Source: Chlamydiota bacterium (GTDB taxonomy: Bacteria; Auribacterota; JACPWU01). Taken from it: a stretch of DNA of 32,000 nucleotides. This document shows, one piece after another, positions 1 to 32,000 of the stretch (within the stretch, counting starts at the first letter, position 1; each line of letters opens with the position of its first letter). Both the position numbers and the translations under genes were made by a program. The DNA lies in the NCBI GenBank assembly GCA_016196885.1, contig JACPWU010000024.1, forward strand, positions 45,994 through 77,993, written 5' to 3'. The notes under the pieces were generated by a model. That model was given only the letters and a program-made list of their open reading frames with translations. It was not told the origin of the DNA and did no database searches.

Positions 1-1429
1 GCGGTTTTAAATCTATGGCCTGGGCGAGGCTCATCACATCTTTCATTTCTTCTTCTACCAGATTTTCTGAGGCTTGAAAGGCCCGCTCTTGCATCCGTTG
101 TAGCGCAGGAATCCTCTGGAGAAGGTGCATGAACCAATCTTCACGAACGCCGGTCGCGATGAGCATGCCGATGGCCGTCACGGTTCCTCCGAAGAGCGTG
201 GCCAAATCTTTTTCAACAAGGTTGATGGCCCATGCGACAATCACGATTCCTGTGGTAAAAGTTCCAATCCAAAATCCTAAGCCCCGTCTTCCCAGGCCCC
301 ATCTCAAAACATCGAGGCTGAGCGATGAAAAAACGAAGGCGCCCAAGAGACCGAAGGCATACATGTCGCCGAGGAGAGCCATTTTCCCTTGTGTCATCAG
401 AATGATAAAAATGGGAAAAAGGGTGGCAATGAAAATAGCAATGTGCGGGGTGTTGAATTTTGAATTTCGGGCCGTGATACCGCTGGGGAGAAAGCCTCTG
501 TTGGCCAGGGCTAAAAAAACATTGTACGTTCCGATGATGGCTGTGTTGGAAGCAAAGAGAAGCAGGGAAGATGCAGTCAACACAACCGCAATTTTAGGCC
601 AAAATCCTCCCGCCACAAAGGCCAGCTCAGAAATAAAGTGTTCACTCTGGGTCGCTTTGACATCCCCAGAAAGCATGGCGATGGCCAAGGTCGTGAGTGT
701 GGGACTGGTTAAAACCATGGTCACGATCACGGCCAGCATTGCCACTCGGGTTGTCTTACGCAAAGGGAATCGAATCGCAGGACTGATTTGACTGATGCTT
801 TCCAATCCTGAAAAGGCGAGCCATGAAGCTGAAAATCCGATCAGAAGTTGATAGAAAGACAAATGATGGTAAATCCCGGACAGGGAGCGAAACATCTCTA
901 GCATTTGTGAAAAACTCATGTGAATGAGGCAAAGTCCAATCACGATGAGGTCAATGGCAAATGCACCTAGGGCCATGACGAGGGCCACCGTTGCGCTTTC
1001 TCGAATTCCAATGATGTTCAAGATGGCGAGCACCACCAGACCTGCACAGGCCAGGAGGGTGATATGGACTTCGATGAAAGGAAACACGCTGCTGATATAA
1101 TGAAAACCGGAGACTGAAGAAATCGCCGTGGTCAAAAAATAATCCACAATGATGAGCATTCCTCCCAGGCATCCCCACATGGGGCCAAAGGCCTTGGTGG
1201 TGATGGTCACAACGCCCCCTCCTTCTGGGTTTCGCCAGGCGATTTCTGTGTATTTCAGGGCGAGGAAAATGAAGCCCAAGGTGGTGAGAAGAACGAAAAA
1301 AGGGGTCGCATCTTGGACATGGCCGTACAAAAGACCCGGGACATAATAAATAGAGGTCCCAATGTCACAAAAAACAACAGCCCATGCCAAAAGCCAATTC
1401 AGTTGTCGTGTATCTCGTGTCGGTTGCAT
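1..1429 (-). CDS. APC-superfamily amino acid/polyamine permease, partial (C-terminus lies beyond the left edge)
   Basis: The reverse frame is open from ATG (complement of 1427-1429, GGGGGGA 6 nt upstream) to position 1. Hand translation gives MQPTRDTRQLNWLLAWAVVFCDIGTSIYYVPGLLYG...FSGLESISQISP..., a series of hydrophobic helices typical of APC permeases. It is absent from the ORF track, probably because it is open at the window edge. Confidence 0.75.
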   Translation of the reverse strand, partial: MQPTRDTRQLNWLLAWAVVFCDIGTSIYYVPGLLYGHVQDATPFFVLLTTLGFIFLALKYTEIAWRNPEGGGVVTITTKAFGPMWGCLGGMLIIVDYFLTTAISSVSGFHYISSVFPFIEVHITLLACAGLVVLAILNIIGIRESATVALVMALGAFAIDLIVIGLCLIHMSFSQMLEMFRSLSGIYHHLSFYQLLIGFSASWLAFSGLESISQISPAIRFPLRKTTRVAMLAVIVTMVLTSPTLTTLAIAMLSGDVKATQSEHFISELAFVAGGFWPKIAVVLTASSLLLFASNTAIIGTYNVFLALANRGFLPSGITARNSKFNTPHIAIFIATLFPIFIILMTQGKMALLGDMYAFGLLGAFVFSSLSLDVLRWGLGRRGLGFWIGTFTTGIVIVAWAINLVEKDLATLFGGTVTAIGMLIATGVREDWFMHLLQRIPALQRMQERAFQASENLVEEEMKDVMSLAQAIDLKP

Positions 1430-1502
1430 TCAACATCCCCCCCAAAAAAAATCTAAGGGTAGAAGTCTAGCAAGATTGAGGGGGGGATGGCTAGGAGGAA
1501 AA

Positions 1503-1579
1503 CAGTCGTGAGTCGTGAGTTGTGAGTAAAAAAATAATGCTTTTCAAACTCACTACTCACGACAGACGACTCACGACTG
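1503..1579. repeat. Long imperfect hairpin built from tandem GTGAGTY heptamers (array A), followed by an unpaired CTCAC-rich run to 1617
   Basis: Left arm is CAGTCGTGAGTCGTGAGTTGTGAGT (1503-1527). Right arm is ACTCACTACTCACGACAGACGACTCACGACTG (1548-1579), the near reverse complement. Confidence 0.8.
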
Positions 1580-1715
1580 CTTTTAAAAAACTCACGACTC
1601 ACCTCTCACCCCTCACAGTTTTTTCATCGTTGTTACTTCTTTACCATCCTGTCAGGAAAACACCACTTGGCGCTTATTTCTTATTCGCGTTCGAGAGAAT
1701 TTATTTTTAATAATT

Positions 1716-1731
1716 TGGCATAGAATGTGCT
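1716..1731 (+). promoter_or_regulatory. Candidate sigma-54 (-24/-12) promoter for the glnK-amtB operon
   Basis: TGGCAT-AGAAT-GTGCT compared with consensus TGGCAC-N5-TTGCW. GG (1717-1718) and GC (1729-1730) have the canonical spacing. It lies about 100 nt upstream of the glnK start. Confidence 0.55.
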
Positions 1732-1828
1732 CTCTAGAAAGCCGCAGGCCTTTTTTTGAGATTTCATATTTTTCGATTTTTTTTTTTGACCTTCAGGGGA
1801 CATTTATTAAAAGAATAGGAGACAGGTC

Positions 1829-2167
1829 GTGAAACTGATCAAAACGATTATTCAACCTTTTAAGCTTAATGATCTTAAGGATGCTCTTCATAATCTAGGC
1901 GTTCAAGGAATGACAGTCAGTGAAGTGAAGGGTTTTGGGCGTCAAAAAGGACATAAGGAGATGTATCGGGGGAGTGAGTACGAGCTTGAATTTATTCCAA
2001 AGGTGGAAGTGGAAACAGTGGTGGCGGACGACATGGTGGACAAAGTCATTCAAACCATTTCCGACACGACTCGAACCGGAAAGATCGGCGACGGAAAAGT
2101 TTTTGTGATTCCGATTGAGACGGCGGTGCGGATCAGAACCGGTGAAAGAGGCGAAAAAGCTCTTTAG
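1829..2167 (+). CDS. glnK: P-II family nitrogen regulatory protein
   Basis: 112 aa. GTG start 6 nt after AGGAGA. T-loop GRQKGHKEMYRGSEY with the Tyr51 position, and TGKIGDGKVFV. It is operonic with amtB. Confidence 0.95.
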   Translation: MKLIKTIIQPFKLNDLKDALHNLGVQGMTVSEVKGFGRQKGHKEMYRGSEYELEFIPKVEVETVVADDMVDKVIQTISDTTRTGKIGDGKVFVIPIETAVRIRTGERGEKAL

Positions 2168-2223
2168 GCAAGAGGCGGTTTAATCAGGTCCATTCTAAAA
2201 TCTGAAGGAGAGAAGGAGGCGTT

Positions 2224-2400
2224 ATGGCGGTAGGCACAACAAAAACATCGGGCTGGGCGCTGTTTTGGTTTTTGCTAGGATTTGCCCTTTTAGGGACAGC
2301 CGGAGTGGGGGGTGGTATGATCAGTTTGCTGGCAGGCTTTGTGGTGATTGTAATTTCAGGATTTATCTTTAAAGCGGCTCGAAAACAGGAGGCGGTATGA
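2224..2400 (+). CDS. Small (58 aa) two-helix membrane protein, hypothetical
   Basis: ATG 7 nt after AAGGAGG. MAVGTTKTSGWALFWFLLGFALLGTAGVGGGMISLLAGFVVIVISGFIFKAARKQEAV. It is below the ORF-track size cut-off, and its stop overlaps the next start (ATGA). Confidence 0.5.
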   Translation: MAVGTTKTSGWALFWFLLGFALLGTAGVGGGMISLLAGFVVIVISGFIFKAARKQEAV

Positions 2401-2579
2401 GGCTCATTGGACTTGCGTGCGCATTGGGAGGTTGGGTTTTGGCTGTTTCAGGTTTATTGGTAACCTCTTCCAATGGGGGGCGACTTGCTTTTGCTTGTGG
2501 TGGGATTGCCTTATCCATTTTTGGGATTCTCGGGGTTTTGAATCGTTATTATTTAAAGCGTGCCATTTGGAAGAAATAA
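2397..2579 (+). CDS. Small (60 aa) two-helix membrane protein, hypothetical, with the same architecture as the preceding ORF
   Basis: MRLIGLACALGGWVLAVSGLLVTSSNGGRLAFACGGIALSIFGILGVLNRYYLKRAIWKK. ATGA-coupled to the upstream mini ORF, and it ends 17 nt before the amtB start. Confidence 0.5.
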   Translation: MRLIGLACALGGWVLAVSGLLVTSSNGGRLAFACGGIALSIFGILGVLNRYYLKRAIWKK

Positions 2580-2596
2580 AAAGGAGAGAAAATTTT

Positions 2597-4210
2597 ATGA
2601 GAGGGTTAAAACTTAAGGCGCAAATCCTTTTAGCAGTGATCGGGATCGGCACGCTTTTGTCGTGTGCGGCTTCCGTGAAAGCAGGTGCATTAACCGATGA
2701 AGACGTGAGCAGTATCAAGGGCCCCGACACATCTGAAATTGCTGCGAAGGGGGATCCGGGGGCCGAGATGACTGGAACGGCGAATGATGTTTCTGTTTCG
2801 GATACGAGCAAGGGCTTGTCACTCGCCGATTTGGTGAATCAAGCAGGGCAGAATAAAATTGCCATTAATTTTGTCTGGACCCTGATCACAGGTTTCTTGG
2901 TCATGTTCATGCAGGCCGGTTTCGCCCTTGTAGAAACAGGGTTAATCAGGGCGAAAAACGCAAATCATACCATGATGATGAACTTTATGGTGTATGGTTT
3001 GGGTCTTTTTGCGTATTACGTCTGCGGCTTTGCCATTCAAATGGGGGGCTGTGCACCCATAGCAAACTTGGGTGGAGTCTATCCCTTGAATCATGAGTTT
3101 GCGATTAATCTTTTTGGAAAACCCTGGGCTTTGTTTGGGACCAAAGGATTTTTCTTAAGCGGGACTACCTATGATGTGGGTGTGATGGTTCTTTTCCTAT
3201 TCCAAATGGTGTTTATGGATACGACCACTACGATTGTCACAGGTTCATGTGCCGAGCGCTGGAAGTATTCTGCGTTTTGCGTTTCCAGCATTGGCTTGGG
3301 GGCCTTGATCTATCCATTATTCGGTAACTGGGCCTGGGGCTGTGGCTGGCTTTCTCAACTGGGCGTGAATTTTGGCCTGGGTCATGGCTATTGTGATTTT
3401 GCAGGATCCGGCGTAGTTCATGCGGTAGGAGGGATTACGGCTCTCGCGGTGGCCATGCAATTGGGCCCTCGCATTGGAAAATTTAACAAAGATGGAACGC
3501 CCAACGCGATTCCAGGGCATGATATTGTTTTGGTGCTCTGTGGATGTTTCATCCTGGCTTTCGGTTGGTTTGGATTTAATCCAGGCAGCACGCTGGGCGC
3601 TTCTGGCAACGGCTGTTTGAGGATTGGGAGCGTAGCAGTCAATACCATGTTGGCCGGTTGCACAGGTTCCTTTGGCGCTCTTCTCTACATGTGGATACGC
3701 TACGGAAAACCCGATGCCTCTATGGCGGGGAACGGATTGTTGGCGGGGTTGGTGGCCATCACGTCGCCGAGCGGTTTTGTGAATCCCCTGGCCTCAGCGG
3801 TGATCGGATGGATTGCAGGTGTTTTGGTTTGTCTGGCTGTAGAATTCTTCGATCGTGTTCCGAAACTTGATGATCCGGTGGGCGCGATGTCGGTTCACGG
3901 GGTGAACGGTTTGTGGGGAGTGATTGCCGTCGGACTTTTTGCCGATGGTCGCAGCAATTACGGTGGCAGTTGGAATGGAGTCTCGGGAGGTGTTAAAGGT
4001 TTATTTTATGGAGATGCCGGCCAGCTCGTTGCTCAATTGATCGGTGTAGCGACACTTGTCGGTATCATCTTTACTCTGTCCTTCGTCTGGAATTGGCTTG
4101 TGGATGTGGTGGTGGGTCAGCGTTCCAGTGCCCAGGCTGAGATGGAAGGGCTGGACATCCCAGAAATGGGAGCACTTTGCTATCCCGATTTCCAACTGAA
4201 AGCAGAATAA
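2597..4210 (+). CDS. amtB: Ammonium transporter (Amt family) with signal peptide and N-terminal extension
   Basis: In-frame ATG at 2597 after AAGGAGAGAA. MRGLKLKAQILLAVIGIGTLLSCAAS signal sequence. Amt signatures FMQAGFALVETG, DFAGSGVVH, FGFNPGS. The track ORF start at 2417 overlaps the mini ORFs and is unlikely. Confidence 0.95.
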   Translation: MRGLKLKAQILLAVIGIGTLLSCAASVKAGALTDEDVSSIKGPDTSEIAAKGDPGAEMTGTANDVSVSDTSKGLSLADLVNQAGQNKIAINFVWTLITGFLVMFMQAGFALVETGLIRAKNANHTMMMNFMVYGLGLFAYYVCGFAIQMGGCAPIANLGGVYPLNHEFAINLFGKPWALFGTKGFFLSGTTYDVGVMVLFLFQMVFMDTTTTIVTGSCAERWKYSAFCVSSIGLGALIYPLFGNWAWGCGWLSQLGVNFGLGHGYCDFAGSGVVHAVGGITALAVAMQLGPRIGKFNKDGTPNAIPGHDIVLVLCGCFILAFGWFGFNPGSTLGASGNGCLRIGSVAVNTMLAGCTGSFGALLYMWIRYGKPDASMAGNGLLAGLVAITSPSGFVNPLASAVIGWIAGVLVCLAVEFFDRVPKLDDPVGAMSVHGVNGLWGVIAVGLFADGRSNYGGSWNGVSGGVKGLFYGDAGQLVAQLIGVATLVGIIFTLSFVWNWLVDVVVGQRSSAQAEMEGLDIPEMGALCYPDFQLKAE

Positions 4211-4219
4211 GGAGGACGT

Positions 4220-4312
4220 ATGGCAGGAACCTTGATTACGTTAATTGGATCCTTGGTTGTTTTCCTTGCCCTGGGTGTTTATAAATCGGGCAGGAGTGTC
4301 TTCAGCAAGTAA
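4220..4312 (+). CDS. 30-aa single-helix mini-protein, hypothetical
   Basis: ATG 5 nt after AAGGAGG and 10 nt after the amtB stop. MAGTLITLIGSLVVFLALGVYKSGRSVFSK. It is followed by the operon terminator. Confidence 0.35.
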   Translation: MAGTLITLIGSLVVFLALGVYKSGRSVFSK

Positions 4313-4332
4313 GGTAAATATGTGATAAAATG

Positions 4333-4366
4333 GGGCGTGTGGGGAAAAACTCACACGCCCTTTTTC
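4333..4366 (+). terminator. Rho-independent terminator of the glnK-amtB operon
   Basis: GGGCGTGTG-gggaaaaact-CACACGCCC followed by TTTTT. Confidence 0.7.
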
Positions 4367-4434
4367 TTGTTATGAAAGTGGATCATGGAACATGGATGGT
4401 GGATGTTGGATTCCTTTCTCTCGTTCAAGCTTGT

Positions 4435-4550
4435 GTAGTCGCCCGATTTATCGGGCAGCCCCATAAATGGGGCGACTACAAAATAAGGGAGGCGAGGTAG
4501 GGCGGGGCTTTCATTGCACACGATGACCCCCAAAAGGGTCATTGAAATTA
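4435..4550. repeat. Mosaic REP/MITE-like palindromic element, copy 1 (core plus module B)
   Basis: Core is GTAGTCGCCCGATTTATCGGGCAGCCCCATAAATGGGGCGACTAC (4435-4479). Module B is CTTTCATTGCACACGATGAcccccaaaagggTCATTGAAATTA (4508-4550). Both recur at 19702-19831, and the core also recurs at 29577-29714. Confidence 0.75.
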
Positions 4551-4567
4551 AATTGGAAGCGAAAGTA

Positions 4568-4652
4568 TAAGTGCTTGAGTGTCTGAGTGCTTAAGTTAAA
4601 GGGAGAATTTGTTTTTACTTAAGCACTTACGCACTTGTTAACTTAAGCACTT
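4568..4652. repeat. Long imperfect hairpin built from tandem GTGCTTRA-type octamers (array B)
   Basis: TAAGTGCTTGAGTGTCTGAGTGCTTAAGT (4568-4596) pairs with ACTTAAGCACTTACGCACTTGTTAACTTAAGCACTT (4617-4652). Confidence 0.8.
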
Positions 4653-4666
4653 GGTAGTCTTATCTT

Positions 4667-5230
4667 ATGCTCGAAAATGCTTATCAAAAACTTAAAGAGG
4701 GATATTTCCAGAGTGCCGTAGAGGCTTTTACAGAATGTCTCGCTCGAGATTCTCTCCAAGCCGATGCCTATCACGGTCGTGCACAGGCCCATTTTCAACT
4801 TAAAAATTGGTCTTTGGCTCTTTCTGATTTCACAAAGGCCAAAGAGCTCAAAGAAGAGAACCTTGAAAATTGGATTGGGGTGGCCATGAGCTTGGCGATG
4901 GATCACAAAATTTATGAGGCCATAGAAGTGCTGGACACCTTGTTGGTTCATCATCCGAAATATGTCCGTGGCTATATTCAATTGGGCCAGCTCTATTATC
5001 GTCTTGGCGTTATCAGAAAGGGGAATGAACAAATGGAAAAAGCCCTTGCCTGTGATCCCTCACTCTCTGAAAGGCGAACGATAGAAAGGCTTCAGAGGGA
5101 ACAAAAGGAGCTGGACAAAAGACGGTTTTACCGCCCTGATTTTGAGGCCTTGCGTCGGAATAATCAAAACTCTTCTAGGGGCCATTGGTTTGAGAAAGTG
5201 AAGAGGTTTTTTGTGAAAAAAAGTTCTTGA
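4667..5230 (+). CDS. Tetratricopeptide (TPR) repeat protein
   Basis: 187 aa with repeated A/Y/G-spaced 34-residue units (AYHGRAQAHFQLKNWSLALSDFTKA..., YIQLGQLYYRLGVIRKGNEQMEKAL). Confidence 0.75.
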   Translation: MLENAYQKLKEGYFQSAVEAFTECLARDSLQADAYHGRAQAHFQLKNWSLALSDFTKAKELKEENLENWIGVAMSLAMDHKIYEAIEVLDTLLVHHPKYVRGYIQLGQLYYRLGVIRKGNEQMEKALACDPSLSERRTIERLQREQKELDKRRFYRPDFEALRRNNQNSSRGHWFEKVKRFFVKKSS

Positions 5231-5300
5231 AGGGAAAATTCACGAACCCCTTTTTTATTTTTAGCCCCTATCCGAGCAAAATTTGATACCATGTCTCCCC

Positions 5301-6413
5301 ATGAAAACGTTAAGACGCAACATCCCTGTGGCAGAGCCAGACTTAGATTCCCGGGAGCGTGAGAAGGTTTTGGATTGTGTAGAGTCGGGCTGGATTTCCT
5401 CCATTGGGACTTATGTGACTCAATTCGAGGAAAGTTTCAGCCATTTTTGCGGCGCTCAATATGGCATCGCCTGTTCCAATGGGACCGTGGCCCTTCATTT
5501 AGCGCTTCTGTCTTTGAAAGTGGGGCCTGGCGATGAGGTGATTTGTCCTACTTTATCCTTTGTGGCCACAGCCAATGCCATCCGCCATACCGGTGCAACG
5601 CCGGTCTTTGTGGATTCGGAGGCCTTCACTTGGAACATGGATCCCGAAAAAATGGCCGCCAAAATTTCAAGCAAAACCAAAGCCATTGTTGTGGTTCATT
5701 TATATGGACATTCTGCGGATTTAAATCCCATTTTAGAATTGGCTCAAAAAAAAGGACTTCCTTTAATTGAAGATGCGGCTGAAGCCCATGGGGCGCTTTA
5801 TCGGGGGAAGAAAGTGGGGGGGATTGGAACGCTCGGCTGTTTCAGTTTCTATGGTAATAAGGTGATTACGACGGGCGAGGGCGGGATGGTGGTCACACAA
5901 GACTCCCATTTGGCTGAGCGCATGAGGCTTTTGAGAGATCACGCGATGGATTCAAAAAGAAGGTATTGGCATACAGAAATAGGGTACAATTATCGCTTGA
6001 CCAATCTTCAGGCGGCGGTAGGTGTAGCCCAAATGGAAAAGATCGAAAAATTTCTTCAAATCCGCCGGGAGAATGCTAAAATTTATAAACTTCTTTTGAG
6101 GGAAGTTTCTGGGTTGACCCTTTTCCCAGAAGCGACCTGGGCTACACCTGTCTATTGGATGGTCAGCGTTTTGGTGGAAGAAGCTTTCGGAATTTCAAGA
6201 GATTCCTTGATGGAAAAATTGAAAGAGAAGGGCATTGATACGAGGCCTTTTTTTATTCCAACTCATATGCTACCGTCTCATCGGGAGGAGGGTCCTTATC
6301 CTGTTTCGGAATCCCTTTCCAAAAAAGGGATGAATCTTCCTTCCTCTACGAGGCTCACGCAAGAGGACATTGAATATGTGGTTCAAACCATTCAGGAAAT
6401 TCGCGAGGGCTAA
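5301..6413 (+). CDS. DegT/DnrJ/EryC1/StrS-family PLP-dependent sugar aminotransferase
   Basis: Motifs CSNGTVALHLAL, IEDAAEAHG, and FSFYGNKVITTGEGGMV with the PLP lysine. ATG at 5301 is preferred over TTG at 5283. Confidence 0.9.
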   Translation: MKTLRRNIPVAEPDLDSREREKVLDCVESGWISSIGTYVTQFEESFSHFCGAQYGIACSNGTVALHLALLSLKVGPGDEVICPTLSFVATANAIRHTGATPVFVDSEAFTWNMDPEKMAAKISSKTKAIVVVHLYGHSADLNPILELAQKKGLPLIEDAAEAHGALYRGKKVGGIGTLGCFSFYGNKVITTGEGGMVVTQDSHLAERMRLLRDHAMDSKRRYWHTEIGYNYRLTNLQAAVGVAQMEKIEKFLQIRRENAKIYKLLLREVSGLTLFPEATWATPVYWMVSVLVEEAFGISRDSLMEKLKEKGIDTRPFFIPTHMLPSHREEGPYPVSESLSKKGMNLPSSTRLTQEDIEYVVQTIQEIREG

Positions 6414-6419
6414 AATAGT

Positions 6420-7127
6420 ATGAAAGAAAGTTTGTCCATCATCCTTCCAACCTACAACGAGCGCGAAACCATCTGCCGCTTAATTCAAAAGATTTTGGAA
6501 GTGATCTCCTCCATGAAATGGGATGCTCAGGTCATTGTGGTAGATGATTCCAGCCCGGACGGAACAGCCCAAACCATCAAAAAGACCTTTTATGAAAATC
6601 CAGCCGTTCAACTCATCGTTCGCAAAAATAATCCCAGCTTAGGGGCCTCTGTTGGGGAGGGAATTCGTGCGGCAAGCAAGGATTATGTTCTCATCATGGA
6701 TGCAGATTTTAATCATTCCCCCAGTGACATTCCTCGGCTTTGGTCTTGCATCGAACGGGCCACCTTGGTGAATGGCTCCCGATTTGTTCGTGGGGGTGGG
6801 ATGGAAAAAGCCCGCTTGAGATATTTGGGCAGCCGAGTTTTTAATCTTATTTGCAGGGTGATTTTGGGGCTCCATGTCACAGATATTTTAAGTGGATTTT
6901 TGCTGGTCCGGAGAAAAGATTTGCTCAGCTTAGATTTAAATAAAATTTTTGTAGGCTACGGCGATTTTTCAATTCGCTTGCATTATGCAGCGAAGAAAAA
7001 GAAATGGTCTGTCGTGGAAATCCCTGTTCACTATCCTCAACGGTTTGGCGGCCGCTCCAAAACCCGCTTCTGCAAACATGCCTGCCAATATTTGGGCGCT
7101 GCCTTAAAGGCAAGATTGTTCTTATAA
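6420..7127 (+). CDS. Family 2 glycosyltransferase (polyprenyl-phosphate sugar transferase / Dpm1-ArnC-like)
   Basis: LSIILPTYNERE, VVDDSSPDGT, and DADFNH as the DxD motif. It starts 6 nt after the aminotransferase stop. Confidence 0.9.
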   Translation: MKESLSIILPTYNERETICRLIQKILEVISSMKWDAQVIVVDDSSPDGTAQTIKKTFYENPAVQLIVRKNNPSLGASVGEGIRAASKDYVLIMDADFNHSPSDIPRLWSCIERATLVNGSRFVRGGGMEKARLRYLGSRVFNLICRVILGLHVTDILSGFLLVRRKDLLSLDLNKIFVGYGDFSIRLHYAAKKKKWSVVEIPVHYPQRFGGRSKTRFCKHACQYLGAALKARLFL

Positions 7128-7242
7128 GAGAACGGCCGTTCGTCTCTCGTCAAGGGCGGGCCTCCACTTCGATTCCCCTATAGCTTTTGAGTGCCATGAG
7201 CTCTTAAGGTTTTTAGGTGGTTTAAGAATGATAAGGGAAAAG

Positions 7243-7316
7243 TGCCAGGGGGGGGAGTCGAACCCTCGACCTAGGCCTTATGAGAGCCCCGCTCTAGCCA
7301 TCTGAGCTACCCTGGC
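7243..7316 (-). tRNA. tRNA with CAU anticodon and a paired 1:72, so elongator tRNA-Met or tRNA-Ile2 (the lysidine substrate)
   Basis: Reverse strand reads GCCAGGG TA GCTC AGATGGCTA GAGC G GGGCT CTCATAA GGCCT AGGTC GAGGG TTCGACT CCCCC CCCTGGC A. The acceptor stem is perfect, there is one A:C mismatch in the T stem, and no CCA is encoded. Confidence 0.85.
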
Positions 7317-7326
7317 TTAAAAAGAA

Positions 7327-7421
7327 GGGTTTAGGGTATAGGGTTTAGGGTATAGGGCATAAGGAATTTGATTAAATAAAATCCTTATTTCCCTAAGCCC
7401 TACACCCTATACCCTAAACCC
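7327..7421. repeat. Long hairpin built from GGGTTTA/GGGTATA heptamers (array C) between the two tRNA genes
   Basis: GGGTTTAGGGTATAGGGTTTAGGGTATAGGGCATAAGGA (7327-7365) pairs with TCCTTATTTCCCTAAGCCCTACACCCTATACCCTAAACCC (7382-7421). Confidence 0.85.
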
Positions 7422-7473
7422 TGTTTTAAAAATTAGCGGGGGTTGGATTTGAACCAACGACCTTCGGGTTATG

Positions 7474-8127
7474 CATACCACTACAGCTTTCGCTGCGTCT
7501 CTCAGAGAATTTCTGAGAGCTTTGTGGTCTGGACTTTCTCTTCACCCTTTCTACAAAATAGAGGAGGGTGCCTGCCGTCAAGTCTCTACGCCTTCTCCGA
7601 CGCATGTCAGAGCTTGGTTCGGGATTACCCCGCACGTGGCTTCCCCGAGTTTGACAGGTGATCTCAGATAAATTTCTTTATCTGAAGCCCACTGAAAAAT
7701 AAGATTCCAAGCATCGCGATAGTTTGCGGAACTAGGTTTTCGCTGTCGCTTGTTCGTTTCGACCATGTGAATTTCACTACCATAGTCGATGAATACGGCT
7801 ATAGGAAAGACATAAAACAAATTAAGGTCAGCCAAAAAAACCAGGGCGAAATCAAAATCTACAGCCTGATAAGGCTGCCTCAACATGACCCTACGATTTG
7901 TTTTCGTTCGGCGATTATCGACTACATAATTCCCAGAAGGTTTATCAAACCATGCTGTTTTGACCTGAATCTTGACTAAAGTTTCCTCTATGTCAAAGAC
8001 AAGATCATATGGAAGCCGATCGCCAACGGGTTTCAGAACACCCCAACCACGCTTCAGTGCTTCGAGTGTGGCTGCTTGTTCTGCAATGTCTCCCTTTAGC
8101 TTGGTACTCAAATGAATCTCTTTCTTG
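7474..8127 (-). mobile_element. Group I (IC3-like) self-splicing intron with an endonuclease ORF in the P1 loop
   Basis: The 5' exon ends in U and the intron ends in G. Core strings GTCAAACTCGGGGAAGCC and GAAGGCGTAGAGACTTGACGGCAG (core at 7573-7589) match the Azoarcus/Anabaena tRNA intron cores from memory. Candidate guide GTGGGCTT (7692->7685) pairs with GGGCT|CA. P2 hairpin is TCAGATAAAGAAATTTATCTGA. Confidence 0.8.
7578..8111 (-). CDS. Intron-encoded PD-(D/E)XK homing endonuclease (I-Ssp6803I-like)
   Basis: 177 aa with a TTG start 7 nt after AAAGAG. KGDIAEQAATLEALKRGWGVLKPVGDRLPYDLVFD...LVKIQVKT fits a PD...(E/Q)xK nuclease core. The last ~35 codons read through the ribozyme core. Confidence 0.7.
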   Translation of the reverse strand: MSTKLKGDIAEQAATLEALKRGWGVLKPVGDRLPYDLVFDIEETLVKIQVKTAWFDKPSGNYVVDNRRTKTNRRVMLRQPYQAVDFDFALVFLADLNLFYVFPIAVFIDYGSEIHMVETNKRQRKPSSANYRDAWNLIFQWASDKEIYLRSPVKLGEATCGVIPNQALTCVGEGVET

Positions 8128-8220
8128 AGCCCGACGAGCTACCAGGCTGCTCTACCCCGCAGTATGTAAATCGCACATACTATATCCTAGGATATGTGCA
8201 AACTCCAGATTTTTTTGTGA

Positions 8221-8565
8221 TTATTTTTTTTTAGGAGATTCAGAAGATTCGGGGGCAGGCTCTTCGCAATAAAGAAGCCGGCTACAGTGTTCACAGACGT
8301 GGAAGGATTTCCCTGCCTTTGCGACAATGGAGGTGCCCGAAGCGGCGGCGAGAAAACAGCCTTGACAGACTCCATTCACAAGTCGGACAATCGCATTTTT
8401 ATAGCGCTTCTTTGCACGATCATAGGAGCGGATAAGTTCCATGGGGATCCCCATGCGATTGTTGGCCAACTCTTGAATCAATTCCAGATGGAAGGCCTTG
8501 GCCTCTTTGCGCAGGGCCTCTTCGATTTCTTGTATTCTCAGAAGAGATTTTACTTTTGAACTCAT
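8221..8565 (-). CDS. Zinc-ribbon (C4) domain protein with an N-terminal coiled coil, hypothetical
   Basis: 114 aa with CQGC...x21...CEHC pairs. Confidence 0.65.
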   Translation of the reverse strand: MSSKVKSLLRIQEIEEALRKEAKAFHLELIQELANNRMGIPMELIRSYDRAKKRYKNAIVRLVNGVCQGCFLAAASGTSIVAKAGKSFHVCEHCSRLLYCEEPAPESSESPKKK

Positions 8566-8603
8566 CGGGGAATACTATAATGAGATTAAGACAAGAGATC
8601 AAG

Positions 8604-10058
8604 ATGAAAGCGTTCGTTTCTGTGGTTAAAAAAATTTTAGGGGTCATTGGTCAATATCATCTTCTTTCAAAAAAAGATAGAGTTCTCATTGCTGTTTCGG
8701 GTGGAACGGATTCCATGGCACTTCTTCATGTTTTGTTGGAATTAAGAGAAATTTTTGAATTAGAACTGGCGGTAGCCCATTTGAACCATCATCTACGTGA
8801 GCATGCCTCCCTTGATTTAGAATTTGTTCGGCGTGAAGCAGAAATGCTCAAGCTTCCTTTTTATGGGGGAAGTGAAGATGTGAAATTAATTTCTAAGAAT
8901 GAGGGTCTGTCCCCGGAAGAAGCGGCTCGAAAGGTTCGTTATGAATTTTTGAAAAAGGCGGCTTCTTCTTTTGGGGCTCAGAAAATTGCGGTGGCTCATA
9001 CCCAAAATGATCAGGCAGAGACGCTTCTCTTGAGAATGGTCAAGGGAACAGGGGGAGAAGGTTTGAGGGGAATGAGGTTTTCTCGGCCGCTTGATTCTTA
9101 CATTTTAATTCGTCCTTTGCTCGATATTTCTAAAAAGGAATTGAAAAATTTTCTCCAGAAAAAAAATATTTCTTGGCGAGAAGATGAAAGCAATCAGGAA
9201 ATGGCATTCTTGAGAAATAAAATTCGGCACTCTTTGATGCCGTTTCTTGAAAAGGAATTTAATCCGGTCATGGTTGAGAGTCTTTGTCGTTTGGCATCGA
9301 TTTTGGACGAAGAAAATGAATTCTTAAATAGAGCCCTTGAGAAGGTTTTTTTGAAATGTAAAAAAAATGAGAGCGGATTATCTTTAGATCTAAAATTTTT
9401 TCTCTCACTAGAGATGGCGCTTCAACGCCGGTTGATTCGAAAACTGTTTTGGCAGTTTTCATTAGGCAAAGATTTGTCTTATACCTTGGTTGAAGAAATC
9501 CTGTCTTTTTTGAAAAATGCCCAGTCAGGGAAAAAATGGGATTTGCTTGAAGATGTGGAATTAAGAATTGAATTTGATCGTTTCTGGATAGGGCCGATTC
9601 ATTGTAAACAAACGTTTAGCTTTGAGAAAATCAGAGTACCAGGAGAAATTTCTTGGGAGATGGGGACTTGGTCTTTCAAGATGGTCGCTCAATTATCTTC
9701 CCAGCTTCACAATCAAGAAAAGAAAAATTTCCCTGAAATTTATAAGAATCTGTCTGAACGTAAACCGATAGAGCTGGTTGAATATTTTGACGCAGCGCAA
9801 GTGGGCCCAGAAATTCAGATTCGATCTTTTGAACCCGGGGATGTTTATGACCCTATTGGACTCCATGGCTTTAAAAAGCTGAAAAAGATTTTCATTGATG
9901 AAAAAATTCCTTTGCGGGATCGTCTCCAAATCCCCCTTTTTCTTTCTCGAGGCAAGATTTTTTGGCTGACGGGCTACCGTATCTCAGAGTCTTTTAAAGT
10001 CGGATCCAATCAGAACGCTATTTTAAAGATTTCTTTGGAGATAAAGAAGGGCTGCTGA
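8604..10058 (+). CDS. tilS: tRNA(Ile)-lysidine synthase
   Basis: PP-loop VLIAVSGGTDSMALLHVL, then AVAHLNHHLR and VAHTQNDQAETLLLR. The start is uncertain (8556, 8580 or 8604); 8604 avoids overlap with the divergent gene. Confidence 0.9.
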   Translation: MKAFVSVVKKILGVIGQYHLLSKKDRVLIAVSGGTDSMALLHVLLELREIFELELAVAHLNHHLREHASLDLEFVRREAEMLKLPFYGGSEDVKLISKNEGLSPEEAARKVRYEFLKKAASSFGAQKIAVAHTQNDQAETLLLRMVKGTGGEGLRGMRFSRPLDSYILIRPLLDISKKELKNFLQKKNISWREDESNQEMAFLRNKIRHSLMPFLEKEFNPVMVESLCRLASILDEENEFLNRALEKVFLKCKKNESGLSLDLKFFLSLEMALQRRLIRKLFWQFSLGKDLSYTLVEEILSFLKNAQSGKKWDLLEDVELRIEFDRFWIGPIHCKQTFSFEKIRVPGEISWEMGTWSFKMVAQLSSQLHNQEKKNFPEIYKNLSERKPIELVEYFDAAQVGPEIQIRSFEPGDVYDPIGLHGFKKLKKIFIDEKIPLRDRLQIPLFLSRGKIFWLTGYRISESFKVGSNQNAILKISLEIKKGC

Positions 10059-11289
10059 AAAAAATTAAAATCCCATCCGCTACGCTATCCGCATATTCTC
10101 TGAATATGCTTTTATAGGGTCTCCCTTGAAAGGTCTTTTCTCCTTCGTAGTCGCCGGCCAAGATGCGGTCTCGCACCAAAATATTGTTTTGATAATAGGG
10201 CTCTAAATAAATCACGGGGCCTGGAAAGAGGCGGTTGGCCGCGAGGTTTCTTGCGTAAAGATAGGGGTTTTCGTTGACGCGGTAATATTGGGGGCTGGGG
10301 CTGTATTCGACGTAGGGGAGTTTTGTGTCCTCGGCCATTTTTTTTGCGATCGCATCCGACAGGATTAATTCGATCTTATGAGATCCCTCGAGCAATTTTG
10401 AGAAAAGTCTGAATCTCTCTTCTTCCTCTTTTACTTCACTAGCCCCGTAGCTACCATGTGTGAAAATCACCAAGCGATTGTCCTCGACCCAAGGATTTTG
10501 GGGTGTGGCAGGGGCTGCATTGAAGTGAAGGCAGAGCGTAAAATCAGGACGGATTCTCTTGGCTCGTTCGGCTCGGGCCTTGATCTCAGCCTTTCGATAG
10601 AAAAGCCTTTCCGTTTCTTTTTGAATCGCCCATTTCAAATTTTCGCCAACGACAGGTGAAATTTGACTTCCACAAATTTTCTTCTCCGCTTCTTTCCTAA
10701 AATCCTTCGGCCTTTTGTGCGTGACGGGTTCAAAATTTTCTTTTGTTAAATAAACTCTCGCGCCGAGGTCAGTCAGGCGTTTTTTTAAAAGAAGCGCCGT
10801 TTTGAGATTGAGATCTGCCTCTTGAATCGGCTCATGATTTTCCACACGGAGAATCCTTTCCTCCATTTCTGCGTAAGCTCCTCCAATGTGTCCGGGGTCC
10901 AGAAGGATTTTCAAGCCCTTTAAAGGACGTGCCGAAGAACGCCCTCGCAAGAATTCTATTTTTGTGGCAAAGTTGCGAATCGTTCTCTTAGAGGAGGTGT
11001 TTTTTGCTAAAAAAAGTCTGAAAACCGCAGGTTTTGTTTTTTGATCGTTTCGGAAAATGTCTACGTATTGAGAGGTGACGTGAAGGTAATGGTAAATGCT
11101 TCCATCCTGGGAATAAATTTCAATCGCGTCCCAAAATTCTTTTTCCGTGAGCGTGTCGTGGTATTTTTCCAAGCGATCCCAACAGATTTTAGGCACGATT
11201 TGGGCAGAAGAGAGAAATGGAGAGAAAAGAGCGGTTAAAAAGAAGAAAACAATAATCCATTTTTCTTTTTGACGGGATATTTTTAGCAT
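10018..11289 (-). CDS. N-acetylmuramoyl-L-alanine amidase (Amidase_3 family), secreted
   Basis: ILLDPGHIGG and CLHFNA motifs. The internal ATG at 11289 gives MLKISRQKEKWIIVFFFLTALFSPFLSSAQ, a signal peptide. The longer track ORF would overlap the next gene. Confidence 0.85.
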   Translation of the reverse strand: MLKISRQKEKWIIVFFFLTALFSPFLSSAQIVPKICWDRLEKYHDTLTEKEFWDAIEIYSQDGSIYHYLHVTSQYVDIFRNDQKTKPAVFRLFLAKNTSSKRTIRNFATKIEFLRGRSSARPLKGLKILLDPGHIGGAYAEMEERILRVENHEPIQEADLNLKTALLLKKRLTDLGARVYLTKENFEPVTHKRPKDFRKEAEKKICGSQISPVVGENLKWAIQKETERLFYRKAEIKARAERAKRIRPDFTLCLHFNAAPATPQNPWVEDNRLVIFTHGSYGASEVKEEEERFRLFSKLLEGSHKIELILSDAIAKKMAEDTKLPYVEYSPSPQYYRVNENPYLYARNLAANRLFPGPVIYLEPYYQNNILVRDRILAGDYEGEKTFQGRPYKSIFREYADSVADGILIFFSSPSLSPKKSLK

Positions 11290-11363
11290 TATTTTAGTGA
11301 TTTTAAAATTTTCAATTTCCAGATATGATATGCCATTTATCGTCCATAGGAAAGGAGTTCGTC

Positions 11364-12011
11364 TTGTATTACCCCATTTTTCTTGATTTAAAAGGTAAAG
11401 ATTGTGTGATTTTTGGAGGAGGAGAGATTGCCTATCGAAAGACAAAATCTCTTATTGATTGCGGTGCAAGAGTTTCCGTTTATGCTCCTGAAGCAATCTC
11501 TGAAATAGAGGTTTTGGCGCACGATGGCAGAATCATTTTCGAGAAGAAACAATATGAACCGGATGATTTGGTCGGGGCTTTTCTCGTGATTGCTTCTACC
11601 AACCAGGGGGATGTGAATGCTGCTATTTCAAGAGAGGCCCAGGAGAGAGGACTTTTAGTGAATGTGGTGGATGATCCAGAGTTTTGCAATTTTATTGCTC
11701 CCAGCATCTTACGTCGAGGGAAATTGGTTATTGCGGTTTCAACCGAGGGGACAAGCCCTGCGATGGCAAAAAAGATTCGAGAAGATCTGGAGAGAAATTT
11801 TGGGCCTGAATATGAAATTTTTCTGGAGGTGATGGACGCTTCTCGGAAAAAAATTCAAGAGCGATTGCCCGATGAAGCGGCCCGCAAGGCTTTTTTTACG
11901 GATTTAATTCATTCGGATTATTTGGAACGCACTCGCTCTGGCTGGACGCGCGAAAGGCTGAGAGAGGCGATTGAGAAAAAATTGGAGCATTTTGTGACGC
12001 ATGACATTTGA
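11364..12011 (+). CDS. Precorrin-2 dehydrogenase / sirohydrochlorin ferrochelatase (SirC/Met8, CysG N-terminal type)
   Basis: TTG start 6 nt after AAAGGAG. YYPIFLDLKGKDCVIFGGGEIAYRKTKSLIDCGARVSVYAP is a Rossmann N-terminus. Confidence 0.85.
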   Translation: MYYPIFLDLKGKDCVIFGGGEIAYRKTKSLIDCGARVSVYAPEAISEIEVLAHDGRIIFEKKQYEPDDLVGAFLVIASTNQGDVNAAISREAQERGLLVNVVDDPEFCNFIAPSILRRGKLVIAVSTEGTSPAMAKKIREDLERNFGPEYEIFLEVMDASRKKIQERLPDEAARKAFFTDLIHSDYLERTRSGWTRERLREAIEKKLEHFVTHDI

Positions 12012-12819
12012 TAATGCTTTCTTTTTAGGAACGCTGTTTCTTTACTTTGCGGCTCTTGCCTCGTATGCCGGATTCCTTTTCTCAAATCGGGTTGTTTTAA
12101 ATAGGTGGGCGGTGCGTGCTTTGATGCTGGGTTTTGGTTTTCATACGGTTTCGTTGATTCGGCAAGTTTTTGAGCTCTTTCAATCGTCTGCAATGAATCT
12201 TTTTGCTGTGCTGATTCTTTTCTCTTGGTCTCTGGTTCTTTTGACGCTTCTCATTCAATCCAGAGTTCGCATGCGCATGGTGATGGGAATTGTCCTGGTG
12301 CTAGTTTTAGCGTTGGGAGGCATTTTCTTCGGACTTCCTCGATATTTTGATAAGGCCATTCCCTCTTTTAATGCCTTTTGGTTTGGCACGCACGTTTTAT
12401 TTTCTCTTTTGGGTTATGCTGCGTTTGCTCTTTCTTTGATTTGCGGTCTTTTGTATTTGTTCCTGGAACGTCAACTCAAATTAAAGAGTACAAACTCTTT
12501 TTTTTACCGGTTACCCCCTTTAGAAAGTCTTGAACTGATGGCCTTTCGCTCTCTGTGGGGAGGTACACTTTTATTGGGCTTGGGGTTGGCGAGCGGCCTT
12601 TTATGGGCTCGGTGGGCAGGCTTGCCGCTCAGTTTTAGAGATCCTAAAGTGTCTGCTGCTATCATCACCTGGCTGATTTATGCGGTCATTCTTTATGTGA
12701 GATTCACGGCTCGGTGGCGGGGAAGAAAAGTAGCTTATCTGTCTCTTGTTGGTTTTTTAGCGGTTTTGATTACCTTTTTCGTGATGAATTATTTTTCAAA
12801 AGGTCATGGTTTTTTCTAG
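12001..12819 (+). CDS. CcsA/HemX-like integral membrane protein of heme operons (cytochrome c assembly protein family)
   Basis: 272 aa, about 8 hydrophobic helices, W-rich segment WGGTLLLGLGLASGLLWARW. It sits between the sirC-like gene and hemA, as in hemAX operons. Confidence 0.7.
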   Translation: MTFDNAFFLGTLFLYFAALASYAGFLFSNRVVLNRWAVRALMLGFGFHTVSLIRQVFELFQSSAMNLFAVLILFSWSLVLLTLLIQSRVRMRMVMGIVLVLVLALGGIFFGLPRYFDKAIPSFNAFWFGTHVLFSLLGYAAFALSLICGLLYLFLERQLKLKSTNSFFYRLPPLESLELMAFRSLWGGTLLLGLGLASGLLWARWAGLPLSFRDPKVSAAIITWLIYAVILYVRFTARWRGRKVAYLSLVGFLAVLITFFVMNYFSKGHGFF

Positions 12820-12829
12820 GAATTCGAAA

Positions 12830-13873
12830 ATGGGAAAAGTCGAAACAAATATTCAGGTGATTGGGCTTAACCATCGAACCGCTCAGGTCCAGACGCGGGA
12901 ACGTCTCGCTTTTACCAAAGCCCAGGCAACCGCTTGTCTCGCTCGGGTTCGGGAAATGGGATTGGCCGACGAGGCTGTCATCCTTTCCACCTGTAATCGA
13001 GTCGAGCTTTATCATGTTTGGGACCGCTCTGATTCTTACGAGAGTTTGTCTCAATTTTTGAGTCAATTTCATCAGGTCAGTCTTCCTGATTTTGAGAAGT
13101 CACTTTATTTTTATAGAGATGATGAAGCGGTTCGTCATTTGTTTCGTGTGGCTTCGGGTTTGGACTCCATGGTGGTGGGAGAAAAAGAAGTTTTGGGCCA
13201 GGTGAAAAAGGCGTACTTCTTGGCGAGCAGCACAGGAGCGACGGGCCCTCTCCTGAATGTGCTCTTTCAAAGATCTTTTTATGTTGCGAAGCGTTTACAA
13301 AATGAGACCACGCTTCATTCGGGGAGCATTTCTGTGAGTTCTGTGGCAGTTCAATTGGCCCAGATGATTTTTGGAGAATTAAACACGAAAACCATTTTAC
13401 TGGTGGGTGCTGGAAAAATGAGTGAGCAAACTGTTCAGAGATTGGTGGAAAGAGGGGTGAAGGGCATGATCGCTTCCAATCGTTCTTATGAAAAGGCTCA
13501 GGCTCTGGCTCAAAAATTTGAAGGTCAGGCGGTCAGATTAGATGAGATTCATCAAGTGGCTCGAGATGTGGACATTGTCATCAGCTCAACGGCGGCGCCT
13601 CATTTCATTCTGCATCAAAATGAAGTGTCCGGGTGGATGAAAGAGCGCAGACAAAGGCCTCTCTTGATGATAGACATTGCGGTTCCTAGAGATATTGACC
13701 CAGAAGTGAACAGACTCGATAATGTTTATCTCTATAACATTGATGATTTAAAGGCGGTGGCCGATCAGAATTTTAAAGAGAGATTGAAAGAACAGGAAAA
13801 AGCAGATTCTCTGGTGGAAAGTGAAGTAAAACGTTTTATGGACCGGATGATTAAGTACAAGTCAGTTCATTAA
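12830..13873 (+). CDS. hemA: Glutamyl-tRNA reductase
   Basis: VIGLNHRTAQVQTRERLAF, LSTCNRVELY with the catalytic Cys, GAGKMSE as the NADPH site. ATG at 12830 is preferred over 12806. Confidence 0.95.
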   Translation: MGKVETNIQVIGLNHRTAQVQTRERLAFTKAQATACLARVREMGLADEAVILSTCNRVELYHVWDRSDSYESLSQFLSQFHQVSLPDFEKSLYFYRDDEAVRHLFRVASGLDSMVVGEKEVLGQVKKAYFLASSTGATGPLLNVLFQRSFYVAKRLQNETTLHSGSISVSSVAVQLAQMIFGELNTKTILLVGAGKMSEQTVQRLVERGVKGMIASNRSYEKAQALAQKFEGQAVRLDEIHQVARDVDIVISSTAAPHFILHQNEVSGWMKERRQRPLLMIDIAVPRDIDPEVNRLDNVYLYNIDDLKAVADQNFKERLKEQEKADSLVESEVKRFMDRMIKYKSVH

Positions 13874-13967
13874 GTTTTTTTAAATCTGACAGTACTTAAG
13901 AGTACGGAAGCTTAAAATTATGATTAAAAAAAATAATACATGTAGGATTTGATAGGCTCTCTTAAGT

Positions 13968-14885
13968 ATGAAAAAGAATTGGATCATCGCCACACGGGGC
14001 AGTAAATTAGCACGTTGGCAGGCGGATTGTGTGAGGAAAGTCCTGCTTGAACATTTTCCAGATCTCTCCATTCGTTTGAAAATAGTGAAGACAGCAGGAG
14101 ACAAACTTCGCTCTAATAAATTATGGGAGATGGGTGGTAAAGGGGTCTTCACAAAAGAAATTGAAGAGGCTTTGAGGATTCGCGAGGCAGATTTGGCTGT
14201 TCATAGCTTGAAGGATTTGCCAACGGATTTGGATGAGGTTTTTACGATTGGGGCCATTCCTTTTCGGGAATCTGCAAACGATGTTTTAATCTCAAAAGAT
14301 CATGTACATTTTGAAAATCTTCCGCCAGATTCGGTGATAGGAACTTCGAGTTTTCGTCGCCAAGCCCAGATTTTAAAAATGAGACCCGATTTGAAAGTTC
14401 AGGAAATCAGAGGAAATGTTTCAACCCGTATTAAAAAAGTTTTAGAAGGGGTTTTTGACGCGGCAGTGGTGGCGAAGGCAGGCATGGTGCGCCTGGGATT
14501 TGAAGAATGGATCACAGAGGAATTTGATTTTGATCAAATGCTTCCGGCGGTCGGGCAAGGCGCTTTGGCGGTCGAGATTCGATCTGATGATGAAGAAGTG
14601 CAAGAGCTTTTACAACCTCTTCAAAATGAGGATCTTTTTTTTACTACTTCTGCAGAAAGGGCTTTTTTAAAAGCGATGGGAGGAGGTTGTCGTTTGCCCC
14701 TGGCGGGTTATGCGGAAATTCAAGGGGATGAAATTTTTTTGCAAGGACTGGTTGCGAGTGTGGATGGAAGTCAAATGATTCTGGATCAAATGACAGGTTT
14801 GAAGAGCGACTTTGAGATGATCGGAAAAAATTTAGCGAAAGAGATGTTAAACAAGGGCGCAAAAGAAATTTTACAGGCGTTATAA
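13968..14885 (+). CDS. hemC: Hydroxymethylbilane synthase (porphobilinogen deaminase)
   Basis: IATRGSKLARWQA, HSLKDLPT, GTSSFRRQAQ, and GGGCRLPLA with the cofactor Cys. Confidence 0.95.
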   Translation: MKKNWIIATRGSKLARWQADCVRKVLLEHFPDLSIRLKIVKTAGDKLRSNKLWEMGGKGVFTKEIEEALRIREADLAVHSLKDLPTDLDEVFTIGAIPFRESANDVLISKDHVHFENLPPDSVIGTSSFRRQAQILKMRPDLKVQEIRGNVSTRIKKVLEGVFDAAVVAKAGMVRLGFEEWITEEFDFDQMLPAVGQGALAVEIRSDDEEVQELLQPLQNEDLFFTTSAERAFLKAMGGGCRLPLAGYAEIQGDEIFLQGLVASVDGSQMILDQMTGLKSDFEMIGKNLAKEMLNKGAKEILQAL

Positions 14886-14909
14886 ATTTCAATATTTAGA
14901 AAGCGGAAA

Positions 14910-16430
14910 ATGAACGGAAAAGTTTATCTGGTTGGAGCAGGGCCAGGAGATCCAGGGCTTTTAACCCTGAAGGGGTGTGAACTTCTTCAGACGGCAGACG
15001 TTATTGTCTACGACGCCCTTGTTTCTCCCAAAATTTTGAAATGGGTTCGACCCAATGCGGAATTGATTGATGTGGGAAAAAGAGGCGGAAAACCTTCTTT
15101 CTCACAAGAAAAAATCGAAAAAATTTTATTGGATGAGGCGCAAAAAGGAAAAAAAGTGATTCGTCTTAAAGGGGGGGACCCTTTTATTTTTGGCCGAGGG
15201 GCAGAAGAGGCCCTTTCTCTTGTAAAGCGCGGGATTGCCTGGGAAGTGGTTCCAGGTGTGACATCCGCCATTGCTGCTCCTGCTTATGCGGGAATTCCCC
15301 TGACCCATCGGGAGTGTGCTTCGACGGTGTCTTTTATCACAGGTCAAGAAGATGTGGCTAAATTTGATTCCAAAATTAACTGGGATGATTTGTCGAAAGG
15401 TGAGCGAACACTTGTTTTTTTAATGGCCTTTTCCAATTTAAAAAATATTGTTGATCAATTGATTAAAAAAGGGTTATCTCCCGAAACTCTTTGCGCCATG
15501 ATTATGTGGGGGACTTGGACAAAGCAAAAAACAGTTGTCGGAAATTTATCGAATATTGTGCAAAAGGTAGAAGAGGCTCAATTAGAATCTCCTAGCGTTT
15601 TTGTGGTGGGGTCTGTTGTTAAGTTACGCAATGAACTTAATTGGTTTGAGAAAAGTCCTCTTTTCGGAAAGCGAGTTTTGGTCACCCGCTCTCGGGAACA
15701 GGCGAGTACGCTTGTTGAAACATTGGGACAGTTGGGAGCCGAACCCATTGAATTTCCGACCCTTAAGATTTTACCTCCTGAAGATTGGAGTTTGATCGAT
15801 GAAGCGATTCAAAAAATAAATAAGTTTAACTGGATTGTTTTTACCAGTGTGAACGCAGTTAAAATTTTTCTGGATCGCTTGCCTTTTTTAGATAGAGATA
15901 TTCGAGATTTAAAAGGTGTTAAAATAGCAGCCATTGGAGAAGTGACAAAAAATGTTCTAAAAAACTATCATCTGAAAGTGGATTTATGCCCTTCTGAATT
16001 TGTTTCAGAGGCTTTACTAGATGCTTTTCAAAGAGAAATTAAAATTTTGGGTCAGCGTTTTCTTTTGCCCAGGGCCCAAGGAGCAAGGGTGATTCTCTCT
16101 GAAGGTTTGGAAAAAGCAGGTGGCCAAGTGACGGACCTTGTACTTTACCGAACAGTGAACGCCCAAAATGGAAAGGCTTCTTCTTTTTTTGATGAGATTT
16201 TAGAAAATGGTTTAGATTGGGTCACTTTCACCAGTTCTTCTACGGTGAAGAATTTTGTTCAGGCCGTGGGAGATCGTTTAAATGAAGTAAAGGGACGTTT
16301 TAAAGTGGCTAGCATTGGCCCTGTCACTTCCGAAACGGCTGGGAGCCTGGGAATTAAAGTGGATTTGGAAGCCAAGGTTCACACCATTCCTGGCTTGGTG
16401 GAGGCAATGCTTGCACATGAAACATCTTGA
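14910..16430 (+). CDS. cobA/hemD: Fused uroporphyrinogen-III C-methyltransferase / uroporphyrinogen-III synthase
   Basis: The N-terminus VYLVGAGPGDPGLLTLKG and VIRLKGGDPFIFGRG is a tetrapyrrole methylase. The C-terminal ~250 aa (KRVLVTRSREQ...FTSSSTV) is HemD-like. Confidence 0.9.
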   Translation: MNGKVYLVGAGPGDPGLLTLKGCELLQTADVIVYDALVSPKILKWVRPNAELIDVGKRGGKPSFSQEKIEKILLDEAQKGKKVIRLKGGDPFIFGRGAEEALSLVKRGIAWEVVPGVTSAIAAPAYAGIPLTHRECASTVSFITGQEDVAKFDSKINWDDLSKGERTLVFLMAFSNLKNIVDQLIKKGLSPETLCAMIMWGTWTKQKTVVGNLSNIVQKVEEAQLESPSVFVVGSVVKLRNELNWFEKSPLFGKRVLVTRSREQASTLVETLGQLGAEPIEFPTLKILPPEDWSLIDEAIQKINKFNWIVFTSVNAVKIFLDRLPFLDRDIRDLKGVKIAAIGEVTKNVLKNYHLKVDLCPSEFVSEALLDAFQREIKILGQRFLLPRAQGARVILSEGLEKAGGQVTDLVLYRTVNAQNGKASSFFDEILENGLDWVTFTSSSTVKNFVQAVGDRLNEVKGRFKVASIGPVTSETAGSLGIKVDLEAKVHTIPGLVEAMLAHETS

Positions 16431-17259
16431 AATTGGAAAATTTGACATTCAGGTGGTTTCTGATGGGAACTTCCTTTTGGATGGAGGGACGATGTTTGGT
16501 ATGCTCCCCAGAGCCATCTGGTCTAAATTTATTACAGTGGATCAAAACAATATGTTTCCCTGGGCGACGCATTGTTTGCTTGTTTCAGATGGTAAGAAAA
16601 AAATATTGATTGAAACGGGTGTGGGTTCAAAATTAAATGAGAAGAAAAGACAGATTTATGGTCGAAGTTCAGAAAATAAATTTCAGAAAAATCTGAAATT
16701 GTTAGGTGTGAGTTTTGATGAGATAGATTATGTTGTTACCACCCATCTTCACATGGATCATTGTGGAGGCTTTACAGATGAGGAAAATGAAAAATTAAAG
16801 CCGCGTTTTCCAAAGGCAAAATATTTGATTCAGAAAAAGGAATGGAATGCTGCGACGCATCCAAATCGTCTCACGCGAGGGACTTACTGGGTTGAGAATT
16901 TCTTGCCCGTATTTAAAGCCGGTCAGGTGGAGTGGTTGGAGGGGGATGCTGAGATTTTTCCAGGGATAAAAGTTTTCCTTACGGGGGCTCATTCAGAAGG
17001 CCATCAAGTGATTCAAATTTCTTCGCAAGGAAAAACTCTTTTTTGCCCGGGAGATCTGATCCCCAGTCATTGGCATTTGAGACAGACTTGTGTGTGTGCT
17101 TATGATTTGTCTCCGGTGGGGGTCATGCAAGAAAAAACACGTTGGTTGGAAAGAGTGATGAAAGAAAATTGGATTCTTCACAGTTATCATGATGTGGAAA
17201 TGGTTTTTGGTCGTGTCTCTCTAGAGAGGGAAGATTTTGTTGCTAAACCGCTAGAATAA
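16417..17259 (+). CDS. MBL-fold metallo-hydrolase
   Basis: THLHMDHCGG is the HxHxDH motif, with downstream H and D ligands. ATG at 16417 overlaps the cobA/hemD stop by 14 nt. Confidence 0.85.
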   Translation: MKHLEIGKFDIQVVSDGNFLLDGGTMFGMLPRAIWSKFITVDQNNMFPWATHCLLVSDGKKKILIETGVGSKLNEKKRQIYGRSSENKFQKNLKLLGVSFDEIDYVVTTHLHMDHCGGFTDEENEKLKPRFPKAKYLIQKKEWNAATHPNRLTRGTYWVENFLPVFKAGQVEWLEGDAEIFPGIKVFLTGAHSEGHQVIQISSQGKTLFCPGDLIPSHWHLRQTCVCAYDLSPVGVMQEKTRWLERVMKENWILHSYHDVEMVFGRVSLEREDFVAKPLE

Positions 17260-17260
17260 A

Positions 17261-17405
17261 TCAATGATGGGAATTTTCAATGACCCATTTCAAATTACAA
17301 ATGAATGATCCAATTTCCAATTTCCAATGACTCAAGATTTGGGAAGTTGGTCATTGCAAATTGGGAATTAATTTATAATTTGTTTATTGGTAATTTGTCA
17401 TTTGT
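17261..17405. repeat. Long imperfect hairpin built from CCAATTT heptamers (array D), preceded by a TTTCAATGACCC module-B-like motif
   Basis: CAAATTACAAATGAATGATCCAATTTCCAATTTCCAATGAC (17291-17331) pairs with GTCATTGCAAATTGGGAATTAATTTATAATTTGTTTATTGGTAATTTGTCATTTG (17350-17404). Confidence 0.75.
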
Positions 17406-17438
17406 TTTGATAGCTGGTTTGTATAACGAGAGGAATAT

Positions 17439-18440
17439 ATGTTTCCCATTCATCGTCCGAGAAGATTAAGACAAAGTGAATGCTTGCGAAGATTGTTGAG
17501 AGAGACCTCTCTTTCACGAGATCATCTCGTTTATCCTCTCTTTGTAAGACCTGGACATAAGGTTCGCAAAGAAATTTCTTCCATGTCAGGCATCTTTCAA
17601 TTTTCCATTGATTCCCTTTTGAAAGAAGTAGAAGAGGTGAGTAAACTTTCTATTCCTGCGATTCTTCTTTTTGGCATTCCAGAGTCGAAAGATGAAAAAG
17701 GCAGTTCCTCTTACCAGAAAGAGGGGATTGTTCAAAAAGCGGTTCGAGCGATTAAAAAAGAATTTCCTGATTTAGCTGTCATCACCGATGTTTGTTTATG
17801 TGCTTATACCATCCATGGACATTGCGGGGTCGTTAAAAGACAGAAGTCAGAAGACAGAAGTCAGAAGTCAGAAGTTTCTATTGATAATGATGAAACATTG
17901 CCACTTTTACAGAAAATGGCGCTCTCTCATGCGCAAGCAGGGGCTGATATGGTCGCGCCGAGTGCGATGATGGACGGGATGGTCAAGAGACTTCGAGAAG
18001 GTCTTGACGGAAATGGCTTTGAACATCTTCCCATCATGTCGTATTCCGCAAAATTTGCTTCCCATTTTTATGGGCCCTTTCGGGATGCGGCTGAATCTCC
18101 TCCTCAATTTGGAGACCGCAGAGGTTATCAAATGGATTTTGCCAATGGACAAGAAGCTCTCAGAGAGGTTGCTCTGGATATTGAAGAGGGTGCCGATATT
18201 GTCATGGTGAAACCGGCTTTAGCGTATTTGGATATTATTCGAAGAGTGAAAGAAAAATTTTCCATCCCCGTTGCCGCTTATCATGTGAGCGGAGAGTATT
18301 CTATGGTGAAGGCAGCGGCTCAAAAAGGCTGGCTCAGCGAAAAAGAAATCGTCATCGAAATTCTCACTTCCTCCCTCCGGGCGGGTTCCCAAATTCTGAT
18401 CACCTATTGGGCCAAGGACATCGCCGGTTGGTTGAAATGA
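17439..18440 (+). CDS. hemB: Porphobilinogen synthase (delta-aminolevulinate dehydratase), Zn type
   Basis: [14 protein letters not shown] is the Cys-rich Zn site. Also [20 protein letters not shown] and IVMVKPAL with the Schiff-base lysines. Confidence 0.95.
17841..17875 (+). repeat. Five tandem CAGAAGW heptamers inside hemB (array E, one-armed)
   Basis: CAGAAGT CAGAAGA CAGAAGT CAGAAGT CAGAAGT, encoding part of [15 protein letters not shown]. Confidence 0.85.
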
Positions 18441-18497
18441 TTTTTAGTTCCTTCAAGCTTTTTTATAAAGCGAAAATTTCCTCGAATATGAATGTAT

Positions 18498-18725
18498 TCA
18501 AGAAAAAGCAGCATCAGGCTTGCCAAAATCAGGATGGTTTTCAACAGATTTTTCATCGTAGAATGATTGCTTTACCTCGTTAGGAGATGAATGTGTTTCT
18601 TCCCACAAAGTTAAAATTTCTTGCTTTAATCTTCGATTGTACAAAGCAATGAACGTGCACTCGATCATGAGCCCAATCATGATGATGGGCATAAGGATTT
18701 GATATGTTTTCTCCCATCGTTTCAT
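18498..18725 (-). CDS. 75-aa single-helix membrane protein, hypothetical, ATGA-coupled to manA
   Basis: MKRWEKTYQILMPIIMIGLMIECTFIALYNRR... The upstream part of the track ORF (to 18878) overlaps manA and is unlikely. Confidence 0.45.
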   Translation of the reverse strand: MKRWEKTYQILMPIIMIGLMIECTFIALYNRRLKQEILTLWEETHSSPNEVKQSFYDEKSVENHPDFGKPDAAFS

Positions 18726-19699
18726 TTTTTGAGATTTTCCCCGGGTAATACTTTTAAAATTCGAGTTGAGATATGAGGCATGACAGAAATCTTTCCTGCA
18801 TGTGCGGGAATCAAAATAAAATCCCCTTTTTGAAAGGATTCGCTTTCTATTTCTCCTTCTCCTTCCAAAATAATCCATACTTGAAAAAAGAGAGGTGAAA
18901 TTTCTTCCGCTTCTTCTTTAATATATTTTTTTTCGGAAACTTTGAAATAAGGACATTGAACCCATGTTTGATTAGATCGGGCTTTTTGATAAAAAGGAAT
19001 TTTTCCAGATGACTTGAATTCAATGACATGGATCCCTTGATCCAAATGAAGCGCTCGAGGTTTCCCGTCGGATCCGACTCTTCCCCAATCGCTCAGACGG
19101 TAGGTGAGGTCTGAGTTTTCCTGTATCTCAATCACCATATTTCCTTTGCCCAGGGCATGCACAGTTCCTGCAGGCAGAAAAAAAACATCCCCGGCTTGGG
19201 TGGGATAAATTTGAAGGCATTTAAAAATTTCTTTGGAATTTAATGCCTTTCGAAAAGTATCTCGCGAAATCCCTTTTTTAAGTCCACAATAATTTTGGGC
19301 TCCTTTTTTGCTCTCAAGGACATACCACATTTCTGTTTTACCGGGGTCTCCTTTTTCATGAAGCTCGGCATAGGCGTCCGAGGGATGCACTTGCAGGCTC
19401 AAGTCTTCTTGGGCATCGATGATTTTAAAAAGGAGGGGGAAGCGACGGGGGATCTTTGTAAATGAATTTCCGAGCAGAGCCTCGCCCAGGGTGTTCATGA
19501 GTTCATGAAGAGATTGACCTTGAAAGGGCCCGTTCTGAACGCATGTTTGATCTTCTGAGCGGTCGCAAATTTCCCAAGATTCTCCGATTTTCTGGCCGGG
19601 TGGGAGAGGTCGCCCCAAAATTTTCTCCAAATTCCTCCCGCCCCAAATTTTTTCCTTGAGAAGAGGTATAAATTTAAAAGGGTAAAGTGTTTTATTCAT
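18722..19699 (-). CDS. manA: Class I mannose-6-phosphate isomerase (cupin)
   Basis: FKFIPLLKEKIWGG, SLQVHPSD, TEMWYV and AGTVHALG, which include the metal ligands. Confidence 0.85.
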   Translation of the reverse strand: MNKTLYPFKFIPLLKEKIWGGRNLEKILGRPLPPGQKIGESWEICDRSEDQTCVQNGPFQGQSLHELMNTLGEALLGNSFTKIPRRFPLLFKIIDAQEDLSLQVHPSDAYAELHEKGDPGKTEMWYVLESKKGAQNYCGLKKGISRDTFRKALNSKEIFKCLQIYPTQAGDVFFLPAGTVHALGKGNMVIEIQENSDLTYRLSDWGRVGSDGKPRALHLDQGIHVIEFKSSGKIPFYQKARSNQTWVQCPYFKVSEKKYIKEEAEEISPLFFQVWIILEGEGEIESESFQKGDFILIPAHAGKISVMPHISTRILKVLPGENLKK

Positions 19700-19701
19700 A
19701 G

Positions 19702-19831
19702 TAATTTCAATGATCTTTCGAGATCATCGTGTGCGATGAAAGTTCTTCCCATCGTGTTTTTTTGTAGTCGCCCGATTCATCGGGCAATCCATGCAAGGGG
19801 CACACGGCAGCCCCATAAATGGGGCGACTAT
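19702..19831. repeat. Mosaic REP/MITE-like palindromic element, copy 2 (module B plus extended core)
   Basis: Module B is TAATTTCAATGAtctttcgagaTCATCGTGTGCGATGAAAG (19702-19742). The core is GTAGTCGCCCGATTCATCGGGCAATCCATGCAAGGGGCACACGGCAGCCCCATAAATGGGGCGACTAT (19764-19831). A further small palindrome GCCGACctcaGTCGGC follows. Confidence 0.75.
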
Positions 19832-19930
19832 AAGGGTGATTTTCATCCCCCCTTTGTGCCGACCTCAGTCGGCATGAATGTTTCATAGCAATGTGATTAT
19901 ATAAGAAAAAATCAGCCAGAGGTAGATTTC

Positions 19931-21166
19931 ATGAAAGAAAAAGAGTTCTATCGTTTGTGGGAGGAGAATAGTCTTCTTTACGGGAAAAACCATTTAAGAA
20001 TACATCATGAGCCCTATTTGATTTCTTCAGAGCAATCTTCCTTCTTTCGAAAGTCAGTTGAATTTCTTCAGGGCTTGATTGAAAAAGTGACAGGCCTTTT
20101 TATCAATGAGAAGTTTAGAGACATTCTCAAATTTGACCCTCGGCTCTTGGATTTGATTCTGGCCGATCCAGGCTATTCCATGGCTTGTCCGATTGGCCGA
20201 TGGGACAGCTTCTTTGATGGAAAAAATCTTCAATTTCTAGAATTAAATACCGACGGAACCTCTGGCATGGCTTATGTGGAAGAGCTAGACTCGCTTTATC
20301 AAAAGAAATTCCCTTCCAACAAAAAAAGTTATCCCTGTGAATTCAAAAAAAAGGTTTTGGATGTGCTTTTAAATTGCTTTCAGGAATGCCGTCAGCGTCG
20401 CGTTGAAAAACCTCAAATCGCTATCGTAGATTGGGAAAATGTGTCCACTCGGCCTGAGCAAGAAGTCCTGTCTTTTTATTTCCAAAACCAAGGGTATTCT
20501 TCCATTTTAGCAGATCCGCGATCTCTTTCTTATGATGGGCACATTCTCTCAAAAGAGGGGTTTCGCATTGACCTTATATATAGGAGGGTGGTCACTGGAG
20601 AGTATCTTGAGGCGTGGAGTGAGGTCAAAGCGATGACACGGGCCTATTTGGATCAAAATGTCTGCATGATGGGCTCTCTTCGATCTCAAATCGGTTTTGA
20701 TAAAAGGACACTGGCCATTTTGTCTGATCCAATGTTCGATACGTATTTTACTTCTGAAGAGAGAGCGTTGTGCGCTCGACACATCCCCTGGACGAGGGTT
20801 TTGAAAGAAGGGGAAACCGTTTTCCGAGGGGAAAGATTTAGCATTCCAGAGAATTTGGTCAAAAATCAGAGTTTATTCATTCTCAAACCGTCTGATCTCA
20901 ATCGAGGGCGCGGGATCGTTTTTGGATCTCAAGTTTCTGCTGTAAAGTGGGAAAAGGAGGTCAAACGAGGTTTGGGCCGGAATTATGTTGTTCAGGAGCA
21001 ATTACCCATGCCCCGATGGAAAGACGACTGGGGCTTTCATCTGGGTCATTTTGTCTTTGGAGGGAAATTATCGGGCTGGATGTGCCGCATCAGCCATGAC
21101 TTCATTTTAGGAGATACCTCGGATGAGCGATTGATCCCTTGCCTCAGTACCAAAAGGAAAGAATGA
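19931..21166 (+). CDS. Glutathionylspermidine-synthase-like / circularly permuted ATP-grasp family protein, function unknown
   Basis: 411 aa. GRWDSFFDGKNLQFLELNTDGTSGM resembles the pre-ATP-grasp R-x-D...E-x-N-x-D motif, and ILKPSDLNRGRGIVFG is a late ATP-grasp element. The assignment is from memory of family motifs. Confidence 0.55.
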   Translation: MKEKEFYRLWEENSLLYGKNHLRIHHEPYLISSEQSSFFRKSVEFLQGLIEKVTGLFINEKFRDILKFDPRLLDLILADPGYSMACPIGRWDSFFDGKNLQFLELNTDGTSGMAYVEELDSLYQKKFPSNKKSYPCEFKKKVLDVLLNCFQECRQRRVEKPQIAIVDWENVSTRPEQEVLSFYFQNQGYSSILADPRSLSYDGHILSKEGFRIDLIYRRVVTGEYLEAWSEVKAMTRAYLDQNVCMMGSLRSQIGFDKRTLAILSDPMFDTYFTSEERALCARHIPWTRVLKEGETVFRGERFSIPENLVKNQSLFILKPSDLNRGRGIVFGSQVSAVKWEKEVKRGLGRNYVVQEQLPMPRWKDDWGFHLGHFVFGGKLSGWMCRISHDFILGDTSDERLIPCLSTKRKE

Positions 21167-21488
21167 GCGTGCCCAAGAGCAGAATCACCCCTGACAGGAC
21201 CATGATGACCAGATCCCTTCCGAAGAAATGAATCGTCTTAGATCCGTACATCAGGCATAGGCCTAAAACCATCATGAGAGACAGCCAAATCATGGAGAAA
21301 ATGTTCCAGGACCAGGATAAAGGCACATTGCCCCAAAGGCATAACCTTAAAGTGCAGGAGGGGAGCCATAGCGTACCTGCGCACAAACTCCCCCAATAAA
21401 GAAAATTCCGAACGCGTTTTTTTAGCGCAATCAAAAGTGACACCGCGAGAAGTAGAATAGATATCCCTAAATCCAGTAAAATAGACAT
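21144..21488 (-). CDS. Hypothetical integral membrane protein (about 4 helices)
   Basis: ATG at 21488 gives MSILLDLGISILLLAVSLLIALKK... The alternative TTG at 21533 is possible. Its 3' end overlaps the ATP-grasp gene by 23 nt (convergent). Confidence 0.5.
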   Translation of the reverse strand: MSILLDLGISILLLAVSLLIALKKRVRNFLYWGSLCAGTLWLPSCTLRLCLWGNVPLSWSWNIFSMIWLSLMMVLGLCLMYGSKTIHFFGRDLVIMVLSGVILLLGTLILSFWY

Positions 21489-21540
21489 GTGGATAACACT
21501 TGCCTTTTTCGACCTCAAACTTGTTTGTTTCAAAGAATGA

Positions 21541-21578
21541 AAAACTCTCCTCTCATTTTTTCCTTTATGAGAGGAGAG
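21541..21578 (-). terminator. Terminator-like hairpin read on the minus strand
   Basis: CTCTCCTCTCAT-aaaggaaaaa-ATGAGAGGAGAG followed by TTTT on the minus strand. It sits immediately upstream of the membrane-protein gene. Confidence 0.4.
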
Positions 21579-22316
21579 CTTTGAAAATCTTTTGAGGTTC
21601 TATTAAATCAGACTTTTGCCCATTCTCCACCTTGTTTTTTGATTTTAGAACTTCATTCGAGATCATTTTTTAGTTCTAGAGCAGAAATTTTTTTTAGAAA
21701 GTTGTAGCAACTGAAAATTTTGAGGTGATTAAGAGAGAATGCATAGAATCTAAAAAGTTGTAGGTCATCTCAAAGAAAATTTTGATGTGCTGAGGAGGAA
21801 AAATATTTTTTTTCGAAGTTATGCGACAAAAGAAAGGAAAATTTTATTTTGAGAATTTTTTCGAGAGCGTTTTTTAAAATACTCAGATAATTTTTTATCG
21901 TAACTTATTCTTAAAGAATATGTTATGAATAATATTTTTTTGAAGTTTCTGAGATCATCCTTCTTCCTCACGAAAGCATGAAGCTCTTCCTCCATTTCAT
22001 AAAATTTTTTACAACTTTTTGATTTTTCTTTCTCACAAGCTCGGGACACCATTCAAAATTTTTATTTTTCTCAAGAACAATGCCAAGATGTTTCAAAAAA
22101 TATTTTTTCTTTGAGTGAAACATCATTTTTTCTTTCGTTTGTTTGAACGAACGAGAAAATTTATAAATGAAGCGGCGTCTGTAAATGGGTCTCAACATAC
22201 AACAAGAGTTTTTAACCTCTCAGCTTCCCTGAAATAAGTGGAGAGCTCCCCTCTTAATTTTAAGAGGGATGGGGGAGTTGATTTGTGTTTTGATATTTAT
22301 TTGAAGCAAAACGCCC

Positions 22317-22347
22317 TGTGAATAAGCTGTGGATAAGTTGTGGAATA
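22317..22347. promoter_or_regulatory. Three tandem DnaA-box-like 9-mers with 11-bp phasing
   Basis: TGTGAATAA gc TGTGGATAA gt TGTGGAATA. The middle one is the exact reverse complement of TTATCCACA. The cluster lies 10 nt downstream of the aroA stop and borders an AT-rich gene-free region. Confidence 0.4.
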
Positions 22348-22356
22348 CAGGATTGT

Positions 22357-23637
22357 TCAAATATGAGCTTCGAGTCGGCTAAAATCCCCCCAGAATTTGG
22401 GGTAGGATTTATTGACACACGAGGGATTTTGGATGATGATGCCTGGAATTTTGAGACCAGCGATGGCAAAACTCATGGCCATGCGATGATCGTTGTATGT
22501 TTTAATAGAGGCTCCGTTCAGTTTTGAGCTTCCAGAGATGGACAGATCATTCTTTTTAAGCTCTACCTCTCCTCCCATTTTTCTTAATTCGGTGGTGAGG
22601 GCTTCTAGGCGATCGGTTTCCTTTATTTTAAGATGACCGATGTTTCGAATCACCGTTTTCCCCTGGGCAAAAAGGGCCACAATGGCCAATGTTTGAACCA
22701 TGTCCGGCATGTCTTTCATGTCTACTTCAGTGCCGCAAAGAGGAGCCCCCGTTATTTCTATCCAATCTGTTCCTTTTTCCAAGCGACATCCCATTTGCTC
22801 AAGAATATCTACGAAGTGGACATCTCCTTGGACACTTGAATAGGGCAAATTTGTCACTTTTGCTTTTCCGCCTGTCAGGGCTGCAGCGGCAAAAAAATAA
22901 GAGGCATTTGAGGCATCTCCTTCAATCGAGTAGTAACGAGGCTTGTATTTCTGAGGGGCTTTGATTTTAAAGCGCCGATAATCCTTGCGTTCGACTTCCA
23001 CACCAAAGGTCTTCATCACAGACAACGTCATGTCCACGTATGGCTTTGATACCAACTCCCCTTTGATGTCAATTTGAAGAGACTCTTGGGCATAAGGAGC
23101 GGCCATGAGAAGGCCTGAGAGATATTGGCTTGATTTTTCTCCCATGAGCGTGGTTTTCCCGCCTTTGAGTCCTTGGGCTTCGATGATAATAGGAGGAAAC
23201 TCCTCTTTCAATTCACTGCGGCATTCTATTTTAAGGCGATGGAGGGCGTCCAAAAGATCGCCAATAGGCCTTTCCCTCATTCTTTCATCTCCGTCCAGAA
23301 TGTAAGGACCCTGACCTAAGGTGAGAAGGCTTGTCAGAAATCGAAATGTCGTGCCAGAATTTCCAGCAAAGATTCTTTTCTTGGAAGGACTGATGCGGCC
23401 AGTTCTTCCCATGACAACAAGATTTTCACCTTCGAGATGAATGGGGATGCCTAATTGTTCGAGTGCTTTGATCATGAGATCGGTATCGTCCGCTTGAAGG
23501 TAATTGGAGAGGTAGCTGATGCCGTCTGCCAGGCCTGCCGTGATCAGTGCCCGATTCGTGTAGCTTTTGGAACCCGGGGCACGAATGACACAATTTATTT
23601 TTGAAATGGGTTTGATTTCAATATCAGGTGATTGCAT
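22357..23637 (-). CDS. aroA: 3-phosphoshikimate 1-carboxyvinyltransferase (EPSP synthase)
   Basis: 426 aa with APGSKSYTNRALI, GNSGTTFRFL, DHRMAMSFA. Confidence 0.95.
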   Translation of the reverse strand: MQSPDIEIKPISKINCVIRAPGSKSYTNRALITAGLADGISYLSNYLQADDTDLMIKALEQLGIPIHLEGENLVVMGRTGRISPSKKRIFAGNSGTTFRFLTSLLTLGQGPYILDGDERMRERPIGDLLDALHRLKIECRSELKEEFPPIIIEAQGLKGGKTTLMGEKSSQYLSGLLMAAPYAQESLQIDIKGELVSKPYVDMTLSVMKTFGVEVERKDYRRFKIKAPQKYKPRYYSIEGDASNASYFFAAAALTGGKAKVTNLPYSSVQGDVHFVDILEQMGCRLEKGTDWIEITGAPLCGTEVDMKDMPDMVQTLAIVALFAQGKTVIRNIGHLKIKETDRLEALTTELRKMGGEVELKKNDLSISGSSKLNGASIKTYNDHRMAMSFAIAGLKIPGIIIQNPSCVNKSYPKFWGDFSRLEAHI

Positions 23638-23640
23638 GGT

Positions 23641-24636
23641 TTAATGAGCTTCCGTTTTTTGAGTTTTGGTTGAATAACCTTCCGGATGATTTTGAAGCCA
23701 TTTCCAGGCGCTGGTAATTATTCCTTCTAGCGCAGGGTATCGAGGTCTCCAACCTAATTCTTTTTCAATTTTTTGGGAGTTCGCAATGAGAGAAGGAGGA
23801 TCACCCCATCTACGAGGTGATATTTTGGTCGGAATTTTGATCCTGCAAACTCTTTCAGTGGTTTGAATGACCTCTTTGACGGAATATCCATGACCATTAC
23901 CTAGATTAAAAGCCGTTGTTTGCTCTAGCTTAAGGGTCAGGATATGAGCCTGGGCAATGTCTAAAATATGAATGTAATCCCGGACGCAAGTTCCATCAGG
24001 TGTGGGATAATCATTTCCATAAATTTCGACATGGGGAAGGTGTCCCAGGGCTGCTTTTAGAACATTGGGGATGAGATGCGTTTCGGGGTCATGAACTTCA
24101 CCTAATTTTTCAGTCGCGCCTGCTGCGTTGAAATAGCGTAGTGAAACAGCTTTTAATCCATAAGCCTGAGAATACCATTTGAGAATATTTTCAAAGGCCC
24201 ATTTGGTTTCCCCATAAGGATGGGTCGGACTCCGATGTGTTTCTTCTGTGATGGGCATTTTTTCTGGATTTCCATAAATGGCGCAGGAAGAAGAAAAGAT
24301 GATTTTAGGAATTTGATTCTCTCTCATGGCCTCCAGAAGACAAAGCCCTGCGGTGACATTGTTTTGATAATAAAGAGAAGGATTTGAAACGGATTCCGGG
24401 ACCAGGCATGAGGCGGCAAAGTGCATCACCGCGTCAAAAGATTTTTTCGAGAAGGTTTTTTTGAGAAGGGTCGCATCTGCAATATCTCCTTGAATGAAAT
24501 CGGCTCTTTTGTCCACCGCTTCTGGGTGACCTTCTTTCAAATGATCCAGGACCGTCACTTCATGCCCTTGATTGAGAAGCTCTTGAGTGGTGACGCTGCC
24601 AATGTAGCCTGCTCCGCCTGTGACTAAGATTTTCAT
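23641..24636 (-). CDS. galE: UDP-glucose 4-epimerase
   Basis: MKILVTGGAGYIGS, YGETK as the YxxxK motif, DGTCVRDYIHI. Confidence 0.95.
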   Translation of the reverse strand: MKILVTGGAGYIGSVTTQELLNQGHEVTVLDHLKEGHPEAVDKRADFIQGDIADATLLKKTFSKKSFDAVMHFAASCLVPESVSNPSLYYQNNVTAGLCLLEAMRENQIPKIIFSSSCAIYGNPEKMPITEETHRSPTHPYGETKWAFENILKWYSQAYGLKAVSLRYFNAAGATEKLGEVHDPETHLIPNVLKAALGHLPHVEIYGNDYPTPDGTCVRDYIHILDIAQAHILTLKLEQTTAFNLGNGHGYSVKEVIQTTERVCRIKIPTKISPRRWGDPPSLIANSQKIEKELGWRPRYPALEGIITSAWKWLQNHPEGYSTKTQKTEAH

Positions 24637-24873
24637 GCAAGTCAGTTCGTTAAAGTTTTATTCGTACATTCTGACAGTACCAAGGATAAGGGGCCTAAAA
24701 CCCTAACCTAAAAAGATTATTAACTTATCGGGAGGATATTGCCTCCTTAGTAGTGCCACATCTTATGGATTTTTCGAGCTTCTGGCAATAAGAAAGGGGC
24801 ATCATTTTTGGGCCTTTTTTTGAGGTTTTGGAGTAGAATGATCAGAATCTGATGCCGGTAGAAAAGAGGAGGC

Positions 24874-25333
24874 ATGGCAAAGATTATTTTACAAGAAAGG
24901 GTAGAAAAGAAAATATTGTTGATTCGAGGTAAGAAGGTTATGTTGGACAGTGATTTGGCAGAATTGTATGAAGTGGAAACAAAAAATCTCAATAAGGCTG
25001 TCAAAAGAAATTAAAAACTTGAGGTTCCAAATTGGAACCTCAAGTTGGGGTGGTAGAAGATATTTTCCCTGTGTTTTTACAGAACAAGGGGTAGCCATGC
25101 TTTCGAGTGTGTTGAACAGTGAAAGAGCTGTTCAGGTGAATATTCAAATCATGCGTGTTTTCACCCGACTCAGAGAACTACTTCTAACACATGTGTCACT
25201 CAAAAGAAAAATTGAAGAAATGGAAAAGAAGTATGACCAACAATTTCAAGTGGTATTTGATGCGATCAGGGAATTGATAGAAGGTTCGGTTGAAGAAAAG
25301 CCAAGGAGAAGGATAGGATTTCATACAGAATGA
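24874..25333 (+). pseudogene. ORF6N (KilA-N-like) domain gene disrupted by an internal deletion and frameshift
   Basis: The N-terminal piece [46 protein letters not shown] stops at 25012-25014. The remainder, ...[52 protein letters not shown]..., continues in another frame. The segment corresponding to IERFPEDFMF in the intact neighbour is missing. Confidence 0.7.
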
Positions 25334-25375
25334 TTTTTTTGGGAAAAATGAGCGCTGGTAGATAGGATATGAATC

Positions 25376-25891
25376 ATGAATATGTTGATTCCTCAAGTAG
25401 CTATTGAACAAAAAATTTTGATGATCAGAGGATATCGTGTGATGATGGACAAAGATTTAGCGCGTCTTTATGGTGTACCAACAAAGGTTTTAAACCAGGC
25501 TGTAAAGAGAAACATTGAGAGATTTCCTGAAGATTTTATGTTTAGATTGTCACCAACAGAGAAGGACAAGGTGGTCACAAATTGTGACCACCTTAGCTCT
25601 CTTAAGTTTTCTCCTCAATTACCCTCTGCATTCACCGAGCAAGGTGTGGCGATGCTCTCAAGCGTTCTTCGAAGTGAGCGGGCCGTTCAAGTCAATATTG
25701 CTATTATGAGAGTTTTTGTAAAGTTACGAGAAATTCTCTCTACGCATAAGGATTTGGCTCAAAAATTAAGCCAACTTGAACGGAAGATTGAGAAGCATGA
25801 CGGAGAGATTCATGCTATTTTTGAAGCCATTCGTCAGCTGATGGCTGTACCTGAAAAGCCAAAGAGAAAGATAGGGTTTCACATAGAGTAA
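25376..25891 (+). CDS. ORF6N domain-containing DNA-binding protein
   Basis: 171 aa with IRGYRVMMDKDLARLYGVPTKVLNQAVKRNIERFPEDFMF and FTEQGVAMLSSVLRSERAVQVNIAIMRVF. Confidence 0.8.
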   Translation: MNMLIPQVAIEQKILMIRGYRVMMDKDLARLYGVPTKVLNQAVKRNIERFPEDFMFRLSPTEKDKVVTNCDHLSSLKFSPQLPSAFTEQGVAMLSSVLRSERAVQVNIAIMRVFVKLREILSTHKDLAQKLSQLERKIEKHDGEIHAIFEAIRQLMAVPEKPKRKIGFHIE

Positions 25892-25900
25892 GGAAAATGG

Positions 25901-26821
25901 ATGAAACATCAAATAGCCTTAGCACAAGTTTATCCCAAGCTCGGAGATCTGGATGCGAATTTCCAGATGTTTCGGGAGAAGATTCGCATTGCGATCAACC
26001 AAAAGGCGGAGCTGATTGTTTTTCCGGAATTGGGTCTCACGGGATATTTTTTAAGGGATATGGTTTCGAGTGTGGCCTTAAAAACCAGGTCAAAGATGTT
26101 TAAAGAATTGTTAAATCTCTCTCAAAAAATTTCGATTTGTTTTGGTTTTGTGGAAGAGACGGATTCCGTTGAGTTTTTTAATTCGGCCGCTTATTTGGAA
26201 AAAGGGGAGTTGGTTCATCTTCACCGCAAAGTTTATTTGCCCACTTATGGCATGTTTGATGAGCAGCGCTATTTTTCTTGCGGGAAGGCGATTCGCTCGT
26301 TTCAGACAAGATTTGGAAAGATTGCCATTTTAATTTGTGAAGATTTGTGGCATCCCACTTCTGTTCAGATTGCGGTGCAGGATGGGGCGCAATGGATTTT
26401 GTCCCTTTCATCCAGCCCTGGACGGGGTGTCGGCAAGGGAGATCATCTTTACAGTACTCAGATGTGGGAGGCGATGAACCGGTTTTATGCGGGACTTTAC
26501 GGGGTTTATCAGGTGTATGTGAATCGAGCAGGGGTCGAAGAAGGCGTCAATTTCTGGGGCGGCTCAGAGGTGATTAATCCCAAAGGGCAAGTGATGGCGA
26601 AGGCGCCTTATTTTGAGGAAGACCTTTTGAAGGTAGAGTTGGACGAAGGGGAGGTCCGTCGCAGTCGTGTTATGAGTCCTTTGATCCGAGATGAAAATTT
26701 GGATTTGGTAATTTATGAACTTACAAGAATCCGAAATGAATCCACTGGAAGTCAATCCAAGCCTCGTCGAAAATCTTCTCGTTCGATTCCTCAGAGAAGA
26801 AATTCGAAAAATAGGATTTGA
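25901..26821 (+). CDS. Carbon-nitrogen hydrolase (Nit-type glutaminase partner of NAD synthetase)
   Basis: Glu-Lys-Cys triad contexts [16 protein letters not shown] and ILICEDLWH. The last ~35 aa (basic, low complexity) overlap nadE in another frame. Confidence 0.8.
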
Positions 26822-27557
26822 GAGAGCGATCCTGGGTCTTTCCGGAGGAGTCGACTCAGCCGTGGTCGCATTCCTTTTGGCAAAGGCTTTAGGTCCCTCA
26901 AATGTCTGGGCCCTTTCCATGCCTTACAGTGCATCAAGCGCGGATAGCCGAGAGGATGCCCAAAAAATTTCTCATATTCTGGGAATACAATTTCTTTCGA
27001 TTGAAATTACGCCCATGATCGATTCCTATTTTGAGCTTTTTCCAAATCTTTCCAATCTTCGCCGCGGAAATAAAATGGCTCGTGAGCGCATGTCTATTCT
27101 TTACGATCATTCCCATGATCTAAAAGCGCTTGTGATTGGGACGAGTAACAAGACAGAGCTTCTTCTGGGATACGGGACTCAGTATGGGGATATGGCTTCT
27201 GGAATCAATCCCATAGGAGATTTGTATAAAACCCAAGTATGGCAGTTGGCAGAACATTTAGGGGTTCCAGAGGAGGTCGTTAAAAAGTCTCCGAGCGCGG
27301 ATCTTTGGGCAGGACAGACCGATGAGGGTGAGTTGGGATTTACTTATCGGGATGTCGATCGCCTTCTTTACTACATGGTGGATGAGCGCTATTCTTTGGA
27401 GGAATTAAAAGAAGCAGGATTTGATCCAGATTTTGTAGCGAAAATTTATAAACGCATGCGAGATTCTCAATACAAGCGTCGCCTCCCTCTGATTGCCAAA
27501 ATTTCCCAGCGAACCATTGACCGCGATTTTCGCTATGCCCGGGATTGGGGGAAATAA
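26715..27557 (+). CDS. nadE: NAD+ synthetase, short single-domain form
   Basis: PP-loop [16 protein letters not shown], then [18 protein letters not shown] and DLYKTQV. The start is ATG 26715 or 26736. Confidence 0.9.
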
Positions 27558-27582
27558 TTTGAGACAAAAAATGTAACAAAAT

Positions 27583-27598
27583 TTGACATAAATTATGT
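27583..27598 (+). promoter_or_regulatory. Candidate -35 box and palindromic operator of the Phd/YefM-RelE module
   Basis: TTGACA (27583-27588) overlaps the palindrome ACATAA-A-TTATGT (27586-27598). A weak TAGGCT lies 17 nt downstream. Confidence 0.3.
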
Positions 27599-27639
27599 AA
27601 TATGTTAGGCTTTTTGTAAGGAAAGGGGGTGAGGTTTGT

Positions 27640-27903
27640 ATGATTACGGTCAAGACACAGGCAACCATTGCGGGTATCAGCGAGTTGAGGAATAAGTCTG
27701 AGCAGGTGTTGAAGAATTTAAAAGATCATCCTGTGATTTTGGAACGGCACAATCACCCGGTTGCTGTTTTAATTGATTATAAAAAGTATCAAATTTTGGA
27801 AGAGATGATTGATTTTGCAGAAGACTATGTTCTGGGTTTAATGGCTCAGAAGCGGGACAAGCAAGCAAAAGCCGGAGATGTTGTGGACATTGATCAATGG
27901 TGA
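27640..27903 (+). CDS. Type II antitoxin, Phd/YefM family
   Basis: 87 aa. ISELRNKSEQVLKNLKDHPVILERHNHPVAVLIDYKKYQILEE is a typical YefM fold sequence. Confidence 0.85.
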   Translation: MITVKTQATIAGISELRNKSEQVLKNLKDHPVILERHNHPVAVLIDYKKYQILEEMIDFAEDYVLGLMAQKRDKQAKAGDVVDIDQW

Positions 27904-27916
27904 AAATTTATAAAAT

Positions 27917-28042
27917 GAAACCTCTGAAAAAGGCCCATCTGCAACGCTTCCTGCTTCGCTCAGTCGTGCGACGTACGGAAAAATGTACGCCTCCTCCTTT
28001 GCTCGTAGCGCGCTTCCCTCTGGGACCTTTTTGAGAGGTTTC
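27917..28042. mobile_element. 126-bp MITE-like element with ~20-bp terminal inverted repeats and an AAAAT target duplication
   Basis: Left end GAAACCTCTGAAAAAGGCCC (27917-27936). Right end GGGACCTTTTTGAGAGGTTTC (28022-42), whose reverse complement is GAAACCTCTCAAAAAGGTCCC. It is flanked by AAAAT at 27912-27916 and 28043-28047. Confidence 0.65.
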
Positions 28043-28046
28043 AAAA

Positions 28047-28337
28047 TTGAAAGTTCATAAGAAAGTGATCACAGAAGACAGCAAACATTTTGATCTAAAA
28101 ACAAAAGACAAGATCAAGAAGAAGTGTAAGGAATTACTCTCTCATCATCCTGAAGAAGTAGGTGAGCCTCTCCGTTTTGAACTGCAAGGTTATCGAAAGC
28201 TTAAGATATTCAATGACTATCGTGTGGTTTACAAGGTTGAGAAAGAAGAAGTTCTTGTCTTTATCCTTGCCGTGGGAATTCGACGAGACCTTGAAGTCTA
28301 CGAAGAAGCCATCAAGAGATTAGAAAATCAAAAGTAG
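28047..28337 (+). CDS. Type II toxin, RelE/ParE (StbE) family
   Basis: 96 aa, TTG start. ...LQGYRKLKIFNDYRVVYKVEKEEVLVFILAVGIRRD is a RelE-type C-terminal core. Confidence 0.8.
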   Translation: MKVHKKVITEDSKHFDLKTKDKIKKKCKELLSHHPEEVGEPLRFELQGYRKLKIFNDYRVVYKVEKEEVLVFILAVGIRRDLEVYEEAIKRLENQK

Positions 28338-28348
28338 TCAAAAATCTC

Positions 28349-28640
28349 TTACGGATTTGGATCCGTTGTTAAATAAGGATCCGCATCGATGGTTCCGGTT
28401 CCAGAGCTTATTCTGTAAGAGCTACCACTCGCAGGAGCTGCTCCACCCCAATAATTGTTCTCTGCAGAAATACTGATGGTTTCAGGACTCTCATTGAATA
28501 AACCGTAGTCGAAAGATTAAATGTTCCAGGATCAGCAGGAGAATCTACCAGATGGATGTCCATTCCGTCTCCACCATTGAATGATATAACTTTCGATAGT
28601 TGATAGTTAATATTTAACTCTCTCTTGAAGAGGCAGTTAT
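28349..28640 (-). pseudogene. 3' remnant of a parallel beta-helix / secreted repeat protein gene, frameshifted and 5'-truncated
   Basis: The minus strand gives ...SFNGGDGMDIHLVDSPADPGTFNLSTTVYS in one frame. A second frame then gives FNESPETISISAENNYWGGAAPASGSSYRISSGTGTIDADPYLTTDPNP-stop (TAA at 28351-28349). There is no start codon. Confidence 0.35.
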
Positions 28641-28653
28641 GTTTTTTAGAAAA

Positions 28654-29985
28654 TCATGATTTTTCAGAGATATAGCTTAAGATTTTTTCAATGGCTGGTG
28701 TGAAGATCTCTGTTTGGGGAAGGAGGCTTAAGACAAGATAGCCTTCTTGATCAAAATGATAAAAATGTCCAGGGTGAATCAGAATACTTTCTTTTTCCAG
28801 GAGGGAAAGCACCCATGCTTCGTCCGTCAGAATTTTAGGGATTTTAAGGATGGCATACCAGCCTCCTTCTACTTTTAGACATTCACAAGTGGGAAAGTTC
28901 TGGAGGGTGTTTTGAAGGGTTTTTAAATTGGTTTTAAGTCGCTTTTTAATTTGAATTTGTATTGTTTTTGTATGCTTGAAAATTTCAGGAAGTGCTACTT
29001 GAATAGGGGTGTTAACGGACAGATAAGTGTCAGTGATGACTTCTAATCTTTGGCAGGCTTCTTGAACAAGAGATTCAGGGCCATTGATAACGATCCAGGC
29101 TAATTTCATTTGAGGGAGCGCTGCCATTTTAGAGAGGCCGTTCAGGGTAAAGGTCAAAACTTCAGAGCTTTGGGCAAAGCTCATTCTTTCAGTTCTGTTT
29201 TCAAAATCATAATCAAAAAAAACCTCATCTGAAATGAGAGCCAAATCATTTTGCTTTGCAAATTCAACCAGCTTTTTAATTTCTCTTTCCTTAATATAGG
29301 AGCCCGTTGGATTGTTTGGGTTAACCATCAGGATCGCTCGTGTCTTTGAGGTGACAGCTTCGCTTAGAGAGTCAAAATCAATATGCCAAGCATTCTCATA
29401 GGCTAGTTTATAGGGTTTGAGCTCAATGTCGTTCAAATTTCCCAAGAAGTCAAAAAGAGGGTAGCTTGGGCAGGGAATGAGAACATTGTCCCCTGGATTT
29501 GTGAGGAGTCTGAAAAGAAAAGAATAAGCCTCGCTGGTGCTAGAGGTGAGAAAGATTTGGTCAGGATTCAATTTTTGGCATATGCACTTGATTCCCCTTA
29601 GATAGCAAGCGCCATGGCAAGAAGTTGTAGTCGTCCCATTCATGGGGCTGTGCCCCTTGCATGGGTTTGCCCGATGAATCGGGCGACTACAAAGGGAAAT
29701 CAAGTGCATATGCCTATTTAATTTTATTTTCTGCTTTGCATAATATTGAACAATGGCTTGTCGTGCTGAGAGAAGTCCTTTGGGATGAGGATGGTATGAA
29801 TAAATGTGGGGCGAAGTTAAGGCTTTTGAGATTTCTTCGATAGGATATTTAAAGTTGCATCGAGTTGGGTTAGATTTTATTAGATCTAGCACAGGAAGTT
29901 GTGAGTCACGGCGTTTTTGGAGAGCTTTTGAGAGAGAATTGGTTGCCAGTTCCCAGTTTGTACGTTTAGAGAAAGAATTTTTCAT
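28654..29985 (-). CDS. Class I/II PLP-dependent aminotransferase carrying a 50-codon in-frame repeat-element insertion
   Basis: NPNNPTG and LNGLSKMAALPQMKLAW with the PLP lysine. The insertion interrupts ...YYAKQKIKLN|...|PDQIFLTSSTSEAYSF. Confidence 0.85.
   Translation of the reverse strand: MKNSFSKRTNWELATNSLSKALQKRRDSQLPVLDLIKSNPTRCNFKYPIEEISKALTSPHIYSYHPHPKGLLSARQAIVQYYAKQKIKLNRHMHLISLCSRPIHRANPCKGHSPMNGTTTTSCHGACYLRGIKCICQKLNPDQIFLTSSTSEAYSFLFRLLTNPGDNVLIPCPSYPLFDFLGNLNDIELKPYKLAYENAWHIDFDSLSEAVTSKTRAILMVNPNNPTGSYIKEREIKKLVEFAKQNDLALISDEVFFDYDFENRTERMSFAQSSEVLTFTLNGLSKMAALPQMKLAWIVINGPESLVQEACQRLEVITDTYLSVNTPIQVALPEIFKHTKTIQIQIKKRLKTNLKTLQNTLQNFPTCECLKVEGGWYAILKIPKILTDEAWVLSLLEKESILIHPGHFYHFDQEGYLVLSLLPQTEIFTPAIEKILSYISEKS
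29577..29714. mobile_element. REP/MITE-like element, copy 3: family core flanked by 23-bp terminal inverted repeats, inside the aminotransferase ORF
   Basis: TIRs are GGCATATGCACTTGATTCCCCTT (29577-29599) and AAGGGAAATCAAGTGCATATGCC (29692-29714). The internal segment is near identical to 19761-19831 in reverse complement. It is flanked by 10-bp direct repeats ATTCAATTTT (29566-75) and ATTTAATTTT (29716-25). Confidence 0.75.
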
Positions 29986-30068
29986 CTATGTTTTATTTCT
30001 TTGGGTTTAATTCCTTTATCATAACATCAGAATGGTTTGAGGTGAAAGATTTTGCGAATAAAAAGAGA

Positions 30069-30098
30069 TTGATTGAAAATGTTGTATGGTGGTATAAT
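30069..30098 (+). promoter_or_regulatory. Candidate sigma-70 promoter of higBA
   Basis: TTGATT, an 18-nt spacer, then TGgTATAAT (extended -10 at 30090-30098). Confidence 0.4.
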
Positions 30099-30130
30099 AG
30101 GTATTGAAGATAACTTTAAGGTTCATTCTT

Positions 30131-30427
30131 GTGGCTATTGTAAGCTTCAAAGATAAAGCTTCTGAAGATATCAACTATGGAAGGCTTTCCAAAGCGGCCT
30201 TGAGGCTTTTGCCTCAGTATCTTCATAAGAAGGCTCAAATTAAATTGGCTCGTTTAGCAGCTGCGAGTAGCCTTCAGGATTTGGTTGAGATTAGAGGAAA
30301 TCGTTTTGAGTTTTTAAAAGGGGATCGCAAAGGGCAGGGAAGCATTAGAATCAACGATCGGTACAGGATTTGTTTTAAGTGGAAAAATGATCATGCGATG
30401 GAAGTAGAAATTATTGATTATCATTGA
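30131..30427 (+). CDS. higB: HigB-type toxin (plasmid maintenance system killer family, RelE superfamily)
   Basis: AIVSFKDKASEDINYG...GNRFEFLKGDRKGQGSIRINDRYRICFKWKNDHAMEVEIIDYH. GTG at 30131 is preferred over TTG at 30104. Confidence 0.85.
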   Translation: MAIVSFKDKASEDINYGRLSKAALRLLPQYLHKKAQIKLARLAAASSLQDLVEIRGNRFEFLKGDRKGQGSIRINDRYRICFKWKNDHAMEVEIIDYH

Positions 30428-30434
30428 GGAGGAG

Positions 30435-30725
30435 ATGACGATGTTTAAAATGCATGTGACACCGATTCATCCAGGAGAGATTTTGCTCGATGAATTAGAA
30501 GAGTTGGAACTGAGCCAGGTAACTTTGGCAAAGCATGTGGGTGTTTTGCCAAAAACCATTAATGAAATTTGTCGTAACAAGCGAGGTATCAGCATAGAAA
30601 TGGCGCTTAAGCTTGCGAGGGCCTTGGGTGGCAGTCCTCAGTTTTGGCTTAATGCTCAGAATAATTGGGAGCTGAGTCAGATGAATGAAAAACAGTTTTT
30701 AAAAATTAAGCCTATTGCCGCATGA
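30435..30725 (+). CDS. higA: HigA-family antitoxin (XRE-type helix-turn-helix)
   Basis: ATG after GAGGAGGAG. HPGEILLDELEELELSQVTLAKHVGVLPKTINEICRNKRGISIEMALKLARALGGSPQFWLN. Confidence 0.9.
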   Translation: MTMFKMHVTPIHPGEILLDELEELELSQVTLAKHVGVLPKTINEICRNKRGISIEMALKLARALGGSPQFWLNAQNNWELSQMNEKQFLKIKPIAA

Positions 30726-30735
30726 GAAGGAATTG

Positions 30736-31821
30736 TCAACAAATCTTAGGTTGCTGTTGTGTCACACAATGAATCGCACCTAGTCCTATTACCATGTTCT
30801 CACATCGAATGCCGATGACTTTTCGGTTCGCAAAGAGCTTCTGAAGAGTTTTAAGAGCTTTTTCGTCATTGGAATGTCCAAAAATGGGGGTCAGAACCAC
30901 CCCATTGGCGATGTAAAAATTGGCGTAGCTGGCGGGGAGTCGGTCTCCTTCGTAACTGACGACGCCTGGCATGGGAAAGGGGATGACATTTAATTTCTCT
31001 CCCTTTTCATTTTTTGCAAGTTCGAGGCGTCTGTAATTTTCTTTCAAAAGTTCATAATTCTCATCCAGAGGGTCTTCTTCTAGGGCGCATACAACGGTGT
31101 TAGGATTCACAAATCTTACAATATCGTCCACATGCCCATCGGTGTCATCTCCCACAATGCCTTCTCCCAACCAAATCACATTCGAGACACCTAAAAAATC
31201 TTTGAGAGTGTTTTCGATCTCGCTTTTTTTGAGATGAGGATTGCGGGTGGGGGTGAGCAGGCATTGTTCGGTGGTCAGGCAAGTGCCGCTTCCATTGACA
31301 TCGATGGATCCGCCTTCCAACACAATTCCAGGTTCAAAAGAGGGGACATTTAGAAAAGGCTTAAGCCGTTGAGGCACATCCGTGTCTTTTTTTAGCTCTT
31401 CATATTTATCTCCCCAGGCGTTGAAAATCCAATGGTTGAATGCGAGTTCATTTTGCCGGATGAGAAAATTAGGACCATAGTCCCGAATCCAGGCGTCCAC
31501 GGTAGGGATTTTATGGATGACAAGATTTTCTAGTCCCCGCGGGATGAGATTTTTGTGAAGAACATTTCTTTTTTTTAATTTTTCAAGAACCTTTTGTTGG
31601 GCCTCTTCGTCATTGACCAGAAGAAAAACTTTTTCGTTTGGGGTCAAGTACTCAATCATTTGGGTGTAGATTTCTTCAACTTCCGGAAGTTGCTCCGGCC
31701 AGGTGATCGGATCTTTGGGCCAGGAAAGCCAAGTGCCTTCATGGGGAGCCCATTCGGCGGGCATGGAGTAGCCGAGAGAAGAGGGAATCGTTGAAATTTC
31801 TGAGCGGGTATTTGATTTCAT
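30736..31821 (-). CDS. aguA: Agmatine deiminase
   Basis: 361 aa with PAEWAPHEGTWLSWP, DAWIRDYGP, DGHVDD, and GAIHCVTQQQP with the catalytic Cys. Confidence 0.9.
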   Translation of the reverse strand: MKSNTRSEISTIPSSLGYSMPAEWAPHEGTWLSWPKDPITWPEQLPEVEEIYTQMIEYLTPNEKVFLLVNDEEAQQKVLEKLKKRNVLHKNLIPRGLENLVIHKIPTVDAWIRDYGPNFLIRQNELAFNHWIFNAWGDKYEELKKDTDVPQRLKPFLNVPSFEPGIVLEGGSIDVNGSGTCLTTEQCLLTPTRNPHLKKSEIENTLKDFLGVSNVIWLGEGIVGDDTDGHVDDIVRFVNPNTVVCALEEDPLDENYELLKENYRRLELAKNEKGEKLNVIPFPMPGVVSYEGDRLPASYANFYIANGVVLTPIFGHSNDEKALKTLQKLFANRKVIGIRCENMVIGLGAIHCVTQQQPKIC

Positions 31822-32000
31822 GGATTAAAAATTTCTTTGAGTGTGATGATGCGATCAAAATAATGCCGTCCCTCGATGGCCTTTGTTGCTCCAAAAGGGG
31901 CAATGAGAATTCGTTGAATGGATTTCTTTTTAGGATTCAAAAGAAGTTCTAATTTTCTATCCATCTCGTTAATGACTTCCGTTCCAACTGCTGCCTCGGT
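31818..32000 (-). CDS. 3' end of an unidentified gene, ATGA-coupled to aguA (5' part beyond the right edge)
   Basis: Open minus frame ...TEAAVGTEVINEMDRKLELLLNPKKKSIQRILIAPFGATKAIEGRHYFDRIITLKEIFNP-stop. The stop overlaps the aguA ATG. Confidence 0.45.
   Translation of the reverse strand, partial: TEAAVGTEVINEMDRKLELLLNPKKKSIQRILIAPFGATKAIEGRHYFDRIITLKEIFNP

Follow-up and report, generated by a model that had tools for sequence, protein, structure and literature searches.

The window analyzed here is a 32,000 nt stretch (positions 45702–77701) of contig JACOUD010000058.1, part of the MAG GCA_016178005.1 of an uncultured groundwater bacterium whose proteins carry the NCBI label "Chlamydiae bacterium". 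Its conserved proteins are about 72–75% identical to those of the nearest relatives, and other assemblies of the same genome are identical to it. Self-hits of encoded proteins were used to extend the contig beyond the window, so that 58.4 kb were read in total, and the source-contig loci outside the window are referred to as L136, L131 and L001. Two relatives were compared: a sister genome (GCA_016178055.1, locus L135; PolX 74% identical) that was obtained in the same study, and a third relative (GCA_964640155.1, locus L133; PolX 75% identical). Near the left end of the window, a permease gene and the glnK gene are divergently oriented, and between them lie a hairpin built from tandem 7-nt units (array A), a palindrome and a sigma-54-type promoter element, as follows (window coordinates):

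1–1429, minus strand: 5' part of the divergent amino-acid permease gene, start codon at 1429–1427
1499–1616, unstranded: array A as a whole, a hairpin of tandem 7-nt units
1499–1528, unstranded: left arm of array A, AAAACAGTC followed by GTGAGTC GTGAGTT GTGAGTA (units at 1504–1527)
1529–1547, unstranded: AT-rich loop of array A
1548–1583, unstranded: reverse-complement arm R1 of array A, ACTCACT ACTCACG ACAGACG ACTCACG ACTG, longer than the left arm by one 7-nt unit
about 1587–1616, unstranded: second reverse-complement arm R2 of array A, ACTCACG ACTCACC TCTCACC CCTCAC, followed by T6 at 1619–1624
1647–1657, unstranded: palindrome TCCTGTCAGGA with core CCTGNCAGG, 63 nt upstream of the -24 element
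1716–1731, plus strand: sigma-54-type -24/-12 element TGGCATAGAATGTGCT (TGGCAT-N5-GTGCT), 98 nt upstream of the glnK start
1829–2167, plus strand: glnK (P-II), the first gene of a glnK-amtB operon

Downstream of glnK are two small ORFs and then amtB, which codes for an ammonium transporter. The AmtB of this glnK-orf-orf-amtB operon (1829–4210) is 77–81% identical to proteins of Acidobacteria and Omnitrophota, and at the corresponding place in the relatives L133 has a different amtB-glnK pair and L135 has none. These comparisons suggest that the operon may have been replaced horizontally, along with the adjacent permease gene. A scan of genome collections with AmtB returned mostly Acidobacteria plus one non-syntenic Omnitrophota contig and, since the glnK-amtB pair looks horizontally acquired, the loci retrieved in this way were used as controls only. 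Directly upstream of the permease start (1437–1486), the homopolymers C7-A8 and G7 surround a 29-nt segment, and these tracts may pair or vary in length.

Array A has copy numbers of 3.4 + 4.4 + 4.3 (TRF and our own scan). As single-stranded DNA, the segment 1495–1625 folds with -27.6 kcal/mol (z = -7.0), and none of 200 shuffled sequences was as stable. The T6 that follows R2 on the plus strand resembles the tail of a terminator, yet no plus-strand gene lies upstream, and array A failed as a terminator on this account. Further arrays are present in the window, some paired as hairpins, some unpaired and one within a coding sequence:

4376–4412, unstranded: unpaired degenerate heptamer array, NTGGATN x5, just 3' of the amtB terminator
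4569–4652, unstranded: array B, a hairpin of 8-nt units AGTGCTTG / ACTTAAGC, ending 15 nt before the start of a TPR gene
7321–7427, unstranded: array C, GGGTTTA/GGGTATA x5 plus reverse-complement arm, filling the spacer that separates tRNA-Met from the 3' exon of tRNA-fMet
17291–17404, unstranded: array D, CCAATTT x3 facing an arm that is degenerate, with the core of the hairpin at about 17310–17365
17835–17875, plus strand: in-frame heptamer array, AGAAGWC x6, inside hemB (17439–18440), with the same unit as hairpin F1 (below)
28593–28617, unstranded: unpaired array of the heptamer TTGATAG (x3.6), located between a ParE-toxin ORF (ending at 28337) and the 3' end of a minus-strand aminotransferase ORF (28654)

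Array C (copy numbers 5.1 + 4.6 by TRF and our own scan) has 53-nt arms with 79% complementarity and is clearly more stable than its shuffles (z = -9.0; 0/200 shuffles as stable), as is array B (z = -4.3; 0/200). Our scan for arrays paired with their reverse complement found three such pairs in the window, whereas 50 dinucleotide shuffles gave none. The hairpins with tandem 7–8-nt arms proposed for A, B and C in a preliminary description of this DNA are confirmed. Array D is a marginal case: the CCAATTT x3 arm stood, and the full reverse-complement array claimed for it did not, as a clean array occurs on one arm only and the opposite arm has about 1–1.5 reverse-complement units (z = -3.3; 2/200 shuffles as stable). 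Rfam searches with array C returned sub-threshold plant microRNA models only, which match any long hairpin, and an identification as an Rfam RNA was rejected. The neighboring initiator tRNA-fMet gene (7434–8160, minus strand) is interrupted by a group I intron of 654 nt (8127 to 7474), which scores 49.4 bits against the Rfam Intron_gpI threshold of 50 and contains an ORF (7578–8111) for a PD-(D/E)XK (PDDEXK_5) homing-endonuclease-like protein. When joined, the two exons give the fold of a tRNA-Met(CAT) that has initiator features, and the tRNA-fMet gene of L133 (17388–17461) is intronless. The array within hemB encodes a 14-residue stretch in the surface loop after the HGHCG motif of porphobilinogen synthase. 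In the relative L089, this loop contains heptamers of another kind (GAAACTN x5), and other relatives have a non-repetitive insert or none.

The arrays are not confined to the window. Nine hairpin arrays were counted in the 58 kb of the source contig, or about one per 6.5 kb, consisting of A to D and five more, and two further hairpins were found in the sister genome:

L136 3829–3906: hairpin G1, GTTTCAT x5 plus reverse-complement arm
L131 193–269: hairpin F2, unit AAAARTG
L131 3894–3996: hairpin F1, GAAGACA / TTCTGTC
L131 6445–6502, minus strand: hairpin F3, ATGTGCCT x3.5 plus reverse-complement arm
L001 5851–5954: hairpin E1
L135 1701–1819 and 3869–3941: hairpins of the sister genome

A census of arrays with at least 2.8 copies gave 14 period-7 arrays in 48.7 kb of the source contig, as against 0.20 per 48.7 kb in shuffled sequence and 0.64 in a control set of 1.5 Mb of unrelated bacterial loci, while periods 5, 6 and 9–12 were at background in the source contig, with no enrichment. 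About two thirds of the intergenic arrays are paired in inverted orientation. The sister genome is similarly rich (eight period-7 arrays in the 21.7 kb of L135, two of them being the hairpins), and L133 has almost none, despite a kinship similar to that of the sister. In the controls, a single heptamer hairpin was seen, in an unrelated Acidobacteriota (L011 1574–1670; TTCAGGG x6.4 followed by a reverse-complement array x4.4), and the architecture therefore arises sporadically elsewhere. Logan assemblies of two sequencing runs were 100% identical over B and C, so these two arrays are not artefacts of one assembly, and Logan contigs carrying the GlnK, TPR and GT2 proteins of the window were likewise 100% identical to it. 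A metagenome scan with a lineage-specific 411-aa protein returned distant relatives only (at most 54% identity), which also served as controls.

Although alike in architecture, the hairpins share almost no sequence. They align neither to one another nor to REP copies of the same genome, with the sole exception of D and E1 (the latter upstream of the window), which have a 23-nt motif in common (ATTTTCAATGAYCCATT). The loops, termini and flanks of the hairpins are alike no more than by chance, and no conserved core was found among them; GAATTTG, present in the loops of B and C, was considered as a common core and rejected, as it occurs 15 times in the contig. Only array C contains GGG, and A, B, D and the other hairpins are without G tracts. 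The nine hairpins represent eight distinct units in 58 kb, a sample compatible with about ten or more classes genome-wide. Within about 80 kb, the only recurrent units are AAGACAG (F1 and hemB) and AAAARTG (F2 and L135), and because these two recur, the statement that the units are unrelated holds for the sample and may soften genome-wide. For arrays A to D, comparison bore out the earlier claim that their four units are unrelated, and the wider view of a family defined by architecture and not by sequence is upheld by the nine hairpins in 58 kb and two in the sister, which do not align with each other in a test that readily aligned REP copies. That positive control was provided by a GTAG-tagged REP/REPIN family of inverted pairs (TTGTAGTCGCCCGATTNATCGGGC ... 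GCCCCATAAATGGGGCGACTACAA; 4431–4483, 19762–19833 and 29625–29692 of the window, L136 1611–1688 and L135 4757–4824), whose copies align at E = 1e-8 to 1e-19. Since the REP copies align strongly and the hairpins do not, the arrays are not diverged REP members, and the two outcomes that the preliminary description had named as fatal to its view, absence of the arrays elsewhere and their collapse into one REP/MITE family, were not observed. In the sequence covered, no RAYT-type transposase was noticed. Both genomes also contain another family of dispersed inverted repeats (AGACCTCTGAAAAAGGCCC ... GGACCTTTTTGAGAGGTCT; 27916–28043, L135 13059–13216 and 13745–13869), with arms about 86–88 nt apart; the window copy lies between an antitoxin gene and a toxin gene.

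These comparisons bear on the idea that the hairpin arrays are small non-autonomous mobile elements (MITE- or SDR-like) with tandem-repeat ends, which were inserted and did not grow in place. D and other spacer-filling hairpins do resemble insertions when set against the orthologous sites, D and E1 have their common 23-nt motif, AAGACAG is found at two loci, and in Nostoc small dispersed repeats are reportedly embedded in heptamer repeats. However, the hairpins have no common core, loop or terminal sequence, the arm alignments revealed no flanking direct repeats of the kind left by target-site duplication, and the pairing of shared terminal inverted repeats with such duplications that defines a MITE was not found. 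The GTAG REPINs and the AGACCTCTGAAAAAGGCCC inverted repeat, which are real dispersed families, are conserved across the two genomes, whereas the positions of the hairpin arrays differ between source and sister. A mobile origin is, on balance, decidedly unlikely.

Array A is the only one of the nine hairpins sited in a divergent promoter region, and the preliminary description had placed it at enhancer distance from a sigma-54 promoter and proposed that it might act as a binding array. The distance it gave (139–215 bp) is right, with TGGCATAGAATGTGCT at 1716–1731 and array A 137–213 bp 5' of this element (R2 about 100–129 bp). The promoter itself also stands. In a search of the window for TGGCAY-N6-TGCW, TGGCATAGAATGTGCT was the sole match (0.23 expected), and the 58 kb contain only two sigma-54 motifs, the second being an exact match (TGGCATTAAAATTGCT; L131 8435–8450, minus strand) that lies 79 nt upstream of glnB-glnA in the right orientation. 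In L133, a sigma-54 motif (TGGCATGGTATTTGCT) is found 70 nt upstream of its own amtB-glnK operon. Given these motifs upstream of glnB-glnA and of the L133 amtB-glnK operon, the assignment of a sigma-54 promoter to glnK is well supported as a prediction. Among the control loci from the AmtB scan (mostly Acidobacteria), none had a sigma-54 motif upstream of glnK, and in the 58 kb read, including the surroundings of a PTS-EIIA gene, no gene for RpoN or an enhancer-binding protein was found.

If array A were the upstream activating sequence (UAS) of this promoter, an NtrC-like protein would bind the heptamers and contact the polymerase by DNA looping. The array lies at the stated distances upstream of a well-supported sigma-54 element, in keeping with the 80–200 bp expected of such sites, and inverted repeats could in principle bind dimers. 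Its position relative to the -24/-12 promoter of a nitrogen-regulated operon is that of an NtrC-type UAS, but it is without the usual 17-nt dyad, and a search with the NtrC consensus gave no match near A. The sigma-54 promoter of glnB-glnA has no array within 300 nt, that of amtB in L133 has none in its promoter region, and there is no sigma-54 motif in the neighborhood of the eight other hairpins built in this way. What the two sigma-54 promoters of the contig do share, at typical enhancer distance, is the CCTGNCAGG palindrome: the core occurs four times in 48.7 kb (0.62 expected), and the glnB counterpart of TCCTGTCAGGA, GTCCTGACAGGG, lies 95 nt upstream of its -24 element. A further copy of the palindrome (ACCCCTGACAGGACC) is present at 21187–21201. 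The enhancer reading of array A has, in our estimation, very little chance of being correct. The palindrome TCCTGTCAGGA at 1647–1657 is more likely to be the enhancer than array A and is a candidate site for a nitrogen regulator, and array A is most likely a passenger in the promoter region, presumably a neutral one, although it may have some role in DNA bending or in binding a protein.

Of the nine hairpins, six occupy short gaps separating genes of the same orientation and begin at the stop codon of the preceding gene or close to it; another is found between two tRNA genes, and yet another 3' of glnA. The last of these, F3, is situated 19 nt past the glnA stop codon and has a T8 tract behind it on the strand of that gene, and it is therefore a canonical intrinsic terminator made of octamer repeats. 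In F1, the left arm (GAAGACA repeats) has a Shine-Dalgarno sequence, and the hairpin encloses the start codon, pairing the leader with the first codons of a gene for an SNase-type nuclease that is secreted; the hydrophobic core of its signal peptide is encoded by the TTCTGTC repeats of the right arm. Through G-U pairs, the sense RNA folds more stably than the antisense by 23 kcal/mol in F1 and 13 kcal/mol in B. All this would be expected if selection maintained the hairpins chiefly for what they do as RNA stem-loops (termination, stabilisation or processing between cistrons, translation control) and the repeats were only their way of growing. Against such a general role, eight of ten hairpins have little or no strand bias in folding, A is upstream of both divergent genes, amtB has its own canonical terminator upstream of B, and the positions are not conserved between the related genomes. 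As most hairpins fold equally well on both strands, selection at the RNA level is not general; some copies seem to be used in this way, and RNA selection as the main reason for the arrays is unlikely.

How the arrays arose is indicated by the arms themselves and by the orthologous spacers. Differences in arm length correspond to whole units (7 nt for A, a single octamer for B and for F3, about five units for the sister hairpin L135a), and in A and C the complementarity reaches into the non-repeat flanks. Together, these two features suggest that the palindrome came first and that each arm then expanded or contracted independently. The preliminary description had recommended a comparison of orthologous intergenic regions, and this found relatives without arrays at the sites of D, C and the amtB promoter. 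Array D occupies a 179-nt spacer between the MBL-fold gene and hemB that is missing in relatives, three of which have these two genes either overlapping by 4 nt or 96 nt apart. The tRNA-Met/tRNA-fMet spacer of L133 has merely an 8-bp hairpin at the site of array C; a derivation of C from this small hairpin was considered and set aside, as the homology of the spacers is too weak to prove it. The local generating mechanism suggested earlier fits the period-7 excess, the whole-unit arm differences and the array-free orthologous spacers.

We consider it probable that array A belongs to an abundant kind of simple-sequence palindrome specific to this lineage, with arms of locally derived 7-nt (sometimes 8-nt) units, which has grown by slippage and is a passenger near glnK. 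The palindrome would originate either in a short hairpin that was already present or in an inverted duplication made by fold-back (template switching), and replication slippage with a strong 7-nt register would then duplicate a segment of the stem or flank, after which whole units would be gained and lost separately in each arm. Because the unit would derive from whatever sequence was present, the copies are alike in architecture and not in sequence. Such elements would be tolerated where frame is irrelevant, as in short operon spacers, between tRNA genes and 3' of genes, and would occasionally become fixed in frame-tolerant coding segments. Some copies may have been co-opted at the RNA level, as for the glnA terminator stem and for two hairpins that enclose or abut a translation start.

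Slippage alone leaves unexplained the inverted pairing of about two thirds of the intergenic arrays and the preference for 7 nt. Possibly, the source and the sister, and not the third relative, have a dedicated or derepressed process that lengthens hairpin stems in 7-nt steps whatever their sequence, perhaps a peculiarity of a polymerase or of repair acting on extruded hairpins; we regard this as rather unlikely. If true, it would define a class of repeat by structure, free of sequence constraint, that the cell has domesticated for termination, for hairpins at translation starts and for parts of proteins (the nuclease signal peptide, the hemB loop).

Among the long simple repeats of many bacteria, those with a 7-nt unit are the most over-represented. 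The value of the present case lies in the contrast between two related genomes with one hairpin array per 6–10 kb and a third, at similar distance, with almost none, since what makes heptamers expand could come to light when the replication and repair genes of relatives rich and poor in arrays are compared. The arrays are seen in use as a terminator stem, around a ribosome-binding site and within proteins. For annotation, repeat arrays near sigma-54 promoters should not be taken as enhancers, and TCCTGTCAGGA is the better candidate for a regulatory site of the nitrogen regulon in this lineage.

The architecture is less unusual than the preliminary description had supposed, since tandem heptamers in inverted pairs are already known from Xanthomonas and Geobacter metallireducens. 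In Xanthomonas, GGGAATC heptamer repeats form 70–75 cases per genome of two close convergent arrays capable of forming a stem-loop (Rehm et al. 2015, PMC4692102). Their length and sequence vary strongly between related species, and similar repeats are present in Nostoc PCC 7120, the units for the two being given as GGGAATC / GGGGAYT (PMC4692102). The arrays described here resemble these in being intergenic, convergent pairs of the same unit, and array C has a quadruplex-capable G3N4 pattern. In Xanthomonas and Nostoc, however, one G-rich unit dominates the genome, whereas here nearly every locus has its own unit, most of them without G-tracts, and among the hairpins read no G3N4 unit is shared.

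A parallel in architecture is offered by Geobacter metallireducens, which has three classes of sites paired on opposite strands, each with 3–5 tandem units of 7–9 nt; G. sulfurreducens has none of them (Aklujkar et al. 2009, PMC2700814). Common to both cases are paired arrays of 3–5 units on opposite strands at variable distance, an intergenic location and absence from a related species. The Geobacter classes comprise 8–24 pairs each and were read as regulator sites, while no recurrent class is visible in the 58 kb examined here. By analogy, the hairpins could be binding arrays for nucleoid-associated or global regulators, as proposed for G. metallireducens, and their intergenic location and their equivalence in architecture to the class 1–3 sites (PMC2700814) speak for this. 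However, their positions are not conserved between source and sister, arrays also occur inside coding sequence, and the units differ at nearly every locus, so that no single sequence-specific protein could read them. A regulator-binding function is accordingly very unlikely.

The cyanobacterial STRR heptamers and heptanucleotide long SSRs (Mazel 1990 and a 2007 SSR survey, as cited in PMC4692102 and PMC4679880) share with the arrays a heptamer-specific excess, a strong intergenic bias and several units per genome. Two traits of this class were found here as well, namely at least three head-to-tail 7-nt copies and an excess specific to period 7. A heptamer bias of bacterial long simple repeats and its explanation by polymerase slippage are cited in the papers on these repeats. 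As far as STRR are described in those citations, their shared units recur many times and inverted hairpins are not a defining feature; the host in the present case is not a cyanobacterium. Heptamer repeats near start codons are on record for Beggiatoaceae and Nostoc (PMC4679880; bioRxiv 10.1101/2022.06.06.494920). REP and REPIN elements (PMC3733652, PMC3116915) are likewise imperfect intergenic hairpins, often within operons and with possible effects on RNA 3' ends or stability, but they share sequence, which the arrays do not, and the arrays are distinct from the GTAG REPIN of their own host. The present case stands apart by its host lineage, by how densely the arrays occur and by a diversity that approaches one unit per locus.

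Follow-up and report, generated by a model that had tools for sequence, protein, structure and literature searches.

The window analysed here, a stretch of DNA of 32,000 nucleotides, carries on its minus strand an initiator tRNA gene (tRNA-fMet) that is split by a group I intron. Within the intron lies an open reading frame (ORF) for a homing endonuclease of the I-Ssp6803I family. The coordinates of all these features are collected in Table 1.

Table 1. Positions of the split tRNA gene, its intron, and the intron-borne ORF in the window (the arrow marks the 5′ splice site)
Feature	Position	Strand	Evidence
tRNA-fMet 5′ exon, positions 1-33, U33 last	8128..8161	-	sequence; ARAGORN on spliced and genomic sequence
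Group I (IC3-type) intron, 654 nt	7474..8127	-	sequence, Rfam, ARAGORN, related introns, RNAalifold
P1 5′ strand GGGCU↓CA, across the 5′ splice site	8126..8132	-	pairs with 7685-7691
P1-extension 5′ strand AGAAAGAGAUUC, directly 5′ of the TTG start	8114..8125	-	sequence
I-Ssp6803I-family homing endonuclease ORF, 177 aa, TTG start	7578..8111	-	ORF call, 2OST, PF11645, family alignment
Rfam RF00028 Intron_gpI match extent	7520..7711	-	49.4 bits, E 2.7e-11, model positions 1-253 of 253
P1-extension 3′ strand GAAUCUUAUUUU, within the 3′ part of the ORF	7696..7707	-	sequence and relatives' pairing
Internal guide UGGGCUU, P1 3′ strand	7685..7691	-	conserved pairing; P1 columns of the Williams seed alignment
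Ribozyme core	7474..7683	-	manual structure on 69 sequences; RNAalifold on 50; Rfam alignment
P2	7666-7683	-	ribozyme core structure
P3	7653-7658 with 7571-7576	-	ribozyme core structure
P4	7644-7648 with 7619-7623	-	ribozyme core structure
P6a	7595-7612	-	ribozyme core structure
P7	7580-7586 with 7531-7536	-	ribozyme core structure
P8	7543-7570	-	ribozyme core structure
P9	7524-7528 with 7477-7481	-	ribozyme core structure
P9a	7499-7519	-	ribozyme core structure
P9b	7483-7496	-	ribozyme core structure
tRNA-fMet 3′ exon, C34 to discriminator A73	7434..7473	-	sequence; ARAGORN

The split tRNA gene and its group I intron

Read directly from the minus strand, the gene consists of a 34-nt 5′ half (TGCGGGGTAGAGCAGCCTGGTAGCTCGTCGGGCT, 8161→8128) and a 40-nt 3′ half (CATAACCCGAAGGTCGTTGGTTCAAATCCAACCCCCGCTA, 7473→7434), the latter without an encoded CCA. 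A preliminary description of this DNA had claimed that the two halves join into a 74-nt tRNA(CAU), and both the sequence and the ARAGORN fold agree with it: the joined 74-mer forms a tRNA-Met(CAU) cloverleaf. Bacterial initiator tRNAs are generally recognized by a CAU anticodon, G-C pairs at 29-31:39-41, an unpaired 1:72 position, and an A11:U24 pair. All four are found in the spliced molecule. In the ARAGORN cloverleaf, three G-C pairs (GGG/CCC, 29-31:39-41) form the bottom of the anticodon stem and U1 faces U72 in a mismatch, these being the two hallmarks that had been pointed out earlier; the A11:U24 pair is seen both in the cloverleaf and in the sequence itself. The usual 1:72 mismatch of bacterial initiator tRNAs is C1.A72.

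When run with its intron option, ARAGORN returns identical outer bounds for the split tRNA and an intron of 654 nt, which it places at the canonical (eukaryote-style) position 37/38, with the anticodon miscalled as CAA. Intron placement is ambiguous because CA is repeated on both sides of the junction, and the 37/38 solution was rejected, as only an insertion between U33 and C34 yields both U-1 and omega-G. The intron thus opens with a C after U-1 (8128) and closes with omega-G at 7474. Both residues are kept in 77/77 related split genes, which bears out the insertion site originally deduced from the same two residues in this single copy.

With default settings, neither ARAGORN nor Rfam at its gathering score calls the split gene, and the neighbouring tRNA(CAU) at 7242-7316, the only other tRNA of the window, is the sole report. 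As its 1:72 position is paired and it lacks a GGG/CCC run, this neighbour is not an initiator. With permissive thresholds, Rfam also gives 'miRNA' matches at 7321-7426, which were discarded as spurious, being caused by a long hairpin. At these thresholds the Rfam group I model matches over its whole length, clearly so by E-value (2.7e-11), yet its score of 49.4 bits falls 0.6 bit under the curated gathering score of 50; this point is to be set against the group I reading, and it is also the reason why default annotation misses the intron. Such missed calls reflect a threshold and a design limitation of the detectors, and are not evidence against the element.

The P1 helix, which spans the 5′ splice site, had been proposed to form between an internal guide and the end of the upstream exon, with a U-G wobble at the splice site. 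Indeed, the guide UGGGCUU (7691→7685) pairs with GGGCU↓CA (8132→8126), leaving a U.G wobble at that position. Among 69 related introns, the U.G pair at the splice site is present in all (69/69), and the pairs of the central GCU↓CA/UGGGC segment are each retained in 66-69 introns, depending on the pair. P1 is prolonged by an extension in which AGAAAGAGAUUC pairs with GAAUCUUAUUUU over 12 positions with one mismatch. An equivalent stem is found in 46 ORF-containing relatives with differing sequences (mean duplex energy of -15.6 kcal/mol, vs -9.5 for shuffles), so the extension is conserved as a pairing and not as a sequence.

For the ribozyme core, a P1-P9 structure of the window intron was built by hand after the structure-annotated seed alignment of Williams 2020 and projected on 69 unique related introns. 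In this manual structure, 90.1% of the cells are canonically paired; shifting the 3′ partners by 1-2 nt leaves 37-45%. Compensatory double changes occur at 38 of 68 pairs, in the P7 pseudoknot too. For example, the terminal pair of P7 is UA in 38, GC in 25, and CG in 5 of the related introns. RNAalifold, applied to 50 cores with no manual structure supplied, recovers P2, P3, P4, P5, P6, P6a, P8, P9, P9a, and P9b, and 37 of its 50 predicted pairs are compensatory. The window copy has one A.G mismatch in P5 and one A.C mismatch in P6; both are listed against it, and neither is unusual in the family. The core strings, first likened to those of the Azoarcus and Anabaena tRNA introns, are near-identical to those of fMet.2Ug and of other IC3 seeds in the Williams 2020 alignment.

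The endonuclease reading frame

The ORF starts 16 nt past the 5′ splice site. The stem of the P1 extension encloses it, and the ORF is therefore an insertion in the P1 loop; its location in a loop closed by such a stem, as the preliminary description had it, is upheld by the stems of the 46 relatives. Over residues 2-145, the ORF matches PDB 2OST, the structure of I-Ssp6803I (E 1.6e-63), and it covers positions 1-137 of the 138 of the Pfam profile PF11645 (PDDEXK_5), with 171.2 bits against a cut-off of 26.1. No NCBIfam model matches it, and PHROGs only offers an unannotated family. A PD-(D/E)XK nuclease core had been read from the motifs P-Y-D-L-V and I-Q-V-K, an assignment that these matches corroborate. 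Both motifs are present, and their YDL and QVK residues are at least 95% conserved among 81 family members; we take them to be the catalytic D ... Q-x-K of the PD-(D/E)XK core. On that assignment, the catalytic D and the QxK are among the residues conserved at 95% or more in the family, every one of which is kept in the ORF.

The nuclease itself occupies about residues 1-145, and the last ~32 codons are read from the P2-P7 part of the ribozyme. The earlier remark that the ORF reads through the ribozyme core at its 3′ end is thus accurate: the two share 130 nt, running from the P1-extension 3′ strand into P7, whose 5′ strand has the stop codon UGA at its 3′ end. Within this overlap, the guide UGGGCUU doubles as the codons Q-W-A. 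The ORFs of relatives fall into two size classes, one of 149-150 aa (like I-Ssp6803I) and one of 170-185 aa (like the window ORF). Of the 47 relatives with an ORF that were examined (48 loci with the window), 26 have the long form. Given these two classes, a frame that stays open through conserved RNA is a simpler account of the 32-residue C-terminal tail than a functional protein extension, which was not retained.

Host genome and distribution of relatives

The identical endonuclease protein is on record in two NCBI assemblies, both labelled Chlamydiae/Chlamydiota bacterium. One of them is GCA_016178005.1, a groundwater metagenome-assembled genome (MAG), where it lies on contig JACOUD010000058.1 (77.7 kb); the other assembly carries MBI3266346.1. 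A block consisting of TilS, a Zn-ribbon protein, tRNA-fMet, tRNA-Met, and a GT2 glycosyltransferase is common to the window and to a Candidatus Auribacterota MAG (locus L034). Between the two loci, TilS is 43%, the Zn-ribbon protein 76%, and the glycosyltransferase 56% identical, and the downstream tRNA-Met is found in both. The tRNA-fMet exons show no difference in the 72 nt compared (100% identity), and the introns are 72% identical. Genes for hemA, hemB, cobA/hemD, aroA, and an ammonium transporter are also encoded in the window. Auribacterota belong to the PVC group, and as both the flanks and the tRNA exons match the Auribacterota MAG, the host is a PVC-group bacterium and not a cyanobacterium. 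The preliminary description had made the significance of the locus conditional on a non-cyanobacterial genome, and the taxonomic placement of the contig, by its NCBI label and by synteny, settles this point. This host lineage appears to be unreported for such an element.

A scan of one genome per GTDB species yielded 227 stretches encoding relatives of the endonuclease, and 77 of the best 80 of these 227 sit at a split tRNA-fMet. In a protein database, relatives at E <= 1e-20 form 1,966 protein clusters. The labels of the relatives cover more than a dozen phyla, a count that is an upper bound because some MAG labels look unreliable. Among the best 80 of the 227, they include Nitrospirota, Acidobacteriota, Methylomirabilota, Planctomycetota, Bacteroidota/Rhodothermota, Chloroflexota (Ktedonobacteria, Anaerolineae, Caldilineaceae, and Chloroflexia), Pseudomonadota, Desulfobulbaceae, Actinomycetota, Armatimonadota, Auribacterota, CPR groups, and many cyanobacteria. 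The doubtful labels are, for instance, those of L009 ('Patescibacteria', nearly identical to Methylomirabilota loci), L018 ('Proteobacteria', matching Ktedonobacteria), and L047 ('Acetobacteraceae', with a Nostoc-type arrangement).

It can be argued that the relatives are true residents of diverse hosts and not stray cyanobacterial DNA, because their exons are host-specific (39 different exon pairs over 77 loci, with compensated T-stem variants numbering at least 24), the endonuclease GC content follows that of the flanks (rho 0.79, p 3e-11, n 47), and many of them lie on long contigs. By comparison, the 23-bp target around the insertion is identical in 52 of the 77 loci. A search for vectors found no relative on viral contigs or on plasmids, and no close relative in sequenced phages, where only distant PDDEXK_5 proteins (30-39% identity) were seen.

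The preliminary description had suggested that, in a host outside the cyanobacteria, the intron and endonuclease pair would be more widely distributed than described. The wide distribution is borne out by relatives labelled from many phyla; its novelty holds in part only, since a survey by phylum exists (Williams 2020) and the name 'group I intron-associated PD-(D/E)XK endonuclease' is already given by NCBI to relatives found in MAGs of Nitrospiria, Sulfuricaulis, and Patescibacteria. In published reviews, the endonuclease family is still presented as essentially cyanobacterial (PMC3384342). A literature search that did not cover the class-by-phylum table of Williams 2020 found no explicit peer-reviewed account of a non-cyanobacterial distribution. 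Elements of this kind are thus already known, and databases implicitly show how broadly they occur.

Interpretation and comparison with known systems

The locus very probably represents a classical tRNA-fMet intron (group I, IC3, fMet.2Ug) that is mobile and has inserted, in a PVC-group bacterium, at the U33/C34 junction of the initiator tRNA gene. In the proposed mechanism, transcription of the gene would give a 728-nt precursor, the intron of which would fold as a P1-P9 ribozyme, with P1 presenting the U33.G wobble. Exogenous guanosine would attack at U33.G, omega-G (7474) would then dock, and ligation of the exons would release a 74-nt initiator tRNA, with CCA presumably added later. Translation of the ORF in the P1 terminal loop would supply a PD-(D/E)XK homing endonuclease of the I-Ssp6803I type, expected to cut intron-less tRNA-fMet genes at the near-invariant anticodon-arm sequence GCTCGTCGGGCT↓CATAACCCGAA; repair off the intron-containing copy would then insert the intron (homing). 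The joined exons of the window recreate GCTCGTCGGGCT↓CATAACCCGAA, identical to that of cyanobacterial hosts, and the intron-less sequence GCTCGTCGGGCTCATAACCCGAAGG is the predicted substrate. Because this target is almost identical across Bacteria, one element could settle in very different phyla. Self-splicing, endonuclease activity, and homing are all proposed here by analogy with the characterised element of Synechocystis. On the negative side, a promoter scan found no sigma-70-like promoter upstream on the minus strand.

Alternatively, the element could be a domesticated or decaying relic, in which the endonuclease has ceased to be mobile or active, as the homing life cycle predicts after fixation in a population, and the ribozyme still splices, because the tRNA could not work otherwise. 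The 72% identity of the intron to that of the Auribacterota locus, despite identical tRNA exons, fits a long residence and not a recent arrival; the GC content of the ORF matches that of the host (0.43 vs 0.44), and the ORF begins with TTG, the region upstream of which is sequestered in the P1 extension. Nevertheless, the ORF is intact throughout, close to a characterised enzyme, and complete in its conserved and catalytic residues, whereas the small number of decayed copies among the relatives show obvious truncation (e.g., L069 and L067), so that a relic is unlikely. The proposal that a cyanobacterial locus was mis-assigned to a PVC-group MAG by binning or assembly is hardly credible: wrong-looking labels do occur among the relatives, as noted above, but the present locus lies within a 77.7-kb contig that was recovered twice, an independent Auribacterota MAG has matching genes on both flanks and matching tRNA exons, the T stem is GTTGG/CCAAC where the Nostocales type is AGTGG/CCACT, and the GC content of the intron equals that of the flanks.

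The window copy may be the only initiator tRNA gene of the cell, in which case translation initiation would depend on splicing. Many bacteria have several initiator tRNA genes, and the examination covered one 77.7-kb contig of the MAG, so a second, intron-less tRNA-fMet elsewhere could in principle supply initiation and make splicing at the window copy dispensable. This is very unlikely, as an endonuclease that is active would turn any intron-less copy into an intron-containing one, and exons and ribozyme are both intact and conserved. The other tRNA(CAU) of the window is no initiator, and the tRNAscan-SE 2.0 paper reports 36 genomes in which the fMet or Ile2 tRNA gene is 'missing' owing to group I introns (PMC8450103).

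Overall, the observation made in the preliminary description is confirmed and its interpretation supported. The locus reveals no new mechanism. It does offer a clean example of a selfish element in a highly conserved essential gene, in a bacterium far from the lineage in which such elements were characterised. It has a practical side too: standard pipelines (ARAGORN and Rfam defaults) miss the split tRNA-fMet, and the MAG would therefore seem to be without an initiator tRNA. As a set, the related loci, with their host-specific exons around one conserved target, could serve to study cross-phylum homing, as well as the sharing of sequence between an ORF and a ribozyme.

Tentatively, and with a little less than even confidence, the family may be seen not as a cyanobacterial curiosity, but as a pan-bacterial mobile element that moved repeatedly between phyla via the near-invariant anticodon arm of the initiator tRNA. 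Its hosts may comprise PVC, Nitrospirota, Chloroflexota, Acidobacteriota, Planctomycetota, Bacteroidota, Pseudomonadota, Methylomirabilota, and possibly CPR bacteria. If so, lineages like the window host would have to self-splice their only initiator tRNA, and the ORF-less intron with an adjacent free-standing endonuclease, as filamentous cyanobacteria have it, would be a natural intermediate in the joining or parting of the two.

The closest characterised system is the tRNA-fMet intron of Synechocystis sp. PCC 6803, which has 655 nt and a 150-codon ORF encoding I-Ssp6803I (PMC1995217). For this intron (GenBank U10482), PMC1995217 and PMC3984707 cite Biniszkiewicz et al. 1994 and Bonocora & Shub 2001. 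The window intron shares its host gene, insertion site, ORF location, and target around the insertion, and is of nearly the same length (654 vs 655 nt). The two differ in host, that of the window being a PVC-group MAG, in the U1.U72 mismatch of the window tRNA, and in the ORF, which has 177 codons vs 150 because its frame reads on through P2-P6 to the stop at P7.

According to Williams 2020 (bioRxiv 10.1101/2020.01.27.920355), fMet.2Ug is one of four classical bacterial tRNA intron classes, which that work tabulates by phylum over 80,413 genomes. Its seed Tpc1.fMet.2Ug shares with the window U-1 after loop position 2, omega-G, and the P1 pairing GCUCA/UGGGC; the P3-P4 string CCUGUCAAACUCGGGGAAGCC is identical in both, and the P7/P3′ segment near-identical. 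This seed is short and ORF-less, whereas the window intron carries an endonuclease ORF in its P1 loop. The IC3 introns of Azoarcus tRNA-Ile2 and Anabaena/Nostoc tRNA-Leu(UAA) have the same subgroup architecture as the window and the core motifs AAAUUCGGGGAA and GUAGAGACUAGACGG, but they interrupt other tRNAs at other anticodon-loop positions (Ile2.5Ug and Leu.3Ug), and their seed copies are without an endonuclease ORF. Filamentous cyanobacteria (Nostoc, Calothrix, Scytonema, Cylindrospermum, and others; loci L027-L081) use the same site and the same ribozyme core as the window, with which they align and share covariation. Unlike the window intron, theirs are ORF-less and 242-311 nt long, and the P1 loop has no more than a short hairpin; a separate gene, usually 56-142 nt downstream of the tRNA, encodes the homologue of the endonuclease.

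Neighbourhood of the split initiator gene

Around the initiator gene, the window carries a second tRNA gene with a CAU anticodon and, on the strand opposite to the initiator gene, the gene for TilS, the tRNA-Ile lysidine synthase (table below). This block is also found in the Auribacterota locus L034. As the tRNA-Met call for the second gene rests on its anticodon only, it could be tRNA-Met or, equally, a lysidine-modified tRNA-Ile2.

Coordinates of features in the window and at the example locus L041
Sequence	Feature	Positions	Strand	Placement
Window	Second tRNA (CAU anticodon)	7242-7316	-	117 nt downstream of split initiator gene
Window	Near-perfect hairpin, 97 nt	7326-7422		Between split tRNA-fMet and second tRNA gene
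Window	TilS gene	8556-10058	+	~400 nt upstream of initiator gene
L041	Split tRNA, ORF-less intron	2104-2421	same as ORF	
L041	Endonuclease ORF	2462-2959	same as tRNA	

The hairpin separating the two tRNA genes has arms built of heptamer repeats, (GGGTWTA)n on one side and (CCCTAWA)n on the other, with a folding energy of -62.3 kcal/mol (z = -9.6 against shuffles). The heptamer motif has no further occurrence within the 32-kb window, and the Rfam matches to plant and animal microRNAs at this position are spurious, being produced by the hairpin itself. The hairpin may be a structure that acts in processing or termination between tRNA-fMet and the tRNA that follows it; alternatively, it may represent a small repeat element.

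Variation among the intron-encoded endonucleases

ORF-containing introns (L002-L079) encode endonucleases of two length classes: ORFs of 149-150 aa stop near P1'/P2, and those of 170-185 aa extend in frame across the ribozyme core as far as P7/J7-3. Short and long ORFs alike include the guide sequence UGGGC in their reading frame.

Two introns from Acidobacteriota/Blastocatellia (L065, L069) have U rather than C at position +1 (TAAC...). In L069 the endonuclease reading frame is disrupted, with no ORF longer than 33 aa from the usual start, and this copy seems to be decaying.

Some taxon labels of metagenome-assembled genomes among the relatives are probably wrong. The 'Patescibacteria' contig of L009 shares 99-100% identity in the tRNA-fMet exons and 91-94% in the intron with Methylomirabilota (L011/L024), the 'Proteobacteria' contig of L018 matches Ktedonobacteria (L019/L028/L029), and the 'Acetobacteraceae' contig of L047 bears a Nostoc-type locus, with an ORF-less intron and a free-standing endonuclease.

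ORF-less introns beside free-standing endonuclease genes

Among the best 80 of 227 stretches, 30 loci carry a tRNA-fMet intron of 242-311 nt without an ORF, at the same U33|C34 site (L012, L027, L031, L035, L037, L039-L043, L045, L047, L048, L050, L051, L055, L056, L060-L063, L066, L067, L071, L072, L074-L077 and L081), chiefly in Nostocales and other filamentous cyanobacteria. At these loci, the I-Ssp6803I homologue is a free-standing gene on the tRNA's own strand, 72-79% identical to the window's endonuclease, and its ORF is intact (153-228 aa) in 29 of the 30, the L067 copy being truncated. The gap between the tRNA and this downstream gene is 56-142 nt, except at four of the 30 loci, where it measures 240-863 nt.

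A literature search found no published description of this free-standing arrangement at tRNA-fMet. In cyanophage psbA, a free-standing endonuclease adjoins an ORF-less intron, a situation termed 'collaborative homing'; by analogy, the ORF-less tRNA-fMet intron with its neighbouring endonuclease gene resembles that arrangement.

Follow-up and report, generated by a model that had tools for sequence, protein, structure and literature searches.

The gene of an AlaA-like PLP aminotransferase carries, in frame, a 142-nt non-autonomous MITE that together with its duplicated target adds exactly 50 residues to the protein. With high confidence the insert is a MITE of the IS1595 family with a GTAG REP doublet nested inside it; the family assignment follows from the outer repeats, which share an exact core with the ends of complete insertion sequences (ISs). 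The event is best read, with fair confidence, as a recent and tolerated in-frame insertion that resembles the Rickettsia palindromic elements (RPEs) in its effect. All coordinates below refer to the window, i.e. the whole stretch of 32,000 nucleotides that was analysed. The host gene and its associated features are:

28654 to 29985, minus strand: class I/II PLP aminotransferase ORF, AlaA/alanine-aminotransferase-like, from the ORF list (443 aa, 393 aa without the insert)
28654 to 29643, minus strand: 329-aa product of the public record (MNGTTTT...), with its Met start inside the element (P0001, 100% identity, 74% coverage)
30018 to 30046, minus strand: promoter-like site upstream of the full-length ATG (29985), TTCACC-17-TATGAT with TG, a pattern match from a consensus scan only

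The ORF matches Pfam Aminotran_1_2 (8.5e-39) and has homologues of 389-396 aa. In an alignment with 64 homologues, spanning 389-417 aa, none contains the inserted segment; the corresponding columns are empty, except for one sequence with 5 residues at the C-terminal edge. Pfam and PDB matches split exactly at the insert, such that residues 84 and 141 of the query flank a gap that in E. coli AlaA runs from 113 to 121. Outside the insert, the protein keeps all 63 columns that are invariant among the 64 homologues (14/14 N-terminal and 49/49 C-terminal of it), and neither a frameshift nor a stop codon is present in 1.18 kb. The public annotation misses the full-length 443-aa ORF, and the 329-aa product given instead is probably an annotation artefact caused by the insertion. 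The consensus scan revealed no promoter-like site inside the element. The neighbouring HigB gene has a non-canonical called start codon.

The insert is composed of the following parts:

29575 to 29716, minus strand: inserted element, 142-nt non-autonomous MITE, in gene sense TAGGCATATGCAC...GTGCATATGCCAA, absent from homologues
29566 to 29575 and 29716 to 29725: direct repeats ATTCAATTTT and ATTTAATTTT, 9/10 identical, with a start-to-start spacing of 150
29567 to 29574, no strand: left copy of the target-site duplication, TTCAATTT, within the 10-nt direct repeat 29566-29575
29717 to 29724, no strand: right copy of the target-site duplication, TTTAATTT, within the 10-nt direct repeat 29716-29725
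29577 to 29599, plus strand: left terminal inverted repeat, GGCATATGCACTTGATTCCCCTT, 23 nt
29600 to 29624, plus strand: 25-nt spacer from the left inverted repeat to the REP doublet, folding into a small GCCATGGC-centred hairpin, unique in the window
29627 to 29648, plus strand: REP unit 1, GTAG tag and hairpin, GTAGTCGTCCCATTCATGGGGC
29649 to 29668, no strand: central short hairpin between the REP units, from the fold, GTGCCCCTTGCATGGG
29669 to 29690, minus strand: REP unit 2, GTAG tag and hairpin, GTAGTCGCCCGATTCATCGGGC on the minus strand, head-to-head with unit 1 and REPIN-like
29692 to 29714, minus strand: right terminal inverted repeat, GGCATATGCACTTGATTTCCCTT on the minus strand, with a single mismatch private to the aminotransferase copy

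Most of what a preliminary description had read from this locus is borne out by these features. The 23-bp terminal inverted repeats are complementary at 22/23 positions, and their pattern occurs only here in the window and has 0 matches in shuffled sequences. The 10-bp direct repeats are likewise present, KLN is encoded twice, and no stop codon is introduced: the translation runs ...KQKIKLN-RHMH...CICQ-KLN-PDQIFLT across the site and stays open over all 443 aa. The gain of 50 Cys/His-rich residues amounts to 6 Cys and 5 His. The earlier label REP/MITE-like proves apt in both halves, with an IS1595-family MITE outside and a GTAG REP doublet inside. A duplication of 8 bp around 142 nt, with ends TAGG...CCAA, is a better reading than one of 10 bp around 140 nt, because it agrees with a second copy of the element, in a Fic-domain gene, and with the parent IS family. 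The 8-bp duplication (TTYAATTT) matches at 7/8 positions, its sole mismatch being synonymous (Leu, TTA/TTG). The element is richer in GC than the gene (51% versus 40%) and contains no transposase gene; stop codons close five of its six frames, and no known domain is encoded in the remaining one. In the mRNA sense it folds at -79.5 kcal/mol (z = -10.3), forming a 23-bp near-perfect duplex that runs on into the REP stems. The arms of the REP doublet are 24 nt long, 88% complementary and 20 nt apart, and the 25-nt spacer has a counterpart of equal length and position in locus L006.

The link to the IS1595 family rests on the 18-nt core of the inverted repeats, TATGCACTTGATTCCCCT, which is found as an exact match at both ends of the ISs in loci L053, L054 and L062. 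L053, from a metagenome scan, is a complete IS that is bounded by inverted repeats of 33 nt and encodes a transposase of 306 aa, in which the Pfam domains DDE_Tnp_IS1595 (9.6e-30) and Zn_ribbon_IS1595 are recognised. The IS of L054 is 1002 bp long and is flanked by a perfect 8-bp duplication, AAATTGGA (8/8). The MITE and the IS1595-family ISs, with ends of the GGCnnTG type, thus have in common the identical core, a TA/TT-GG terminus and the 8-bp target duplication, whereas the element is 142 nt long against about 1 kb, lacks a transposase gene and carries an interior not related to theirs. The interior of the MITE was also compared with the complete ISs, and homology was rejected, as only the inverted-repeat core matches. 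The organisms in which the complete ISs with this core occur are different ones and rich in GC (61% versus 42-43%). The end sequence by which a matching IS1595-family IS would be recognised is TAGGSNTATGCACTTGA. In L053 and L054, a GTAGTCG...CGACTAC hairpin covers the start of the transposase, which may be a coincidence selected by the search pattern. No transposase of any kind was found in about 68 kb of the genome, either by Pfam on the 37 ORFs of the window or by tblastn with the L053 transposase, and mobilisation in trans is therefore assumed.

The inner part of the element belongs to a repeat that also occurs by itself. Besides the doublet of the insert, the window holds two solo doublets that share its layout:

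4431 to 4486, no strand: solo REP doublet without MITE ends, intergenic between an ammonium transporter gene and a TPR gene
19757 to 19836, no strand: solo REP doublet that has the central hairpin, in the intergenic space of two divergent genes, the nearest relative of the insert core

The central hairpin is kept in the second of these and is missing from the first. The core of the insert had been called nearly identical to positions 19761-19831; this was an overstatement, as 74 nt align at about 86% identity and with 6 nt in indels. In about 68 kb of the genome five REP doublets are present, two solo and intergenic and three inside MITEs. The REP stems covary across loci around a constant GAT-TY-ATC apex, and a genome-contig scan with the REP end pattern gave at least 51 loci from other phyla. 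The 21-nt REP of unit 2 is present in identical form in genomes of many assigned phyla. A CRISPR repeat was considered, given how widespread the motif is, and was rejected, most loci having one or two copies; locus L037 is an exception with a tandem array of 34-nt units, from which spacers are absent. A structured RNA gene or ribozyme was rejected as well: no Rfam family reached its gathering threshold, and what appeared at E < 1 was noise.

The doublet resembles the GTAG REPs and REPINs (Di Nocera et al. 2013, PMC3733652; Bertels and Rainey 2011, PMC3116915) in the GTAG followed by a GC-rich hairpin, the covarying stems and the two inverted units with GTAG on the outside (the 'HH dimer', or REPIN), and probably also in a multi-copy, mostly intergenic occurrence. 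Intragenic copies are included in the described GTAG-REP class, and intragenic dimers encoding 20-30 aa are known, notably in the PVC bacterium Opitutus terrae (PMC3733652). These properties would also suit a REPIN placed on single-stranded DNA by a RAYT, an HUH tyrosine transposase, with the outer repeats as a mere extra palindrome and not the ends of a DDE transposon. The textbook doublet in the interior, the solo doublets without outer repeats in the window and in many phyla, and the documented intragenic GTAG REPs (PMC3733652) all fit such an origin. Nevertheless, we regard it as very unlikely. Three full copies share precise outer ends, which match the inverted repeats at both ends of DDE-type IS1595 elements, and the target flanks are duplicated, perfectly at the Fic copy and at 7/8 positions at the aminotransferase. 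HUH enzymes of the IS200/IS605 type are not known to duplicate the target when they transpose. In addition, Pfam on the 37 window ORFs and the searches of about 68 kb of genome revealed no RAYT, and an all-against-all BLASTP of the 51 foreign loci examined gave no RAYT-like cluster beside the REPs; the REP sequence that would flank a matching RAYT is GTAGTCGCCCGATTYATCGGGC. The doublet therefore differs from the GTAG REPs and REPINs in being packaged in a DDE-type MITE with target duplication, as well as in the lack of a RAYT in the 68 kb. Moreover, REPIN-RAYT systems have been described as mostly vertically inherited (bioRxiv 10.1101/2022.05.22.493013), whereas the 21-nt REP found here is spread across many phyla.

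The 142-nt unit is present in three copies on two contigs of GCA_016178005.1, within about 60 kb and with different flanks. The other two copies differ from the aminotransferase copy at 2-3 of 142 positions (97.9-98.6% identity among copies), and their terminal inverted repeats are complementary at 23/23 and 22/23 positions. One lies in a Fic-domain gene, where it has the orientation and frame of the aminotransferase copy and a perfect flanking repeat TTAAAAAA (8/8), or ATTAAAAAAT when taken as 10 nt; in the Fic protein, the insert occupies the linker from the Fic core to the C-terminal wHTH domain. The third copy is intergenic, without a recognisable target duplication, and annotation has placed there a spurious ORF of 84 aa whose start lies within the element. 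The parallel with the in-frame RPEs that had been drawn earlier is sustained by these data, as the element is multi-copy and its second copy is also in frame. No copy disrupting a gene was seen among the three copies in about 68 kb, which is the part of the genome, reached through protein look-ups, on which the copy number and the in-frame fraction are based. A second palindromic MITE family contributes a 180-nt increment in frame to another Fic gene. An ancient lineage-specific loop was rejected, given the inverted repeats and the duplication, the existence of other copies, and the lack of the insert in 64 of 64 homologues. The aminotransferase copy has two private substitutions in 142 nt, both non-synonymous (Ser/Pro and Thr/Ala), and one in the duplication. 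Judged from its sequence, the insertion is young, so that the intact ORF provides weak evidence of continued selection.

The insertion is real and no assembly artefact. As the sequence stems from a metagenome-assembled genome, and as short-read assemblies do end at the element, the 150 nt might be suspected of having entered the gene through mis-assembly at a repeat, or through binning. However, the Logan assemblies, in which the junction contigs were reached from the HigA and ParE neighbour genes, carry both junctions and thereby exclude a chimera, one of the two outcomes by which the preliminary description would have been refuted; the other, the same segment in orthologues, is contradicted by its absence from all of the aligned homologues. 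The right junction is present at 100% identity in the independently assembled runs SRR12113387, SRR12113417 and SRR12113416, including the private inverted-repeat variant of the aminotransferase copy, and the left junction is present in one contig, from SRR12113387. Each of these contigs breaks off inside the element, at window position 29600 or 29667, in line with its being a repeat. Furthermore, the precise target duplication restores the orthologous KLN codons, two NCBI contigs encode the same product, and the protein collection contains no uninterrupted allele, the next-best match being 55% identical. A mis-assembly is therefore extremely improbable.

The AF2 model of the gene product (mean pLDDT 87.5) superimposes on E. 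coli AlaA (PDB entry 4cvq) with a TM-score of 0.83 and also matches the fold of P. furiosus AlaAT (PDB entry 1xi9). The site maps to the stretch that leads from a helix to the first strand of the PLP domain. Residues 97-135 have pLDDT values below 50, and this low-confidence segment lies between helix 72-97 (or 72 to about 90) and strand 144-147; the low confidence is related to the absence of alignment information for the insert. The insert is predicted to form a disordered excursion before the first β-strand of the PLP-binding domain. It sits about 10 residues before the conserved S-T-S motif, which is expected to bind the PLP phosphate, and is probably located in a surface loop, at a site that would face away from the cofactor.

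The element is free of stops in only one of its six readings, and that one is used in the aminotransferase and also in the Fic gene, whose copy was found independently, so that two of the three copies are genic and read through in the open frame. The route to the present gene may be pictured as follows. An IS1595-type DDE transposase, supplied in trans, would have moved the element into the aminotransferase gene, where a staggered cut would duplicate 8 bp of AT-rich target, TTYAATTT. Since element and duplication together measure 150 nt, the downstream frame is always restored, and with the element read in its sole stop-free orientation and frame the ORF stays open and gains 50 residues. The enzyme would still be made and folded, with the insert as a tolerated, RPE-like 'decoration', while the very stable mRNA hairpin of the element may lower expression.

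The alternatives of a tolerated loop and a recently inactivated gene, between which the preliminary description did not choose, both still hold, and the evidence from the sequence leans towards tolerance. Inactivation would mean that the insertion cripples the enzyme by misfolding, by lost dimerisation or by a block or cleavage of the mRNA at the -79.5 kcal/mol hairpin, and that the open frame reflects luck and a time too short for decay to show. Identity among the copies is about 98-99%, which makes the insertions recent; an open reading arises by chance in 1 of 6 cases (17%), and the aminotransferase copy was itself noticed for being in frame. The mRNA duplex could stop translation or draw RNase III, leaving a silent gene despite its open frame, by analogy with transcribed Neisseria MITE hairpins, which can be RNase-processed (cited in PMC3733652). 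The full-length ORF that goes unrecognised in the public annotation and the non-synonymous private changes inside the element would also fit a gene that has ceased to function. On the other hand, the 63 invariant positions are all kept in a frame free of lesions. Three changes in the about 158 nt of element and duplication imply roughly 20 neutral changes in the gene plus indels, a rough figure from a tiny count, and to that extent an intact neutral ORF is unlikely. The only mismatch of the duplication is synonymous, the Fic copy is likewise read in the one open frame and placed in a linker between domains, which fits a filter against disruptive insertions, and no disrupted-gene copy was seen. 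Inactivation is accordingly considered rather unlikely, though by a distance the most serious of the alternatives, and a tolerated insertion in an enzyme that would have retained its activity is on balance the probable outcome.

A further possibility is that the 50-aa segment represents an adaptive gain, a metal-binding or regulatory loop now held by selection. Its 6 Cys and 5 His, the occurrence of the same peptide in the Fic protein and the expression of RPE-decorated Rickettsia proteins (PMC3733652, PMC10969869) are compatible with this idea, but the Cys/His content follows directly from the translation of palindromes rich in GCA, TGC, CAT and ATG, and the pLDDT of the segment is below 50. 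The peptide differences between copies are all non-synonymous, and as both private substitutions are of this kind nothing suggests selection on the peptide. No other carrier was found among 1.84 billion cluster representatives, except the spurious ORF starting in the third copy: an exhaustive peptide search returned P0241 and two irrelevant repeat proteins, decorated proteins being hidden behind undecorated representatives, and a word-indexed search returned P0241 only, which led to the second contig. An adaptive role thus seems highly doubtful, and a tolerated insertion is retained as the preferred reading.

Small non-autonomous elements with inverted and direct repeats and strong RNA hairpins, some of them in frame within ORFs or altering protein termini, are represented by QMITE1 and QMITE2 of Coxiella burnetii and by ERIC, BOX and Correia/NEMIS (PMC5896051, PMC10969869). 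The QMITEs have a parent IS family other than IS1595 and in functional genes are found mainly at 3' ends, whereas the present insertion is internal and in a conserved enzyme. The closest resemblance in behaviour is to RPE-1 and its relatives, palindromic repeats of about 150 bp in the genome of an intracellular lineage, which are inserted in frame in unrelated genes as roughly 50 stop-free residues at fold-compatible positions (PMC10969869, PMC3733652); here, 150 nt encode 50 aa in an aminotransferase loop and in the linker of a Fic protein. The lineage differs and a sequence relation to the RPEs is not expected, so that the likeness is one of behaviour and not of family membership, and two genic copies have been found so far as compared to dozens in R. 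conorii. The element described here has clear inverted repeats of the DDE type, a duplicated target and a parent IS family that can be named; to our knowledge, RPEs have none of these.

In-frame selfish palindromic DNA in essential-looking genes is best documented in Rickettsia and is now seen in an uncultured member of the Chlamydiae, another largely intracellular phylum. In-frame palindromic insertion has been reviewed as a possible general route of protein evolution (PMC10969869). The IS1595-type ends and the 8-bp duplication provide an identifiable mechanism, which, unlike for the RPEs, makes the questions of origin and mobilisation tractable. Such elements can also mislead automatic annotation, as illustrated by the truncated 329-aa product and the spurious 84-aa ORF. 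Although REP hairpins and MITEs are as a rule classified apart, here they form one travelling unit. As a tentative and rather improbable extension, this environmental Chlamydiae lineage might have its own Rickettsia-like 'protein decoration', based on several palindromic MITE families with increments in multiples of three (150 and 180 nt) whose copies would as a rule be translated as part of proteins, and the MITE-packaged REP doublet might be a vehicle for horizontal spread. If true, the packaging of REPs in MITEs would help to explain the occurrence of an identical 21-nt REP across many phyla.

By gene content the window is ordinary chromosomal DNA, with genes for P-II, an ammonium transporter, a DegT aminotransferase, a glycosyltransferase, TilS, a haem-biosynthesis cluster, MurA, NAD synthase and agmatine deiminase, as well as two toxin-antitoxin pairs and one tRNA-Met. 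The features considered here, including those of L071, a 20-kb locus on another contig of this MAG, are:

28654-29985, minus strand: ORF with the insert, 443 aa, Pfam Aminotran_1_2
4431-4486 and 19757-19836, intergenic: solo REP doublets without MITE ends
L071 9872-10009, intergenic: copy of the 142-nt unit; protein P0241 is a spurious ORF from a Met inside it
L071 4256-4393: copy inside a 448-aa Fic-domain ORF, sharing orientation and reading frame with the aminotransferase copy (NRHMHLIPLCSRPIHRANPCKGHSPMNGATTTSCHGACYLRGIKCICQ)

The preliminary description of a REP/MITE-like mobile element read in frame within the aminotransferase was borne out, and the evidence supports its interpretation. 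The 23-nt inverted repeats (29577-29599 and 29692-29714) are complementary at 22 of 23 positions and occur nowhere else in the window, the flanking direct repeats ATTCAATTTT and ATTTAATTTT lie 150 nt apart, and the ORF reads through without a stop. A 65-sequence alignment shows a gap of exactly 50 residues that separates ...KQKIKLN from (KLN)PDQIFLT; the homologues lack the segment, the insert columns being empty save for one homologue with 5 edge residues. By sequence comparison, the match to E. coli AlaA (PDB 4cvq) breaks at the insert, from query 84/chain 113 to query 141/chain 121. Among the best 120 homologues from 5.8 billion protein clusters, nearly all are 389-396 aa long, no uninterrupted allele is present, and the sole 100% match is a 329-aa product with its start Met within the insert. 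Only the claimed near-identity of the core to the intergenic element at 19757-19836 was too strong, since the identity is ~86% with indels totalling 6 nt.

A chimeric assembly is contradicted by independent Logan assemblies, in which both junctions are found. The right junction is crossed at 100% identity in assemblies of three sequencing runs that carry the neighbouring antitoxin gene; these include the private inverted-repeat base of this copy and all stop at window 29667. The left junction is crossed by another Logan contig, which approaches from the other side and stops at 29600. Assemblers thus break within the repeat, yet each junction has independent support. The element has confused public annotation, which lists the aminotransferase as the 329-aa product (window 28654-29643) and starts the 84-aa 'hypothetical protein' P0241 (HYS08_01330; L071 9943-10197) at the same in-element Met of the intergenic copy.

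When metagenomes were scanned for the inverted-repeat core with TTGTAGTCG directly after it, L053 was the one contig returned; it carries a complete insertion sequence with 33-nt inverted repeats (TAGGGCTATGCACTTGATTCCCCTA...). Its 306-aa transposase (Pfam DDE_Tnp_IS1595 and Zn_ribbon_IS1595) has very many relatives. The same IS ends recur in loci fetched with the proteins P0139 and P0182, and loci fetched with P0224 show a divergent end (TAGGGCTATTTACATTG...). The IS at a further locus, L054, measures 1002 bp and has a perfect 8-bp flanking duplication, AAATTGGA. An 18-nt core, TATGCACTTGATTCCCCT, is identical in the element and at both ends of three IS1595-family ISs, beyond which sequence comparison of the element with these ISs gave no other match. 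Re-read by the IS ends, the insert comprises 142 nt, TAGGCAT...ATGCCAA in gene sense, flanked by TTCAATTT and TTTAATTT (7/8); the lone mismatch is a synonymous Leu codon change. The IS1595-type ends and the 8-bp flanking duplication identify the outer part, at the sequence level, as a MITE of the IS1595 family. The flanks of L053 are repeated in inverted, not direct, orientation. The transposase start codon of the complete ISs lies within a hairpin, GTAGTCG...CGACTAC (L053 1230-1262; L054 about 1035-1060), in which CGACTAC codes for Ala-Asp-Tyr. The arms of this hairpin repeat the 7-mers of the REP doublet's outer stem, which may be a coincidence that the search pattern selected for or may hint at how the doublet ended up beside an IS end.

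The interior of the element consists of GTAGTCGTCCCATTCATGGGGC, a short central hairpin and the inverted unit GTAGTCGCCCGATTCATCGGGC, an arrangement recognizable as the anatomy of GTAG-tagged REPs forming a head-to-head dimer, or REPIN. Di Nocera et al. described the GTAG REP class and reported intragenic copies that code for 20-82 aa, above all in Opitutus terrae and R. conorii (PMC3733652). No Rfam family matches the element. At least 51 loci in species-representative genomes contain the 21-nt REP end pattern TAGTCGCCCSATTNATSGGGC (L002-L052; e.g., L012 1576-1625, L026 1073 and 4715, L045 7903). According to MAG assignments, the hosts among the matches listed include Stahlbacteria (many per genome), WOR-3, Zixibacteria, Poribacteria, Nitrospirae/Nitrospinota, Planctomycetota, Elusimicrobiota, a CPR bacterium, Doudnabacteria and others. 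Nearly all of the loci listed share a GTAGT-hairpin-spacer-hairpin-ACTAC layout, and the stems covary across loci around a constant GAT-TY-ATC apex.

Both solo doublets of the window carry a shared, one-sided module of ~45 nt (4487-4560; 19700-19756), consisting of CTTTCATYGCACACGATGAYC, a hairpin and TCATTGAAATTA, and the doublets seem to belong to a larger mosaic (BIME-like) repeat. L037 5870-6040 (MAG 'bacterium' MFD12922) is a head-to-tail tandem array with at least five 34-nt repeats that each combine a REP (TGTAGTCGCCCRATTYATCGGGC) with AGGTTTCTCTC; a CRISPR array is ruled out because unique spacers are absent.

P0241 was the one protein returned by a peptide search with the 49 inserted residues; it is encoded on a different contig of the MAG, and the surrounding L071 contains the two further complete copies of the unit. 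No more than 2-3 positions distinguish the three copies, and the composite has recently been active in this genome. The Fic copy is flanked by a perfect repeat, so that LKN is encoded twice, and lies in the stretch that joins the Fic core to the C-terminal winged-helix domain (versus PDB 8cil, query 311 to 382, chain 284 to 302). The composite has made at least two in-frame, stop-free protein insertions, at inter-element or inter-domain positions. A degenerate but unmistakable homologue with 79% identity over 113 nt is found at L006 3866-3995 (CAZOWS010000167.1, from a bin labelled Actinomycetota), in the same order of IS1595-type inverted repeat, 25-nt spacer, REP doublet and decayed second inverted repeat. 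It is intergenic, between biotin carboxylase and biotin-carrier-like genes of a GC-richer genome (55% GC), and by this homology the composite is older than its arrival in the Chlamydiae genome. A possible flanking repeat, ATAGAGCTATG, is present at L006. The element is very probably a composite, an IS1595-family MITE carrying a GTAG REP doublet.

Since element and duplication together measure 150 nt, any insertion restores the downstream frame. Five of the six orientation and frame readings contain internal stops, and the open one is used in both the aminotransferase and the Fic genes. Chance alone would give an open reading with a probability of 1/6 for each genic insertion. Its open frame is what drew attention to the aminotransferase copy, which leaves the Fic copy as the only unbiased observation of frame use.

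The preliminary description left a choice between a tolerated loop and an inactivated gene. In an AlphaFold model of the aminotransferase (mean pLDDT 87.5, pTM 0.85), which has structural matches in AlaA (4cvq) and the alanine aminotransferase of P. furiosus (1xi9) at target TM-scores of 0.83-0.89, insert residues 97-135 have pLDDT < 50 and are placed between a long helix (72-97) and a strand (144-147) that runs into the conserved S149-T150-S151 motif. Fold-type-I enzymes usually hold the cofactor phosphate at the C-terminal end of this strand, and the insert would therefore project from the opposite, outer edge of the sheet. All 63 columns invariant among the 64 homologues are kept, 14/14 N-terminal and 49/49 C-terminal of the insert. 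In its 142 nt this copy carries two private substitutions, each non-synonymous in the inserted segment, and the duplication has one more; from these three events the divergence is roughly 2%, at which the 1.18-kb gene would have taken about 20 neutral changes. Retention of an intact ORF and every invariant residue despite such an expectation is mildly suggestive, on three events, of continued purifying selection. A promoter-like site lies upstream of the full-length start. It is rather probable that the enzyme tolerates the insert and is still expressed. That the gene was recently silenced or crippled by the insertion seems unlikely, though the mRNA-sense fold bears on it: the 160-nt region folds at -79.5 kcal/mol (z = -10.3), the inverted repeats pairing as a duplex that runs on into the REP stems. 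By analogy with the transcribed MITEs discussed in PMC3733652, this structure might hinder ribosomes or serve as a substrate for a double-strand-specific RNase.

The same MAG also has a second palindromic MITE family, unrelated to the first (L071 1895-2076 and 6546-6727; contig JACOUD010000008.1). It has 25-nt inverted repeats (TAACCCGCATTTCTCATCAGATTTC), measures 178 nt (180 nt with its TA duplication) and folds at -117 kcal/mol. The two copies are ~92% identical, and one is read through in frame in another Fic-domain ORF (L071 1022-2131, minus strand), which has a non-canonical start and may be truncated. The window contains further intergenic palindromes of short tandem units (7321-7427, 1499-1583 and 4578-4635), one with 53-nt arms of TTTAGGG/TATAGGG-like heptamers adjoining tRNA-Met (7242-7316) and another with GTCGTGA-type repeats; heptamer runs like these flank REPs in the Stahlbacteria loci. 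Window 7437-7500 (minus strand), adjoining a PD-(D/E)XK endonuclease gene (7578-8111), resembles a tRNA 3' half, with T-arm GGTTCAAATCC and acceptor 3' strand. Neither ARAGORN nor Rfam calls it as a tRNA, and it may be a piece of a tRNA or the scar of an integration.

RPEs, intragenic REPs and ORF-fusing MITEs have already been described (PMC10969869, PMC3733652, PMC5896051), and the composite stands alongside them in kind, as a further case of described phenomena that introduces no new principle. Less expected are the packaging of a REP and a MITE in one mobile unit, the recurrence of in-frame behaviour in a Chlamydiae genome, beside a second in-frame MITE family, and the presence of an identical REP sequence in many phyla.
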